A stretch of 55,145 bases of DNA from contig CAMKMS010000004.1 in assembly GCA_946413985.1 (NCBI GenBank), positions 1 through 55,145 on the forward strand. The letters are read 5' to 3'. This DNA comes from an uncultured Mycoplasmatota bacterium. GTDB lineage: Bacteria > Bacillota_I > Bacilli_A > RF39 > UBA660. Under the pieces are notes generated by a model that worked only from the letters and a program-made list of their open reading frames with translations, did not search any database and had not been told where the DNA came from. This document shows, piece by piece, positions 1 to 55,145 of the stretch. The position numbers and the translations under genes were made by a program. Each line of letters starts with the position of its first letter. Within the stretch, counting starts at the first letter, position 1.

Positions 1-29
1 TTGATTTTAAGTAATTAAGGTGTTAAAAT
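1..29 (+). promoter_or_regulatory. Sigma-A-type promoter of the pheST leader
   Basis: TTGATT (1-6), 17 bp spacer, TG at 21-22, TAAAAT (24-29). Confidence 0.7.
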
Positions 30-39
30 GTATGTATCT

Positions 40-240
40 TTTGTGAAGAAGTAGTAGTGAAGTAATAATTATTTAATAGAGAGTTAATAATTTGGTGTAA
101 TATTAACAAATAATTATTCATGAATTCACCTTCATATAAAAAGAACGGATTCTTACGTTATAGAGAAATAAAGATGATTAATAAGTCATGAATTAAGGTG
201 GTACAGCGACAAGGACGCCCTTATATTTATGGCTTTTTTA
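40..240 (+). ncRNA. T-box riboswitch (Phe specifier)
   Basis: Stem I with AGAGA and GGTGTAA boxes; specifier GAA-TTC (TTC at 125-127 = Phe). T-box AATTAAGGTGGTACAGCG (191-208) with antiterminator helices AAGG/CCTT and GCG/CGC; T-run at ~234-239; directly upstream of pheS. Confidence 0.92.
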
Positions 241-255
241 TTTTAAGGAGGAAGT

Positions 256-1296
256 ATGAAAGAAAAACTAGAAAGTATTAAAACTGAAGCATTAGAAGAA
301 ATTTTAAAATGTAATGATGAAGCATCAATTAATAATGTTAGATCAAAGTATTTAGGTAAAAAAAGTGCATTTAGTGATGTTATGAGTAATATGGCAAGTC
401 TATCACCTGATGAAAAAAAGTCAGTTGGAATGGTATCTAATGAAGTAAGAAATGCTATTACTGAAGCATTAGATAATAGACTAAAAGCTATTAAGGAAGA
501 AGAGTTAAATAAAAAACTAGAAAGTGATAAGATTGATATTACACTTCCAAGTAATATTAGAAGAAGTGGTTATTTGCATCCACTTACATTAGTTCGTGAA
601 GAGATAGAAGACTTATTTATATCAATGGGATATGATGTAGTAGACGGACCAGAAGTAGATTCTGATGCAAATTGTTTTGAAATGTTAAATTTACCAGCTT
701 CTCATCCAGCTAGAGATGCACAAGATAGTTTTTATATTACTGATGATATGCTTTTAAGACCACATACAAGTTCTATGCAAGTAAGAAGTATGCTTGCAAA
801 TGCAGAAAAGAAACCATTTAAACTTATTTGTCCTGGAAAAACATATAGAAGAGATGATGATGATGCAACTCATTCACATCAATTTAGTCAAGTTGAAGGA
901 CTTGTTGTTGGGGAAAATATTTCTTTATCTGACTTAAAGGGGACTTTAGAGTTATTTGCTAAAAAGATGTTTGGTGAAAGTCGTGAAATTAGATTTAGAG
1001 CTAGTTACTTCCCATTTACAGAACCTTCTTATGAAGTAGATGTATCATGTTTTAAATGTGATAAAAAAGGATGCAATATTTGTAAAGGAACTGGATGGAT
1101 TGAAATACTAGGTTGTGGAATGGTTCATCCAAATGTACTTGAGAATTGTGGATTTGATCATACTAAATATCAAGGATTTGCCTTTGGTGTTGGTATTGAA
1201 AGAGTTGCAAGTCTTAAGTATGGTGTTACTAATATTAGAGATTATTTTATTAATGATTATAGATTCCTTAAGAATTTTGATAGAAAGGAGATATAA
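256..1296 (+). CDS. pheS: Phenylalanyl-tRNA synthetase alpha subunit
   Basis: [50 protein letters not shown] motifs; RBS AAGGAGG. Confidence 0.98.
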
Positions 1297-1299
1297 TAA

Positions 1300-3666
1300 A
1301 TGAAATTAAGTCGTAAATTTGTTAATGATTATACAAATCTATATAAAATGGATTTTAATGAATATGCAAATTCAATGCTAAAAATGGGTAATGAATATGA
1401 AAGTATTGGCCCTTTAGTAAACGTAAAAGGTTTATTAATTGGAGAAGTAAAATCATGTGAAAAACATCCTGAAAGTGATCATTTGCATATTTGTAAAGTC
1501 AACGTAGGAAAGAGTGTATTAAATATTGTTTGTGGAGCACCTAATGTAAAAAAAGGCTTAAAGGTAATAGTAGCTCCAGATGGATGTGTTTTACCTCTTG
1601 GTACCATTAAAAATACTACCATTCTAGGTTATGAATCAAGTGGTATGATTTGTTCACTTGAAGAGCTTGGAATTGAACACAAATATTTAAAGGAAGAAGA
1701 TATAAAAGGTATTCATGAGCTTGATTCAGATGCTAAAGTTGGAGAAGATCCAATAAAGTATTTAGAATTAGATGATGATGTTATTGATTTTGAATTAACA
1801 GCAAATAGAGCTGATCTTTTAAGTATGTTAGGTCTTGCTTATGAAAGCTCTGTTATTACTGGAGAAAAAGTAGTCTTACCTGAAACTAACTATAAAGAAA
1901 TAAAAGAAGATATTAATGATTATTTAACTTTAAAAGTAAATACTCCAAATGTATATACTTTCTTGGTTAAAAGAGTAAATAATATTGAAATAAAAGAATC
2001 AGATAATTTCATGAAAAACAGGCTTATGGCATGTGGAATTAGAAGTATTAATAATGTAGTAGATATTTCTAATTATGTAATGCTTGAAACTGGTCAACCA
2101 CTTCATTTTTATGATGCTGATAAACTTGGAAAAGTAATTGAAGCAAGAAATGCAAAAAATAATGAAAATCTTGTTACTTTAGATAGTGTTGATAGGGTAC
2201 TAAGTGATGAAGATATTATTATAACTAATGGAAAAGAACCAATAGGGTTAGCTGGAGTAATGGGTGGACTTGATACTGAAATAGATGAAAATACTAAAAA
2301 TGTAGTTGTTGAATGTGCTATATTTAATCCTGTTAACATTAGAAAAACATCTAAGAAACTTTTAAGAAGTGAAGCTAGTATTAGATATGAAAAAGGACTT
2401 GATGTTAATAGATGTTATTTTGCTATGCAAAGAGCTTGTTATTTACTTTCTAAATATGCAAATGGTGAAGTATTAAAAGGAATGTTAGAATATAATACTT
2501 TAGATAGAAATGATAAAGTAATTGAAATAACATTAGAAAAAATAAATAGTGTACTTGGATACAACTTAACTATTAAGGATGTAGAAGATGTATTTAATAG
2601 ATTAGGTTTTGGTGTTGAAGCTAAAAAGAATACTTTAAAAGTAACTGTTCCAACTAGAAGAACTGATATATCAATTGTTGAAGATTTAATAGAAGAAGTT
2701 AGTAGAGTATATGGAGTAGATAATATTAAGAGTACTCTTCCAGTATTCCCAAGTACTCCAAGTATTCATAATAATAAAGAGAGAATTATTAGAGAGATAT
2801 TAGTTTCTCTTGGTCTTAATGAAGTTATTACATATTCACTTATAAATGTTAGTGATGTATTTAAATTTACAAATGATGAGTTTGGACTAATAAAAGTACT
2901 AGATCCACTTAGTGAAGATAGAGTAGTTTTAAGACATAGTATTATTACTTCATTATTAGATGTTTATAATTATAATAAAGCACGTAATATTAAAGATTTA
3001 AGTATATTTGAAATATCTAGATGCTTTAGTAGTATTAATGGTGAATATATTGAAGAAAAGAAATTAGCTCTATTAATGAGTGGAGTTTATACTGAAGGAT
3101 TAAAGAAAGAAAGCTATGACTTCTATTCCGCTAAAGGAGTAGTTGAAGAATTACTAAATAAATTGGGATTTAAGGGAAGATATGAATTTGTAGTAAATAA
3201 TACTATTGAAGAAATGCATCCAACTAAGAGTATATATATTAACGTAAGTGGAAAAATAGTTGGTATGTTTGGGCAAGTACATCCTAATATTTGTAAGGAT
3301 GAAGTATATGTTTGTGAAATTAATCTTGAAGAATTACTATCTATTAAGACAGGAAGACTTAAATATAAAGAAACTTCTAAATTTCCTGGAATTACTAAAG
3401 ACTTAGCATTTATTCTTCCAAAGAATGTTTTAAATAAAGATGTAGTTTCATCTATTAAACAAGGTGGAGGAAAATTACTTAGTACAATAGATGTATTTGA
3501 CTATTATGAAGGAGATAAAATAGAAGAAAATAAAAAATCAATCGCATATAGTCTATACTTTGAAAGTAATGATAGAACTCTTGAATTAAATGATATTAAT
3601 CCATTAATTGATAAGATTATTGAAAATGTTGTAAAAAAACATAATGGAATTTTAAGAGATAAATAA
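1300..3666 (+). CDS. pheT: Phenylalanyl-tRNA synthetase beta subunit
   Basis: IVCGAPNV tRNA-binding domain, ELTANRADLLS, SINNVVDISNYVMLETGQPLH, C-terminal FDX-ACB domain; follows pheS. Confidence 0.98.
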   Translation: MKLSRKFVNDYTNLYKMDFNEYANSMLKMGNEYESIGPLVNVKGLLIGEVKSCEKHPESDHLHICKVNVGKSVLNIVCGAPNVKKGLKVIVAPDGCVLPLGTIKNTTILGYESSGMICSLEELGIEHKYLKEEDIKGIHELDSDAKVGEDPIKYLELDDDVIDFELTANRADLLSMLGLAYESSVITGEKVVLPETNYKEIKEDINDYLTLKVNTPNVYTFLVKRVNNIEIKESDNFMKNRLMACGIRSINNVVDISNYVMLETGQPLHFYDADKLGKVIEARNAKNNENLVTLDSVDRVLSDEDIIITNGKEPIGLAGVMGGLDTEIDENTKNVVVECAIFNPVNIRKTSKKLLRSEASIRYEKGLDVNRCYFAMQRACYLLSKYANGEVLKGMLEYNTLDRNDKVIEITLEKINSVLGYNLTIKDVEDVFNRLGFGVEAKKNTLKVTVPTRRTDISIVEDLIEEVSRVYGVDNIKSTLPVFPSTPSIHNNKERIIREILVSLGLNEVITYSLINVSDVFKFTNDEFGLIKVLDPLSEDRVVLRHSIITSLLDVYNYNKARNIKDLSIFEISRCFSSINGEYIEEKKLALLMSGVYTEGLKKESYDFYSAKGVVEELLNKLGFKGRYEFVVNNTIEEMHPTKSIYINVSGKIVGMFGQVHPNICKDEVYVCEINLEELLSIKTGRLKYKETSKFPGITKDLAFILPKNVLNKDVVSSIKQGGGKLLSTIDVFDYYEGDKIEENKKSIAYSLYFESNDRTLELNDINPLIDKIIENVVKKHNGILRDK

Positions 3667-3667
3667 T

Positions 3668-3701
3668 AAAATAGCATTCACTTTTGTGGATGTTATTTTT
3701 T
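3668..3701 (+). terminator. Intrinsic terminator after pheT
   Basis: ATAGCATTCAC-TTTT-GTGGATGTTAT followed by a T-run. Confidence 0.8.
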
Positions 3702-3757
3702 ATTTTATTTACTAAAAAAATATATTATAATAAATGTATAGAAGGTGGAGAGTTTTT

Positions 3758-4822
3758 ATGAAAAATAAAATAATTATTATTGTATTATTGTTGGCTTTTC
3801 TTTGTGGATGTACAAAAAAGAATAATGATACTGAAGTAATAAAAGTTAATAATAAACAAGAAGTTAAAATAACAAAAAGTATAACTAAGACAATTGAGTA
3901 TGAAAAATTTGATAATGGACTTGTTTCATTTGATAAACCAAAAGGATGGAAAGTAGATATTCCAAGTTTAGATTATATACATTATACATTTAAAGTATAT
4001 GATCCAAATAATCCTTCTTATAGAATAATATTTATGTTAAAACTTGAAGGTTTTAATAAAAGTAGTGCCGCTAAAAAATGGCAAAAAAAGTATTATCCTA
4101 AAGCTATGTTTGCTAAAACACCAGTTATAAATCCACAAAATACAAAGGGATTTTATAAGGTATGGAATCAAACTGCTAATTATGTAAATAAGTATGATGT
4201 TAAATATAGTTATTTACCAAAATTCAAAGATTTTAAAATTATACAAAATTTAGGAAAAAATGTATTAGGTGGTCAAATATTAAGAGCAACTTATAAAGAT
4301 TCAAAAGATAATTTGATTCAAGGTTTATTTACTGCTAGTGTTAAATCTGCTGGAAAATACTATGTTAATAGCAATGTGTTTAATATATTTAGTAAAAAAA
4401 TAGATGTATGGACACTTGATGTTTATAATATTATTCTTATGACTGCTCCAGATGAAGAATTTAATAATTGGCAAGGAATACTTGATAAATGCATAGCATC
4501 TATAGAATTTAGTAGTGCATTTTTAAAAGGGTTTAATAAACAAGAATCAACTATATTAAAAACAATACAGGCAAATCAAAAAGTATATGATCAAATATCT
4601 GATATGATAATGGATTCATGGGAGAAGAGAAATAATTCTTATGATATTATTAGTCAAAAACAAAGTGATGCTACACTTGGATATGAAAGAGTATATGATA
4701 CAGAAACTAATGAAGTATATAAAGCATATAATGGATTTATGGATGATTATAGTGGGGACAGATATAAAACTATAACAGATGATATGTATACTTCTTCTAT
4801 TAGTGGATATATAGAAAAATAA
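3758..4822 (+). CDS. Putative lipoprotein, unknown function
   Basis: Start moved to ATG 3758 (RBS GGTGGAG); MKNKIIIIVLLLAFLCGC signal peptide with lipobox-like LCGC. Confidence 0.75.
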   Translation: MKNKIIIIVLLLAFLCGCTKKNNDTEVIKVNNKQEVKITKSITKTIEYEKFDNGLVSFDKPKGWKVDIPSLDYIHYTFKVYDPNNPSYRIIFMLKLEGFNKSSAAKKWQKKYYPKAMFAKTPVINPQNTKGFYKVWNQTANYVNKYDVKYSYLPKFKDFKIIQNLGKNVLGGQILRATYKDSKDNLIQGLFTASVKSAGKYYVNSNVFNIFSKKIDVWTLDVYNIILMTAPDEEFNNWQGILDKCIASIEFSSAFLKGFNKQESTILKTIQANQKVYDQISDMIMDSWEKRNNSYDIISQKQSDATLGYERVYDTETNEVYKAYNGFMDDYSGDRYKTITDDMYTSSISGYIEK

Positions 4823-4844
4823 TAATAATTACAGGGAGGTTTTT

Positions 4845-6431
4845 ATGGAAGATAAAGAAAAATCATTAATAATAATTTTTATCTCAAATAAAGATACAAA
4901 AGAGTTAACAGTAGAATCTGTTGCGGTATGTGAAAAAGATCCAAATGATAGTATTTATGATATTATTAGTGGTGAATTTAAGGGCTTTAGTAGTGAAGAT
5001 TTTAATCGTTTTAAAGTAATTGGAATAGATAATCCTTTTATTAAAAATAATAATAAAGTAAAGCCAAAAATTGAATTTGAAAACATGTATAATAGTGGTA
5101 ATGAAATAATATATTGTTTTGATAGTGAATATATAAAACAATATTGTTCTTCAAATAATAAATCATTTGAAGAAGCTTGCTTAGAATTATCTTATCAAGC
5201 ATATTATAATACTATTACTTTTGATAGTAAATTTGGTGATTTAGATATAACAGCAATGCATGATTTTCATTTAAAAAATAATAATATTGATATACCAGAG
5301 AGTGTTATTAATGGTATGCTTAAAGGTGAAGAAGAGGAAGTAATAAAGCCACTTGATGAAGATATTTTTAGTATAAATGGTCTTAAAGATAGGGTTAGTT
5401 TAATAATAGATGATATAAGTAAGAAAATTGTTGGTCAAGATGAAGCAATAGTTACTTTAGTAACAAATCTTTTTTATAATCAATTAATTATTAAAGAAAT
5501 AACAAGCAATTATGAATTTGATTCTTCCGAGCTTGATAGTAGAAAAGTAGGAATATTATTAGATGGTTCAACTGGTACAGGAAAAACTGCAATATTAAAA
5601 GAAATTGCTTCTAAATTAGATTTACCATTATGTTTAAGTAATGCTAATAGTTTTTCTGAAACAGGATATTATGGGCCTTCAATTACAGATATTTTAAGAA
5701 AACTATATATTTTATCTGGAAGAGATATCAAAAAAGCAGAAAAGGGAATAGTAGTTTTAGATGAAATAGATAAATTAGCAAGTACTAGTGATGATTTTGG
5801 AAAAGATATGAAAAAGGGAGTTCAAGATGAACTTTTAGGCTTTATTAGTGGAGGAGAATATGATTTTCCTCTTGAAGATAAGTTTGGTTCACCAACTATT
5901 CATTTTGACACAAGTAAATTAACATTTATATTAAGTGGTGCATTTACTCATTTAAGAGAAAGAAAAATAAAAGAATCAAATAAAAAACAAAAAACAATTG
6001 GATTTGGAACTAATGTTAATGAACTAGGTAATAATACATATGTAATAAAAGCACAAGATTATGTTGATGAAGGATTAGCAAGAGAATTCTTTGGAAGAAT
6101 AAAAGTATTAACATGTACTAAATCATATAATTTTGATGATTTAAGAACAATATTATTAACTTCAACTATAAGTCCTCTTAAGAATCTTGAAAGAACAGTT
6201 AAGATGTTTGGATATCCTGGAATTATATATGATGAAGAATTTATTAGTGATGTATGTAATCAAGCACTTGATATGCAAACTGGAGCAAGAGGGCTTCAAA
6301 CTATAATGTCTGGTATTCAAAACAGATTACTAATTGGTTTAATAAATCAAACATATGATTTTGATAAACCAATAGAATTATCTATAAATTTATTAGATGA
6401 ATATAATAAATCTTTAGTAAGAAAATATTAA
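4845..6431 (+). CDS. ClpX-like AAA+ ATPase with non-canonical N-terminal domain
   Basis: IVGQDEA, Walker A GSTGTGKT, pore loop TGYYG, Walker B IVVLDEIDK, IGF loop (KTIGFG), EFFGRI, sensor II TGARGL; no C4 zinc-binding domain. Confidence 0.85.
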   Translation: MEDKEKSLIIIFISNKDTKELTVESVAVCEKDPNDSIYDIISGEFKGFSSEDFNRFKVIGIDNPFIKNNNKVKPKIEFENMYNSGNEIIYCFDSEYIKQYCSSNNKSFEEACLELSYQAYYNTITFDSKFGDLDITAMHDFHLKNNNIDIPESVINGMLKGEEEEVIKPLDEDIFSINGLKDRVSLIIDDISKKIVGQDEAIVTLVTNLFYNQLIIKEITSNYEFDSSELDSRKVGILLDGSTGTGKTAILKEIASKLDLPLCLSNANSFSETGYYGPSITDILRKLYILSGRDIKKAEKGIVVLDEIDKLASTSDDFGKDMKKGVQDELLGFISGGEYDFPLEDKFGSPTIHFDTSKLTFILSGAFTHLRERKIKESNKKQKTIGFGTNVNELGNNTYVIKAQDYVDEGLAREFFGRIKVLTCTKSYNFDDLRTILLTSTISPLKNLERTVKMFGYPGIIYDEEFISDVCNQALDMQTGARGLQTIMSGIQNRLLIGLINQTYDFDKPIELSINLLDEYNKSLVRKY

Positions 6432-6485
6432 TATTGATAAAAAAATAGTATTATTATATAATTGTTTTGTAAGTGAGGGATTGAT

Positions 6486-7028
6486 ATGATAGATGAAAAT
6501 GAAATTAAAAACAAAATGGATAAAGTAGTTGAAAATTTAGAAAGTAGATTTACTCAAATTAGAGCAGGTAGAGCAAATCCAAACATTTTGCATGGCGTTA
6601 TGGTTGATTATTATGGTTCCCCTACACCAATTCAAAGTCTAGCAACTATTTCTGTTCCAGAAGCAAGAGTTCTTGCAATAAAACCATTTGATAAATCATC
6701 ACTTAAAAATATAGAAAAAGCTATTCATGAGGCAAATCTTGGTATTGCTCCAACTAATAATGGTGAAGTTATTATGTTAACTGTTCCTGAACTTACAGGA
6801 GATACAAGACGTCAATATGTTAAAGATGCAGAAAAAATGAGTGAAGAAGCTAAGATAGCTCTTAGAAATATTAGACAAGATGAAAACAATAAAATCAAAA
6901 AAGATGAAGAATTAAGAGAAGATGAAAGAGATATGTGTTTAGAAATTGTTCAAGAAATAATTGATAAATACAATAAAATTGTTGAAGAAAAATTAAAAGA
7001 AAAAGTTGAAGAACTTACTAGTATATAG
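6486..7028 (+). CDS. frr: Ribosome recycling factor
   Basis: IRAGRANP, VDYYGSPTP, KPFDKS, IALRNIR motifs. Confidence 0.97.
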   Translation: MIDENEIKNKMDKVVENLESRFTQIRAGRANPNILHGVMVDYYGSPTPIQSLATISVPEARVLAIKPFDKSSLKNIEKAIHEANLGIAPTNNGEVIMLTVPELTGDTRRQYVKDAEKMSEEAKIALRNIRQDENNKIKKDEELREDERDMCLEIVQEIIDKYNKIVEEKLKEKVEELTSI

Positions 7029-7038
7029 TAAGTTTTTT
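7011..7038 (+). terminator. Intrinsic terminator at end of frr
   Basis: AACTTACTA-GTATA-TAGTAAGTT plus T-run. Confidence 0.7.
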
Positions 7039-7094
7039 ATTGTTTCTTTTTTGGGTTATGGTATAATTAATAATAGAGAGTAGAGGTGTAGATA

Positions 7095-8417
7095 ATGCCT
7101 AATAATTATGAAGAAGCGTATTCAAAATTCATTAATTATATTGAAAGACAATTAATGTCTGTTCAAAGCAAACTTAAAAATGTTGAATACTACAATATAA
7201 TTAAAAAAATGATTAATGACCTTTCTAATTCTGCTAAAAGCAAAGATTACTCTAAATTTATGGAATATTATAATGTGTTATCTAGAATAAGTGATGATGT
7301 AAAAGACAATCTAGATATTATTTGCTATCTAGCAGTTCATAATACTTGTGATATTCCTCAAATGGAAGAAGCTATTAAAAAAGTATTTTCTGATAAATCA
7401 TTACTAAAAATGATTTCTTATAATGAAAGTAAGGAATTATTAGAGGGCAAAAAAGAAAAATTAACAAGTATTATAGATGGTACTTGTGATTTTGAAACTC
7501 TAAAAAATGCTTTACTTGATAGTGATTTAGAAGATGAAGAGATGATAGTTATATTGATGCATGAAGCACAAAAGACTATTTTAACTAGTAGAAAAAAACT
7601 ACCATCATTAGAAGTAAATGAAAATGAAAAAATTATTAATTCAAATAATGAAATAATCAATAAAATAAATATATTAATTGAAAAATATTATCCTCTTGTT
7701 TCAAGTAAGCCAAATAAACTTGTAGAGATGTATAAAAAACTTGCGACACCTGATAACATAGATAGTATTAATAGTATGTATAGTGAAAAGGATGTAAGAG
7801 TATGTCTTCATATACTATATTTAATTAAGCTAAAAGAAGAAAGAGATGAAGTATTGAATTCAAAACCAGTAGATTATCAATTATTAGAATTAAATACTCT
7901 TGAACTTCTAAAAGAATATGAATTATCATGTTTAGCAATAAGTGAATTTGAAAAAGAAAGAATGGAAAATATTCCACAGGAAACAAGTGTTTATTTCTTA
8001 ATAGATCCAAATAAAGCATCTTTTGATTTAAGTGATTTAAGTGATGAAGAAAAGAAAACAATAGAATCCATGATTAAAGATTTAGAAAGTGGATTATTTG
8101 ACTATGAAAGAAATAAAAATGCTCATACTATGGTAAAACAAAATATATGTAAAGATTTAAATGTATTTGTTAATAGAAAGAAAAATATATGTATTTCTTA
8201 TATAAGAGTTAATTCTAAAGTACTTATTTTATGTTTTGGTACAAGTAGAGATATATTTGATTTATCAAAGAGTATTCTTAATACTAATAAATCATTAATA
8301 AATAAAACTATTTCTAATATTAGGGATAATGATGAAGAGTTTATTAGTAGTGAAGAAGAATTTAGAAATGCTTTAAATCAAAGTTTCCCAAAGGAGGTAG
8401 AACCTCATCATGGATAA
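7095..8417 (+). CDS. Hypothetical protein; helical N-region, possible degenerate RelE/ParE-like C-terminal domain
   Basis: 440-aa ORF with RBS GAGGTG. C-terminal FVNRKKNICISYIRVNSKVLILCFGTSRDIF resembles the RelE pattern yRlRvGdyRiiy...vlvl.vGhRkdiY (by eye). Confidence 0.6.
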   Translation: MPNNYEEAYSKFINYIERQLMSVQSKLKNVEYYNIIKKMINDLSNSAKSKDYSKFMEYYNVLSRISDDVKDNLDIICYLAVHNTCDIPQMEEAIKKVFSDKSLLKMISYNESKELLEGKKEKLTSIIDGTCDFETLKNALLDSDLEDEEMIVILMHEAQKTILTSRKKLPSLEVNENEKIINSNNEIINKINILIEKYYPLVSSKPNKLVEMYKKLATPDNIDSINSMYSEKDVRVCLHILYLIKLKEERDEVLNSKPVDYQLLELNTLELLKEYELSCLAISEFEKERMENIPQETSVYFLIDPNKASFDLSDLSDEEKKTIESMIKDLESGLFDYERNKNAHTMVKQNICKDLNVFVNRKKNICISYIRVNSKVLILCFGTSRDIFDLSKSILNTNKSLINKTISNIRDNDEEFISSEEEFRNALNQSFPKEVEPHHG

Positions 8418-8607
8418 AAATTTAAATGAATTATTTAAAGAAATTAGAAATGAATGTTTGCAAATTATCGAAGTAAAGAATGTAGATATAGAAGAATTGT
8501 CTTTCAGAATGGGTATGAGTACAAATAATTTATATCATTTTTTACAAAAACGAAATAGTGATTTTTCTGTATATTTAAAACTATATGAAGTATTATTAGG
8601 ATGGTGA
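8410..8607 (+). CDS. Small XRE-like helix-turn-helix protein
   Basis: IEELSFRMGMSTNNLYHFLQK HTH pattern; RBS AAGGAGG; overlaps upstream ORF by 8 bp. Confidence 0.65.
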   Translation: MDKNLNELFKEIRNECLQIIEVKNVDIEELSFRMGMSTNNLYHFLQKRNSDFSVYLKLYEVLLGW

Positions 8608-10454
8608 ATTATATGAGTTTAGAAGAAATATTAAATGATAGATTAAAGCCATTATATAAAAAAGAAAAAAAGACTTCAAAAATACTAATGAGTAATAACA
8701 AGAAATTAAAAGAAGTTTTAGATGATATTGAACTTATTTCAATTTTTATAGAAGAAGTTTCTGTTATTGATAATATTAGATCAGTTGATACTAATGTTAT
8801 AACTGATTTATTAGTAAAATATAAAATAGTAGATGATTATAGCATAGAAGATGATTTAAATAGTATTAAAGTATTACTAAGTGGTATATATGATAAAAAA
8901 TTGAAAATGAGTTTAAATCAAGAACAAATAGATAAGTTAAAAGAATATATTTCATATGTATATAGACTACTAGATGAATTAAATGAAAGGAAATCTAGAT
9001 TAGAGGATTCAATATCATCAATACAAGATGATGATGACATGTATATAAGTGAAATTACATCTCTACAAGAATTGATTGAAAAAATAAAAGATAAAGATAA
9101 TAATGAACTATTAAATCAAGAAGACTTAGATATAATTAAGGAAATTATTAATGATTCAAGTGTTCTTCTTGAAGTTAAAAAAGAATTGTTAATTAGATTT
9201 ATTGAATATAATAATGCTAGAAAAAATGGTGAAACTAAAGAAAACAAAACTGATATCAATGAAGTAATATCCGTATTTAATGAATTTAATATAGACATGT
9301 CTAGTGTAATAAAGAAATATAAAAGTGAAGTAGAAGTTTATGCTAATATAAGTAATATAAGACAAATCTTATCTTTTATGATGAAAACAGATATTATAAA
9401 TAAATTTAATAATGTAGATTTATTAACAATTTGTTTGCATGGAAATTATGAATCTGTAAGTGATACTTATGATGAAATAAGTAAAAAAGATAGTAGTGAT
9501 TTTTACTATACAATTCCAAGTGCATGGGTTAATAATTTGGAATCAAAAAAGATAAAAAAGAAAAAATATAAAGGACAAGAAACTAAAGAAAAAAGTAGTA
9601 TTTCTTTAAAACAACTTTCTAGTATTATATCAAGAGAAGAAATTGATAAGAATATTAATTATTTACAAAATGAAGGCTTTGTCTTTGATATATATGATAT
9701 TGGATCTAGAAAGACTATTATGACAAGTCATTATAAATTAAAAGAAAATGTAAATGCTTTAAAGCAGTATGGTATTATAACAGAAGAAAATATTTCTAGA
9801 TTTAAGATATGGTTATTGTCTGAAAATCAAATAGTTGAAAAATTAGATAGATTTATTGAACTTGGACTACTTAGTGGACATAATTCTCCGGTTGAATTTG
9901 CAAATTATTTAAAAAGATATCCTGGTCAATTACATAATATGTTATATCCAACATATATGCTACTTTATAATGCTAAGCAAACATATAGTAATGAATCATA
10001 CTATACAACTATAGCATCAAATAAAAAAGGACAATTATCTGGATATTTAAATAGTGGTGTACTAGGAGATATATTATCAACACCTGATTCTATATTAGAA
10101 TATAAAAAAACAAATTTTATAGAACCAAATACATATATTGATAATTATGATTCTTACGAAGAAATAATTGATTCTAATTATGATGTTAAAATTAATAAAG
10201 ATATATTTAACAATCCTGAAATACAGAATTTAGAAAAGAATTATAGTATTGAAGGTAATCAATTTGTATATGTATTTGATGGTGTTGTTATTTCAAGATT
10301 AAAAGTACTTAGAAATTACTCATTAATAAATGATGGAAAAATAGAATCATTAATGTCATCAATTGTAAATGGCAGTTTCTTAACACAAGAATCAGTAAAT
10401 AAAATAGCAAAATGTATTAATTATTCTCTAGGAGGTGCACAATGGACTATTTAA
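8601..10454 (+). CDS. Hypothetical helical protein with mTERF-like repeat segment
   Basis: 617-aa ORF overlapping both neighbours; repeated KNINYLQNEGF / ENVNALKQYGI / EKLDRFIELGL helices. Confidence 0.65.
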   Translation: MVNYMSLEEILNDRLKPLYKKEKKTSKILMSNNKKLKEVLDDIELISIFIEEVSVIDNIRSVDTNVITDLLVKYKIVDDYSIEDDLNSIKVLLSGIYDKKLKMSLNQEQIDKLKEYISYVYRLLDELNERKSRLEDSISSIQDDDDMYISEITSLQELIEKIKDKDNNELLNQEDLDIIKEIINDSSVLLEVKKELLIRFIEYNNARKNGETKENKTDINEVISVFNEFNIDMSSVIKKYKSEVEVYANISNIRQILSFMMKTDIINKFNNVDLLTICLHGNYESVSDTYDEISKKDSSDFYYTIPSAWVNNLESKKIKKKKYKGQETKEKSSISLKQLSSIISREEIDKNINYLQNEGFVFDIYDIGSRKTIMTSHYKLKENVNALKQYGIITEENISRFKIWLLSENQIVEKLDRFIELGLLSGHNSPVEFANYLKRYPGQLHNMLYPTYMLLYNAKQTYSNESYYTTIASNKKGQLSGYLNSGVLGDILSTPDSILEYKKTNFIEPNTYIDNYDSYEEIIDSNYDVKINKDIFNNPEIQNLEKNYSIEGNQFVYVFDGVVISRLKVLRNYSLINDGKIESLMSSIVNGSFLTQESVNKIAKCINYSLGGAQWTI

Positions 10455-10726
10455 AAGAATATCATCTTAATGAAGATGATATTAATGAAATAAAAAACTC
10501 TATTGATGAAAGAGATATTCTAGAATATAGTGTTCATGAAGAAAATATAAGAAAAATACTTGATTATTTAACTTCTAAAAAACTAAATATAAAAGAATTA
10601 TTAAAGAATAAATCATATTTATTTTATACAGATTCTAGTGTATTAATTAATAAATTTAATAGTATTGAAGAAGATAAACTAAAAGAATTAAATGACAATA
10701 TTGATATATTAGATGAATTATTATAA
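10442..10726 (+). CDS. Small hypothetical protein (mTERF-like helical pattern)
   Basis: RBS AGGAGG; MDYLKEYHLNEDDINEI...ENIRKILDYLTSKKLNIKELLKNKSYLF. Confidence 0.65.
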   Translation: MDYLKEYHLNEDDINEIKNSIDERDILEYSVHEENIRKILDYLTSKKLNIKELLKNKSYLFYTDSSVLINKFNSIEEDKLKELNDNIDILDELL

Positions 10727-10773
10727 TACATAAAAAGTATTAATTTATTCATAATATATAATGGTGAATAGTT

Positions 10774-10917
10774 ATGTTTATGAATAACAAATTTAGTACT
10801 AAGAATAAACAATTATATAAAATGAAATGTATTAATACTAGAAATCAAGAGTATAAAGAATTAGAAAATGAATTTGATTTTAAAACAGAAAGAATAAATG
10901 TTAAAAATAAAAAGTGA
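10774..10917 (+). CDS. Small 47-aa ORF not in the ORF track
   Basis: MFMNNKFSTKNKQLYKMKCINTRNQEYKELENEFDFKTERINVKNKK*; RBS-like GGTGA at 10763-10767; stop lies in a terminator hairpin. Confidence 0.5.
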   Translation: MFMNNKFSTKNKQLYKMKCINTRNQEYKELENEFDFKTERINVKNKK

Positions 10918-10937
10918 AAATTGTTTTCACTTTTTTT
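10909..10937 (+). terminator. Intrinsic terminator
   Basis: AAAAGTGAAAA-TTG-TTTTCACTTTT plus T-run. Confidence 0.75.
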
Positions 10938-10982
10938 CTTTTCTTTGCTATAATAATATCGAAATAGAAAGAAGGAAGAAAA

Positions 10983-12179
10983 ATGAAATTATTATGTGTT
11001 AATGCTGGAAGTAGTTCACTTAAATTCCAATTATTTGAAATGCCAGATGAAAAAGTAATAATTAGTGGTTATTTTGAAAAAATTGGACTTGAAGATAGTT
11101 TTTGGAATATTAAAGTAAATGGAGAAAAAATCAAAAAATCAAAATTTATAAAAAATCATACTGAGGCTGTTCAAATATTAATAGATGAACTTATTGATAA
11201 TAATGCAGTTAAAAGTTTAGATGAAATAAAAGGAGTAGGACATAGAGTTGTTCATGGCGGAGAAAAGTATAAAGAATCAGTTATTATTACTGATGAAGTT
11301 ATAAACGATGTTATTGATTTAACAAAGTTTGCATCACTACATCATCCAGGAAATTTAGCTGGAATTAATGCACTTAAAAGTGTATTACCAAAAGTTCCAA
11401 TGGTTGCTGTTTTTGATACTGCATTTCATCAAACAATGCCAAAAGAAAACTATATGTATCCTGTTCCATATGAATGGTATTTAAAATATGGTGTTAGAAA
11501 ATATGGTTTCCATGGTACTAGTCATAAATATATTACAACTGAAATGCAAGAAAAATTAAAGAAAAAAGATGTTAATTTAATAGTTTGTCATATTGGTAGT
11601 GGTGCTAGTATTAGTGCAATCAAAGAAGGAAAATGCTTTGATACTACAATGGGAATTACTCCACTAGATGGACTTATGATGGGAACTCGTAGTGGTTCAA
11701 TAGATCCTTCTATTTTAGAATATGTTTGTAAAGAATCTAAAGAAGATATTTCAGATGTTACAAATGCATTAAATAAAAAGAGTGGTTTACTTGGAATATC
11801 TGGATTTAGTGATTGTAGAGATGTTGAAGACGCAGCTAAAAGAGGAGATGATAGAGCAATTCTAGCACTTAATATGTATAATGATAGAATAGCTAAATAC
11901 ATTGCTGATTATTATATTGAATTAAAAGGTGAAGTAGATGCTATTGTATTTACTGCTGGTGTTGGAGAAAATGGAATTGTTGCAAGAGAAGAAATATTAA
12001 ATCGTTTAAGTCCTCTTGGAATCAAAATAGATAAAAAATCTAATGAAACTATAGCTAGTTTTAAAGATGTAAATGAAGGAATTATTAGTTCAAAAACATC
12101 TAAAGTTCCTGTATATGTTGTACCAACAAATGAAGAATTAATGATTATTAGAGATACATATGAATTAATAAAAAAATAG
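10983..12179 (+). CDS. ackA: Acetate kinase
   Basis: NAGSSSLKFQL, GHRVVHGG, FDTAFHQT, RKYGFHGTSH, FTAGVGEN, PTNEEL. Confidence 0.98.
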   Translation: MKLLCVNAGSSSLKFQLFEMPDEKVIISGYFEKIGLEDSFWNIKVNGEKIKKSKFIKNHTEAVQILIDELIDNNAVKSLDEIKGVGHRVVHGGEKYKESVIITDEVINDVIDLTKFASLHHPGNLAGINALKSVLPKVPMVAVFDTAFHQTMPKENYMYPVPYEWYLKYGVRKYGFHGTSHKYITTEMQEKLKKKDVNLIVCHIGSGASISAIKEGKCFDTTMGITPLDGLMMGTRSGSIDPSILEYVCKESKEDISDVTNALNKKSGLLGISGFSDCRDVEDAAKRGDDRAILALNMYNDRIAKYIADYYIELKGEVDAIVFTAGVGENGIVAREEILNRLSPLGIKIDKKSNETIASFKDVNEGIISSKTSKVPVYVVPTNEELMIIRDTYELIKK

Positions 12180-12193
12180 AAAAGAGAATATTA

Positions 12194-13171
12194 ATGAATA
12201 ATATATATAAATCAATTTATAATGAAATTAAAAAGTATAAGATAATTTATATAGCAAGACACATAGGACCAGATCCAGATGCATTTGGAAGTCAAATGGC
12301 ACTTAAATATAGTATTAAGCTTACTTTTCCAGAAAAAGAAGTATATGCTTTAGGTGCTTCAGTATCAAGATTTAAATATTTTGGTAAACTTGATAAATTA
12401 GAATCTTATGATTATGAAAATGGTCTATTGATAGTTTGTGATACTCCTGATAATAAAAGAGTAGATATAGAAAATTTCTTAAGTTTTAAGCATGTCATTA
12501 AAATTGATCATCATCCAAAGGTTGATACGTTTGGGAGTATTGAATATATTAGAGAAAATGCCAGTTCTGCAAGTGAACTTGTTTATGAAATAATAGAAAA
12601 CACAAAATTAAAAAATAACATGGAAATAGCTGGATATTTATATATGGGAATATTTGCTGATACTAATAGATTTTTATTTAATACAACTAGTGAGACTTTT
12701 GAACTTGTATCTAAGCTAGTTAAAAATTATAAACTTGATATAGAAAGCTTATATAGAAAAGTTTATGCTAAACCTCTTTGCGAAGTAAGATTAATGGGGT
12801 ATATAGCATCTTCATTAAAAGTAGACAAATATGGATTTGCTAGTATTGAAATAGATGATGATGTTATTGCATCATTAGGATGTGATATATCTGCTGTTTC
12901 AAACATGATAAATGATTTTAATAATATAAATGAAATATTAGTGTGGACTTTTGTATCATATGATAGAAAAAATAATTTATATAAGGTTAATATTAGAAGT
13001 AGAGGCCCAGTTATAAATGAAATAGCTTCTAAATATCATGGCGGTGGACATAAATATGCTAGTGGTGTTAGAACTGAAATAAAAGAGGATGTTTCTTCAC
13101 TTTTAAGAGATTTATCTAATGCTTGCAAAGAATACAAAGAGATGGAGGAAGATAATAATGGAAATAACTAG
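12194..13171 (+). CDS. nrnA: DHH family nanoRNase/pAp phosphatase
   Basis: RHIGPDPDAFGS, KIDHHP, DTNRF, GGGHKYASG (DHHA1). Confidence 0.9.
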   Translation: MNNIYKSIYNEIKKYKIIYIARHIGPDPDAFGSQMALKYSIKLTFPEKEVYALGASVSRFKYFGKLDKLESYDYENGLLIVCDTPDNKRVDIENFLSFKHVIKIDHHPKVDTFGSIEYIRENASSASELVYEIIENTKLKNNMEIAGYLYMGIFADTNRFLFNTTSETFELVSKLVKNYKLDIESLYRKVYAKPLCEVRLMGYIASSLKVDKYGFASIEIDDDVIASLGCDISAVSNMINDFNNINEILVWTFVSYDRKNNLYKVNIRSRGPVINEIASKYHGGGHKYASGVRTEIKEDVSSLLRDLSNACKEYKEMEEDNNGNN

Positions 13172-13751
13172 TGTTGATGAACCAATTATAGCTGTTAGAA
13201 TTAGTCAATATCCAGAAGATAAAAAAAGTGAACTTTTAATTCTTGGAAGAAGTAATGTTGGAAAAAGTAGTTTTATTAATACTATTATAAATAGAAAAAA
13301 TTTAGCAAGAACTAGTTCTAAACCAGGAAAAACTCAAACTTTAAATTTCTATAAAGTTAATAAAGAATTCTATATTGTTGATGTTCCTGGGTATGGATAT
13401 GCTGTTACAAGTAAAAAGCAAATGGAAAAATTTGGTGTTATGATAGAAGAATACTTAAAGCAAAGACAAGTATTAAAACATGTTTTCTTGTTAGTTGATT
13501 ATAGACATAAACCAACAGAAGATGATGTTTTAATGTACAAGTTTTTAAAATATTATAATTTACCTGTTACAATAGTATGTACTAAATATGATAAAGTAAA
13601 TCGTTCACTTAGAATGAAACAAGATGATGTTATTAAGAAAGTATTAAATCCTGCACTTGGTGATGAAATTGTTAATTTCTCAAGTATAACAAAAGTTGGA
13701 AAAGATAGAATTTATGAAATAATAGAAAACATTATTGCTAAAAATTCTTGA
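13158..13751 (+). CDS. engB: Ribosome biogenesis GTPase YsxC/EngB
   Basis: GRSNVGKSS, SSKPGKTQ, DVPGYGY, TKYDK; start moved to ATG 13158 (RBS GGAGG). Confidence 0.95.
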   Translation: MEITSVDEPIIAVRISQYPEDKKSELLILGRSNVGKSSFINTIINRKNLARTSSKPGKTQTLNFYKVNKEFYIVDVPGYGYAVTSKKQMEKFGVMIEEYLKQRQVLKHVFLLVDYRHKPTEDDVLMYKFLKYYNLPVTIVCTKYDKVNRSLRMKQDDVIKKVLNPALGDEIVNFSSITKVGKDRIYEIIENIIAKNS

Positions 13752-13802
13752 AAAAGCAAAAATAATTTATTATAATGATATATAGAATAGAGGTTGATTG
13801 TA

Positions 13803-14525
13803 ATGGATAGAAAAGGTTTTACTTTAGTTGAATTACTAGTTGTTATAGTTATTATTGCTGTATTAAGTGTAATAATTGTACCTAGTGTAATTAATATTAA
13901 TAAGAGTATTAATAAAAGATTATTAAGTGAAAAGATTGAAAATATTGAATCAAGTGCAATTCTATATGCTAATAATAATGAAGAAATATTTAATGGAACA
14001 GACGTAGTATATATATATGTTTATGAACTAGTTGATTCAAAATATATGACTATTGATATTGCTGCTGGAACAGATGCTTGTAAAGTAGCAACTGAAAAAT
14101 CAAGAATAGGTTGTGTAATTGATCCAACTGATAAAACTTCAATAAATAATAATTATGTTATCTTAAGAAAAGAAGGCGCTGGTGTAACAGCAACATATGT
14201 TGATACAACTGAATCTCCACAAGGAGTAGCAAATGAATCAGTTACTTTAGTAGATGCTGTATGTGCTGGATTTGCAAATGGAACATTTAAAGGTCAAGCT
14301 TATTCTGGAAATAGAATAGTTGATTGTACTTGTGATAAAGCAAAAGGAGCAACTAAATTATATGTTAAAAATACAGCAACAGAAGTTCAAGCTTGTTTAA
14401 TAGCTGGAGAGAATGTTAATAACTACTTAAAATATGGTGATACAAAGGCTAACTGGAGAGTTTTAGGAGTATATAATTTAGATGGAACTATTACTGCTAA
14501 AATGATTACTTCTGATCCAGTATAA
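13803..14525 (+). CDS. Type IV prepilin-like protein
   Basis: MDRKG^FTLVELLVVIVIIAVLSVIIVP class III signal/N-methylation motif with E5; Cys-containing globular domain. Confidence 0.85.
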   Translation: MDRKGFTLVELLVVIVIIAVLSVIIVPSVININKSINKRLLSEKIENIESSAILYANNNEEIFNGTDVVYIYVYELVDSKYMTIDIAAGTDACKVATEKSRIGCVIDPTDKTSINNNYVILRKEGAGVTATYVDTTESPQGVANESVTLVDAVCAGFANGTFKGQAYSGNRIVDCTCDKAKGATKLYVKNTATEVQACLIAGENVNNYLKYGDTKANWRVLGVYNLDGTITAKMITSDPV

Positions 14526-14537
14526 AAAATATAAATT

Positions 14538-14565
14538 AAACAATATACATGGTATATTGTTTTTT
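14538..14565 (+). terminator. Intrinsic terminator after pilin-like gene
   Basis: AAACAATATAC-ATG-GTATATTGTTT plus T-run. Confidence 0.75.
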
Positions 14566-14605
14566 ATTGTTTAAAAATGTATAATCAAATGGTAGGAGAA
14601 GAAAG

Positions 14606-15370
14606 ATGAAGGATTATTTTAAATATAGATATACGACAGATATTGAATTTAATTTATCTCTTAAAACACATGTAGCTATTATTGGTAATAGTGGTGATTT
14701 TTTTCTTGATACTTTAATTAATAATAATGATAAATGTAATATTTTTATTGGAGATAAAGAGTATACACCAGAAAATAAATTCTATATAAGAAAATTAATG
14801 AGTTTTGTTTTATATAAACATTTAAATATATTTGTTGGTGAAACTGTTAGAGATGAAATAGTCTTTGGTCTTGAAAGTCTTGCATTTACAAAAAATGAAA
14901 TAAATGAAAGAGTAAATAGTCTTAGTAGAAGGTTTAAATTAGATAATTTACTCGAAAAAGACCCCAATAGTTTAGGATCAAGTGATAAAGTAAAAATGAA
15001 AATATTATCTAGTTTAATAATAAAACCTAATGTACTTGTTCTTGATAATGTTTTATGTGAACTTGATTATGTAGATAAATTACTAATTTTTGATATATTA
15101 AAAGAATACACTGATAATGAGGGTGTAGTTATTAATATAACAAATGATATGGAAGAAACTCTAGAAGCAAGTAGAATAATAATAATTCATGATAACAAAC
15201 TTGCTTGTGATGGTAAAACTATAAGTGTTTTAAATGAAGAAAAACTTCTTAAAAGACTTGGTCTTGGTATGCCATTTATAGTAGAGTTAAATAAATATTT
15301 AATGGATTATGGAATAATAAATAAATATTATTTAACTAATGAAAAGTTGGTGGGAGCTTTATGGAAATAA
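14606..15370 (+). CDS. ecfA1: ECF transporter ATPase A component, degenerate
   Basis: FVGETVRDEIVFGLE, position in ecfA-ecfA-ecfT-truA cluster; Walker A reads GNSGDFFL and Walker B VLVLDN. Confidence 0.75.
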   Translation: MKDYFKYRYTTDIEFNLSLKTHVAIIGNSGDFFLDTLINNNDKCNIFIGDKEYTPENKFYIRKLMSFVLYKHLNIFVGETVRDEIVFGLESLAFTKNEINERVNSLSRRFKLDNLLEKDPNSLGSSDKVKMKILSSLIIKPNVLVLDNVLCELDYVDKLLIFDILKEYTDNEGVVINITNDMEETLEASRIIIIHDNKLACDGKTISVLNEEKLLKRLGLGMPFIVELNKYLMDYGIINKYYLTNEKLVGALWK

Positions 15371-16203
15371 TTTTTGATAAAGTAAGTTTTGTAATAAATA
15401 AAAATACACCACTTGAAAAAACAATATTAAATACTATTTCTTTTAGTATTACTGAAAGTGGTATATATTCATTTATTGGGGCTTCTAATAGTGGTAAAAC
15501 TGCTATTGGTGATTTAATTAGTTTATTATATAAACCAACTCGTGGAAGTATTAAAATTGGTGGATATAAAAATAGTAGATTAAAGAAAAAAGATATTAAT
15601 AATTTAAAAAGTAAAATAGGTTATGTTTTTAAAAACCCATATAGTATGTTTATTAATGATACAGTTTCAAAAGAAATAAGTTATGCTATTGATAATTTTG
15701 GATATAAAAAAGAAAGTAAGGAAAAAAGAATATTAGAATCATTAAAACTAGTTGAACTTGATGAATCATATTTAGAAAAAAATCCATTTGATTTAAACAT
15801 AACAGATGCTAAAAAATTAGCTCTTGCTTGTATACTTATTTATAATCCAAAAATAATTATTTTAGATGAAATAACAAATGGTTTATCTGTATCAGATAAG
15901 AATAAATTAATTAGATTATTTAGAATGCTTAAAAATAAATATAGAAAAACAATTATATTACTAAGTAAAGATACATCATTTTGTTATCAAATAACAGATT
16001 ATGTTTATTTACTAAGTTATACAAGACTTATTGATTATGGAACAAAAGATTTATTAGAAAATACAAATATTATTAAAAATGCAAACTTAGAACCACCTAA
16101 AATAGTTTCATTTGTTAATGCTTATAATAAAAAGGGTAGAAATCTTGATTATTATAATAATATACTTGATTTAATTAAAGGGGTGTATAGAGATGTATTC
16201 TAG
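15361..16203 (+). CDS. ecfA2: ECF transporter ATPase A' component, partly degenerate
   Basis: NKNTPLEK N-terminus, Walker A GASNSGKT, YLEKNPFDL, IIILDE. Confidence 0.8.
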   Translation: MEIIFDKVSFVINKNTPLEKTILNTISFSITESGIYSFIGASNSGKTAIGDLISLLYKPTRGSIKIGGYKNSRLKKKDINNLKSKIGYVFKNPYSMFINDTVSKEISYAIDNFGYKKESKEKRILESLKLVELDESYLEKNPFDLNITDAKKLALACILIYNPKIIILDEITNGLSVSDKNKLIRLFRMLKNKYRKTIILLSKDTSFCYQITDYVYLLSYTRLIDYGTKDLLENTNIIKNANLEPPKIVSFVNAYNKKGRNLDYYNNILDLIKGVYRDVF

Positions 16204-16936
16204 AAACTATTATGGATCATTTTATCCTATAACATCAAAAATACATAAGTTAAATCCTATTGTTAAATTAATTAATTTTATTATTATGATTCTTTTAATA
16301 ATACTTACAAATGATAAAGAAATACATTTATATTTATCAATGTTTGTAATGATAATGATATTATTAAGTTATGTTCCAATTAAGTATTATTTTAATACTT
16401 TTTACTCATTAAGATATATTTATTTATTGCTTGCATTTATTTGTGCTTATTTTGGACTTGGTTTTAGTGATTATTTGGTTTATGTATCTAAAATAATAAT
16501 TTTTATTCTTTATTTAAATGTTATAGTTTTTACAACTTCACCTAGTGAAACAATTTATAGTATAGAAAAGTTTTTAAATTTGTTTAATTTTCTTAATTTA
16601 AAAGCCGTAAAAATAGCCAGTAGTATTAATGGTTTATTAAGATATCATCCTTTATATATGATGGTAAAAAATGATGTAATGCTTGCATCTTCAGTAAGAG
16701 GAATTAATATTGGTTTATTTAGTGTTAAAACTAAAATTAGATTAAATAAAAAAATAAGAGAGTTAACAAGAATTAGAAGTAAAGAAATGAATGAATGTGC
16801 TGAACTTAGACTTTATGATATAAATAAACATAGAACAAATTTTAGAACAAATAAAGTTGGTTTTTATGATATACTATTCTTGATATTTCATATTGTACTA
16901 TTATATATGTACGCAACACTGGAGGGATTATTATGA
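16193..16936 (+). CDS. ecfT: ECF transporter T component
   Basis: SKIHKLNPIVK, hydrophobic helices, FTTSPSE, ASSVRG motif. Confidence 0.8.
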   Translation: MYSRNYYGSFYPITSKIHKLNPIVKLINFIIMILLIILTNDKEIHLYLSMFVMIMILLSYVPIKYYFNTFYSLRYIYLLLAFICAYFGLGFSDYLVYVSKIIIFILYLNVIVFTTSPSETIYSIEKFLNLFNFLNLKAVKIASSINGLLRYHPLYMMVKNDVMLASSVRGINIGLFSVKTKIRLNKKIRELTRIRSKEMNECAELRLYDINKHRTNFRTNKVGFYDILFLIFHIVLLYMYATLEGLL

Positions 16937-17655
16937 GATATTTAGTGAATTTATCATATAATGGTAATAAGTATTTTGGATATCAAATTCAAAATAATAA
17001 TATTACTGTTGAAGGAGAAATAGAGAAAGTTTTATCACAAATATTAAACTCAAATATAAATACTATTGCTTCTTCTAGAACAGATAAAGGTGTCCATGCA
17101 ATAAACCAATATTGTCATTTTGATTATGATAAAGTATTAGATACAAAAAAACTTACTCATAGTATGAATAGTATGTTAGATGGAAATATTTATATAAAGA
17201 GTATTAAAAAAGTAAATGATGATTTTCATGCAAGATTTTCTGTTAAATATAAGGAATACATTTATAAAATTAATATGGGTGAATATAATCCAATAGAGAA
17301 AGATTATGTTTTGCAATATAACAAAGAAATAAATAAAGAATTACTTGATAATTTTATATCACAAATAAGTGGTAAACACGACTATAGAAGTTTTACTAGT
17401 GATAAAGATAAAGATAATTATGAAAGAGAAGTTGTAATTGATTATAAAATAGATAATAATATATTATATTTAAGATTTTATTCAACAGGATTTCTAAGAT
17501 ATATGATTAGAAATATAGTTGGTTTGTTACTTGAAATAAATGATGGTAAGAAAAAATTAGATGATATTAAATTTATTTTTGATAGTAAAAATAGATGTAG
17601 CCTTGGCATTCCTGCTGATGGATGCGCATTATATTTGAATAAGGTTATATATTGA
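16933..17655 (+). CDS. truA: tRNA pseudouridine(38-40) synthase
   Basis: YFGYQIQ, SRTDKGVHA, FHARFS, GFLRYMIR. Confidence 0.96.
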   Translation: MRYLVNLSYNGNKYFGYQIQNNNITVEGEIEKVLSQILNSNINTIASSRTDKGVHAINQYCHFDYDKVLDTKKLTHSMNSMLDGNIYIKSIKKVNDDFHARFSVKYKEYIYKINMGEYNPIEKDYVLQYNKEINKELLDNFISQISGKHDYRSFTSDKDKDNYEREVVIDYKIDNNILYLRFYSTGFLRYMIRNIVGLLLEINDGKKKLDDIKFIFDSKNRCSLGIPADGCALYLNKVIY

Positions 17656-17681
17656 TATATAATTAAAAAAGGAGGTAATTT

Positions 17682-19076
17682 ATGTATATATATAATACCC
17701 TAACAAGAAAAAAAGAAGAGTTTGTTGAAATAAAAAAAGGTCATGTGGGTTTGTATACTTGTGGACCTACTGTATATCATTATGCTCATATTGGAAACAT
17801 AAGAAATTATATTGGACATGACATTTTAGAAAAAACACTTGAATATTTAGGATATAAAGTAAAAAGAGTTATGAATATTACTGATGTTGGACACTTAACA
17901 AGTGATTCTGATTCAGGTGAAGATAAAATGGAAGTTGCAAAAAAAAGAGAAGGTAAAAGTGCTTATGAAATAGCAGAATTTTATACTGCAGCTTTCTTTG
18001 ATGATTTTAAAAAAGTTAATTGTGATGTTCCAGATATTGTAAGTCCTGCTACAGATAATATTGATATGTATATTAAAATAATTGAAAAATTACTTAAAGA
18101 TGGTTATGCATATATAAGTGGTGGAAATGTATATTTTGATATTTCTAAATTAAAAGATTATTATGTTTTAACAAATCACAAGGAAGATGAAATGGTAGTA
18201 GGAGCAAGAGAAGGAGTAGAAGAAGATAATAGAAAGAGAAACCAAGCTGATTTTGCTCTTTGGTTTACTGTAAGTAAATTTGAAAATCATGAAATGCTTT
18301 GGGATTCACCTTTTGGACGTGGTTACCCTGGTTGGCATATTGAATGCTCTGGTATTTCAATCAAATACTTAGGAGAATATTTAGATATTCATGGTGGAGG
18401 AGTAGATAATATATTCCCACATCATACTAATGAAATAGCTCAAAGTGAAAGCTATCTTGGACACAAATGGTGTAATTATTGGTTCCATAATGAACATTTA
18501 CTTGATCAAAGTGGAAAAATGAGTAAATCAAATGGTGCAATTCTTACAGTTAGTGAACTAGAAAAACGTGGATATAATCCATTATCATTTAGATTTATGT
18601 GTTTAAATTCACATTATCGTAAACAATTAGTTTTTTCATTTGATGCTTTAGATCAAGCAGAGCAAACTTATAAAAAATTAAAAGATAAAATATCTAATAT
18701 TGTCGATGATGGAGAGTTAGAGGAAGATAAGTATAATTCTTATAATCAAAAATTTATAGACGAAATATCTAATGATTTAAATATATCAAATACAATTACT
18801 ATTTTATATGATTTACTTAAGGATACAGAAGTAAATGGAAAAACTAAACTTGCATTAATTAATTCATTTGATAAAGTATGGTCTTTAGATTTAACTAAAA
18901 CTATTGAAGAAGATAAAGAATTAACTGAATATATCTTATCTAAAATAGAACAAAGAAATAATGCTAAGAAAGAAAAGAATTATTCTCTTGCAGATCAAAT
19001 AAGAAATGAATTATTAGAAAAAGGCATTGAGCTTATGGATACAAGAGAAGGAACCAAATATAAAATATTGAAGTAA
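17682..19076 (+). CDS. cysS: Cysteinyl-tRNA synthetase
   Basis: CGPTVY, HIGN, GYPGWHIECS, FPHHTNEIAQ, KMSKS. Confidence 0.98.
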   Translation: MYIYNTLTRKKEEFVEIKKGHVGLYTCGPTVYHYAHIGNIRNYIGHDILEKTLEYLGYKVKRVMNITDVGHLTSDSDSGEDKMEVAKKREGKSAYEIAEFYTAAFFDDFKKVNCDVPDIVSPATDNIDMYIKIIEKLLKDGYAYISGGNVYFDISKLKDYYVLTNHKEDEMVVGAREGVEEDNRKRNQADFALWFTVSKFENHEMLWDSPFGRGYPGWHIECSGISIKYLGEYLDIHGGGVDNIFPHHTNEIAQSESYLGHKWCNYWFHNEHLLDQSGKMSKSNGAILTVSELEKRGYNPLSFRFMCLNSHYRKQLVFSFDALDQAEQTYKKLKDKISNIVDDGELEEDKYNSYNQKFIDEISNDLNISNTITILYDLLKDTEVNGKTKLALINSFDKVWSLDLTKTIEEDKELTEYILSKIEQRNNAKKEKNYSLADQIRNELLEKGIELMDTREGTKYKILK

Positions 19077-19080
19077 TACA

Positions 19081-19112
19081 AAAAAATAAAGAAAATATCT
19101 TTATTTTTTTTT
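19081..19112 (+). terminator. Intrinsic terminator after cysS
   Basis: AAAAAATAAAGA...TCTTTATTTTTT. Confidence 0.6.
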
Positions 19113-19160
19113 GATATTTGTTATAATTATATTTAGAATAGGAAGGATAGGTTTTTTAGT

Positions 19161-20918
19161 ATGCTAGGAAAAATATTAACAATTAGTAAAAATACTGCAA
19201 CTCTTGCTATTAATAAAGATGCAGGAGAAATAAATGATTTAATAAATTTACACGTAGTATTTGAAGATAATAATAAAAAGATATTAGGTGAAATAGATTC
19301 AATTAATCAAGATACAATAAATGTTACATTTTTGGGTGAACTTACCGAAAATGATTTTATTGGTGGTTTAATAAGAAAACCAAGTTTAAATGCAAATGTT
19401 AGAATTATTAATGAGCAGGAACTAGCTATTTTGACGGGAAATGAGAATGCTAGTATTCAACTTGGAGTATCACCTTTATATAATGATTTTCCTTTGAAGG
19501 TTAGTATCGATGAATTATTCTCAAACCATACTGCTATATTTGGTAATACTGGTAGTGGTAAAACATATGGTATTTGTAGAATAATACAAAATATTTTTCC
19601 AAATAGCAGTATTATTCCATATAAGGCAAATTTATTTATATTTGATTCTTATGGTGAATATATAAATGCATTTAAAGATTTAAGTAATAATAATCCTTAT
19701 TATTCTTTTAAAGTAATAACTACAAATAAAAGTAAACCTTATGAGAAATTAAATATTCCAGTGTGTTTACTTGATTTAGAAGATATATTAAATTTACTTG
19801 AGGCTACAAGTTTTTCTCAAATTGCAATGATTGAAACAGCTCTTACATATGTTCGTATGTTTGCAAGAAACGATAAAGAGGCAGCTGAATTTAAGAATCA
19901 TGTTCTTGCTAAAGCAATTATTTCAATAATGTATACTAATCAAACTTCTGCAAGAATAAGAGATCAGATTTTTGAAATATTAAATGAAACAAATACTCCA
20001 GAGTTATCATTAGATACTGAAGTACCTGGAATTGGATTTACTCGTAAATTTAGAAATTGTTTTGATATAGATAGTGAAGGAAGATTTGCAGAACATAAAA
20101 TAATATCAGATTATATTAAGACTTTTATAGATGATAATAGACATTGGAATTTTAATTCTGAGGGAGTTTATTATTCACTTCATGATTTAGAAGTTGCATT
20201 GAATTTCACACTTTATAGTGAAAGATATTTGCTTAATGAAGCAATGTATGATTCTGCAATGAGTTTAAAAGTAAAATTACATGATTTGACTAATCGTGGT
20301 AATGGAGAGTTCTTTAGTGCAAATGAATATATTACTATAGATGAATACATTAAGAGATTACAAATAAATGGTAATAAAAAAAGTCAAATTGTTAACTTTA
20401 ATTTAGAAGATGTTGATGATAGATTTGCAAGAAGTATAGTTAAAATATTTGGACGTATGTTTATGAAATTCACTAGAAGCTTATCTGATCGAGCAACATT
20501 TCCAATACATATGATATTAGAAGAAGCTCATAGATATGTTTTAGAAGGCGATGATAAAAAGTTATTTGGATATAATATATTTGAAAGAATAGCTAAAGAA
20601 GGTCGTAAATATGGATTAATTCTTGATTTAATTACACAAAGACCAACCGACTTAAATGAAAATGTTATATCACAATGTGCTAACTTTTTGATATTTAAAA
20701 TCAATCACCCAGCTGATCTTGAATATATCGCAAAAAGTGTTCCAAATATGAGTGAAGATATAGTAGAAAAACAAAAGACATTACAAGCAGGAACTTGTGT
20801 TGCTTTTGGTAGAATATTTAAAATACCAATGATTGCTAAGATGGAGAAAGCTGATCCACCACCAACAAGTTCAAACTGCGAAGTTTATAAAAACTGGATG
20901 GTACAATTAAAACAATAA
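19161..20918 (+). CDS. HerA/DUF87-family ATPase
   Basis: N-terminal HAS-barrel-like region, HTAIFGNTGSGKT, FDSYGEY, MILEEAH, IAKEGRKYG, ITQRP; upstream TGtTATAAT (19119-19127). Confidence 0.9.
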   Translation: MLGKILTISKNTATLAINKDAGEINDLINLHVVFEDNNKKILGEIDSINQDTINVTFLGELTENDFIGGLIRKPSLNANVRIINEQELAILTGNENASIQLGVSPLYNDFPLKVSIDELFSNHTAIFGNTGSGKTYGICRIIQNIFPNSSIIPYKANLFIFDSYGEYINAFKDLSNNNPYYSFKVITTNKSKPYEKLNIPVCLLDLEDILNLLEATSFSQIAMIETALTYVRMFARNDKEAAEFKNHVLAKAIISIMYTNQTSARIRDQIFEILNETNTPELSLDTEVPGIGFTRKFRNCFDIDSEGRFAEHKIISDYIKTFIDDNRHWNFNSEGVYYSLHDLEVALNFTLYSERYLLNEAMYDSAMSLKVKLHDLTNRGNGEFFSANEYITIDEYIKRLQINGNKKSQIVNFNLEDVDDRFARSIVKIFGRMFMKFTRSLSDRATFPIHMILEEAHRYVLEGDDKKLFGYNIFERIAKEGRKYGLILDLITQRPTDLNENVISQCANFLIFKINHPADLEYIAKSVPNMSEDIVEKQKTLQAGTCVAFGRIFKIPMIAKMEKADPPPTSSNCEVYKNWMVQLKQ

Positions 20919-20950
20919 TTTTAAAAATAGCTTAGAAAGGAGGATAATCT

Positions 20951-23356
20951 ATGTATGATTTAGGTGAATACTTTAAAATAGATTTAGTAAAGAGTAAAAC
21001 ACCATCAACATTTGTTTATAGAGGTAAAAACTATAGAATTAGTATTTTATCTGATACTCTAATTAGATTAGAATATAGTGAGTCTGGATCATTTAATGAT
21101 TATCCTACTTTTTTTGCTCAAAATAGAAGTTTTGGTCAACCTAAAGTTGAAGTAGTAGAGGATGAAAGTATTCTAATTATTAGAAATGATAATTTTGTAT
21201 TAGAATATAAGAAAAATAAAAATTTTGTTGGAAGTAAACTAATGCCTGAACAGAATTTAAAAGTAACTATAACAAATACTGAAAAAATATGGTATTTCAA
21301 TCATCCTGAAGCAAGAAACTTTAAAGGAACAGCATTTAGTTTAGATAATATGAATGGAAGTGTGGATCTTGACAAAGGCTTATTTTCTTTAGATGGATTT
21401 ACATCAATTGATGATGAAAGAACACCAATTTTAGATAAGAGTGGAAATATAATTGCTCCAAATTATATGAATATTGATACATATTTATTTGTATATAATT
21501 CAAACTTTGGAATAGGACTTAGAGACTATTTTAACTTAACAGGTTTACCATTATTACCTCCTAGATATACTTTTGGAGTATGGTGGAATAAAAATGAAGA
21601 GTATAGCGAAGAAAAGGTATTAGACCTTGTTAATTCATTTAAGAGATATAAAATACCATTCTCTGTATTATTATTAGGTGAATATGCTAGAAATAAATAT
21701 AGTTCTACAAATACTAGTTTTTCATTTAACAAAAATATTTTTCCTAATCCAAAGGCTTTGTCATCATTCTTAAATAAAAATGGAATTCATTTAGGACTAA
21801 ATATTAAGACGGATGGTATTATAAGTACAGAAGAAGAACATCATGATGATTTTGTTAAAATATATAGTGCTGATGCAGATAAAAATATTCCAATAAATGT
21901 ATATAATCCTAATTTAATGGATGGTTTTTTAAAAGGCATTATTAATCCATTATTAAATACAGGTGTAGATGTATTATGGATAGATGATGATAATAAAAAT
22001 AATAATTTAAGGAATTTTGCTTCAAATTATTATTTGTATAAAAATTTTCTTTCTAACGTTGAAAAGAGAGGATTAATTTTATCACGTAATTTTGGTATTG
22101 CACCTCATAGATATTCTATTCTTTATTCTGGAAATACATTTATTAATTGGAAAACACTAAGATATTTGCCATTTTTTAATTCAACTGCATCTAATATAGG
22201 CGTTTCTTATTGGAGTCATGATATTGGTGGATTTAAAGGTGGCATTGAAGATGGCGAACTATATATGAGATATGTTCAATTAGGTGTTTATAGTCCAATA
22301 TTAAGACTTTCAAGTGATGCTGGAAAATATTATAAAAGAGAGCCATGGAAATGGGATGCTGAAACATTTAATATTACTCATGAATATTTAACATTAAGAC
22401 ATAGATTGATTCCATATTTGTATAGTGAAGCAAAAAAATATTCATCTTTTGGTTCACCTATGATACAGCCATTATATTACAAATATCCCGAAACATATGA
22501 TGAACCTCTTTATAAAAATGAGTATTATTTTGGAAGTGAATTATTTATTTCACCAATCGTAACACCAAAAGATAGTATTATGAGTAGAGTTGTTCATAGA
22601 TTATTTTTACCAAATGGAGTTTGGTATGATTTTAAGACTGGTAAAAAGTTTACTGGTGGACGAAGATATGTTACTTTCTATAGAGATGAAGATTATCCAG
22701 TATTTGCTAAAACTGGAGCTATTATTCCAATGGCAGTATTAGATCCAGATAATATTAATGATGTATCTTCTCCTAAAACTCTTGAAATTCATATTTTCCC
22801 AGGAAGAAGTAATACATATAAACTATATGAAGATGATGGTTATTCATCTAAATATAAAGATGGTTTAAGTTATACAACAGAAATTAATTATTATTATAAA
22901 GAAAATGACTTTTCTGTTTCTTTAGAACCAAAAGATGGTCAAAGAGAAGTAGTTCCTGAAAATAGAAATTATATAATAAGATTTAGAAATACAAAGTATA
23001 CTAAAGGTGTACAAGTATTTAGTAATGAAATAAATGTTCCATTCAAGAGCTATATTGAAGATAATGATTTTGTTATTACTTTTGATAATATACCTACTGA
23101 TGCTAAAATATATGTTTATTGTAAGGGAAATGATATTGAAATAGACGCTTCTCGTGCAATAAATGATGATTTAGAAGGTATTATTACTGATTTAAAAATA
23201 TCAACAGAATTAAAGATTTTAATTGATTCAATATTATTTAGTGATAAACCAATTAAAGAAAAAAGAATTCAAATTAGAAAATTAAGAAGAAAAGGTCTTG
23301 ATACAATATTTATTAAAATGTTTATAAAACTATTAGAATATATTGCAGAAGTATAA
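20951..23356 (+). CDS. GH31 (GH31_u1-like) glycoside hydrolase homolog, probably catalytically inactive
   Basis: PPRYTFGVWW, GVDVLWIDD, WSHDIGGF, REPW, LRHRLIPYLYS, LYEDDG; acid/base motif reads YSGNT rather than FSGDT. Confidence 0.85.
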   Translation: MYDLGEYFKIDLVKSKTPSTFVYRGKNYRISILSDTLIRLEYSESGSFNDYPTFFAQNRSFGQPKVEVVEDESILIIRNDNFVLEYKKNKNFVGSKLMPEQNLKVTITNTEKIWYFNHPEARNFKGTAFSLDNMNGSVDLDKGLFSLDGFTSIDDERTPILDKSGNIIAPNYMNIDTYLFVYNSNFGIGLRDYFNLTGLPLLPPRYTFGVWWNKNEEYSEEKVLDLVNSFKRYKIPFSVLLLGEYARNKYSSTNTSFSFNKNIFPNPKALSSFLNKNGIHLGLNIKTDGIISTEEEHHDDFVKIYSADADKNIPINVYNPNLMDGFLKGIINPLLNTGVDVLWIDDDNKNNNLRNFASNYYLYKNFLSNVEKRGLILSRNFGIAPHRYSILYSGNTFINWKTLRYLPFFNSTASNIGVSYWSHDIGGFKGGIEDGELYMRYVQLGVYSPILRLSSDAGKYYKREPWKWDAETFNITHEYLTLRHRLIPYLYSEAKKYSSFGSPMIQPLYYKYPETYDEPLYKNEYYFGSELFISPIVTPKDSIMSRVVHRLFLPNGVWYDFKTGKKFTGGRRYVTFYRDEDYPVFAKTGAIIPMAVLDPDNINDVSSPKTLEIHIFPGRSNTYKLYEDDGYSSKYKDGLSYTTEINYYYKENDFSVSLEPKDGQREVVPENRNYIIRFRNTKYTKGVQVFSNEINVPFKSYIEDNDFVITFDNIPTDAKIYVYCKGNDIEIDASRAINDDLEGIITDLKISTELKILIDSILFSDKPIKEKRIQIRKLRRKGLDTIFIKMFIKLLEYIAEV

Positions 23357-23387
23357 AAGCATCAATTATTAGAGTTGGTGCTTTTTT
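23355..23387 (+). terminator. Intrinsic terminator closing the HerA-GH31 operon
   Basis: AAAAGCATCAATT...AGTTGGTGCTTTT plus T-run. Confidence 0.75.
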
Positions 23388-23457
23388 ATAAAAAAAATCT
23401 TTATTAAAGAGTATAAATGTGTTAAAATATTAATGTATATTAAAATAGGTGAAGAGA

Positions 23458-26217
23458 ATGAAAAAAATAATTAAATTATTATTTTTGTTAATGTTAATAT
23501 TACCGATATTTATTAGTGCTGATACTTATAAAAATGCAGTTAAGAATGCTAATGAATTAATTAATCAAGAATATTATATAAATACTTATGAAAAATATAT
23601 ATTACAAGGAAAAAAGATTAAGTATGAATTTAGTAATGGTAAGAATAAATATAATTCATTATTTGTTAAGGGTGGATTTATTAGTAAGGATGAATATGAA
23701 TTAACAAAGGTAAAAGGACTTTCATATTTATTAATAAATGATAGCTTTTGGACATTATCAAAAGATAAGAAAAATGTATATGTTATAACAACAGATGATA
23801 TAGATATTGCTAAAGATCCTAATAGTGACTATTTTTCTAGGGTAACAGAATATGTAAGACCTAAAACAGTTGTTAGTGGAAGTGGAACTCAAAATGATCC
23901 TTGGCAATTTGATCCTATGTATAAAGTTTCTGCTATAGTTAATCCAGATTACGCAACAATAGAAAGTGGAAATAATGAATATGTTAAAGGAAATTGTGAA
24001 ACTGCAGAATGTAGTGCAAATATAAAGATTATTGGAAAAGGTGGATATAGATATATTTCTAATGATTGTAATGGAGTATATGATATTAAAACAAAAACTT
24101 TAAATGTTAAAACTGTAAAAAAGAATTTAGAATGTAATGTTGAATTCGGTTATGGTCTTTTTACAATAAACATTACTGATGCTAAACCAGATACTTTTTA
24201 CGCAATATATGGCGATAATTATTATTCAGATATTGATAATAAAACAGTTTTAAATACATTAAGTTCAGTTACACCTAAGAAAGGTTATACTTTTAAAGGA
24301 TTTATATATGAAGATCTTGAAATAGTAGATAGTAAGAAGAATTTGGTTAAATCATCGTTAAATAATATAACTAAAGATTTAACAATACTTCCTACTTGGG
24401 AAGCTAATAAATATACAGTTTCATATGATTGTAATGGTGGATTTGATTCTCCAAAGAATCAGACTGTTACATTTGAAGGACCATTTACTATAACTGATGA
24501 ATTGTGTAAAAGAGAGGGTTATATTCAAGTTGGATGGAATTCATCAAGTGATGGTGATGGATTCTCTTGGAATAAACAAAATAGAACAAATTGGTCATGG
24601 AGTTTAGATAATAATGTGACTCTTTATGCAATATGGAAAAAATGTAGTGCAGGTACTTATTCAGGTGCTAGTGACAATAAATGTAATGATTGCGAAGCTG
24701 GAACGTATTCTTCAAGTGGAGCTGGAAAATGTTCTCTTTGCCCAAGTGGATATACTAGTGAAGCTGGTTCTGATAAAATAGACAAATGCTTTATTAAAGT
24801 CGAAGCGGGAAAACGTTTAATAGAAGCAAAAACAAATAAAATTGTTGAATGTCCAGATGGTCAGTATAGTGAAGAGCATTCAGTTACTTATGGACGTGTT
24901 AGTTCATGTACTTCTTGTCCAGTTGGTTATGATGATGGAACTAAACTTGAAGATAAAACTAGCCAGAAGAAGTGTTTAAGAAAAATATCAGCAGGATATT
25001 ATATTTCTGCTCCATATGCAGCTGGTAATACTATTTGCGAAAATGGAAAATACAAAGAAGCTCATCAATTACATTATGGAGAAACAAGTAGTTGTGAGTC
25101 ATGTCCAAATGGATATAGAGATGGATCTAAAATAGAAAACAAAGTATCAGAAAATAAGTGTTTAAGAAAAGTTACTGCAGGATATTATATAGCTAGTTCA
25201 AAATCAATTAACAATACATTGTGTCCAACAGGACAATATAGTATAACTCATTCAATCCTATATGGAGAAACAAGTAAATGTAGTGAATGCCCTAATGGAT
25301 ATCAAGATGGAAGGAAACTTGAAAATAAAGTATCTAAAGAAAGTTGCTTAAAAAATGTTCCAGCAGGAAGTTATGTAGCAAGTGAAAAATCTGAAGAAAG
25401 TAAAGTTTGCCCTAATGGTTTCTATAAAGAATCTCATCAATTAACATATGGACAAACTAGTAAATGTACTGTTTGTCCAGAAGGATATAGAGATGGTGCT
25501 ACAGTATCAAATAAAACAGCAAAAAATAAATGTTTAAAAAATGTTAGTAGTGGATATTATATTTCTAAAGCTAATTCTAATAGTAGTACTTTATGTCCAA
25601 ATGGATATTATAAAGAAAAACATAGTGTAACATATGGATCTGTGAGTACTTGCTTACAATGTCCAGAAGGATATAGAGATGGTAAGAGTGCTACAAGTAA
25701 ATCTAGTCAAAGCTCTTGTACTAGAATTGTTGAAGCTGGATATTATATAGCTAAAGCTAATGATAAAACAAATTCATTGTGTGATAATGGAAGCTATAAA
25801 GGAACACATAATGTAACTTATGGAAGTACTAGTTCTTGTAATATTTGTCCAGATGGATATAGAGATGGAACATCTATTGACAGTAAGACTGCTGAAAATA
25901 AATGTGTAAGAAGTATTCCTGCTGGATATTATGTTATGGGTGCAAAGGCAACGAATGACACAGAATGTCCAGAGGGACATTATAAAACTGCTCATGTAGT
26001 AACATATGGAAGTATTAGTAGATGCTCAGTATGTCCTAGTGGATATAGGAATGGAACAACTGTTTCTAATAAAGTTTCTGAAAGTTCATGTGTTAGAAAT
26101 GTACCACAAAATTACTATGTAGAAAAGAGCAAAGATGATAAAAATACTGCATGTCCAAAGGGAACGACAAAGAAAGCTCATACAGTATTATATGGTCAAA
26201 CGAGTACTTGTAATTAA
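23458..26217 (+). CDS. Secreted protein with InlB-B/Flg_new-like repeat and tandem Cys-rich repeats
   Basis: Signal peptide MKKIIKLLFLLMLILPIFISA; YTVSYDCNGG...EGYIQVGWN...VTLYAIWK; CxxGxY Cys-rich repeats. Confidence 0.85.
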   Translation: MKKIIKLLFLLMLILPIFISADTYKNAVKNANELINQEYYINTYEKYILQGKKIKYEFSNGKNKYNSLFVKGGFISKDEYELTKVKGLSYLLINDSFWTLSKDKKNVYVITTDDIDIAKDPNSDYFSRVTEYVRPKTVVSGSGTQNDPWQFDPMYKVSAIVNPDYATIESGNNEYVKGNCETAECSANIKIIGKGGYRYISNDCNGVYDIKTKTLNVKTVKKNLECNVEFGYGLFTINITDAKPDTFYAIYGDNYYSDIDNKTVLNTLSSVTPKKGYTFKGFIYEDLEIVDSKKNLVKSSLNNITKDLTILPTWEANKYTVSYDCNGGFDSPKNQTVTFEGPFTITDELCKREGYIQVGWNSSSDGDGFSWNKQNRTNWSWSLDNNVTLYAIWKKCSAGTYSGASDNKCNDCEAGTYSSSGAGKCSLCPSGYTSEAGSDKIDKCFIKVEAGKRLIEAKTNKIVECPDGQYSEEHSVTYGRVSSCTSCPVGYDDGTKLEDKTSQKKCLRKISAGYYISAPYAAGNTICENGKYKEAHQLHYGETSSCESCPNGYRDGSKIENKVSENKCLRKVTAGYYIASSKSINNTLCPTGQYSITHSILYGETSKCSECPNGYQDGRKLENKVSKESCLKNVPAGSYVASEKSEESKVCPNGFYKESHQLTYGQTSKCTVCPEGYRDGATVSNKTAKNKCLKNVSSGYYISKANSNSSTLCPNGYYKEKHSVTYGSVSTCLQCPEGYRDGKSATSKSSQSSCTRIVEAGYYIAKANDKTNSLCDNGSYKGTHNVTYGSTSSCNICPDGYRDGTSIDSKTAENKCVRSIPAGYYVMGAKATNDTECPEGHYKTAHVVTYGSISRCSVCPSGYRNGTTVSNKVSESSCVRNVPQNYYVEKSKDDKNTACPKGTTKKAHTVLYGQTSTCN
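24850..26214 (+). repeat. Intragenic tandem repeat, 186 bp / 62 aa, 7 full units plus a partial one
   Basis: Units start at 24850, 25036 ... 26152; consensus CxxGxYxxxHxxxYGxxSxCxxCPxGYxDGxxxxxKxxxxxCxxxVxAGYY. Confidence 0.95.
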
Positions 26218-26223
26218 AATAAT

Positions 26224-26256
26224 AAAAAACAAAATAATGAATTATTTTGTTTTTTT
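26224..26256 (+). terminator. Intrinsic terminator
   Basis: AAAAAACAAAATAAT-GA-ATTATTTTGTTTTTT. Confidence 0.65.
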
Positions 26257-26363
26257 ATGATATGTTTAAATGATAAAAATAAATAATTAAAAATATAAAA
26301 AAATAATATCTTTTTTATCATAATAATGGTATAATTTTAATAGATTTTTTGGAGGATTTATAT

Positions 26364-26768
26364 ATGAAACTAACAAGAACAGAAGCAAGAGAAAAAGTGA
26401 TGATTATTTTATATCAAATAGATTTTTATTTAAAAGACAATATTTCTTTTGATGTAGAAAGTGTAATTAAAGAAAACTTAGAAATGGATAATAAATATGT
26501 TAATGATATAGTTAATGGTGTACTTCAATACTTAGAAGAAATAGATAAAACTATAAGCAAATATTTAGGTAATTGGAATTTAGATAGATTAGGCAAAACA
26601 GATAAGGCAATTTTAAGACTAGCAACTTATGAAATAGTATATTATGATACTCCAAAAATTGTTGCTATTAATGAGGCAGTAGAACTTGCTAAAAAGTATA
26701 GCGATGATAAAATAGTAAAATTAATAAATGCAGTTCTAGATAAAATTAGAGATGAAGTAGAGGAATAA
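26364..26768 (+). CDS. nusB: Transcription antitermination factor NusB
   Basis: RTEAREKVMIILYQ, WNLDRL..DKAILR, AINEAVELAKKYS, INAVLD; start moved to ATG 26364. Confidence 0.95.
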   Translation: MKLTRTEAREKVMIILYQIDFYLKDNISFDVESVIKENLEMDNKYVNDIVNGVLQYLEEIDKTISKYLGNWNLDRLGKTDKAILRLATYEIVYYDTPKIVAINEAVELAKKYSDDKIVKLINAVLDKIRDEVEE

Positions 26769-28103
26769 ATGAACGTTGAATATCTTACTATAAGTGATAT
26801 TAATAGGATTATTAAAAACACTATTGAAAACAATAGTGAACTTTCAAGTGTCTACTTAAAGGGAGAAGTTAGTAATATAAAATATCATTCAAGAGGGCAT
26901 TTGTATTTTAGTTTAAAAGATGAAAATAGTAAAATTAATGCTGTGATGTTCAATTATGAAAGATATTTGAATTTTAATCCAAAAGATGGCGATTCTGTTA
27001 TAGTTCATGGAAGAATAAGTGTATATGAAGCAAGTGGTAGCTATCAAATATATGTTGATTCTATGGAAATGGATGGTCTTGGTAACTTATATGTGTTATT
27101 TGAAAAATTAAAGAAAAAACTTAGTGAAGAAGGACTATTTGATAAGGAACATAAAAGAAAAATCAAAAGAGTTCCAAGAAAAATAGGAGTAATTACTGCA
27201 CCAACAGGCGCAGCTGTTAGAGATATTATTTCAACAATAAATAAGCGTTTTCCAATGACAGAAATTTATTTATTTCCAACACTGGTTCAAGGTGAAGATG
27301 CTGCACCTAATATAGTAGAAATGATTAATCTTGCCAATACTTTTGATGATATAGATACTATTATTTTGGGACGTGGTGGAGGATCTATTGAAGATTTATG
27401 GGCCTTTAATGAAGAAATAGTGGCAAGAGCCATATATAATAGTAGAATACCAATAATAAGTGGTGTAGGTCATGAAATTGATTTTACAATTAGTGATTTT
27501 GTTGCTGATTTACGTGCACCAACACCAACAGGTGCTGCATTAATGGCAACGCCAGATCATGAAGAAGTGAGAAGGTACTTTATAAGTTCAAAAGATAGAG
27601 TTAATAATGCTATTTTAAATAAACTAGATAGTCTAAATGAACTATTAAAAAAATATAAATCAAATTATATACTTAATAATCCAATGAGACTATATGAAAT
27701 GAAAGAGCAAAAATTAGATACTCTATATGACAGATTAAATAATATAATAAAAAATCGACTTGATAATTATAAACATATATTAGATAAATATAAATCAAAT
27801 TATATACTTAATAATCCTAATGTACTATATGATAGCGAAAAGGAAAAGATAAATAATTTAAAAGTAAATCTATTTAAAAATATAACTAACATCTTAGAAA
27901 AAAATGCTACTAGTATTAATACTTTAAAGGTTAAGTTGGATTTATTAAATCCAGATAATATTCTTGATAAAGGTTATAGTATAGTACATAAAGATGGCAA
28001 AATTATTAAGAATATTAATGATTTAGGTATTAATGATGATATTAATATAATGGTAAAAAATGGAAATATTTTAGCTAATGTTAAAGGAGTAAACGAAAAA
28101 TGA
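26769..28103 (+). CDS. xseA: Exodeoxyribonuclease VII large subunit
   Basis: GHLYFSLKD, TAPTGAAVRDI, RGGGSIEDLWAFNEE, GVGHEIDFT, RAPTPTGAA. Confidence 0.97.
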   Translation: MNVEYLTISDINRIIKNTIENNSELSSVYLKGEVSNIKYHSRGHLYFSLKDENSKINAVMFNYERYLNFNPKDGDSVIVHGRISVYEASGSYQIYVDSMEMDGLGNLYVLFEKLKKKLSEEGLFDKEHKRKIKRVPRKIGVITAPTGAAVRDIISTINKRFPMTEIYLFPTLVQGEDAAPNIVEMINLANTFDDIDTIILGRGGGSIEDLWAFNEEIVARAIYNSRIPIISGVGHEIDFTISDFVADLRAPTPTGAALMATPDHEEVRRYFISSKDRVNNAILNKLDSLNELLKKYKSNYILNNPMRLYEMKEQKLDTLYDRLNNIIKNRLDNYKHILDKYKSNYILNNPNVLYDSEKEKINNLKVNLFKNITNILEKNATSINTLKVKLDLLNPDNILDKGYSIVHKDGKIIKNINDLGINDDINIMVKNGNILANVKGVNEK

Positions 28104-28330
28104 CAGTAAAAAAAGAAGAAAAAACATTTGAAGAACAGGTAAGAGAACTTGAAACTATAGTAGGAGAACTTGAAAGTGGGGAACTTGATTTAGATAAATC
28201 AATAGTGAAATATACTGAAGCAATGAAACTAATCGAATCATGTGAGACTAAATTAAATAATGCTACTGAAACAATAAATAAATTAGTGGATAAAAATGGT
28301 AAAATAACTGATTTTGAAATTAATGAATAA
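28100..28330 (+). CDS. xseB: Exodeoxyribonuclease VII small subunit
   Basis: FEE..ELETIV.ELESGELDLDKSI..Y; overlaps xseA stop. Confidence 0.95.
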   Translation: MTVKKEEKTFEEQVRELETIVGELESGELDLDKSIVKYTEAMKLIESCETKLNNATETINKLVDKNGKITDFEINE

Positions 28331-28388
28331 CAATAATTGGATATATAATCAATAGTAATAAAGCCAAAATAATAAAGAGGTGAAATGT

Positions 28389-29366
28389 ATGAAAAAGATA
28401 CTTTTTACTTTCTTTATTATTTTTATTTTACCAATAAGTATACTTGCTTATTCAAATAAAATAATAGTTGGTGGAGAAAGTATTGGTATAAATATTGAAA
28501 GTAATGGTCTGGAAATAGTTGGTTATTATAAAGTTAAAGGTAAATATATAAATAAAGATTTTTTAATTGGAGATAGAATAATAAAAATTGATGGTGTTAA
28601 TGTCTCTAATAATGATGATTTATTAAATATAATTAATCATAAAAAACAAGATAATTATAAAGCTATTATTATTCGAAATAACGAAGAAAAAACTATTGAT
28701 TTAAATATAATAGAAGAAAACAATAAATATAAAACTGGATTATATATAAAAGATAGTGTTGTTGGTTTAGGAACTTTAACATATATTGATCCAGAAACAA
28801 AAATATATGGTTCTTTGGGACATGAAATTAACTATAGTGAATCAAATAATAGAGTAAGTGTAAAAGATGGGAGAATAATTGAAAGTAAAGTCACTAATAT
28901 TAATAAAAGTACTAATGGAAATGTTGGAAGTAAAAATGCGACATTACTCTTTAATAATATTATTGGTAATATAAAAAGTAATACTATTAATGGTTTATAT
29001 GGTTATTATTTGAAAAAGATACCAAATGATAGATTATATGAAATTGAAACATTTGATAACATAAATAAAGGAAAAGCTTATATATTAACAGTAACAAATA
29101 ATAATGAAATTAAAAAATATAATATAAACATTTTAGAAAAGTATTATAGTAAGAAAGATACAAATAAAGCATTTAGCTTTAAAGTGATTGATGATGAATT
29201 AATAAGTAAAACAGGTGGTATTGTTCAAGGAATGAGTGGTTCACCAATTATACAAAATAATAAGGTGATAGGTTCAGTTACTAACGTAGTTATTGATAAT
29301 GTTAAAATGGGATATGGAATTTCAATTATTACAATGCTAGAAGAGGGAGATAAAATAAAGAATTAA
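28389..29366 (+). CDS. spoIVB: SpoIVB-like peptidase S55 with PDZ domain
   Basis: Signal peptide, GGESIGI, PDZ GDRIIKIDG, GLGTLTYIDP, SLGHEI, TGGIVQGMSGSPIIQ. Confidence 0.9.
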   Translation: MKKILFTFFIIFILPISILAYSNKIIVGGESIGINIESNGLEIVGYYKVKGKYINKDFLIGDRIIKIDGVNVSNNDDLLNIINHKKQDNYKAIIIRNNEEKTIDLNIIEENNKYKTGLYIKDSVVGLGTLTYIDPETKIYGSLGHEINYSESNNRVSVKDGRIIESKVTNINKSTNGNVGSKNATLLFNNIIGNIKSNTINGLYGYYLKKIPNDRLYEIETFDNINKGKAYILTVTNNNEIKKYNINILEKYYSKKDTNKAFSFKVIDDELISKTGGIVQGMSGSPIIQNNKVIGSVTNVVIDNVKMGYGISIITMLEEGDKIKN

Positions 29367-29423
29367 TATTGTAAATTAATTCTTTTTTTGTTAAAATTAT
29401 ATATAGAATATGGAGGAAGTCAT

Positions 29424-29693
29424 ATGGATGATTATTTAGAAAATAAACTTATTATAACTGCGGAGGATGGAAATAAGGTCTTAATAAATGTCTTAGATAT
29501 TATAGATTCTTATACTTATAATAAAACTTTTATGATTTATACTTTTGCAAATGAGAATAAATCAGTCTTTGCATCTATACTAAATGAAGATAGTGCTTCA
29601 TATTCTTTAGATACCATTATTAATCAAGAAGAGATTGATTATATTAATGCTGAAATAAACAGAGTTTGCAGTGAACTAGCTGAGGCAAATTAA
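29424..29693 (+). CDS. DUF1292-like small acidic protein
   Basis: IITAEDGNK..INVLDII...NKTFMIYT...INQEEIDYI pattern, paralogous to 37401..37661; start moved to ATG 29424. Confidence 0.6.
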   Translation: MDDYLENKLIITAEDGNKVLINVLDIIDSYTYNKTFMIYTFANENKSVFASILNEDSASYSLDTIINQEEIDYINAEINRVCSELAEAN

Positions 29694-29706
29694 GGGGGAT
29701 ATTTAA

Positions 29707-31851
29707 ATGAATTTTGGAAGTTATAGTGAATTAGAAAAAGAAATAGATCGTTTAAAAAATAATCTTGAGAAATCATTAGAATATAAAAAAGTTGCTGAAA
29801 ATTCTTCTAGTCTACATTTTGATGATAAAGCTAAGTCTTTGAATCGTTTAGAAGGTGAAATTAATTCTTTAGAAAATCAAATTAAATCATTAGAAGAAAT
29901 ACAAAAAGCTTATAATGAATATATTGATAATCTAAAAGAAATACAAGATTTATATAATAGTATAGAAAAAGTAGATAATTTAGAAGAAAAATTAAATTCA
30001 TTAAGAGACAAAGTTAGTAAAGCAAAATCATTATTGCCTGAATCATTATTAAAAGAAGCTATGCAAAAGATTCAAGAGTATATTAAAACTCGAAATAATA
30101 ATGTAGTTAAGCCAAAAATTGAATTTCATGAAAATGAATTTCAAGTAAGCTTTAAAGAAGAAATAGACAAATTGGTCTCACAAATGAACAACATTCTTAA
30201 AGATAAATCTGTAGAGGAACTTCGTTATGGAGATTTAATAAATTCTAAAAATGATTTACTTAGATTAATTCCTGTAAAAGAAGAATTGTTCTCACGAATA
30301 AAAGCTTCTCAAAAACTTATTGATAAAGCAACGTATGAAGAATTGATGAGTCAGAATGTATTAATAACTAAAAAAATTGATGAATCAATGAAGAGTATTG
30401 ATGCAAATAAAAGAGAAAGAGATGCAATAAAAAAATTAATTAATAAAGAATTAAAAGATGATAAAAAGAAAATTAGTATTTTAGATAAAAAGAGAAATGA
30501 ATTTGAAGATAAAGTCAATAATCCTGAAAAGTACAAGTTATCTCAAGAAGAAGTTGATAAGTTAATATTTGCTTTAAAGGTAATTAGTGATGATAGAAAT
30601 ATGCTTATTGGTAGGGTTCGTGAGTTAAATGTAAATTTAAATAGGGTAAATGATGGAATAGCAATAAAAAAAGAATTTAAAGACAGTTTATTAGTAGAAC
30701 CTAAAACAAAATCAGATTTTAAGGCTTTTGAATTATCTAACCCAAAACCAAAACCTAAAGCTAAACCAGAGCCATCTAAAACTCAAAATGGAAATTCATC
30801 ATCATCTTCATCAACAAAGCCAGCACCAGATAATAAAGCTCCTGTAAAGGGTTCAGAAGAAAAAAGAAAAACTGGTGAAAAAGAAATTCCTAAAGCAGTA
30901 AATCCTAATTCAATAGAAGATTTAATCAAAAATGGAAAATTACCAAGATTTTTAGATTTTGATAATTTAAAGAAAATATTTTATGCATTGAATATTCCAG
31001 TAAAAGATAAAAATACTGTTTTGAATCCTGAACAAATTGATAGATTACAAAATGATCATGAGATTCAAGTATTATTGTTGTGTGAAAAAGTATATGATCG
31101 AAACGAAAAGAAAGTTTCAGAATATGATTTATTAATTAGTAAATATGAGTCTATATTAAAAGACAAGATGAAAAACCATGATCATATTAAGAATTTTAGT
31201 CCTGCTTATATTCAAAAAGTACAAAATTTATTAGGTAAATTAAAGTATGAAAGAGCTATGTATATTGAAAGAAATCAAAGACTTAAAGCTAATCTAAAGA
31301 TTGGTAATCTTGATTTAGAATATAGTGGAAAGAATGTTCTAGCGAATATTGATGATAAAAATAATGCAATGCTTTTAGATACTGTTGCTTCAGTTAAAAA
31401 TGATAAATTGAGATCTAAATATCAAAAATTAGATGGATTAAGAGAGAAAAAATATAAAAGCAAGTTTAGAAATAAAATTCAAGAAAAAAGAATTCAAAAA
31501 GTTCTAAAAAGAATAGAAGAATTAAAGTCTAAAAAGGCAGCAATAGCATCTAAACAAACTCAAATTATTAATTCAAATACTGATTTATACATAAAGAAAG
31601 TTACTGAAAGATTACAAAAATACTTAAATAGGCAAAATAGTATAGAACGTAGTGTTGATAAGATTAATGATATTGGTGAAAGAATTGAGATGAATCATCA
31701 AGAAAGAAAAGATTTATTAGATGATTATAGAAAAGAACCAAATTTTTTAGATAAAATGAGTATTGCTTTTGAAGATGGTAGATTAGAAAGAGAAACTGAT
31801 AGGTTAGAAACTCAAAGAGATATCGAAAATTTAATTGGTAGATTAAGATAA
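29707..31851 (+). CDS. Long coiled-coil hypothetical protein with Pro/Lys/Ser-rich linker
   Basis: Heptad-rich; PKPKPKAKPEPSKTQNGNSSSSSSTKPAP central linker. Confidence 0.75.
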   Translation: MNFGSYSELEKEIDRLKNNLEKSLEYKKVAENSSSLHFDDKAKSLNRLEGEINSLENQIKSLEEIQKAYNEYIDNLKEIQDLYNSIEKVDNLEEKLNSLRDKVSKAKSLLPESLLKEAMQKIQEYIKTRNNNVVKPKIEFHENEFQVSFKEEIDKLVSQMNNILKDKSVEELRYGDLINSKNDLLRLIPVKEELFSRIKASQKLIDKATYEELMSQNVLITKKIDESMKSIDANKRERDAIKKLINKELKDDKKKISILDKKRNEFEDKVNNPEKYKLSQEEVDKLIFALKVISDDRNMLIGRVRELNVNLNRVNDGIAIKKEFKDSLLVEPKTKSDFKAFELSNPKPKPKAKPEPSKTQNGNSSSSSSTKPAPDNKAPVKGSEEKRKTGEKEIPKAVNPNSIEDLIKNGKLPRFLDFDNLKKIFYALNIPVKDKNTVLNPEQIDRLQNDHEIQVLLLCEKVYDRNEKKVSEYDLLISKYESILKDKMKNHDHIKNFSPAYIQKVQNLLGKLKYERAMYIERNQRLKANLKIGNLDLEYSGKNVLANIDDKNNAMLLDTVASVKNDKLRSKYQKLDGLREKKYKSKFRNKIQEKRIQKVLKRIEELKSKKAAIASKQTQIINSNTDLYIKKVTERLQKYLNRQNSIERSVDKINDIGERIEMNHQERKDLLDDYRKEPNFLDKMSIAFEDGRLERETDRLETQRDIENLIGRLR

Positions 31852-31880
31852 AAAAATGTTTCCAAATGGAAACATTTTTT
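31851..31880. terminator. Bidirectional terminator between convergent genes
   Basis: AAAAAATGTTTCCA-AA-TGGAAACATTTTTT. Confidence 0.8.
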
Positions 31881-33222
31881 ATATACCAAGAACAGAAACT
31901 GCAATTTTAAAGTAAATAAATAATGAAACTGCATCTACTATTGTTGTTATAAATGGACTAGCCATTACAGCAGGGTCAAACTTCATTTTTTTTGCAATCA
32001 TTGGAAGAGAACATCCAATTACTTTAGCAACACATACTGTTAGAACAAGAGTTGAACATACAACTATAGCAACTTTAGTTGTTACTTTATCAATAAATAA
32101 TAGTTTTAAAAAATTGGCTGCTGCTAGTGTTAATCCAACGAAAAATGATACTCTTAATTCTTTAAATATTACTTTTAATATATCTTTAAATTCTACATCA
32201 TTAAGTGATAAACTACGAATTATTGTGGCTGAAGCTTGACCTCCAGCATTACCGCCAGTATCCATAATCATTGGAATAAATGCAGTAAGTATTACCATTG
32301 CTGCAAGACTTTCTTCATAATGCTGAATTATTTTTCCAGTGAAAGTAGCAGATACCATTAAAAGAAGTAACCATGGAATTCTACTTTTCCAAATATCAAA
32401 TATTGATTGCTTTAAATATGATTTTTCAGTAGGTAAGATTGCGTTCATTTTTTCGATATCTTCTGTTGCTTCTTCTTCAATAATATCAACAACATCATCG
32501 ATAGTTACAATACCTACAAGTTTATTTTCTGAATCAACTACTGGAACAGATGTTAAATCGTAATCCATTATAAAATTTGCTACTTCTTCTTGATCCATTA
32601 GAGTATTAACTGAAAGAACATCGCTATCCATAATATCAGATATCATAACATCATCATTATGTACTATTAAATCTTTTAATTGTATTGTTCCAATTAACTT
32701 TCTTGATTTATCTGTAATAAATATAGTTTCAATAGTTTCTGTTTCGTCATATTCTTGTCTTATTATTTTAGTAGCGTCTCTTACTGTATTATATTCTTTT
32801 AAATCAATATATTCAGTAGTCATTATACTACCAGCTGAATTATCTGGATATTTAAGTAGTTGATTTATATCTCTTCTTGTTTCCTTATCAACTTTATTTA
32901 ATAATCTTTTTACTACATTAGCTGGCATTTCATCAATTAAATCAGTAGCATCATCTGCTGCCATATCATTAATGATGTTTACAGCTTCTGTATCACTTAA
33001 CATACTAATTAATTTTGCTTGTGTATCAGTATCAAGATATGAAAAAACATCAGCGGCTTGCGACTTTGGAAGTAACCTAAATACTTTAATTAATTCTTTT
33101 TCTTCAAGTTCTTCTAAAATATCAGCTATATCGTGTTCATACATTTTAGATAATAAATCTTTAATTTTTGAATATTGTTTTTCATCAATTAAAACTTCTA
33201 TCTTTTCTTTCATTCTATTCAC
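31879..33222 (-). CDS. mgtE: Magnesium transporter MgtE
   Basis: N-domain, SAGSIMTTEY CBS pair, GIVTIDDV, RIPWL, GGNAGGQ, DPAVMASPFITTIVD. Confidence 0.97.
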   Translation of the reverse strand: MNRMKEKIEVLIDEKQYSKIKDLLSKMYEHDIADILEELEEKELIKVFRLLPKSQAADVFSYLDTDTQAKLISMLSDTEAVNIINDMAADDATDLIDEMPANVVKRLLNKVDKETRRDINQLLKYPDNSAGSIMTTEYIDLKEYNTVRDATKIIRQEYDETETIETIFITDKSRKLIGTIQLKDLIVHNDDVMISDIMDSDVLSVNTLMDQEEVANFIMDYDLTSVPVVDSENKLVGIVTIDDVVDIIEEEATEDIEKMNAILPTEKSYLKQSIFDIWKSRIPWLLLLMVSATFTGKIIQHYEESLAAMVILTAFIPMIMDTGGNAGGQASATIIRSLSLNDVEFKDILKVIFKELRVSFFVGLTLAAANFLKLLFIDKVTTKVAIVVCSTLVLTVCVAKVIGCSLPMIAKKMKFDPAVMASPFITTIVDAVSLFIYFKIAVSVLGI

Positions 33223-33330
33223 CGCCTTTATTCGCTTAAATTATACAAAAAAAATACTCTGAATGCAAAACTTTTTTATTCACTTTACTTTTTATGTTAT
33301 AATTATTTAGATGAAAGAGGTAAAAAGTAT

Positions 33331-34035
33331 ATGAATAATGGTATTCCAAATCATGTCGCAATTATAATGGATGGAAATGGTAGATGGGCAACAAAACAAG
33401 GTAAAAAAAGAACTGATGGACATTATGCCGGATATAAAAGACTTAAAAAAACAGCACTTTACATTTTAAGTAAGGGAGTTAAATATTTAAGTGTATTTGC
33501 TTTTTCAACAGAAAACTTTGGAAGAAGTAGTGAAGAAGTAGGTTACTTAATGGATCTTTTTGTAAAAGCATTCAAGAAAGAAAGAACATTTTTTAAAGAT
33601 AATAATATTAAAGTATTATTTTCAGGACGTAAGAAACCACTTAGTGATGATGTTTTAAAAATCATAGATATAATACAAGAAGACACTAAAGATTGTAGTG
33701 GTGGAGTATTTAATGTATGCTTAAATTATGGAGCACAGGCTGAAATAGTAGATGCAACTAAGAAAATAGCACAACTTTATAAAGAAGATAAAATTAGTCT
33801 AGATGATATTGATACAAATACATATTATCATTATTTATATAATGATTTACCACCAGTTGATTTAATGATAAGAACAAGCGGTGAAATTAGAATAAGTAAT
33901 TTTATGTTATATAGTTTAAGCTATGCTGAGTTATATTTTACAAGTACATGTTTTCCAGATTTTGATGAAAAAGAGTTTGATAAAGCTTTAGAAGATTATC
34001 AAAATAGAAATATTACAAAAGGTAAAATAAAATAA
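33331..34035 (+). CDS. uppS: Undecaprenyl diphosphate synthase (cis-prenyltransferase)
   Basis: HVAIIMDGNGRWA, FSTENF, DLMIRTSGEIRISNF. Confidence 0.97.
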   Translation: MNNGIPNHVAIIMDGNGRWATKQGKKRTDGHYAGYKRLKKTALYILSKGVKYLSVFAFSTENFGRSSEEVGYLMDLFVKAFKKERTFFKDNNIKVLFSGRKKPLSDDVLKIIDIIQEDTKDCSGGVFNVCLNYGAQAEIVDATKKIAQLYKEDKISLDDIDTNTYYHYLYNDLPPVDLMIRTSGEIRISNFMLYSLSYAELYFTSTCFPDFDEKEFDKALEDYQNRNITKGKIK

Positions 34036-34059
34036 AGGATATAAATCCTTTATTTTTTT
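34029..34059. terminator. Bidirectional terminator between uppS and the ispH fusion
   Basis: AAAATAAAGGAT-ATAA-ATCCTTTATTTT. Confidence 0.7.
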
Positions 34060-35933
34060 CTTAATTCTAAGTATTTTATAAATCCAAGAAGAATATTCTT
34101 AACATTTTGATTAATATTAGAAGATAATAGTTTTTCTTTTGATTCACTAAATAAACTTATCATTTTATTATTAGCATATTCTAGTGCACCAGAAATAGTT
34201 AATAATTCTTTAACTTTATTATATTCTTTATTTGTAATATTTTTCTTTCCATATATTTTTAGTAGTTCATCTAAATATTCTTTTTTATTTGTTTTTATAT
34301 AAGAATATAAAATAGTTTGTTTAAATTCTTCTATATCAGAATAATTTGGTTTACCAATTACATCCGTACTACTAAATACTCCAATAATATCATCTTTTAT
34401 TTGAAAAGCTATTCCAAGTGGTAATAAAACATTTTTCATTTCTTCAATATCTTTATCTTTATTATTAGATAAAATCATTCCTAAAGTAAATGGACCTACT
34501 ATAGTATAAATTGAAGTTTTTAATCTATATATTTCCATTATATCTTCTTCATTTAATTTATGATTTTTATCATTTTTTTCGATATATGGAAGATATACAT
34601 CAAGAATTTCTCCTTTAACAGTATCAATGACTATATTATTGTAGGTAGTTAATATTTTAGTTAGATTCTTATTATTCTTATAATGTGAAATAATGTAATT
34701 ATTAATATAATATAAACCAATATCTCCTAGACACAATGCAAGTGAAGTAGGGGTATTATCATTTTCCATATTCTTAAATTCATCTTTATATAATTCATGA
34801 ATAGTTTTTTTACCACGTCTCAAAGAACCATTATCAATAATATCATCATGAATTAAAATGGATGTTTCAAATGCTTCATATGATGAAGCTAGAGCTATTG
34901 CTTTATCATCATTTTTTAATGTTTTATAGCCAAGATCTATTAAAGTACCACGAATACATTTACCATCAAAATTCATATAAGTGAATTTGTCTAAAGCATC
35001 TTTTACTATTTTATTATTATTTCCTGATGTAACTACTTTATTAAACTTAATTAATTCTTTTTCTATATCTTTTTTTCTATTAGTATAATATATATAAAAT
35101 TCAAGTAAATTTGCATATTCTAATATTTGATTTTTCATAGTAGAAGCTCCACCAGTAAAACCAATTTTATCCGATAATTTGAATTTTTTTGTTTTTATAA
35201 AATCATAAAATTCTTCTATTTCACTAAAGAAATAAGTATCACATACTTTTTTACATTCATTATATAATTCTTTTGTATTTGAACTATTTTTTCCACCAAT
35301 AACAATCATCATATTCATATTTCGAGCTAACTCTATACTTGATAATTGGATTAGTTTTTGATAATTACAAATAGTATCTTTGAATTCATATTTAATCTTA
35401 TTTTTGTCCATATATTGTTTTAGATTATTAACATCTTCTGTACTAACAGTAGTTTGAGATACTAAATAGTAGTAAGTATTTTGATTAAGTAATTTATAGT
35501 CTTCTTCATTTTCAATAATAATAGCATTATTATCACACCATCCATTAGTAGCAATTACTTCTGGGTGAAGTTTTTTACCAACAATTATTATCTTATAATC
35601 TTTTTTCTTTTCTAGTACAATATCATGCACTTTTTTAACATTAATACATGTAGCATCATAATAAGTAATTCCATGATTATCTAAATAATCAAAGGTACTT
35701 TTAGGTTCACCATGTGCTCTAATTATTACAATATCATCCTTAGTTAAATTATCTAGGTTATCAATTATTTTAATACCTATTTTATTAAGTTCATTCACAA
35801 CGTAATTATTATGTAATATTTCTTTATAAATATAGACATTTTTATTCTTGTTTTCTTTTTTAACTTTTATTGCCAAATCAATTGCATTATTAGCGCCACT
35901 ACAAGTACCATAGATTTTAGGAAAATATATCAT
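34050..35933 (-). CDS. ispH: IspH (LytB) fused to a trans-polyprenyl diphosphate synthase
   Basis: N-half: GTCSG, ILHN, RAHG, DATC, HPEV, SQTT, DTIC, GGKNSSNT, GAST. C-half: GKCIRG, LIHDDIID..LRRGK, KT, FQIKDD. One continuous ORF. Confidence 0.92.
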   Translation of the reverse strand: MIYFPKIYGTCSGANNAIDLAIKVKKENKNKNVYIYKEILHNNYVVNELNKIGIKIIDNLDNLTKDDIVIIRAHGEPKSTFDYLDNHGITYYDATCINVKKVHDIVLEKKKDYKIIIVGKKLHPEVIATNGWCDNNAIIIENEEDYKLLNQNTYYYLVSQTTVSTEDVNNLKQYMDKNKIKYEFKDTICNYQKLIQLSSIELARNMNMMIVIGGKNSSNTKELYNECKKVCDTYFFSEIEEFYDFIKTKKFKLSDKIGFTGGASTMKNQILEYANLLEFYIYYTNRKKDIEKELIKFNKVVTSGNNNKIVKDALDKFTYMNFDGKCIRGTLIDLGYKTLKNDDKAIALASSYEAFETSILIHDDIIDNGSLRRGKKTIHELYKDEFKNMENDNTPTSLALCLGDIGLYYINNYIISHYKNNKNLTKILTTYNNIVIDTVKGEILDVYLPYIEKNDKNHKLNEEDIMEIYRLKTSIYTIVGPFTLGMILSNNKDKDIEEMKNVLLPLGIAFQIKDDIIGVFSSTDVIGKPNYSDIEEFKQTILYSYIKTNKKEYLDELLKIYGKKNITNKEYNKVKELLTISGALEYANNKMISLFSESKEKLLSSNINQNVKNILLGFIKYLELRKK

Positions 35934-36039
35934 AGTACACCTCTCTTAACTAGATTATATCATAAATAATTATTGTAAAGTATACAATATAATATTTTAA
36001 AAATATTAATTATATTATATTATTTAATAGGTAATATAG

Positions 36040-36660
36040 ATGAGTGATATTTTTAATAAAATAAATGAATGGTCATATCAAAGATTTGCTAGATTTTTTG
36101 GAATAGTTAAACCGTCAGATATAGAATTTGATAATAAGATGAAAAAAATATATGATTTAATTATTAATGAAAAAGTTGAAGATTTAGATTTTATCACCAA
36201 AGATTCAGGGTGTAGTTTTGATGAATGTGTTTTAAAAATTAGATATTTAAAAAATAAAAGATTAATAGGTGACTATTATATAGATATACCAAATAAAATA
36301 ATTAAAGAATGTAGTTCTGAAGATGAAATTCTATTACAAAAATATGTCCCTTATATTTATAATAAGCATTTACAAATCAATGAGATCGCTCTTAGACTTC
36401 CTAATACTTCTATTAATAACTTAGATGTGATGCAAGAAAGAGTTTATAAAGACATTAAGTATTTAAATGATAAAGGATTATTAAATGGCATTTCATTTGA
36501 TGAAGTTGATAAAAAAATAGTGTATTACACAATTGAAAAACATAAAAATGAAGCAGATACTATTACAATTAATTGCCCTAATTGTGGTGCTATCAACGAT
36601 GTTAATAGACATGGAAAAGTAAGATGTGCTTATTGTAAATCTATAATAGAAGATAAATAA
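36040..36660 (+). CDS. Hypothetical protein with C-terminal zinc ribbon (possible winged helices)
   Basis: CPNCGA...CAYC at the C-terminus. Confidence 0.7.
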   Translation: MSDIFNKINEWSYQRFARFFGIVKPSDIEFDNKMKKIYDLIINEKVEDLDFITKDSGCSFDECVLKIRYLKNKRLIGDYYIDIPNKIIKECSSEDEILLQKYVPYIYNKHLQINEIALRLPNTSINNLDVMQERVYKDIKYLNDKGLLNGISFDEVDKKIVYYTIEKHKNEADTITINCPNCGAINDVNRHGKVRCAYCKSIIEDK

Positions 36661-36689
36661 AAAATGACTATATTAAAATAGTCATTTTT
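36659..36689 (+). terminator. Intrinsic terminator
   Basis: AAAAATGACTAT...ATAGTCATTTTT. Confidence 0.7.
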
Positions 36690-36740
36690 ATTGTTAAAAA
36701 AGTAATTATTTGTTAAAATATATATAAGGGAAGTGAGAGT

Positions 36741-36989
36741 ATGAAAATGGATGAAACTACTATTGTAGATACAAAAACAATTATTGATGAAAATATGAAG
36801 AAAGAATTAATTAACGTAAGTAAAGATTTGGAAGAAAGAGGTTATGAACCAGTTAAACAAATAGTGGCATATCTTGTTAGTGGTGATCCTGGTTATATTT
36901 CTAGTTATAAAGAATGCAGAAATAGAATTACCAAATTTCAAAGAGAAGAAATACTTGAACTTATGTTGAGTAGTTTTATAAATAAATAA
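36741..36989 (+). CDS. ireB: IreB/ReoM family (UPF0297) regulatory protein
   Basis: LEERGYEPVKQIVAYLVSGDPGYIS...REEILE; upstream of ruvX. Confidence 0.92.
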   Translation: MKMDETTIVDTKTIIDENMKKELINVSKDLEERGYEPVKQIVAYLVSGDPGYISSYKECRNRITKFQREEILELMLSSFINK

Positions 36990-37411
36990 TGGTATACTTA
37001 GGTTTAGATTTAGGTAGTAAGACTTGTGGAATATCAATAAGTGATAAAACTTCTACAATAGCTAGTAGTGTTGAAGTAATAAGATATAAAGATACTAATG
37101 AATTATTACTTAATTTAGATACAATTGTATATACAAGAAATGTTGATGCGTTTGTACTTGGAAATCCTTTGAATTTAGACGGAAGTGTTTCAACAAGAAG
37201 TGAAATCACTTTTGATTTTAAAGAATTATTAGAAAGTAGATATCCAACTAAAAAAGTTTTTATGCAAGATGAAAGATTATCTACAGTAGAAGCAGAAAGG
37301 TTATTAATTAGTAATGATACTAGAAGAAAGAATAGAAAGAAAGTTATAGATAAAATAGCTTCTACGATTATATTACAGGCATTTTTGGATAAGAGGAAAA
37401 ATGAGAAATAA
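36989..37411 (+). CDS. ruvX: YqgF/RuvX family nuclease
   Basis: LGLDLGSKTCGISISD, DERLST, IDKIASTIILQAFLD. Confidence 0.95.
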   Translation: MVYLGLDLGSKTCGISISDKTSTIASSVEVIRYKDTNELLLNLDTIVYTRNVDAFVLGNPLNLDGSVSTRSEITFDFKELLESRYPTKKVFMQDERLSTVEAERLLISNDTRRKNRKKVIDKIASTIILQAFLDKRKNEK

Positions 37412-37661
37412 TTATATAACTTTAAAAGATAAAAATGGTAAAAAAAGAGAATATAGAGTTTTATTTGATGTAGAAAATACTAATAATAAATTAAACTATA
37501 TTGTTTATACTGATGATAAAAGAGATGATAATGGAATAGTGTCTTGTTTTGCATCAAGTTATGTTTTAAGTGATAAAGGTAATATTACTAAAATGAAAGC
37601 AATTTCTTCAGATGAAGAATTTAAAATACTTTCAAATATTTTAGAATCATTAGAAAAATAG
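37401..37661 (+). CDS. DUF1292 family protein
   Basis: ITLKDKNGKKREYRVL...NYIVYTD...ISSDEEF; canonical position after ruvX. Confidence 0.8.
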   Translation: MRNNYITLKDKNGKKREYRVLFDVENTNNKLNYIVYTDDKRDDNGIVSCFASSYVLSDKGNITKMKAISSDEEFKILSNILESLEK

Positions 37662-37682
37662 TTATAATCAAAGGTGTGTTTT

Positions 37683-38750
37683 ATGAAAAAAATAATAGGT
37701 TTATTAGTTCTTTTAATTATAATGGGATGTGCTTTATTTTTAACATATAATCATTTATTAACATCTCCAAATAATGATGGAACTAAAGTTAAAGTATATA
37801 TAGATGAAGGACAAACATATAGTACCATAGGTTCTTTATTAAAAGAAAAGGGTATTATAAGAAATGAACTTGCATATAAGATATATGTTAAGTTGAATGA
37901 AACAAAAGATTTAGAATTTGGTGAATATGAAATAAGTAATAATCTTAGTGTTATGGATGTTATTAAAGAGTTAGAAAAAGGTAGTAATACAACAGCAGAA
38001 ACAATAACAGTAACTTTTTATGAAGGAAAGAATATGAGAAATGTAGTTAATACTATGGTTTCAAAATTTGGACTTGATGAAAAAGAAATATATAGTAAGT
38101 TAAAAGATACTACTTACTTAGATTCATTAATCAGTAAATATTGGTTTTTAAATAAAGATATTAAAAATAAGAATATCTATTATTCTTTAGAAGGATATTT
38201 ATTTCCTGATACGTATGAATTCTATACAAGTGCTACTATAGAAGATATTTTTGAAAAAATGCTTGATAATATGGAAAGTAAATTAGAAAGTTATAAAGAA
38301 AAAATAGAAAAAAGTAAATATAGTGTTCATGAATTATTAACTCTTGCATCTATTGTTGAATTAGAAGCTGGTAATAGTAATGATAGAAAAGGTGTTTCAG
38401 GAGTATTTATAAATAGATTAAATGATGGATGGAGTCTTGGTAGTGATGTTACTACATATTATCAAGCAAAAATTGATAATTATAAAAGAGATTTAACACA
38501 AGAAGAATTATCAAAATGTGGAAGTTATAATACAAGAAATGGATGCTTAGAAGGACGCCTTCCAGTAGGTCCAATATGTAATCCAGGAATAGAGTCTATT
38601 ATTGCTGCTATTAATCCTAAAAATCATAATTATTATTATTTTGTGGCTGATAAGAATGGTAAAACTTATTTTAATAAAACTTATGATGATCACTCAAGTA
38701 CAGTAAGTCAGTTAAAAAGAGATGGATTATGGATAGAGTACGAAGAGTAA
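37683..38750 (+). CDS. mltG: Endolytic transglycosylase MltG
   Basis: N-terminal TM, LEGYLFPDTY, LASIVELEA, LGSDVT, GPICNPG, YYFVAD. Confidence 0.95.
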   Translation: MKKIIGLLVLLIIMGCALFLTYNHLLTSPNNDGTKVKVYIDEGQTYSTIGSLLKEKGIIRNELAYKIYVKLNETKDLEFGEYEISNNLSVMDVIKELEKGSNTTAETITVTFYEGKNMRNVVNTMVSKFGLDEKEIYSKLKDTTYLDSLISKYWFLNKDIKNKNIYYSLEGYLFPDTYEFYTSATIEDIFEKMLDNMESKLESYKEKIEKSKYSVHELLTLASIVELEAGNSNDRKGVSGVFINRLNDGWSLGSDVTTYYQAKIDNYKRDLTQEELSKCGSYNTRNGCLEGRLPVGPICNPGIESIIAAINPKNHNYYYFVADKNGKTYFNKTYDDHSSTVSQLKRDGLWIEYEE

Positions 38751-39322
38751 TAAACGAAATAAAAGAGTATGGTATTAATAATGACGTACCAATAATGAGT
38801 GAAGAATCTATTAATACAATAAGTAGTATTATTAAAGAAAATAGTATTAAAACTATTCTAGAAATTGGAACAGCAATTGGATATTCAACTATTTGTTTTG
38901 CAAGTCTTAATCTTGATAAAATAACAAGTATTGAAAGAGATAAGGTAAGATATGAAATGGCTGTATCTAATGTAAAAAAGAGTAATCTAAATAATATTGA
39001 ATTAATATTTGATGATGCATTAAATACTAATATTAATGGTATTTATGATATGGTTATTATTGATGCTGCAAAAAGTCAAAATAAAAGATTTTTAGATAAG
39101 TTTAAAAATAATTTAAAAAAAGATGGAATAGTAATAATTGATAATTTAGATTTTCATGGATTTGTTGGTAAAAGTGGTGAAATCAAATCGAGAAATTTAA
39201 GACAAATGGTTAGAAAAATAGAAAAATTCATTGATTATCTTGATAATCAAAATGAATTTGATGTAGAATACATCGAAGTGGGAGATAAATTGGGTGTATG
39301 CAGAAGAAAGAAAAGTTTTTAA
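38729..39322 (+). CDS. trmR: O-methyltransferase YrrM/TrmR family
   Basis: VPIM, ILEIGTAIGYS, IDAAKSQ, IDN; synteny mltG-yrrM-yrrN-yrrO. Confidence 0.85.
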   Translation: MDRVRRVINEIKEYGINNDVPIMSEESINTISSIIKENSIKTILEIGTAIGYSTICFASLNLDKITSIERDKVRYEMAVSNVKKSNLNNIELIFDDALNTNINGIYDMVIIDAAKSQNKRFLDKFKNNLKKDGIVIIDNLDFHGFVGKSGEIKSRNLRQMVRKIEKFIDYLDNQNEFDVEYIEVGDKLGVCRRKKSF

Positions 39323-40110
39323 TTATTCCAAATAAAAAAGAATTAAAGTTATATACTAAATATAACTTTAATATTTTTATTTTGCCTTTAAAAGGTTATA
39401 GTATTGGATATGATGTATATTATGATATAGATGAAATAAATGAATTATCATCTAACTATGAAATATATGTTTTAGTTAATAAATTTTTACATAAAAAAAT
39501 ATATGATTTTAAAAAATTATATCCTAAATTCAATAAAAGAATAAAGTTTATTATTGAAGATATAGGACTTGTTAATACTATTGATAAAGATAGATTTGTT
39601 TTATGGGAAAACCATATATTATCAAACTATAAAGCTATAAACTACTTATATAGTTTAGATATTAAAAATGTAGTTATTAATAATGATTTAACTATAAATG
39701 AACTTGAAACAATTATAAAAGAATGTAAGTCAAATATATACTATGGATACTTAGGTAAAAATATGATTATGTATTCAAGACGTAATTTAGTTAGTAATTT
39801 TAATAAAAATTATAATATTGATAATAATATAAATAGTTATGTTTTAAATGAAAAAGTAAGTCATAAAGAATTAGAAATATCTGACTATGAAGATGGAAGT
39901 ATTGTTAGATTTAATAAAGTATTTTGTGCATCTAAGTATTTGGATAATTTGAGTAGTTTTAATCTAATAATTGATTTAACTAATATAGATTCAAAAACTA
40001 CAGAGTTAATACTTGATAATTTATTTAATAAAAAATTATGTGATTTAATAGATTCAGACTATTACTTCTTAGAACATGATATTAAATATAAGGTGGGTGA
40101 TTTAAAATGA
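39298..40110 (+). CDS. Divergent peptidase U32-family subunit (YrrN/TrhP1-like)
   Basis: ELT/INEL and MYSRRNLVSNF motifs; lies between trmR and an intact U32 gene. Confidence 0.7.
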   Translation: MQKKEKFLIIPNKKELKLYTKYNFNIFILPLKGYSIGYDVYYDIDEINELSSNYEIYVLVNKFLHKKIYDFKKLYPKFNKRIKFIIEDIGLVNTIDKDRFVLWENHILSNYKAINYLYSLDIKNVVINNDLTINELETIIKECKSNIYYGYLGKNMIMYSRRNLVSNFNKNYNIDNNINSYVLNEKVSHKELEISDYEDGSIVRFNKVFCASKYLDNLSSFNLIIDLTNIDSKTTELILDNLFNKKLCDLIDSDYYFLEHDIKYKVGDLK

Positions 40111-41282
40111 ATTATGAACTTTTATTACCCGCTGGTGACTTTGAAAGATTTAAAGTGGCAATTGATTATGGAGCTGATGCAGTATATTTTGGTGGATACA
40201 ATTATAGTTTAAGAGCAAATGCAAATAATTTTTCATTAGATGATATAAAAAAAGCAACTAAGTATGCTCATGAAAGAAATAAAAAAGTATATGTTACAGT
40301 AAATATGATATTTCATAATGAGGATCTAGAAGGACTTGATGAATACTTACTTGCTCTTGACAATATAGGAATAGATTCATATATTGTTAGTGACTTTGCA
40401 GTAATTGAAGCAATAAAAAGATTAAATATAAAAACAAAATTTTATATATCTACTCAAAAATCTATTACTAATCTTGAAAGTGTTAAATTTTATAAATCAC
40501 TTGGTGCTTATAGAGTAGTACTTGCTCGTGAGGCATCTAGAGAAGATATTAAATATATAAAAGAAAACATTGATACAGAACTTGAAGTATTTATTCATGG
40601 AGCTATGTGTACTAGTTATAGTGGAAGATGCGTAATGAGTAATTATGTAACATTACGTGATTCTAATAGAGGAGGATGTTCACAAGTATGTAGATTTAAT
40701 TTTGATAATAATACAGAATATGATTATGCATTTTCTTCTAAAGATTTGAATATGATAGATTATATATCTGATATGATGGACTTAGGTGTTGAATCATTTA
40801 AGATAGAAGGAAGAATGAAAAGCTTATATTATATAGCAACAGTTGCTAATGCTTATAGAACTATTATGGATAAAAAAATAGATGGTAGTCTTGATAAGAA
40901 AACTATTGATTACTATAAAAAAGTATTAAATAGAGTATCTAATCGTGAAAATATTAGTCAATTTTATAATGGGGTTCCTGGAGTTGAAGGACAATATTAT
41001 AGTGGAAGACAAGAAGTATCAAATCAAGATTTCTTAGCAGTTATTTTATCTTATAATGAGAAAACAAAAGAAGCTTTAATTGAGCAAAGAAATAAATTTA
41101 GTGTTGGTGATGAAGTAGAGGTTTTTGGACCTAATACATCTGTTCAATCATTAAGAATAAATTATATTATCAACGAAGACAATGAAAGTGTTACATCTGC
41201 ATCACATCCTCAAGAAAAGTTAAAAATTAATATGCCATTTAAAGTTAGTGAGGGTGATATAGTAAGGGTTAAAATATCTTGA
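40107..41282 (+). CDS. Peptidase U32-family tRNA hydroxylase (YrrO/TrhP2-like)
   Basis: ELLLPAG, GADAVYFG, HGAMCTSYSGRC, NRGGCSQVCR, FKIEGRMK. Confidence 0.92.
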   Translation: MNYELLLPAGDFERFKVAIDYGADAVYFGGYNYSLRANANNFSLDDIKKATKYAHERNKKVYVTVNMIFHNEDLEGLDEYLLALDNIGIDSYIVSDFAVIEAIKRLNIKTKFYISTQKSITNLESVKFYKSLGAYRVVLAREASREDIKYIKENIDTELEVFIHGAMCTSYSGRCVMSNYVTLRDSNRGGCSQVCRFNFDNNTEYDYAFSSKDLNMIDYISDMMDLGVESFKIEGRMKSLYYIATVANAYRTIMDKKIDGSLDKKTIDYYKKVLNRVSNRENISQFYNGVPGVEGQYYSGRQEVSNQDFLAVILSYNEKTKEALIEQRNKFSVGDEVEVFGPNTSVQSLRINYIINEDNESVTSASHPQEKLKINMPFKVSEGDIVRVKIS

Positions 41283-41307
41283 CAAAATATACATTTTATT
41301 GTATCAT
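41279..41307 (+). promoter_or_regulatory. Sigma-A promoter of greA-tig
   Basis: TTGACA-17 bp-TATCAT. Confidence 0.7.
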
Positions 41308-41337
41308 TTGTTGGTAGCAAGAAAGAGGTGGCTTTAC

Positions 41338-41808
41338 ATGAAAAAGAAAGAAATATTTTTAACTAGCGAAGGTTTTTTAGAATTACAAAATGAATTACAT
41401 TATTTAAAGACTGAAAAAAGAGCTGAAGTAACTCAAACTTTAAAAGAAGCAAGAGCTTTAGGTGATTTATCAGAAAACTCTGAATATGATCAAGCAAGAG
41501 AAGATCAAGCTAATTTAGAAAAAAGAATAATGGAAATAGAGTATTCTTTAGAACATGCAACTGTAATAGATGAAAAAGAAAGTAATGGAAAAGTAGGTAT
41601 TGGTAGTCAAGTAGAACTTCAATATGAAGATGATGATGATACTGAAAGCTATAAAATAGTAGGTAGTCAAGAAGCAGATCCTGATGATAATAAAATTTCA
41701 AATGAAAGTCCAATTGCAACTGCAATAATGGGTAAAAAAGTTGGAGATGTTGTTGAAGTATCTTCTCCAAATGGTGTTTATTCTGTTAAAATCGTTGCAA
41801 TAGCTTAA
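41338..41808 (+). CDS. greA: Transcription elongation factor GreA
   Basis: ARALGDLSENSEYDQAR, ISNESPI; start moved to ATG 41338. Confidence 0.97.
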   Translation: MKKKEIFLTSEGFLELQNELHYLKTEKRAEVTQTLKEARALGDLSENSEYDQAREDQANLEKRIMEIEYSLEHATVIDEKESNGKVGIGSQVELQYEDDDDTESYKIVGSQEADPDDNKISNESPIATAIMGKKVGDVVEVSSPNGVYSVKIVAIA

Positions 41809-41832
41809 ATTTTAAATTTTTTAGGAGGTTAT

Positions 41833-43131
41833 ATGAAAAAGAGTTATAGCGTTAAATTAGAAGGAAATGAATGGAAAGATTGTTTAAAAGAATCTTATAA
41901 TAAAAAGAAAAAAGATATAAAGATGGATGGTTTTAGAAAAGGACTAGTTCCATATGAAATATATACTAAAAAAGCTGGTGTAGAATCTTTATATATGGAT
42001 GCTATGGACTTAGCTGTTGATAAATTATATGCTAAACTTCTAAGTGATCCAGAAACAATTACTCCAGCTGCTACTCCAAGTATTGATATTAAAAATATTA
42101 CAGAACATGAAGTAGAAGTAGAATTTACTTTAGTATCTTCACCAGAAGTTAAAATTGGAAAATATAAAAACTTAGGTGTTAAAAAAGACAAAGTAGAAGT
42201 AACTGATGAAGAAATAGAGCATGAACTTGGTCATATAAGAGAACAATATGCAGAAGTTCGCACTTTAGATGATAAAACTGTTTTAGAAAATGGTATGATT
42301 GCTGTTATTGATTTTGAAGGATTTAAAGATGGTGTAGCATTTAAGGGTGGAAAAGGATCAGATTATAATCTTGAACTTGGTTCTAATACATTTATTCCTG
42401 GATTTGAAGAAGCTTTAGTTGGACTTAAGAAGGGTGATAAAAAAGACGTTAATGTCACATTCCCAGATAATTATCATAGTGAAGAATTAAAAGGAAAACC
42501 AGTTGTATTTAAAGTTGAAATTAAAGAAGTAAAACAAAGAGTTATGCCTGAATATAATAAAGAATTTTTTGAAGACTTAAATATTGAAGGTGTAACAAGT
42601 GAAAAAGAATTAAAAAATTATATTAAAGAAGGAATTGAAACTGAAAAAGCAAAACAAGTGGAAGATGAATATTTATTTAAATGTTTAGATAAAGTTGTTG
42701 AATCATCTACATTTGAAATTCCTGAAGAAATGACTAATGATGAGGTTAATAGATTAACTAGAGAATTCTCTGAAAAGTTAAGATATCAAGGATTAAACTT
42801 CAATGATTACTTAAAGTTTACTAATAGTAAAGAAGAAGATTTTAAGAAAACTTTAGTTCCAGAAGCTAATAAGAGAATAGGTTATAGATTAATGATGGAT
42901 GCTATTGTTGAAAAAGAAAAACTTGAAGTAAGTGATGAAGAATATGAAAAAGGATTAGAAGAAGCGGCTAAGAATTATGGAATGAAGAAAGAAGATTTCT
43001 TAAAAGAAATTGGAAATCCTGATTTATTTAGATATGATTTACTTATGAAGAAAGCAATGAAAGTTGTTACTGAAGGTAATAGCGCAAAAGAAACAAAAAC
43101 TAAAAAGACAACAAAAAAATCTGAAAAATAA
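41833..43131 (+). CDS. tig: Trigger factor
   Basis: GFRKGLVP, FKBP domain IDFEG...ELGSNTFIPGFEE, VTFPDNYH. Confidence 0.97.
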   Translation: MKKSYSVKLEGNEWKDCLKESYNKKKKDIKMDGFRKGLVPYEIYTKKAGVESLYMDAMDLAVDKLYAKLLSDPETITPAATPSIDIKNITEHEVEVEFTLVSSPEVKIGKYKNLGVKKDKVEVTDEEIEHELGHIREQYAEVRTLDDKTVLENGMIAVIDFEGFKDGVAFKGGKGSDYNLELGSNTFIPGFEEALVGLKKGDKKDVNVTFPDNYHSEELKGKPVVFKVEIKEVKQRVMPEYNKEFFEDLNIEGVTSEKELKNYIKEGIETEKAKQVEDEYLFKCLDKVVESSTFEIPEEMTNDEVNRLTREFSEKLRYQGLNFNDYLKFTNSKEEDFKKTLVPEANKRIGYRLMMDAIVEKEKLEVSDEEYEKGLEEAAKNYGMKKEDFLKEIGNPDLFRYDLLMKKAMKVVTEGNSAKETKTKKTTKKSEK

Positions 43132-43144
43132 TTTCAGATTTTTT
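43114..43144. terminator. Bidirectional terminator between tig and tex
   Basis: AAAAAATCTGAAA-AATAA-TTTCAGATTTTTT. Confidence 0.75.
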
Positions 43145-45287
43145 AATTATTTGGATCGATTAGAGAAAGGGAAACTTTCTCTTTTTCTTTATTTATATCA
43201 ATTACATAGCAAGTAACTATTTGGCCAACACTTAATACTTCACTTGGGTGTTTAATATATTTATTTGCTATTTTAGATATATGAACAAGTCCATCACTAT
43301 GAAGACCTATATCAATAAATGCACCAAAATCAACAACATTTCTAACAGTACCTTCTAATTTCATTCCAACTTTTAAATTATCAATTGTTAATATATCACT
43401 TTTTAAAAGTGGCATTTCATAATCATCTCTAAAATCTCTATTAGGTTTTTCAAGTGAATCAATAATATCATTTAATGTATATAAATCTATATCAAGTTCT
43501 TTTGATACTTTATTAGTATCTAATTTTTTTAATGCATCAATTAATTCTTTAGATCCTAAATCATTTGTAGTCATATTAATGTGATTCAATAATTTTAATG
43601 TTTTGTCATAACTTTCTGTATGTATATTTGTTTTGTCAAGTGGATTATCTCCATCTATTACTCTCATAAATCCTATTGATTGTTCATATGCTTTATCATT
43701 TAATAATTTTTTCTTTTTTAATTCTTCTCTTGATTTTATTTTACCATTATCTTGTCTATATTTAATTATTTTATCTATAGCTGTTTTTGTTAAACCAGAT
43801 ATATATTTAAGTATAGAAGGGGAAGCAGTATTTATATTTACTCCAACATTATTAACACATTTTGATACAGTAAAATCTAGGCTTTCAGATAGTTTTTTTT
43901 GACTAACATCATGCTGATATTCACCAACTCCAATACTTTTGGGATCTATTTTAACTAGTTCATTTAATGGATCTTGAAGACGTCTAGCAATAGAAACAGC
44001 ACTTCTTTTTTCAACAGTTAAATCTGGAAACTCACTTATGGCAAGAGCAGATGCACTATATACACTAGCTCCCGCTTCAGATACAATAGCATACTTACAA
44101 CCATTAACTTCTTTTAGAGTTTCACTTACTAGTTTTTCACTTTCACGTGAAGCTGTACCATTTCCAATAGATACAATATCGATATGATATTTATTTATTA
44201 AATCCTTTAATGTTTCTTTTGATTTTTCCCATTCATTTTGAGGTTCATGAGGATATATAACAGATATATTTAATACTTTACTAGTTGGATCTACTACAGC
44301 AAGTTTGCAACCTGTTCTAAAAGCAGGGTCAAATCCTAAAACTGTTTTTTCTTTCATAGGTGCTACAAGAAGTAAATTTTCTAAGTTTTCTTTAAATACT
44401 TCAATAGATGCATCTTCACTTTTTTCTGTTAGTTCACTTCTAATTTCACGTTCAATAGATGGACCAATTAATCTTTTATATGAGTCTTTTATAGCATCAA
44501 CTACATATTCACGAACTGGACTATCTTTTTTAATTATTTTTAATTCTAAAAACTCTTGTATTTCATCAGTATTAACATCAATACTTACAGTCAATACTTT
44601 TTCATTTTCGCCTCTATTAATTGCTAGAACTCTATGTGGTTTTATACTTTTAACTGCTTCAGAAAAGTCATAATACATTTCATATACTTTATTAGTATCT
44701 GGATTAGTCTTTTTAACTTTAGATGTAATAATTCCTACTTTCCAAAAGAAACTTCTTATCCATTTTCTATAATATGCATTATCACTAATCCATTCAGCAA
44801 TAATATATTTAGCTCCCTCTATAGCATCATCTCTTGTTTTAACGTTTTCATTTAAGAATTTATCTACACTTTCTAGTTTAAAGTTATCTGGAAAACTCAT
44901 AATAATTTTAGCAAGTGGTTCAAGACCATTTTTAATTGCTTCAGTTGCCTTAGTTTTCTTCTTTTCTTTAAAAGGAAGATAAATATCTTCAACTTCAACT
45001 AGTTTTTTTGCTTTTTTAATATTTTCTTCTATTTCAGGAGTTAATAATCCTTTTTCATCTATTAATCTAATAACATCTTCTTTTCTTTTTAAAAGGTTAA
45101 CTTCATATTCATAATATTCATTTATATGTCTTATTTGTTCTTCATCAAGTGCTCCAGTTACTTCCTTTCTATATCTTGCTATAAAAGGAATAGTGTTCCC
45201 TTCACTTAAAAGATTTAAAACATTTTTAACTTGTGAATCTTTAACATTTAATTCTTTTGATATTTCACTTATTATTTCATCATTCAT
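43143..45287 (-). CDS. tex: Tex/YhgF RNA-binding transcription accessory protein
   Basis: TIPFIARYRKE, DPAFRTGCK, GNGTASRE, EAGASVYSAS, GVGEYQHD, C-terminal S1 (GTVRNVVDFGAFIDIG). Confidence 0.96.
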   Translation of the reverse strand: MNDEIISEISKELNVKDSQVKNVLNLLSEGNTIPFIARYRKEVTGALDEEQIRHINEYYEYEVNLLKRKEDVIRLIDEKGLLTPEIEENIKKAKKLVEVEDIYLPFKEKKKTKATEAIKNGLEPLAKIIMSFPDNFKLESVDKFLNENVKTRDDAIEGAKYIIAEWISDNAYYRKWIRSFFWKVGIITSKVKKTNPDTNKVYEMYYDFSEAVKSIKPHRVLAINRGENEKVLTVSIDVNTDEIQEFLELKIIKKDSPVREYVVDAIKDSYKRLIGPSIEREIRSELTEKSEDASIEVFKENLENLLLVAPMKEKTVLGFDPAFRTGCKLAVVDPTSKVLNISVIYPHEPQNEWEKSKETLKDLINKYHIDIVSIGNGTASRESEKLVSETLKEVNGCKYAIVSEAGASVYSASALAISEFPDLTVEKRSAVSIARRLQDPLNELVKIDPKSIGVGEYQHDVSQKKLSESLDFTVSKCVNNVGVNINTASPSILKYISGLTKTAIDKIIKYRQDNGKIKSREELKKKKLLNDKAYEQSIGFMRVIDGDNPLDKTNIHTESYDKTLKLLNHINMTTNDLGSKELIDALKKLDTNKVSKELDIDLYTLNDIIDSLEKPNRDFRDDYEMPLLKSDILTIDNLKVGMKLEGTVRNVVDFGAFIDIGLHSDGLVHISKIANKYIKHPSEVLSVGQIVTCYVIDINKEKEKVSLSLIDPNN

Positions 45288-45372
45288 TTGTATTTCTCCT
45301 TATTGCACTTTATTATTATATCAATTAAAAGAATTTAGAGAAATATTTAAAACAAATAATTTACAAAAAAAT

Positions 45373-45396
45373 AAAAAACTCAAGAAATTCTTGAGT
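45373..45396 (-). terminator. Terminator of tRNA-Ser
   Basis: ACTCAAGA-AAT-TCTTGAGT with a U-tract on the minus strand. Confidence 0.7.
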
Positions 45397-45407
45397 AATT
45401 TTTTATA

Positions 45408-45498
45408 TGGCGGAGACAGAGAGATTTGAACTCTCGCGCCAGTTTCCCGACCTACACCCTTAGCAGGGGCGCCTCTTCAGCCTCTTGAGTATGTCTCC
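45408..45498 (-). tRNA. tRNA-Ser (GCT)
   Basis: Reverse complement GGAGACA...CGCCC-CT GCT AA-GGGTG, long variable arm, GTTCAAATC, ends GCCA; promoter TTGACT-17-TATTAT (45541-45513). Confidence 0.97.
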
Positions 45499-45614
45499 GT
45501 AGGCACGTATTAATAATAACCTATAATTATTAATAAGTCAAGAAAATACTTGTATTATTTGACTAATTAAGTTATAATGTATATATATGTACGATAGATG
45601 AGGGAAGTGAACTT

Positions 45615-45854
45615 ATGAAAGAAGAAACAATGTATCAAACAACAGCAATTATTGATATAGATGAAGAATTAAAACGCCAGGAAGAATTAATAAATACAAT
45701 TAAAATGGAACCTATTTTAGAAACTACAGAGATTCCAGAAGAAGAAACTATTATTCAAAAGAAGAAAAGAATTAGATTTACTGATTATTGTTTAATGTCT
45801 ATGATAGTAGTATTAAGCGTTGTATTTATAATGGTTATATTTAACGTAATGTAA
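45615..45854 (+). CDS. Small acidic protein with C-terminal transmembrane helix
   Basis: Promoter TTGTAT-17-TATAAT (45550-45578); C-terminal CLMSMIVVLSVVFIMVIF. Confidence 0.7.
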   Translation: MKEETMYQTTAIIDIDEELKRQEELINTIKMEPILETTEIPEEETIIQKKKRIRFTDYCLMSMIVVLSVVFIMVIFNVM

Positions 45855-45944
45855 TTATTATGTATTTTTAAACAAGACAGTAAATGTCTTGTTTTCATTT
45901 GCAAAATATTATATAATCAATTTGTTAAAAAAAGAGGTGCAAAA

Positions 45945-47585
45945 ATGACTAATAAAGATTTAGCTGATTTGATATTTCCTAATATTAATAAAACAGTAAA
46001 AGATTATGAAAAAATATATCCTGATAGAGGTGGAAAAGTAACAACACGTATTGCTCCAAGTCCAACTGGATATATGCATATAGGTGGAATATACCAAGCA
46101 ATTATAGATAATTTAATTGCAAAAAATAATAATGGTGTATTTATGCTTAGAATAGAGGATACTGATCAAAAAAGAGAAGTAGGTGAAGCTGTTGAATTAA
46201 TTCACTCTGCATTAAAAAGATATGATTTAAATCCTGATGAATACGAATATCACGACAAAACTGTTGGTAATTATGGACCATATGTTCAAAGTGAAAGAAA
46301 AGAAATTTATCATGCTTTTATTAAGCATTTAATAGAAATAGGAAGAGCTTATCCTTGTTTTTGCAAAAAAGAAACATTAGAAGAATTAAGAGTAATGCAA
46401 GAGCATAAGAAACAAAGAACTGGATATTATGGTAAATATGCTAAATGTAGAAATTTAACAGTAGATGAAATGATAGAAAAAATCAAAGCTGGAGAAGAGT
46501 ATGCTATTAGATTTAGAAGTGAAGGAGATTTTGAGCGTAAATTCAAATTTCATGATGAAGTAAAAGGAGACCTTGAATTATCTGAAAATGATGAAGACTT
46601 CATTATCATGAAAAGTGATAATCATCTTCCAACATATCATTTTGCACATTTAGTTGATGATTATTTAATGCATACAACTCATATAATTAGAGGAGAAGAG
46701 TGGTTAAGTAGTGCTCCAAAACATGTTGAATTATTTAATACATTTGGTTTTCCACTTCCAAAATATGTTCATACTCCATTAATTATTAAAAAAGAAGGAA
46801 ACAGCATTAGAAAGATAAGTAAAAGAAAAGATCCAGAAGCTACTATGAGTTATTATAGTGAAAATGGTTATCCAAAAGAAGCTGTAATTGAATCATTAAT
46901 GACAATAATTAATTCAAATTATGAACAGTGGCATTCAGAAAATCCTGATAAAACATATTTAGATTTTGAATTTAATCCTGAAAAAATGTCTTCTTCTGGC
47001 GCTCTTTATGATTTAGAAAAATTAGGTAGTTTATCAAGAGATATTATTGCTCATAAAAAAGCTAGTGAAGTAGCAAGTGAATCATACGAATGGGCAAAAG
47101 AATATAGTCCATCTTTGAAAAGTATGATTGAAAGTGATATGGACTATTATACTAATATTTTAAATATTGAGCGTGAACAAGAAAAACCAAGAAAAGACAT
47201 TGTTAACTATAGTATGATTGAAAGTTTAATTTGGTATATGTATGATGATAAATTTGAAAATACTACTAAAGAATATGAATGGAAAAATATAACAGATATA
47301 AATGAAATTAAAAATATATTAAAATTATATTTTGATAAGTATTATGATGAAAATGATGATAAAGAAACTTGGTTTAATAAAGTAAAAGAATTATGTGAAG
47401 AACTTGGATATGCATCTAATATAAAAGAATATAAACAAAATCCAGATGCATACAAAGGAAATGTTGCTGATATTAGTACTGTAATAAGAGTTGCAATCAC
47501 TTCAAAATCAAATACACCTGATCTTTATGAATTAATGAAATTACTTGGAAAAACAAGAATAATGAAAAGAGTTAACAGTTTGTAG
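45945..47585 (+). CDS. gltX: Glutamyl-tRNA synthetase
   Basis: RIAPSPTGYMHIGG, RIEDTDQ, PYVQSER, PTYHFA, IRGEEW, KISKR. Confidence 0.96.
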   Translation: MTNKDLADLIFPNINKTVKDYEKIYPDRGGKVTTRIAPSPTGYMHIGGIYQAIIDNLIAKNNNGVFMLRIEDTDQKREVGEAVELIHSALKRYDLNPDEYEYHDKTVGNYGPYVQSERKEIYHAFIKHLIEIGRAYPCFCKKETLEELRVMQEHKKQRTGYYGKYAKCRNLTVDEMIEKIKAGEEYAIRFRSEGDFERKFKFHDEVKGDLELSENDEDFIIMKSDNHLPTYHFAHLVDDYLMHTTHIIRGEEWLSSAPKHVELFNTFGFPLPKYVHTPLIIKKEGNSIRKISKRKDPEATMSYYSENGYPKEAVIESLMTIINSNYEQWHSENPDKTYLDFEFNPEKMSSSGALYDLEKLGSLSRDIIAHKKASEVASESYEWAKEYSPSLKSMIESDMDYYTNILNIEREQEKPRKDIVNYSMIESLIWYMYDDKFENTTKEYEWKNITDINEIKNILKLYFDKYYDENDDKETWFNKVKELCEELGYASNIKEYKQNPDAYKGNVADISTVIRVAITSKSNTPDLYELMKLLGKTRIMKRVNSL

Positions 47586-47599
47586 TTTAACTCTTTTTC

Positions 47600-47628
47600 T
47601 TGACAAAACCCTCGATTTATATTATAGT
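47600..47628 (+). promoter_or_regulatory. Sigma-A promoter of tRNA-Trp
   Basis: TTGACA-17 bp-TATAGT. Confidence 0.8.
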
Positions 47629-47640
47629 TATTCTTGTTGT

Positions 47641-47714
47641 AGGGGTATCATATAGTGGTAGTATGCCGGTCTCCAAAACCGTTCGCGAGGGTTCGAGTCC
47701 TTCTACCCCTGCCA
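47641..47714 (+). tRNA. tRNA-Trp (CCA)
   Basis: AGGGGTA/TACCCCT acceptor, CGGT-CT CCA AA-ACCG anticodon arm, GTTCGAGTC, encoded CCA. Confidence 0.97.
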
Positions 47715-47724
47715 TAATGTATGC

Positions 47725-47752
47725 AAACTCTAACTTTATAGTTAGAGTTTTT
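47725..47752 (+). terminator. Terminator of tRNA-Trp (member of a three-copy family)
   Basis: AAACTCTAACT-TTAT-AGTTAGAGTTT plus T-run. Confidence 0.85.
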
Positions 47753-47810
47753 ATATTGCATAAAGAAAAAATAATGATATAATAAATAATTACTTAGGGA
47801 GGTTTTAAAA

Positions 47811-48659
47811 ATGTCATTAACTAGAATTTATGATATTAATGATGCAAAATTAATTTTACGAAAAGATTTTAAAGATAGAATAAATGTTTATAGGCCTAAA
47901 AATGCATGGGATCTTGAAGGAACATTAGATTCAAAACCAATAAAAATAATATATTCAAATTATGATGATTGTTTGCTTGCTTCAACAGATTTAGAACATA
48001 GAGAAGTATTAGAAGAATTAATTCCTGTACTAACAAAAGCGATGAATAATTATGAACCAATTTGTAGTTATGACAAATTAAAAAAAGGGGCAAAACCTGA
48101 AACTGCTGAACCAACAATAGAATGGGATATAAAGAATCGCAAAGAAAGACTTGATGAATTAATTAATGGTAAAGGTTTTCCTGGCTATGAAGTGCTTAAT
48201 TTAAAAATTAATGAACCAACATATGGTATATATCCAGGGATTATCGAAGACCCAGGAAGAATTAATAATTTGGGTGAAATAGAACTATATTTTGCAATTG
48301 ATTATTTAGGTGGATACATTTGGCAATGCAATCATGCTATGGCCGATGGAAAAATGCCTGAAATAGATTTATCTGAAGAACAATATGCCCTAGAATATTT
48401 GGTATATCAAACAACAAAATTTGGTGTAGAGTTACCAAAACCAGAAAAAGGTAAACACATTACACCAACACCATCATATTGGGCTTGGTTTAGATTTTAT
48501 GATAATCATTTCAAAAATGTTCTTACAAATGAGCAATGGGCTGCCTTTCAGGAAGCACAAAATAACGACAAAGATATATCAGAATTCATGCCTAGCGGGC
48601 ACTGGACCGATTTATTAGAAAAAAAGCCAGCAAAGACTAGAGTTAAAAATAAAAAATGA
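47811..48659 (+). CDS. Hypothetical protein
   Basis: 282-aa ORF, RBS GGGAGG, upstream TGaTATAAT; basic C-terminal tail. Confidence 0.75.
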   Translation: MSLTRIYDINDAKLILRKDFKDRINVYRPKNAWDLEGTLDSKPIKIIYSNYDDCLLASTDLEHREVLEELIPVLTKAMNNYEPICSYDKLKKGAKPETAEPTIEWDIKNRKERLDELINGKGFPGYEVLNLKINEPTYGIYPGIIEDPGRINNLGEIELYFAIDYLGGYIWQCNHAMADGKMPEIDLSEEQYALEYLVYQTTKFGVELPKPEKGKHITPTPSYWAWFRFYDNHFKNVLTNEQWAAFQEAQNNDKDISEFMPSGHWTDLLEKKPAKTRVKNKK

Positions 48660-48699
48660 AATGTTTAATAAAATATCAATCTATGCTATAATATTTATA

Positions 48700-48788
48700 G
48701 CAGTTGAATGGTATGAAAGTAGTTTCACAACCGGTAACTACTGGTGCCATTATGATTATTACTCAAACTATTATAGTTTGAGTTTTTT
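48700..48788 (+). ncRNA. Candidate small RNA A (own promoter and terminator)
   Basis: TGcTATAAT (48684-48692); stem AATGGTA/TGCCATT enclosing further helices; terminator ACTCAAACTA-TTA-TAGTTTGAGT-TTTTT; no ORF. Confidence 0.55.
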
Positions 48789-48798
48789 ATTTAAATGC

Positions 48799-48827
48799 TT
48801 TACAAACATATTTTTGTGTTATATAAT
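48799..48827 (+). promoter_or_regulatory. Sigma-A promoter of rhuM-Fic leader (copy 1)
   Basis: TTTACA-17 bp-TATAAT. Confidence 0.8.
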
Positions 48828-48833
48828 TAATTT

Positions 48834-48957
48834 GTAATAATTACTTGCCAAGTGTTATTATGACAATTTGTTCGACTAGGGTTTTCTATTTAAGGCAAGA
48901 TAAATAGATTGCATGCATGCGGAGATATACTTTTTTAAGTATGTCTCCTTTTTTTTT
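48834..48957 (+). ncRNA. Structured leader RNA with kissing loops and terminator (copy 1)
   Basis: Hairpin GTAATAA/TTATTAT with CTTGCC at its tip; hairpin TCTATTTA/TAAATAGA with loop GGCAAG; terminator GGAGATATACTT/AAGTATGTCTCC-T9; conserved in copy 2. Confidence 0.75.
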
Positions 48958-48997
48958 GCAAGTAATTATTAAGAATAACAATAAAAGGAGGTATGTT

Positions 48998-49954
48998 ATG
49001 AAAAATGAAATTGTTATTTTTGAAAATCAAAATGTAAGATTGGAGGTGAGTTTAAAAGATGAAACAGTTTGGTTGTCTTTAGAACAAATATCAAAATTAT
49101 TTGAAAGGGATAGAACTGTAGTTTTAAGACATATCAACAATATTTTTAAAGAGGGAGAATTAAATAAAGAAGAGGTAATTGCAAAATTTGCACATACCAC
49201 TTTACATGGAGCAATTGAAAATAAAACACAAACAAGGATGCTAGATTTTTATAATTTAGATGTAATAATATCAGTTGGTTATCGTGTTAAATCTAAGAAT
49301 GGTATTATTTTTAGAAAATGGGCAAGTAGTATTTTAAAAGATTATATGTTAAAAGGTTTAGCTATAAATAATAAAAGATTAGAATTTTTAGAAAGAAGTG
49401 TAAAATTAATTGAAATAGCAAATAGGGGAACTGATAGGATAAGTGACTCTGAGGCTAAAGACATATTAAATGTAATAGGACAATATACTAAATCGCTAGA
49501 TTTGCTTGATGATTATGATCATAGATCTCTAACAAAAGTTAAAGGTAATAAAGATAGTAGAATTATTGCATATAATGATTGCTTAGAATTAATATCTAAA
49601 TTAAAGTTTAATAATGATAGTAATGTATTTGGAATAGAAAGAAATCATGGACTAGAGTCAATTATAAATGATATATATCTAACATTTGATGGAAAGGATG
49701 TATATGATAGTATAGAATTAAAAGCATGTAATTTCTTATATACTTTAATTAAAAATCATCCATTTGTTGATGGTAATAAAAGAATAGCAGCAACATTATT
49801 TATATACTTTTTAAATTATTATGGATTGTTATATAAAAATGAAAAGCAAATAATTGATAATAATACACTTACTGCTATGACTCTTTTAATAGCAGAATCA
49901 AGTCCAAAAGAAAAAGAGATAATTATAGATTTAGTTATGAATTTTTTAAATTAA
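48998..49954 (+). CDS. RhuM-family N-domain fused to Fic/Doc domain
   Basis: ETVWLS..ISKLF, RHINNIF, YNLDVIISVGYRVKS...FRKWA (RhuM); HPFVDGNKRIA (Doc-type Fic motif). True start ATG 48998 behind AAAGGAGG. Confidence 0.92.
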   Translation: MKNEIVIFENQNVRLEVSLKDETVWLSLEQISKLFERDRTVVLRHINNIFKEGELNKEEVIAKFAHTTLHGAIENKTQTRMLDFYNLDVIISVGYRVKSKNGIIFRKWASSILKDYMLKGLAINNKRLEFLERSVKLIEIANRGTDRISDSEAKDILNVIGQYTKSLDLLDDYDHRSLTKVKGNKDSRIIAYNDCLELISKLKFNNDSNVFGIERNHGLESIINDIYLTFDGKDVYDSIELKACNFLYTLIKNHPFVDGNKRIAATLFIYFLNYYGLLYKNEKQIIDNNTLTAMTLLIAESSPKEKEIIIDLVMNFLN

Positions 49955-49971
49955 TGTGATATATTATATTT

Positions 49972-50066
49972 GGAATTGAATTCCTTTTTATGTGACCCCT
50001 AGTCAAATATGGTAATACTTGATGTGCCATTTAGAATATTAGTCGAACTAAAATAGTTCGATTTTT
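49972..50066 (+). ncRNA. Candidate small RNA B
   Basis: TGaTATATT (49957-49965); hairpins GGAAT/ATTCC, TGAC/GTCA, ATGGTA/TGCCAT; terminator GTCGAACTA-AAA-TAGTTCGAT-TTTT. Confidence 0.5.
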
Positions 50067-50075
50067 AATTTTTTA

Positions 50076-50104
50076 TTTACAAACAAATATTTGCGTTATA
50101 TAAT
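50076..50104 (+). promoter_or_regulatory. Sigma-A promoter of rhuM leader (copy 2)
   Basis: TTTACA-17 bp-TATAAT. Confidence 0.8.
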
Positions 50105-50110
50105 TAATAT

Positions 50111-50231
50111 GTAATAATTACCTGCCAAGAGTTATTATGACAATTAGATTGACTAGGGTTTTCTATTTAAGGCAAGATAAATAGATTGCAAGCATGCGGA
50201 GATATACTATAAATAGTATGTCTCCTTTTTT
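50111..50231 (+). ncRNA. Structured leader RNA with kissing loops and terminator (copy 2)
   Basis: Same helices as copy 1 (loop CCTGCC vs GGCAAG); terminator GGAGATATACTA/TAGTATGTCTCC-T6 with a compensatory change. Confidence 0.75.
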
Positions 50232-50270
50232 GTTGATCCATGTAAATAGCGATTGAAAAGGAGGTAAATT

Positions 50271-50633
50271 ATGAAAAATGAAATTGTTATTTTTGAAAAC
50301 CAAAATGTAAGATTGGAGGTGAATTTGAAAGATGATACTGTTTGGTTAAATTCAAATCAAATATCTGATTTGTTTGATAGAGATTTTAAAACAATTAGAA
50401 AACATATTAATAATGCTTTAAAGGAAGAATTAGATAATTCAGCTATCGCAAAATTTGCGACAGTTCAACAAGAAGGAAGTAGAAAAATTAAACGTAATAT
50501 TGAATATTACAATTTAGATATGATAATTAGTGTTGGTTATCGAGTTAAATCTAAAAATGGTATTATTTTTAGAAAATGGGCAACTAGTGTTTTAAAAGAA
50601 AATAAGTACAGGATAAAAGGAAAGCTTGTTTAA
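50271..50633 (+). CDS. RhuM-family domain only (truncated paralog lacking Fic)
   Basis: MKNEIVIFENQNVRLEV identical to copy 1; YNLDMIISVGYRVKS..FRKWATSVLK, then unrelated tail and stop. Confidence 0.8.
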   Translation: MKNEIVIFENQNVRLEVNLKDDTVWLNSNQISDLFDRDFKTIRKHINNALKEELDNSAIAKFATVQQEGSRKIKRNIEYYNLDMIISVGYRVKSKNGIIFRKWATSVLKENKYRIKGKLV

Positions 50634-50697
50634 CTTAAAAATTGACAAAATGTATTACAAATGATACACTCTAATATGAAAGTGAGGAAAAGATAAA

Positions 50698-50916
50698 ATG
50701 TATAATGATCGTGTTGATCGTTGGGAGTCAGTTGCAGCGCAACATATTGCTGATGAATTAGCTGTTAAAAATATGATTGAGACACTAAAATTATCTCTAT
50801 ACAGTGATGAAGAATTTGAATATATTAAGGCTGCAATTAGAACTCATAATTTAATGAACGCTGAAAGAGTGATGAATTTTGCACAACAACAAGAGGAAAA
50901 ATCAAACGATAGATAA
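50698..50916 (+). CDS. Small hypothetical protein
   Basis: Promoter TTGACA-17-TACACT (50642-50670), RBS GAGG, terminator at 50941-50971. Confidence 0.65.
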   Translation: MYNDRVDRWESVAAQHIADELAVKNMIETLKLSLYSDEEFEYIKAAIRTHNLMNAERVMNFAQQQEEKSNDR

Positions 50917-51038
50917 AATAAATCACTAATTAAAATGTAAAAGTCACTAATAGAATAGTTAGTGCTTTTTTGTTAAATCTTTAACTAATTTAAATGTTTC
51001 AAATACAACTAATTTTTCATAATTAAAACTATCATCAT

Positions 51039-51222
51039 GCATTTTAGAAGGATTTACAACTATAGATGAATTACAACAAGGTGATAAGGCTGGGCACTAT
51101 TTAGAAACGTTTGTAATAAGTGAAATAGTTAAAAATCATAATGCAGAAGGAATTACTCTTAATATCTTTTATTATAGAGATAAAAAAATAAAATTGATTT
51201 AATTTTTGATCAAAACAATACT
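51039..51222 (+). pseudogene. Remnant of AAA+ ATPase/DUF4143 C-terminal domain
   Basis: Manual translation EGFTTIDELQQGDKAGHYLETFVISEIVKNHNAEGITLNIFYYRDK, frameshift in an A-run, then KIDLIFDQNNT; matches G.xfE.fV.sEi...fyyRd...eIDli; no start or ATPase domain. Confidence 0.7.
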
Positions 51223-51307
51223 AAATTTAAAATAAATATATGTATTTATTAATCAAATTATATCCCTATATTTTTTTAAACAAACGAATATAAAGTATGG
51301 AGTTTAT

Positions 51308-51341
51308 AAAAAAAGTCGGTTCAATTATGAATCGACTTTTT
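51308..51341. terminator. Bidirectional-type terminator, probably ending the minus-strand 911-aa gene
   Basis: AAAAAGTCGGTTCA-ATTA-TGAATCGACTTTTT. Confidence 0.75.
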
Positions 51342-51417
51342 GTTTTAAAAAATACATTTATAAAATTATCTTATTATACTTTTTAAAATATTATGAATTA
51401 TTTTAATTGAGTATAGT

Positions 51418-54153
51418 TTATTTTAGTTTTTTTATTAGTTGTGGTTCTTGTAATTGATTTCCTTTATAAGAATTTATTCTAAATTCATTTAAAGCATTAT
51501 TATATTCAGTTAAAGCTCTTTCATCATATTTTAAATAGTCACCATATATGTTTCCATCGTATGTTTTAATAATATACCAGTCTTCATTATACATACAATA
51601 AGTAAAACCGTATTTATCGCATAATTTAAAATCTTCTGCTTCTTCTAAATCACAATTTACATACCTAACTGCATTTATAATTTTTAATGCTTTTTCTTGC
51701 TCGTTTCTAGGAGATCTGAAAAAATCACAACAACATATTAATGGTCTTGGATCTTGATAACTACACTTTGGATTACCATATTTAATATTATTTAAATCTA
51801 ATTTAGGATTCTTATATATTATTGTTAAATTTTTATGATATACATCAGTTCTTCTATATGTTAAATCATCTTTTTCAAAAATAGTTGGTGTTTGTATATC
51901 ATCTGGAAATGGCTCTCCCTCTGGTCTTGCATATGCATCAGTTCCTATACATACTAGATTTATTGGATTATCTCCATTTTTATTATTTTGAGATACATTA
52001 ACAATATCTTTAATGGCTTCTTTAAACGCTTCAATTGCTTTTTCATTTATTAACTTATGTGTACACTCTATACTATTTGCAATTAAAACTTCACCATTTC
52101 TCTTTAGTGGAGCAAATCCTGCAATCTCATTATTTTGATCGTATATTATTAATATTCTACCATTTCTACATAATGTTGCATGTAATAAATGATTATGTGC
52201 TATATCATGAATTCTTATACAACAATTACCTTTATAACCAAGTGTAAATGCAATTGGATCATTTAATTTCATCATTTCATAAGAATATCCATTTGAACAA
52301 CTTCCTTTAACATATGGAATACTAGATTCTGTTCTTCTTTTCATTTGTTCATAGACATCTAATACTGATTTATAGATTTCTTCATTAGGCTTTTTTGTTT
52401 TATTTCCTAAGCATATATCATTTAATATATCATTTTCAGTTAACTTATAATTATCTGGTGACACATCATTTATATCTCTTGAGGGAGATAATTGTTTAAA
52501 TAAAATATTTAATTTTTTTAAAGTAATTTTACCATGGCATTTTTCTTTTAATTCATCGAAATTATTATATAATAAAGGCCAATATGAATATAATCCAGTA
52601 TAAGATTTATCTGATCTATGTTTAAGCATTTCTATAAAATGATTATTATTTTGACTTGAAAACATGAAATTTAAAAAATCATTAGAAAGAATTGGTAAAT
52701 ATTTATTTCCTTCGTTTTTAAATTCAACATTTTTAACATTTAAAGAACCAGCTCTTTCTAAAAACATTGCACCTACATCAGGAAACTCTTTGCTAAAAAA
52801 AGTTAAAACTCTTTCTAAACCAAAGACTAAATATAATTTAATTGCACATGAATATGTATTTGATAATTCATCTTCATAAGCAAAATAAGTTTTTTCTTGT
52901 AACTCTTTTACTATTTTATTTATATGTTTAACATTTATATATTCAATTTGTTTAAATGATATTCCATTTAAATAATCCATTCTATTAGAAGTTTTTCCAA
53001 ATTTTAAATAAAATGCAGTCTTTAATGTATCAGGACTGTGAAATAGTTTTCCAAAATCTTCTTTTGTAATACTTTTTGTTTTAAGTTTATTATACAATGC
53101 TTCTTTTAAAAGTCTTATTTCATTTTCATCTAATTCTAGATTATTACATAATATACTATATAAGAAATCTATAAAGTTATTTTTAACTATCTCATTATCT
53201 TTGCATTGATCTATAATAACATTAAAATATATATAATCAATTTCTGAAAAAAATATATAGTTTCTATTTAATAAATGTGGAAATATTTTATTAAAATCAA
53301 AATTATTACTTTTGATGAATTCAATAATACCTTTTTCTAAAAAGTCTTGTATAAATTTTTTATCAATATTTTTAAATTCTAAGAGTTCTTTTATCATTTC
53401 AGTAGTCATTAGAGATAAAGTCCTTTTATCTACAATAACTCTATCTTTTTTATAAGAATGACTTCTTTTATTCATCAAAAATTCTTTTGGATCTACTATT
53501 TTATCATAATCATCTGATAAGAGAATATGTTCACTTACATTATTAAAAATTGTAAGAATATTTCTTTTTCTTGAAATATAAGTATTAAAAATCTCTTCAT
53601 CATTTATTATATTATAAAATAGTTTTACTTCGTTTATTCCTTTAAAGAATGATGAAGAAAGTTGTTTATAAGAACATAATGCAATAATTCTTTGAAAATA
53701 TTTACTTTCAATTATTTGTTCATATATTTTTGGACTTTTAATAGAATGTAAAAAGTTTTCTAATTGTCTTAATTCTTCTTCATTAAAAGAAATTTCTTTT
53801 CTATTATAGTTATCAAATAATTCTTTTCTATTTAAAGATTGTCTTGGCGCTAGTAATAAATCTTGTGTTTTTTCATGGGAAAACATTATTTCTTGGAAAA
53901 AAGGTGGTACTTTTCTAAAAATAGTTCTTAATATTTCTGTATTATCTATATTTAATATAACATTTTGAACTGATGGAGTGTTAAATATTATTAATGCTTC
54001 TTCTTTTGTTATAGTTGGTAATATTTTTACAGCTTTTCCATTTCTAGTTTTCTGTTTATTATAACCCATACCACTTTTAGCATAATAATTGCTTATTTGA
54101 CTTAATATAGAAATCTTTTTATCTAAAGTTAATGTTTGAATATCTTGTTCCAT
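51418..54153 (-). CDS. Large hypothetical protein with a PcfJ-like/GNAT-like C-terminal region
   Basis: 911-aa ORF, RBS AGGGGG; YEMMKLNDPIAFTLGYKGNCC...RILIIYDQNNEIAGF...VLIANSIE. Confidence 0.7.
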   Translation of the reverse strand: MEQDIQTLTLDKKISILSQISNYYAKSGMGYNKQKTRNGKAVKILPTITKEEALIIFNTPSVQNVILNIDNTEILRTIFRKVPPFFQEIMFSHEKTQDLLLAPRQSLNRKELFDNYNRKEISFNEEELRQLENFLHSIKSPKIYEQIIESKYFQRIIALCSYKQLSSSFFKGINEVKLFYNIINDEEIFNTYISRKRNILTIFNNVSEHILLSDDYDKIVDPKEFLMNKRSHSYKKDRVIVDKRTLSLMTTEMIKELLEFKNIDKKFIQDFLEKGIIEFIKSNNFDFNKIFPHLLNRNYIFFSEIDYIYFNVIIDQCKDNEIVKNNFIDFLYSILCNNLELDENEIRLLKEALYNKLKTKSITKEDFGKLFHSPDTLKTAFYLKFGKTSNRMDYLNGISFKQIEYINVKHINKIVKELQEKTYFAYEDELSNTYSCAIKLYLVFGLERVLTFFSKEFPDVGAMFLERAGSLNVKNVEFKNEGNKYLPILSNDFLNFMFSSQNNNHFIEMLKHRSDKSYTGLYSYWPLLYNNFDELKEKCHGKITLKKLNILFKQLSPSRDINDVSPDNYKLTENDILNDICLGNKTKKPNEEIYKSVLDVYEQMKRRTESSIPYVKGSCSNGYSYEMMKLNDPIAFTLGYKGNCCIRIHDIAHNHLLHATLCRNGRILIIYDQNNEIAGFAPLKRNGEVLIANSIECTHKLINEKAIEAFKEAIKDIVNVSQNNKNGDNPINLVCIGTDAYARPEGEPFPDDIQTPTIFEKDDLTYRRTDVYHKNLTIIYKNPKLDLNNIKYGNPKCSYQDPRPLICCCDFFRSPRNEQEKALKIINAVRYVNCDLEEAEDFKLCDKYGFTYCMYNEDWYIIKTYDGNIYGDYLKYDERALTEYNNALNEFRINSYKGNQLQEPQLIKKLK

Positions 54154-54218
54154 TTTTCCCCCTAAAACAAATGTGTCTTATATTATATCACATAATAAAA
54201 AAATTGATAAATAAATTA

Positions 54219-55145
54219 TCAATTCTTTTGTTTTCTAAATCCTAGTGATAATATAGCTGGTTTATTTCTATCTTTTTTTATTGATTTAAAACAGTTAATA
54301 ACTAATTGAGTTCCAATAGTATCATTTGAATGTTTGTCTAAATATTCATCACTTTCAACAAATTCATGAAAACTATCATTCATATCTGTTAATAATTCAT
54401 CATCTAAAAATAAGAATGCTGATCTTAAATAACATTGTCTTAATATAGAAGATAGTTTATTATCATCATCATATTTATATTCTTCATCAAATATATCAAT
54501 CAATCTAGATATTTGTTTTGCTGCTTCTTTTGCATAAAAATCATTACTTATTGACTTATAAAATGTTAAATTAACATTGTATACATCAGCAATTAATCTT
54601 GAACTAACATAAAATGTTTTAGGAATATCAAAACTGCTACTTAACATATCAGATTCTATTGATTTATTTATAAATGCTGTATTATATTTATTAATTATAA
54701 ATTGATCTTTTTTCTCTTCATAACTTTTGCTATTAGCAAAATCTTGCATGAATGATAAGTATCCATTAATTATATCTTTTTCAAATGCATTTCTTAATTT
54801 AGCACTTTTATAATCTGAAACTCCTATATTAAATAGATTATTTATAATACGTCTATATGTTCTAACATTATAATTTTGGTTTATTGTACTTTCAACATCA
54901 TTTTCTGTATTTTCTGGTAAGTTTTGTTCCATTATATAAAATGTTAAACCAACACCACGTTCTTCATTTATATTAGCATCACTATATATTTTATTTTCTT
55001 CTTCAACTGTTTCTTTTAATAATGTAATTAATCCATTATATTCTTTTGTATTCTTTTTACCATTTAGTTCTAATTCACACATTTTTTTATATAGTGATTC
55101 AATTGATTTAGTAATAATTAATAATTTATGTATTAAATCATAATC
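54219..55145 (-). CDS. Hypothetical helical protein, 5' end beyond the window
   Basis: Frame stays open from 55082 to the window edge (DYDLIHKLLIITKSIESLYKK-MCEL...). Confidence 0.7.
   Translation of the reverse strand, partial: DYDLIHKLLIITKSIESLYKKMCELELNGKKNTKEYNGLITLLKETVEEENKIYSDANINEERGVGLTFYIMEQNLPENTENDVESTINQNYNVRTYRRIINNLFNIGVSDYKSAKLRNAFEKDIINGYLSFMQDFANSKSYEEKKDQFIINKYNTAFINKSIESDMLSSSFDIPKTFYVSSRLIADVYNVNLTFYKSISNDFYAKEAAKQISRLIDIFDEEYKYDDDNKLSSILRQCYLRSAFLFLDDELLTDMNDSFHEFVESDEYLDKHSNDTIGTQLVINCFKSIKKDRNKPAILSLGFRKQKN

What the first reader, a model, noticed from the sequence alone, without database searches (positions are those of the whole stretch)
19161..23387. HerA ATPase in a two-gene operon with a GH31 pseudo-enzyme
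Seen: promoter, herA-like gene, 32-bp gap with AGGAGG, GH31 homolog, terminator. HerA motifs are intact. The GH31 is full-length but its active site appears systematically altered relative to the GH31_u1 pattern as I recall it: WWSRYW>WWNKNE, IDMDWH>LLGEYA, WIDWQQG>WIDDDNK (nucleophile Asp345 kept), FSGDT>YSGNT (acid/base Asp>Asn395, codon AAT 22133-22135), RLHS>RLSS. It has no signal peptide, and no sugar transporter or regulator is nearby. Known: HerA hexamers normally work with an adjacent partner (NurA in repair; Sir2 or DUF4297 in antiphage defence), and a characterised GH31_u1 enzyme is hexameric via a C-terminal helical domain, which seems retained here. Inference: an undescribed HerA system whose partner is a non-catalytic GH31 ring or glyco-sensor, for example for glycosylated DNA.
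Basis: partly seen in the sequence, partly recalled or inferred. Interest (0 to 1): 0.8.

Follow-up and report, generated by a model that had tools for sequence, protein, structure and literature searches.

The report
HerA ATPase beside a dead GH31 glycosidase
A small-genome gut bacterium co-transcribes a HerA-type motor ATPase with a full-length but catalytically dead GH31 glycosidase; both are old, nearly universal genes of its bacterial family that sit side by side only in this genus and one other, so this is not a phage-defence system.

Summary
HerA-like gene 19161-20918, a 32-bp gap with AGGAGG, GH31 gene 20951-23356 and hairpin terminators before and after the pair are all present.

The GH31 is a real pseudo-enzyme. 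The acid/base column varies across orthologues, yet the protein is full length, folds confidently (pLDDT 93) and has dN/dS like cysS.

It is no island gene. It occurs in 259 of 299 sampled genomes (109 of 127 genera, G000 included) of one family of 0.6-1.8 Mb gut Bacilli. HerA1 occurs in 242 of 299.

HerA1>GH31 adjacency was found in this genus (35 of 36 genomes) and one other. In 39 of 40 further genera no HerA lies within 8.5 kb. There the GH31 precedes a small membrane protein and an aminoacyl-tRNA synthetase. HerA1 sits in the SRP operon or beside dnaA.

No SIR2, DUF4297 or NurA partner was found. A functional HerA1-GH31 link remains possible but unproven.

The parts
19080..19112 (+). Hairpin plus U-run after cysS; it separates cysS from the herA-GH31 unit
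   Evidence: -8.8 kcal/mol, z -4.5, 0 of 200 shuffles fold as well. Sequence seen.
19111..19139 (+). Promoter-like TTGATA-17-TAGAAT upstream of herA (weak evidence)
   Evidence: 10 of 12 match. Such sites are no commoner than in shuffles (116 found against 121 expected).
19161..20918 (+). HerA1: HerA/FtsK-type P-loop ATPase, 585 aa, motifs intact
   Evidence: Walker A G128-K134; Walker B E454/E455; R458, Q493 and R494 invariant in 33 sequences. dN/dS 0.08-0.13.
20919..20950 (+). 32-bp intergenic gap with AGGAGG at 20938-20943; no hairpin
   Evidence: z +0.6
20951..23356 (+). GH31_u1-derived pseudo-glycosidase, 801 aa
   Evidence: AF2 model pLDDT 93.1. Foldseek best match 7wj9, TM 0.81/0.88. 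dN/dS 0.13-0.26.
21983..21985 (+). Codon of D345, the retained counterpart of nucleophile Asp341 of LlGH31_u1
   Evidence: alignment. Asp in 30 of 30 genus orthologues and in 47 of 51 orthologues from other genera.
22133..22135 (+). AAT codon of N395, in the column of acid/base Asp394 of LlGH31_u1
   Evidence: the same column is Ala in the D394A mutant 7wjc. The column reads K13 N7 E5 H3 D1 Q1 in the genus. It reads E21 K11 Q8 N6 R2 D1 V1 S1 in other genera.
23159..23350 (+). C-terminal four-helix domain (residues 737-800). Strongly conserved up to the last residue in the pseudo-enzyme clade.
   Evidence: helices 737-747, 752-762, 768-781, 785-800. (motif conserved in 32 pseudo-clade rows, variable in 5 canonical GH31_u1 rows).
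23355..23392 (+). Intrinsic terminator-like hairpin plus U-run after the GH31 gene
   Evidence: -13 kcal/mol, z -4.8. It was missed by the pattern scan.

Best explanation
The locus is a genuine two-gene transcription unit.

Gene 1 (HerA1) is a HerA/FtsK-type hexameric P-loop ATPase with intact catalytic motifs.

Gene 2 is a well-folded descendant of cytoplasmic GH31_u1 alpha-glucosidases. It has lost the general acid/base Asp, the beta3 Asp residues and the -1 subsite His. It therefore most likely no longer hydrolyses glycosides.

Both genes are vertically inherited, near-core genes of one family of reduced-genome gut Bacilli. Titles of relatives' records name uncultured Bacilli, 'Tenericutes' and Mollicutes MAGs and Clostridium sp. 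CAG:524 and CAG:1000. The side-by-side arrangement is a gene-order state of this genus and one other. It is neither a conserved module nor an anti-phage system.

My reading (inferred) has three parts. The pseudo-GH31 acts as a non-catalytic, probably GH31_u1-style oligomeric scaffold or binding protein, and its constrained surface is the C-terminal four-helix domain. HerA1 is a housekeeping translocase that arose as a family-specific paralogue of an older HerA2. Here the two are simply co-expressed; whether they also touch is open.
For: Pseudo-enzyme:
- The alignment to 7wj9/7wjc puts N395 at the acid/base column, removes IDMDWH and turns RLHS into RLSS. The catalytic roles come from PMC9061262 (passages read).
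- The acid/base column is free to vary: K13 N7 E5 H3 D1 Q1 in 30 genus orthologues and E21 K11 Q8 N6 R2 D1 V1 S1 in 51 orthologues from other genera.
- More than 100 canonical representatives all keep GFSGD, RxH and WWSRY.

Still functional:
- All 30 genus ORFs taken as loci are full length.
- dN/dS is 0.13-0.26, against 0.13-0.19 for cysS.
- The AF2 model has pLDDT 93.1 and pTM 0.93, and Foldseek gives TM 0.81/0.88 to 7wj9.
- The C-terminal helical domain is highly conserved in the pseudo clade only.

Core and vertical:
- The GH31 scores E<=1e-30 in 259 of 299 family genomes. By genus the count is 109 of 127, G000 included.
- HerA1 scores E<=1e-155 in 242 of 299 genomes. By genus the count is 103 of 127, G000 included.

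Adjacency is lineage-specific:
- 35 of 36 genomes of the genus have the pair abutting.
- Only 1 of 40 other genera (L098, g126) has any HerA within 8.5 kb of the GH31.

Housekeeping contexts:
- The GH31 is followed by a ~120-aa membrane protein in 36 of 55 loci. A LeuS/IleS-like synthetase follows that protein in most of these loci.
- HerA1 lies in ftsY-ylxM-HerA1-(ffh) in 9 of 20 genera, and beside dnaA in 5 of 20, 4 of them with rnpA upstream.

No classical partner: NurA, SIR2_2 and Cap4_nuclease/DUF4297 were not found in the 77%-complete genome. The GH31 has no PADLOC hit.
Against: - Co-transcription has been kept, with gaps of about 20-190 bp, across a genus whose synonymous sites are near saturation. 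Selection for co-expression could cause that.
- The GH31 also lies next to, or three genes from, the other paralogue HerA2 in 3 of 12 loci of a different lineage (L072 directly; L070; L074 as GH31-c2-aaRS-HerA2).
- The two genes co-occur. My hand tally of the lists gives both 236, GH31 only 23, HerA1 only 6 and neither 34. That tally is confounded by phylogeny and by the arbitrary 1e-155 cut.
- Five 'GH31 only' genomes carry a single HerA of 41-43% identity. Of five 'neither' genomes, three carry such a HerA and two carry none.
- Glu at the acid/base column in 21 of 51 orthologues from other genera might still support some chemistry there.
- No function was demonstrated for either protein.
Confidence: 0.6

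Rival explanations
1. HerA1 and the pseudo-GH31 form one machine. A GH31_u1-type hexamer docks on the HerA1 hexamer, for instance through the conserved C-terminal helical domain, as a regulator or substrate adaptor. Gene order is merely unconstrained in most genera.
For: - The operon has no internal terminator and has been kept throughout the genus and in g126.
- In another lineage the GH31 is adjacent or close to the HerA2 paralogue.
- HerA1 is rarely present without the GH31: 6 of 242 by my hand tally.
- Both are innovations of the same family. HerA1 forms a family-only clade, and outside the family only HerA2-type genes and no pseudo-GH31 were seen.
- LlGH31_u1 is hexameric, like HerA.
- The C-terminal domain is conserved to the last residue.
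Against: - 39 of 40 other genera keep the two genes more than 8.5 kb apart or on different contigs.
- The adjacency to HerA1 can be explained by a single translocation, and the HerA2 case by local deletions in a GH31-c2-aaRS-HerA2 stretch.
- No HerA-GH31 fusion was seen among 4 longer HerA homologues.
- Five sampled genomes that have the GH31 but no HerA1 at the cut carry only one HerA, of 41-43% identity.
- Co-occurrence of two rarely lost core genes is expected from shared descent alone.
Confidence: 0.25
2. The pair is a new HerA-based anti-phage defence system with a GH31-like sensor or effector, for example for glucosylated phage DNA.
For: - HerA1 scores 1.5e-99 against the PADLOC HerA model PDLC04102.
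- Its best solved relatives are HerA chains, some deposited only as 'ATP-binding protein', at E 1.8e-32 to 3.6e-25. That these belong to defence complexes is my recollection.
- The layout is a two-gene operon with a non-enzymatic partner.
Against: - Both genes are near-core in a family of reduced genomes.
- Their neighbours are housekeeping genes: cysS, truA, nusB, xseA, the SRP operon, dnaA and an aaRS.
- NCBIfam HerA_antiphage scores 139.7 and 137.1 lie far below the cut-offs of 800 and 850.
- The GH31 has no PADLOC hit.
- The pairing is absent in 39 of 40 other genera.
- There are no mobile-element or island features within 10 kb.
Confidence: 0.03
3. The GH31 is still an enzyme. It would be a glycosidase, transglycosylase or lyase that uses the retained Asp345/Asp346 and another residue as acid/base on an unusual substrate.
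For: - The nucleophile Asp is kept in 30 of 30 genus orthologues and in 47 of 51 from other genera. The WSHDIGG Asp424 is kept in 30 of 30 and 46 of 51.
- Glu occupies the acid/base column in 21 of 51 orthologues outside the genus.
- Purifying selection is strong.
Against: - The acid/base column holds Lys, Asn, Gln, His or Arg in most orthologues. In this genus it is Lys in 13 of 30.
- In this genus the beta3 IDMDWH motif is replaced, with a 6-residue deletion. A few orthologues in other genera keep its Asp residues.
- The -1 subsite His is kept in only 6 of 51 orthologues.
- More divergent clade members lose the nucleophile too.
- No sugar uptake or catabolic genes lie nearby.
Confidence: 0.07

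Closest known systems
Lactococcus lactis GH31_u1 alpha-1,3-glucosidase (LlGH31_u1; PDB 7WJ9, 7WJC; PMC9061262)
   Same: It is the best sequence hit (E 5.8e-106 over residues 14-640) and the best structural match (TM 0.81/0.88). It shares the domain order, the lack of a signal peptide, the retained nucleophile Asp and a C-terminal four-helix domain. In the enzyme that domain contributes to hexamer formation.
   Different: Acid/base Asp394 is Asn here and varies among orthologues. IDMDWH, WWSRYY and RLHS are replaced. There is no sugar-utilisation neighbourhood, unlike the ABC transporter and LacI genes described around the L. lactis gene. The C-terminal domain carries a clade-specific, highly conserved motif. 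Oligomeric state was not tested.
HerA-based anti-phage systems (SIR2-HerA, DUF4297-HerA)
   Same: There is a HerA-family ATPase with intact motifs next to a second, larger gene. HerA1 scores against the PADLOC and NCBIfam anti-phage HerA profiles. Its best PDB relatives are HerA chains. Their assignment to these defence systems is recalled.
   Different: There is no SIR2 or DUF4297 partner. Scores lie far below the NCBIfam equivalog cut-offs. The gene is near-core and sits in housekeeping contexts rather than islands.
NurA-HerA DNA end-resection complex of archaea and some bacteria
   Same: Both involve a HerA-type hexameric ATPase. HerA1 gives weak profile matches to the repair HerA families NF040937 and NF040819.
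   Different: No NurA (PF09376) was found in the genome, while the same search rang in 7 of 14 control genomes. The scores of 120 and 100 bits lie far below the cut-offs of 800 and 970.
Non-catalytic glycoside-hydrolase-fold proteins, e.g. GH18 chitinase-like lectins (recalled, not searched)
   Same: A glycosidase fold is kept under selection after the catalytic acid is lost.
   Different: Those proteins are secreted eukaryotic lectins that still bind glycans. This one is a cytoplasmic bacterial protein with much of its -1 subsite gone. I found no paper on a GH31 pseudo-enzyme: 0 papers hold 'pseudoenzyme' + 'glycoside hydrolase' + 'GH31'.

Membership tests
GH31 / GH31_u1 subgroup | GH31 domain architecture and fold (N-domain, TIM-barrel A-domain, proximal and distal C-domains) | tested here: met
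   PF01055 1.7e-47, PF21365 6.7e-17 and PF17137 3.6e-13. AF2 pLDDT 93.1. Foldseek 7wj9 TM 0.81/0.88 over 798 columns.
GH31 / GH31_u1 subgroup | Catalytic nucleophile Asp (Asp341 of LlGH31_u1) | tested here: met
   D345 aligns with it. It is Asp in 30 of 30 genus orthologues and in 47 of 51 from other genera.
GH31 / GH31_u1 subgroup | Catalytic acid/base Asp (Asp394 of LlGH31_u1, in GFSGD) | tested here: not met
   The residue is N395. The column varies among orthologues, while the canonical representatives keep GFSGD.
GH31 / GH31_u1 subgroup | Conserved -1 subsite residues (beta3 IDMDWH Asp residues, RLHS His, WWSRY) | tested here: not met
   They read LLG plus a deletion, RLSS and WWNKNE. The His column reads S23 A12 G10 H6 in 51 orthologues from other genera.
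GH31 / GH31_u1 subgroup | C-terminal four-helix domain and hexamer | tested here: inconclusive
   Four helices at 737-800 appear in the model, and the domain is conserved. The oligomeric state was not modelled or measured.
HerA/FtsK ATPases (Pfam DUF87/HerA) | Walker A, Walker B and arginine/sensor residues of the RecA-like core | tested here: met
   PF01935 2.4e-20. G128, G131, G133, K134, E454, E455, R458, Q493 and R494 are invariant in 33 sequences.
HerA/FtsK ATPases (Pfam DUF87/HerA) | N-terminal HAS-barrel and hexameric ring | not tested
   Only profile and sequence coverage from residues 44-58 onward is available. No HerA1 model was made.
HerA-based anti-phage defence (SIR2-HerA, DUF4297-HerA) | Adjacent SIR2 or DUF4297/Cap4-type effector | tested here: not met
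   The neighbour is a GH31. PF13289 and PF14130 were not found in the 77%-complete genome. The PF14130 search rang in none of the 14 control genomes either, so that blank is weak.
HerA-based anti-phage defence (SIR2-HerA, DUF4297-HerA) | Equivalog-level match to anti-phage HerA | tested here: not met
   NF042943 scores 139.7 bits against a cut-off of 800. NF042944 scores 137.1 against 850.
HerA-based anti-phage defence (SIR2-HerA, DUF4297-HerA) | Patchy, island-like distribution | tested here: not met
   HerA1 occurs in 242 of 299 and the GH31 in 259 of 299 family genomes. The neighbours are housekeeping genes.
NurA-HerA repair complex | NurA nuclease encoded with HerA | tested here: not met
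   PF09376 was not found in G000. The same search rang in 7 of 14 control genomes.

The most novel reading that the evidence does not exclude
A family of reduced-genome gut Bacilli has turned a cytoplasmic GH31_u1 glucosidase hexamer into a non-catalytic ring. This ring would serve as the dedicated partner or regulator of a family-specific HerA paralogue (HerA1), docking through its invariant C-terminal helical domain. That would be a housekeeping HerA machine with a dead-glycosidase adaptor, a type of partner not seen for any HerA so far.
Probability: 0.2. Interest if true: 0.75.

Novelty: new variant of a known kind. Interest (0 to 1): 0.45.

Why it matters
Dead enzymes that stay under strong selection usually mark an unrecognised second function. 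Here a GH31 fold without its catalytic acid has been kept as a near-universal gene in more than 100 genera whose genomes have shrunk to about 1 Mb. That argues it does something important in these abundant, uncultured gut bacteria.

The same family also keeps two HerA-type motors as core genes without any known HerA partner. This widens the picture of HerA beyond archaeal DNA repair and phage defence.

The result also carries a caution. A tidy two-gene operon that includes a HerA is not, on its own, evidence of a defence system.

Tried and rejected
Complex prediction: full-length GH31 with HerA1 residues 1-112, both given as alignments. The verdict was 'no answer' (score 0.00, mark 0.32, controls not run). 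This is no evidence either way. Full-length HerA1 with the GH31 C-terminal domain could not be tried because the cap is one job.

RNA evidence: no RNA holder was listed for 19100-23400. One run of unknown kind held 0.41 of the words.

Fusion search: 4 HerA homologues of 1025-2925 aa reached E<=1e-20, and all carry only PF01935. The two best (P0272, P0273) show no similarity to the GH31 (E 0.42 and 0.56), and their extra parts look low-complexity. The tool warns that finding none is weak evidence.

The 1202-aa GH31 frame in L128: its N-terminal extension is an N/Q-rich frame starting at GTG, with no domain. I judged it uninformative.

ESM Atlas for HerA1: only generic DUF87/FtsK clusters came back.

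Literature: 'HerA' + 'glycoside hydrolase' + 'anti-phage' found 1 paper, whose title and abstract start (listing only) concern a Tenacibaculum species and its phage. 'RF39' + 'HerA' found 16 papers; of the 8 listed, none concerns HerA proteins by title or abstract start. 'pseudoenzyme' + 'glycoside hydrolase' + 'GH31' found 0. They might show whether this clade was noticed.

Phyletic co-occurrence: the 2x2 tally was made by eye from the genome lists and may hold slips. No species tree was built, so the tally cannot separate functional linkage from shared descent.

HerA tree: the careful search did not finish, so the quick IQ-TREE tree (SH-aLRT only) was used.

dN/dS: the method was NG86 and dS of 0.64-0.97 may be near saturation.

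G007, same genus: both genes carry many stop codons. The genome is a single 1.5-Mb contig rated 45% complete. I took the stops for likely assembly errors rather than decay and did not check.

Full report
1. What is in the sequence

The window has about 25% GC. It is contig C4 of a 1.19-Mb genome in 51 contigs, rated 77% complete.

Two + strand ORFs lie at 19161-20918 (585 aa, P0001) and 20951-23356 (801 aa, P0002). They are separated by 32 bp, with AGGAGG 7 nt before the second ATG.

A hairpin plus U-run follows cysS (19080-19112; -8.8 kcal/mol, z -4.5). A stronger one follows the GH31 stop (23355-23392; -13 kcal/mol, z -4.8). The gap between the two genes does not fold.

A promoter-like site lies at 19111-19139. 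Such sites are no commoner than in shuffled sequence in this AT-rich DNA. Transcription itself could not be checked, because no RNA holder was listed.

2. The two proteins

P0001 is a HerA/FtsK-type ATPase.
- Pfam DUF87/HerA scores 2.4e-20 and PADLOC HerA PDLC04102 scores 1.5e-99.
- Solved relatives are HerA chains, at E 1.8e-32 to 8.2e-07.
- Walker A, Walker B and the Arg/Gln residues are invariant in an alignment of 33 relatives.
- It is far below the NCBIfam equivalog cut-offs for both anti-phage and repair HerA.

P0002 has the three GH31 Pfam domains. Its best solved relative by sequence is the L. lactis GH31_u1 alpha-1,3-glucosidase 7wj9 (5.8e-106). That is also the best match by fold: TM 0.81/0.88, using an AF2 model with pLDDT 93.1.

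N395 falls in the column that is Ala in the D394A mutant 7wjc. The paper on that enzyme names Asp341 and Asp394 as nucleophile and acid/base. It also describes a hexamer helped by a C-terminal four-helix domain (passages read). The model here has four C-terminal helices, at 737-800.

3. Is it a pseudo-enzyme?

I aligned 150 representatives of 50%-identity clusters from a library of 1.84 billion proteins.
- More than 100 canonical relatives all keep WWSRY, the beta3 Asp, GFSGD and RxH.
- About 20 clusters, the nearest to P0002 (38-46% identity), have lost them.

The acid/base column varies.
- In 30 orthologues of the genus it reads K13 N7 E5 H3 D1 Q1. D345, D346 and WSHDIGG are kept in 30 of 30.
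- In 51 orthologues from other genera it reads E21 K11 Q8 N6 R2 D1 V1 S1.
- In the same 51, the -1 subsite His column reads S23 A12 G10 H6, and the nucleophile is Asp in 47.

A catalytic residue that drifts to Lys, Gln or Arg is not catalytic. Yet the ORFs are intact. dN/dS (0.13-0.26) is like that of cysS (0.13-0.19). The C-terminal helical domain carries a motif conserved up to the last residue in the pseudo clade, while it is variable in five canonical sequences.

I conclude with high confidence that this is a selected, non-hydrolytic GH31_u1 derivative. The Glu seen in many other genera leaves a small chance of residual chemistry there.

4. Is the pairing conserved?

Within the genus it is.
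- The GH31 was found in 35 of 36 genomes and HerA1 abuts it in each. The 36th genome (G005, 72% complete) shows neither gene.
- HerA1 lies directly upstream in 38 loci whose GH31 is at least 66% identical. These overlap the genus set and are not independent.

Beyond the genus it is not.
- The GH31 orthologue occurs in 259 of 299 sampled genomes of the family, and HerA1 (E<=1e-155) in 242 of 299. By genus the counts are 109 and 103 of 127, G000 included.
- I cut out 8.5 kb on each side of the GH31 in 40 genomes from 40 other genera. Only one (L098, genus g126) has any HerA there, directly upstream as in the window.
- In 12 loci with 46-52% identical GH31s, none has HerA upstream. Three have the other paralogue, HerA2, downstream. 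In L072 it follows directly. In L070 it lies after a 728-aa ORF. In L074 the order is GH31-c2-aaRS-HerA2.

A quick tree separates a family-only HerA1 clade (27 rows) from a HerA2 clade (6 rows). The HerA2 clade also holds the single HerA of two genomes outside the family.

5. What the genes normally sit next to

- In 36 of 55 loci the GH31 is followed by a ~120-aa protein with an N-terminal hydrophobic stretch. A LeuS/IleS-like aminoacyl-tRNA synthetase follows that protein in most of these loci. The upstream neighbour varies.
- In 9 of 20 other genera HerA1 lies in ftsY-(small protein)-ylxM-HerA1, often followed by ffh.
- In 5 of 20 it lies just upstream of dnaA-dnaN, in 4 of them with rnpA on the other side.
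- Identities were checked by Pfam for one example of each arrangement. The rest rest on BLAST clustering.
- HerA2 in the window's genome follows valS.
- All these contexts are housekeeping. Within 10 kb of the pair the window holds ackA, a DHH protein, a GTPase, ECF transporter genes, truA, cysS, nusB, xseA, SpoIVB, mgtE and uppS.
- NurA, SIR2_2 and Cap4_nuclease/DUF4297 were not found in the genome.

6. Reading

The defence-system idea fails on three counts: distribution, context and partner type.

It does not: the catalytic decay is family-wide and predates the adjacency.

What remains is a lineage-specific operon of two family-core genes. I think independent functions with shared expression are the most likely reading (0.6).

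A true HerA1-GH31 partnership keeps about 0.25, for four reasons.
- The operon has been kept for a long time.
- The GH31 has twice ended up near a HerA paralogue.
- HerA1 is rarely present without the GH31: both 236, GH31 only 23, HerA1 only 6, neither 34. This is my hand tally, and phylogeny and the score cut confound it.
- Both proteins come from hexamer-forming families.

No fusion was found. The single complex-prediction job gave no answer (see Tried and rejected).

7. Novelty

I found nothing in print on a GH31 pseudo-enzyme or on HerA with a glycosidase-fold neighbour (these were text searches of an open-access library only).

A conserved dead GH31 as a near-core gene, and two core HerA paralogues in roughly 1-Mb genomes, are new variants of known kinds. 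They are moderately interesting. The stronger claim of a new HerA system is not supported.

The order name RF39 for these CAG-type genomes is recalled from GTDB and comes from no call.

Noticed in passing
G000 contig C13 (L031 6921-8669): A second HerA paralogue (HerA2, about 40% identical to HerA1) lies directly after valS. A HerA2-type gene occurs in every genome of the genus. It is the only HerA in two genomes outside the family (G037, G042).
   Followed up: partly
L136-L138, L146, L147, L150-L153 (other genera): HerA1 is inserted in the SRP operon (ftsY-small protein-ylxM-HerA1-ffh). In L139, L140, L145 and L148 it lies between rnpA and dnaA, at the presumed replication origin region.
   Followed up: partly
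L136 5202-7781 (860 aa); also 700-900-aa frames in genera g36, g46, g48 and g75; P0272, P0273: Some HerA1/HerA2 orthologues carry C-terminal extensions of 150-800 residues with no Pfam domain. In P0272 and P0273 the extensions look low-complexity (P/N/Q-rich).
   Followed up: partly
L040, L047, L063, L096-L135 (downstream of the GH31): A ~120-aa protein with an N-terminal hydrophobic helix nearly always precedes a LeuS/IleS-like synthetase gene. It directly follows the pseudo-GH31 in 36 of 55 loci. It is absent downstream of the GH31 in the window.
   Followed up: no
window 23449-26217 (+): A 922-aa ORF with Listeria-Bacteroides repeat (Flg_new) and Ephrin_rec_like matches, probably a surface protein. 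It replaces the small-protein/aaRS pair found downstream of the GH31 in other species of the genus. It is 68% identical in L034.
   Followed up: no
window 13794-14525 (+): A 243-aa ORF with a prepilin-type N-terminal methylation motif (PF07963), directly upstream of the ECF transporter genes.
   Followed up: no
G007:C1:1500788-1505054 (same genus): Both HerA1 and the GH31 are broken by many stop codons. The genome is a single 1.5-Mb contig rated 45% complete. This looks like assembly indel error rather than gene decay.
   Followed up: no
L128 7169-10777: A GH31 orthologue lies in a 1202-aa frame whose first ~400 residues are N/Q-rich low-complexity sequence starting at GTG. It is unclear whether this part is translated.
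   Followed up: partly
window 8601-10454, 29707-31851 (+): Two large ORFs (617 and 714 aa) have no Pfam match at E<=1e-5.
   Followed up: no

Follow-up and report, generated by a model that had tools for sequence, protein, structure and literature searches.

Type III toxin-antitoxin (TA) loci, such as ToxIN, AbiQ/antiQ, CptIN, and TenpIN, consist of a promoter, a pseudoknotted RNA, a terminator, and a defense gene, in that order. The potentially toxic gene is reached by read-through, and, as in ToxIN, the layout yields an excess of RNA over protein. The antitoxin is a 34-36-nt tandem repeat array that is processed into units, and the toxins are RNases of the ToxN/AbiQ, CptN, or TenpN type. Transcription-terminating and orphan riboswitches occupy the 5′ UTR, where a pseudoknotted domain carries invariant unpaired nucleotides and covarying stems; in terminating riboswitches, an intrinsic terminator follows the domain immediately and is mutually exclusive with an antiterminator helix, and the genes served are metabolic or transport genes. 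Purine riboswitches hold neighboring hairpins together by a loop-loop Watson-Crick contact, L2-L3, across an 8-nt junction, and are closed by a helix P1 formed from the 5′ and 3′ ends. In the protein-dependent leaders of Firmicutes (ANTAR dual-hairpin, RAT/PRD, PyrR, and TRAP), one or two hairpins precede a terminator, and control is by a trans-acting factor, without a long antiterminator. In these leaders, the bound hairpin shares sequence with the terminator's 5′ arm, and there is no pairing between the hexaloops of the ANTAR dual hairpins.

The element described here occurs twice in the window, the whole 55,145-nt stretch of contig CAMKMS010000004.1 that was analyzed. It has the gene order of type III TA loci, including a possibly toxic gene reached by read-through, and one member of its family (L035) precedes ToxN. 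Unlike the type III antitoxins, it is a single ~90-nt unit; Tandem Repeats Finder detected no tandem repeats in either window leader (48600-50700). Its genes are mostly of the ORF6N or RhuM kind, the window proteins (RhuM plus Fic, and a RhuM fragment) lie outside the type III toxins, and, again unlike type III TA loci, its leader is interchangeable between protein classes. The resemblance to terminating and orphan riboswitches extends to the 5′ UTR position, the pseudoknotted domain, the invariant unpaired nucleotides, the covarying stems, and the terminator that follows at once, but no mutually exclusive antiterminator helix was detected, and the genes are defense candidates rather than metabolic or transport genes. 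As in purine riboswitches, two neighboring hairpins are held by loop-loop Watson-Crick pairs; here, however, the kiss is a 6-bp helix, the linker measures 20 nt, there is no closing helix, and the purine riboswitch models of Rfam gave no match. Like the protein-dependent leaders, the element places its hairpins before a terminator, but its P2 ends 12 nt short of that terminator and its two loops pair.

Layout of the two copies in the window

A repeat search aligned the two copies, 48799-48957 and 50076-50231, over 160 nt at 90% identity, in agreement with the first-pass annotation, which had placed the same promoter-RNA-terminator element before both genes. The leader starts are 1277 nt apart, and each copy has its own promoter. 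Both promoters are on the forward strand, as are the other parts of the two copies and their genes, and have the TTTACA-17-TATAAT form already read from the sequence (48799-48827 in copy 1 and 50076-50104 in copy 2). Each matches the consensus at 11/12 positions, and in a promoter scan they were the top two promoter-like sites of 48400-51400. In copy 1, the −10 box ends 6 nt 5′ of P1.

The sensor-like domain of copy 1, comprising P1, linker, P2, and tail, spans 48830-48923 and scores 110.1 bits (E 1.1e-18) with covariance model R1, a match that is by construction because copy 1 is in the seed alignment. The domain of copy 2 (50107-50200) scores 101.1 bits. Hairpin P1 of copy 1 (48834-48861) has arms 48834-48841/48854-48861 and carries CTTGCC in its loop, at 48844-48849. 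The single-stranded linker J1/2 follows at 48862-48884, with the consensus GACAATTT ... CG ... over 145 distinct aligned sequences. Hairpin P2 (48885-48908; arms 48885-48892/48901-48908) has the loop GGCAAG, 48894-48899, which pairs with the P1 loop at 48844-48849. The conserved tail TGCATG..TGC (48909-48920) continues into the terminator foot, and a candidate 3-bp helix, P3, would join 48873-48875 with 48919-48921, with weak support. Copy 2 repeats this arrangement, with P1 at 50111-50138 (arms 50111-50118/50131-50138, loop CCTGCC 50121-50126) and P2 at 50162-50185 (arms 50162-50169/50178-50185, loop GGCAAG 50171-50176). Thus, the loop-loop complementarity claimed for both copies is complete in copy 1, whereas in copy 2 the helix has a single C.A mismatch.

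The intrinsic terminator of copy 1 lies at 48921-48957, with a 12-bp stem (48921-48948), a 9-T run, and a fold energy of −15.5 kcal/mol; that of copy 2 lies at 50198-50231, with a 12-bp stem (50198-50225), a T-run, and −15.1 kcal/mol. Four terminator-like sites are present in the scanned region against 0.3 expected from shuffles. The two stems differ by CTT/AAG vs CTA/TAG, and this compensatory change, noted in the first-pass annotation, is real. Upstream of the promoter, the copies remain similar for a further ~55 nt, a stretch that reaches a second terminator (48761-48783 in copy 1 and 50041-50063 in copy 2). Downstream, the spacer between T-run and RBS has diverged, with indels in the alignment, so that the description of a conserved element followed by a diverged spacer was accurate. 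The copies are 90% identical in the leader, 83% in the downstream CDS overall, and 79% in its first 170 nt. A third copy in the same genome (G000:C21:11481-11573; 87.8 bits) lies 5′ of an ORF6N gene.

The gene after copy 1, 48998-49954, encodes a RhuM-Fic/Doc protein of 318 aa (Pfam RhuM 1.7e-20, Fic 1.1e-10; PADLOC PDC-S23 3.4e-116). The Fic/Doc core motif is HxFx(D/N)(G/A)N(G/K)R. The product contains HPFVDGNKR, the Doc-type motif that had been recognized by eye, and belongs to Fic/Doc by its Pfam Fic score (42.7 bits vs a cut-off of 24); its NCBIfam DOC_P1 score, 34.9 bits, is under the cut-off of 38.65. The protein sequence has no match in the PDB. No promoter-like site was found by the promoter scan between the terminator of copy 1 and the start codon of this gene. 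The second of the two supposed rhuM genes, 50271-50633, is merely a truncated remnant of 120 aa that corresponds to the N-terminal part (Pfam RhuM profile positions 2-59 of 252). Pfam finds no Fic domain in its product, and its full-length relatives have 313-318 aa.

A covarying, portable RNA element with promoter, terminator, and downstream gene

Covariance-model and pattern searches gave 210 matches, of which 174 are unique, and the search from the two copies that the first-pass annotation had suggested thereby revealed a real family. All hosts belong to one family of Bacilli from gut and rumen, uncultured and with small genomes, and many genera are represented. The element was not found in 137 plus 148 genomes drawn from other families or in phage and plasmid collections, and it seems confined to a single bacterial family. 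A phage or plasmid origin was considered and rejected: the one pattern match in a viral contig failed covariance-model confirmation, and blastn against the phage and plasmid collections gave no match. Genomes carry up to three copies, each tied to a cassette, and tandem cassettes occur at L099, L100, L174, L189, and L206. The 362 ORFs neighboring the elements fall into 227 clusters, mostly of ordinary-looking genes.

Rfam, run on 48000-51500 of the window at E <=10, returned five weak matches (15-22 bits vs gathering scores of 43-93.5), none over 48830-48923. On nine more loci, namely eight motif loci from other genomes and the third copy of the window genome, nothing was matched at the motif at E <=1, and the sole confident match was a tRNA elsewhere in L070. 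The element, earlier called unrecognised, is an RNA family without a match among the 4227 families of Rfam 15.

The fold was examined in alignments A5, A7, and A8, with 52, 65, and 60 distinct rows, respectively. Pairing in P1 amounts to 96.9-98.9%, and compensatory changes affect 6/8, 6/8, and 4/8 of its pairs; the inner helix of P2 has compensatory changes at 8/8 pairs in both A7 and A8. The loop-loop helix was left out of the search model; it is 92.9%, 97.7%, and 97.8% paired, and, on the question of covariation raised at the outset, it shows compensatory changes at 4/6 of its pairs in every alignment. Over 145 distinct sequences, pair 15-70 is CG in 99, GC in 14, UA in 13, AU in 4, and UG in 4; pair 20-65 is CG in 108, UA in 25, and UG in 8; pair 19-66 is CG in 125 and GC in 10; and pair 18-67 is GC in 123 and AU in 10. 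The values observed for the helices were reached by 0/500 shuffles, a control that overstates the significance because the sequences are related, and sliding the 3′ partners lowers pairing from ~90% to 37-57%.

The conserved unpaired parts, family-wide, are GACAATTT, CG, and the tail CATG..TGCGG (145 distinct sequences); matches from the pattern scans are no proof of this conservation, because part of both linker and tail was built into the patterns. The linker reported as invariant, GACTAGGGTTTT, is indeed the same in the two window copies, but the family keeps only these shorter segments, and the conserved single-stranded nucleotides are identical across downstream protein classes. Of the three P3 pairs, two are near-invariant in A5; at the third, 9 of the 52 rows have C-G, 6 have A-U, and 37 are unpaired. 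A candidate tertiary pair, G33-C83, is GC in 39 rows of A5, AU in 3, GU in 3, UA in 1, and other in 6; in A7 it is invariant, and in all it varies too little for a judgment. Two further proposals were discarded: the outer P2 pairs G52-C83 and U53.G82, with just 66-77% of cells paired, and a long-range helix suggested by RNAalifold (columns 4-8 with 83-87 of A4). The latter competes with P1 and was rejected because its 3′ columns are P2 in several groups and MAFFT had mis-registered P2. On its own, the sensor domain is predicted to be no more stable than shuffled sequences (z values of +0.6 and +0.5), and z attains −2.5 only together with the terminator, as computed by a folding program that cannot model the pseudoknot; this counts against the gate proposed below.

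A promoter-like site ends 3-12 nt 5′ of P1 in 153/167 instances vs 44/167 shuffled upstream sequences. A terminator lies directly 3′ of the domain, between RNA and gene as in type III TA loci, in 163/169 instances (median −15.4 kcal/mol).

Called downstream ORFs number 145, comprising 103 ORF6N, 14 RhuM(-Fic), 6 DinD, 6 DUF1016, 3 KilA-N, 3 phosphoesterase, 2 restriction-enzyme-like, 1 ToxN, 1 other Bro-N, and 6 other proteins. Accordingly, the tabulation confirms that candidate defense or toxin genes recur, but RhuM, on which the first reading had centered, accounts for just 14/145, against 103/145 for ORF6N. Representatives match PADLOC PDC-S23, PDC-S05, PDC-S13, and PDC-S02 with E values of 1e-90 to 1e-138, and the DinD representative hits the NCBIfam equivalog (1.7e-108). 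By these profile matches, the downstream genes are candidate phage-defense genes of one functional kind. An N-terminal domain of the ORF6N, RhuM, Bro-N, or KilA-N type is present in 127/145 of the proteins; the 18/145 without it include DUF1016, phosphoesterase, a restriction-enzyme-like protein, ToxN, and others.

The leader is portable between these classes. Copy 1 of the window has 95% identity with the leader of an ORF6N gene, the ToxN leader has 96% identity with a RhuM leader, and one DUF1016 leader equals an ORF6N leader (100% over aligned positions). Among the 34 comparable non-ORF6N cases, 16 have a nearest leader from another class that is no more distant than the nearest same-class one. 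Leader sequence tracks host lineage, not downstream protein class, a pattern that speaks against the encoded protein as the recognizing partner. The suggestion that the RhuM domain binds the RNA is not supported, given this pattern and the share of only 14/145 that RhuM has among the genes. In several instances, an intact RNA stands before a deleted or broken gene, including ORF6N remnants on related contigs.

The ToxN at L035 (Pfam ToxN_toxin 2.3e-35) is the only one among the 145. A 34-nt × 3.1 repeat array with its own terminator is located upstream of the element's promoter; therefore, this ToxN has its own ToxI-like RNA, and the element, between that array and toxN, is in the position of a control element.

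A proposed transcription gate and its alternatives

Somewhat in favor over its being anything else, we propose that the element is a portable cis-acting transcription gate, i.e., an attenuator or a riboswitch-like sensor, on defense candidates; "attenuator", offered by the first-pass annotation only as an alternative word, is the best-fitting reading. From the near-consensus promoter, the transcript would open with P1, followed by the ~20-nt conserved linker and by P2. With the two loops paired over 6 bp, a single stacked rod of P1, loop-loop helix, and P2 can form. The conserved tail would then pass straight into the strong intrinsic terminator. Since the downstream gene, although equipped with an RBS, lacks its own promoter, expression would be by read-through only. 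With the gate off by default, the single-gene candidates (ORF6N, RhuM-Fic, DinD, DUF1016, KilA-N, and ToxN) would be silent. The kissing-loop domain would be the sensor, and the GCGG foot may pair instead with the linker CG (candidate P3), weakening the base pairs beside the U-tract.

The fold with its covariation, the promoter, the terminator, the gene association, and the portability are shown by the analysis; that termination at the element is modulated, and by what, we infer. A classical antiterminator was not found when the sensor was compared with cognate and non-cognate terminator arms in 142 instances: complementarity was no greater within cognate pairs, with duplex energies of −5.15 vs −5.38 kcal/mol (5′ arm) and −5.56 vs −5.60 kcal/mol (3′ arm). 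When truncated transcripts were folded, the terminator arm had no consistent partner, and the only sensor/terminator overlap seen is that of the conserved GCGG foot with P3, 2-3 bp and weakly supported. As a rough split, we give equal weight to a small molecule or ion, to a host or phage protein or other macromolecule, and to no switching at all. The one-family distribution and the absence of metabolic genes yield no ligand lead. It is tempting to see the leader as a true infection sensor, with riboswitch-like RNAs of this class serving anti-phage immunity alone, although we hold this to be rather unlikely. The kissing-loop domain would then bind a signal present only in infected or damaged cells, perhaps a nucleotide-derived molecule, a phage protein, or an altered RNA polymerase, and binding would open a shared terminator gate before many unrelated abortive-infection effectors. 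If so, one portable RNA module would decide "when to fire" for an entire set of single-gene defense candidates.

To our knowledge, there is no described activation mechanism for the RhuM-Fic, ORF6N, DinD, and DUF1016 candidates (PDC-S23, S05, S13, and S02). The same pseudoknotted leader and terminator precede all of them, and even a ToxN with its own RNA antitoxin, and a common leader before such unrelated effectors points to a common RNA-level control step. At ~125 nt, the element would be a compact handle on how potentially toxic immune genes are silenced and released. It also adds to RNA biology an orphan class of structured RNA that covaries strongly and comes from uncultured gut Bacilli with small genomes. 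A full-text search found no paper joining ORF6N and riboswitch; among the matches listed, those on structured RNAs include none with RhuM, KilA-N, or Bro-N, and those on ORF6N include none about RNA leaders. Literature searches directed at RNA leaders found nothing on either leaders or activation of these defense candidates. The main text of Weinberg 2017 (PMC5737381) has no ORF6N, KilA, BRO, RhuM, ToxN, or antirepressor, and the main text of a 2026 bioRxiv preprint on noncoding sequence space has none of the terms looked for. In the main text of Fremin and Bhatt 2021 (PMC8040213), the only relevant matter is candidate ToxI RNAs upstream of ToxN. The motif may nevertheless be among the thousands of unnamed supplementary candidates of these studies.

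Intact RNAs before broken genes could point to an independent function of the RNA, which counts against the gate. The element might be a stand-alone small RNA that acts in trans, read-through being incidental or setting a low basal level. It is a complete ~125-nt transcription unit with promoter and terminator, it is found intact before deleted ORF6N remnants on several related contigs, and the failure to find an antiterminator agrees with such a role. However, 145/174 elements are directly 5′ of, and co-oriented with, a promoterless gene of one functional kind, many of the remaining instances border a contig end or precede a broken version of one of these genes, and all of the up to three copies per genome are cassette-tied. 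The remnant cases, moreover, are mutually close relatives and may represent a single recent deletion, and we judge a trans-acting role to be quite unlikely. The RNAs kept beside dead genes and the failure to find an antiterminator would also suit a type III-like RNA antitoxin or inhibitor, the reading put forward in the first-pass annotation. An abundant terminated RNA would hold the read-through protein inactive, with contact made, e.g., via the related N-terminal ORF6N, RhuM, Bro-N, or KilA-N domain, until the RNA decays once phage shuts off host transcription. The order of promoter, pseudoknotted RNA, terminator, and possibly toxic gene would give an RNA excess over protein, as in ToxIN, and 127/145 proteins carry such an N-terminal domain. 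Against this, the leaders lack tandem repeats, 18/145 genes lack the shared domain, RhuM-Fic is not ToxN, CptN, or TenpN, and ToxN retains its own 34-nt repeat array 5′ of the element. The same conserved unpaired nucleotides occur with every class, and near-identical leaders precede unrelated proteins, making an antitoxin improbable in our view.

Two further readings were considered. Both window copies contain a 15-codon ORF from the ATG at 48860 in copy 1, ATGACAATT, ending with a TAG inside the 3′ arm of P2, and translation of this leader peptide could control termination. The ORF lacks a Shine-Dalgarno sequence, its upstream region being the P1 stem; the ATG is replaced by ACG or GTG in some members, the frame stops after 10 codons in other groups, and the "codons" within P2 vary as compensatory pairs. 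With neither start codon nor length conserved and with P2 covarying, the leader peptide was rejected as hardly credible. The conservation might instead reflect recent segmental duplication or a recombination handle, maintained by gene conversion between cassettes and not by RNA function. In the window, the similarity reaches ~55 nt past the promoter on its 5′ side and 78 nt into the CDS, unrelated cassettes have common leaders, and cassettes occur in tandem. Yet compensatory changes are found in three helices, over 145 distinct sequences and many genera, with stems that vary while pairing is kept. This covariation contradicts gene conversion alone as the sole explanation, which we consider very improbable, although the leader could double as a recombination handle alongside its RNA function.

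The leader in the window and its distribution

The window holds two copies of the leader, at 48799–48957, ahead of the RhuM-Fic gene, and at 50076–50231, ahead of a rhuM remnant. Both reading of the sequence and its alignment (90% identity across 160 nt, also found by repeat search) bear out the arrangement of promoter, hairpins and terminator that the first-pass annotation had described before the two genes. Each copy opens with TTTACA-17-TATAAT, the two sites being the top promoter-like sites of the 3-kb region scanned, and each closes with a terminator of 12 bp and the T-run behind it. The compensatory change noticed in the terminator stems (CTT/AAG versus CTA/TAG) is genuine, and the spacer between terminator and RBS has indeed diverged, with indels in the alignment. 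Two other early observations hold in full for the first copy only. The loop of hairpin 1 (P1) is CTTGCC in copy 1 and CCTGCC in copy 2, and that of hairpin 2 (P2) is GGCAAG in both, such that the loops are fully complementary in copy 1 and copy 2 carries one C·A mismatch in the loop–loop helix. Likewise, the first of the supposed two rhuM genes is sound, and the second is a 120-aa N-terminal remnant without the Fic domain. Identity between the coding sequences is below that of the leaders, at 83% overall and about 60% in the middle of the CDS. The likeness of the copies reaches about 55 nt 5′ of the promoter, where it enters another terminator. The cassettes are chromosomal, and follow the housekeeping genes ruvX, yceG, two U32 peptidase genes, greA, tig, tex, and gltX.

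The same genome carries a third copy on a different contig, with 75% identity, between dxs on its 5′ side and an ORF6N gene on its 3′ side; within the genus, blastn detected relatives in 15 of 36 further genomes. A first covariance model, built from 22 sequences with P1 and P2 only, gave 42 matches across the genus, in 23 of 50 genomes. In an order-level draw of 151 genomes, it matched 19, all of them in the window's family (18 of 87 genera). Searches for relatives, as proposed at first pass, show the leader to be a family. Among 137 genomes of 25 other families in a class-level draw, this model had no match, nor did a second model (58 sequences) among 148 other genomes at the phylum level; both draws were run with Infernal's stricter filters, by which weak matches may have been lost. 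Further loci were gathered with a degenerate pattern drawn from the linker and tail. Contigs of one genome per species yielded 73 loci, of which the model confirmed 71, the exceptions being one Yersinia contig and one contig of a Clostridia MAG. Metagenomes yielded at least 120 stretches, 80 of them among the matches listed; of these 80 and one viral stretch, 76 of 81 were confirmed. The viral stretch matched the pattern without confirmation by the model. The matching records are labelled as uncultured Bacilli, Erysipelotrichaceae, Tenericutes, 'Clostridium sp. CAG:417, 451, 524 and 594', and 'Firmicutes bacterium CAG:582', and the samples come from the gut of human, ruminant, and rabbit. A blastn search for the leader in the phage and plasmid collections was without a match.

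A divergent subgroup (loci L078–L083, L086, and L058, from several genera of the family) scores 37–48 bits. The first block of its linker is changed and its tail has TTCGGG where the other leaders have TGCGG, and the kissing loops are retained, CTTACC/GGTAAG variants included.

Covariation and the kissing loop

Three model-derived alignments, A5, A7, and A8, with 52, 65, and 60 distinct rows, favour the P1/P2 structure because they were fitted to it, and in them P1 is 97–99% paired and the inner helix of P2 83–89%. Of the 8 pairs of P1, 6, 6, and 4 show compensatory changes; in P2, so do all 8 pairs of the inner helix in A7 and A8, and 9 of 10 pairs in A5, where P2 was taken as one 10-pair helix. 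None of 500 shuffles equalled the observed values, and shifting the 3′ partners by 1–3 columns lowers pairing to 37–57%. The loop–loop helix is the fairer test, as it was left out of the model. The covariation that the first-pass annotation had proposed to look for is present there: A5, A7, and A8 show the helix 92.9%, 97.7%, and 97.8% paired, each with compensatory changes at 4 of 6 pairs. When 145 distinct sequences are merged on the window numbering, pair 15–70 is CG in 99, GC in 14, UA in 13, AU in 4, and UG in 4; pair 20–65 is CG in 108, UA in 25, and UG in 8; pair 19–66 is CG in 125 and GC in 10; and pair 18–67 is GC in 123 and AU in 10. Judged from such pairing and changes, the kissing loop is real. 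The sensor domain taken alone has an unremarkable minimum-free-energy fold (z +0.5 and +0.6), as computed by a program that is blind to the pseudoknot.

Two blocks of the 20-nt linker, GACAATTT and CG, are unpaired and conserved, as is TGCATG..TGCGG 3′ of P2. Loci gathered by the pattern cannot show this conservation, since the pattern demanded it; A5, which comes from the genome search, keeps the blocks outside the divergent subgroup. A 3-bp helix between CG(N) of the linker and (N)CG of the tail is a possible, weakly supported candidate.

No family in Rfam 15 matches the leader, an unrecognised RNA, as was first suspected. Those parts of the full-text literature that were accessible yielded no link between ORF6N, RhuM, KilA-N, or Bro-N genes and an RNA motif, and the accessible parts of three survey papers hold nothing relevant by term, although their supplementary tables may list the motif unnamed. 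Covariation strongly supports a real class of structured leader RNA, absent from Rfam.

Downstream genes and the type III reading

An ORF preceded by an SD-like sequence, starting within 300 nt and at least 40 aa long, was called at 145 of 174 unique instances; the remaining 29 either abut a contig end or have ORF6N- or RhuM-like starts disrupted by stops or deletions. Classes were assigned by BLAST clustering, with family-library scans of representatives only. ORF6N proteins account for 103 of the 145, RhuM (with Fic where full length) for 14, DinD (Bro-N) and DUF1016-like proteins for 6 each, KilA-N and small metallophosphoesterases for 3 each, restriction-enzyme-like proteins for 2, ToxN and another Bro-N protein for 1 each, and others for 6. 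The tally does not sustain a tie to RhuM-Doc proteins alone. Representatives match the PADLOC phage-defence-candidate models PDC-S23 (3e-116), PDC-S05 (7e-90), PDC-S13 (7e-105), and PDC-S02 (5e-138). Within a single family of uncultured gut Bacilli, the leader class goes with candidate phage-defence genes.

At twelve loci (L039, L118, L141, L149, L150, L176, L191, L195, L196, L221, L231, and L233), the RNA is intact, at 80–110 bits, ahead of ORF6N- or RhuM-like genes interrupted by stops or trimmed to about 20 codons, which suggests rapid turnover of the cassette genes. Five contigs (L099, L100, L174, L189, and L206) carry, like the window, two leaders 0.6–4 kb apart. Each of these leaders has a gene or remnant of its own, and the pairs are mostly co-oriented, the one in L206 being convergent; defence cassettes appear to be stacked in tandem. 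A cluster of 433-aa proteins recurs next to the cassettes (36 of 362 neighbouring ORFs) and suggests that one lineage favours a particular chromosomal site for them.

The RNA structure described at first pass stands; its interpretation as a toxin–antitoxin system, with the leader as a type III RNA antitoxin, is not supported. The leaders are without tandem repeats, a search of those in the window finding none, and the downstream proteins are, with one exception, not ToxN-like. At that exception, locus L035, the leader's promoter is preceded on its 5′ side by an array of 3.1 repeats of 34 nt (1676–1783 of G013:C6; TRF score 123) that has a promoter-like site and a terminator to itself. ToxN therefore already owns a ToxI-like RNA. 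The array resembles a ToxI-type antitoxin array cut off from toxN by the leader, and the leader between them would be an added control unit. Leaders are also exchangeable across gene classes. Window copy 1 and a leader preceding an ORF6N gene share 95% identity, the leaders of ToxN and of one RhuM gene share 96%, and a DUF1016 leader equals an ORF6N leader across aligned positions. For 16 of 34 cases open to comparison, the nearest leader from a different class is no more distant than the closest one from the same class. Thus, the RNA follows the host lineage and not the protein, which points to a shared partner, either host-side or a ligand, and speaks against the leader being recognised by the protein encoded behind it. 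That the leader acts as an RNA inhibitor is improbable in our estimate.

Transcription unit, proposed function, and neighbouring features

A promoter-like site ends 3–12 nt 5′ of P1 in 153 of 167 instances, versus 44 of 167 after shuffling. Directly 3′, 163 of 169 have an intrinsic terminator (median stability −15.4 kcal/mol), and of the six apparent misses, two can be recognised as terminators whose foot has a mismatch. The start codon lies some tens of nucleotides 3′ of the terminator, and a promoter scan of this interval in the window gave no promoter-like site. A unit so bounded could be a stand-alone small RNA, an explanation that we hold unlikely, if a shade less so than the RNA inhibitor.

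The unit has a strong promoter, then the compact kissing-loop fold and directly after it a strong terminator, with the promoterless defence gene behind; the simplest reading is a default-off transcription gate. A gate acting in cis is the best-supported function, and we rate it somewhat better than even. Termination may be modulated by an effector. No classical antiterminator was found, as the sensor domains pair no better with their own terminator arms than with foreign ones; the sole overlap of sensor and terminator is the conserved GCGG at the terminator foot, for which the linker might be an alternative partner. An inverted repeat, ACAAA(C)...(G)TTTGT, lies within the promoter spacer (48802–48817) and occurs also in copy 2, the third copy, and L014, being perfect by eye in the latter two and confined to the window's own leader group. 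It could be a candidate repressor operator.

A second small unit precedes copy 1 at 48665–48792. It has a promoter-like TTAATA-16-TATAAT with a TG extension (48665–48692), a nested hairpin (AATGG...CCATT around GTAGTT...AACTAC), and its own terminator (48761–48783); its fold of −25.8 kcal/mol (z −3.74) was equalled by none of 200 shuffles, and no Rfam family matches it. Relatives adjoin the leader in several congeneric genomes and, in L035, precede the ToxI-like array, the weaker ones mostly comprising the terminator part only. The unit may represent a further small RNA, or else mark the boundary of a cassette.

3′ of the rhuM remnant (50271–50633) lie a promoter-like TTGACA-17-TACACT (50642–50670) and a 72-aa ORF (50698–50916) with no Pfam, PADLOC, or NCBIfam match. 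Beside the cassettes, on the minus strand, are ORFs of 911 aa (51418–54153) and 287 aa (54219–55082), neither matching Pfam or NCBIfam; the former has only a weak PADLOC match to Cas6a (E 6e-4). Finally, a conserved TTTTTATGTGAC.CCTAGTCAAATAT stretch is found 3′ of the terminator that follows the RhuM-Fic gene (48998–49954), at 49985–50010, and at about 920–945 on the minus strand of the ToxN locus L035; it may mark a cassette end or a recombination scar.
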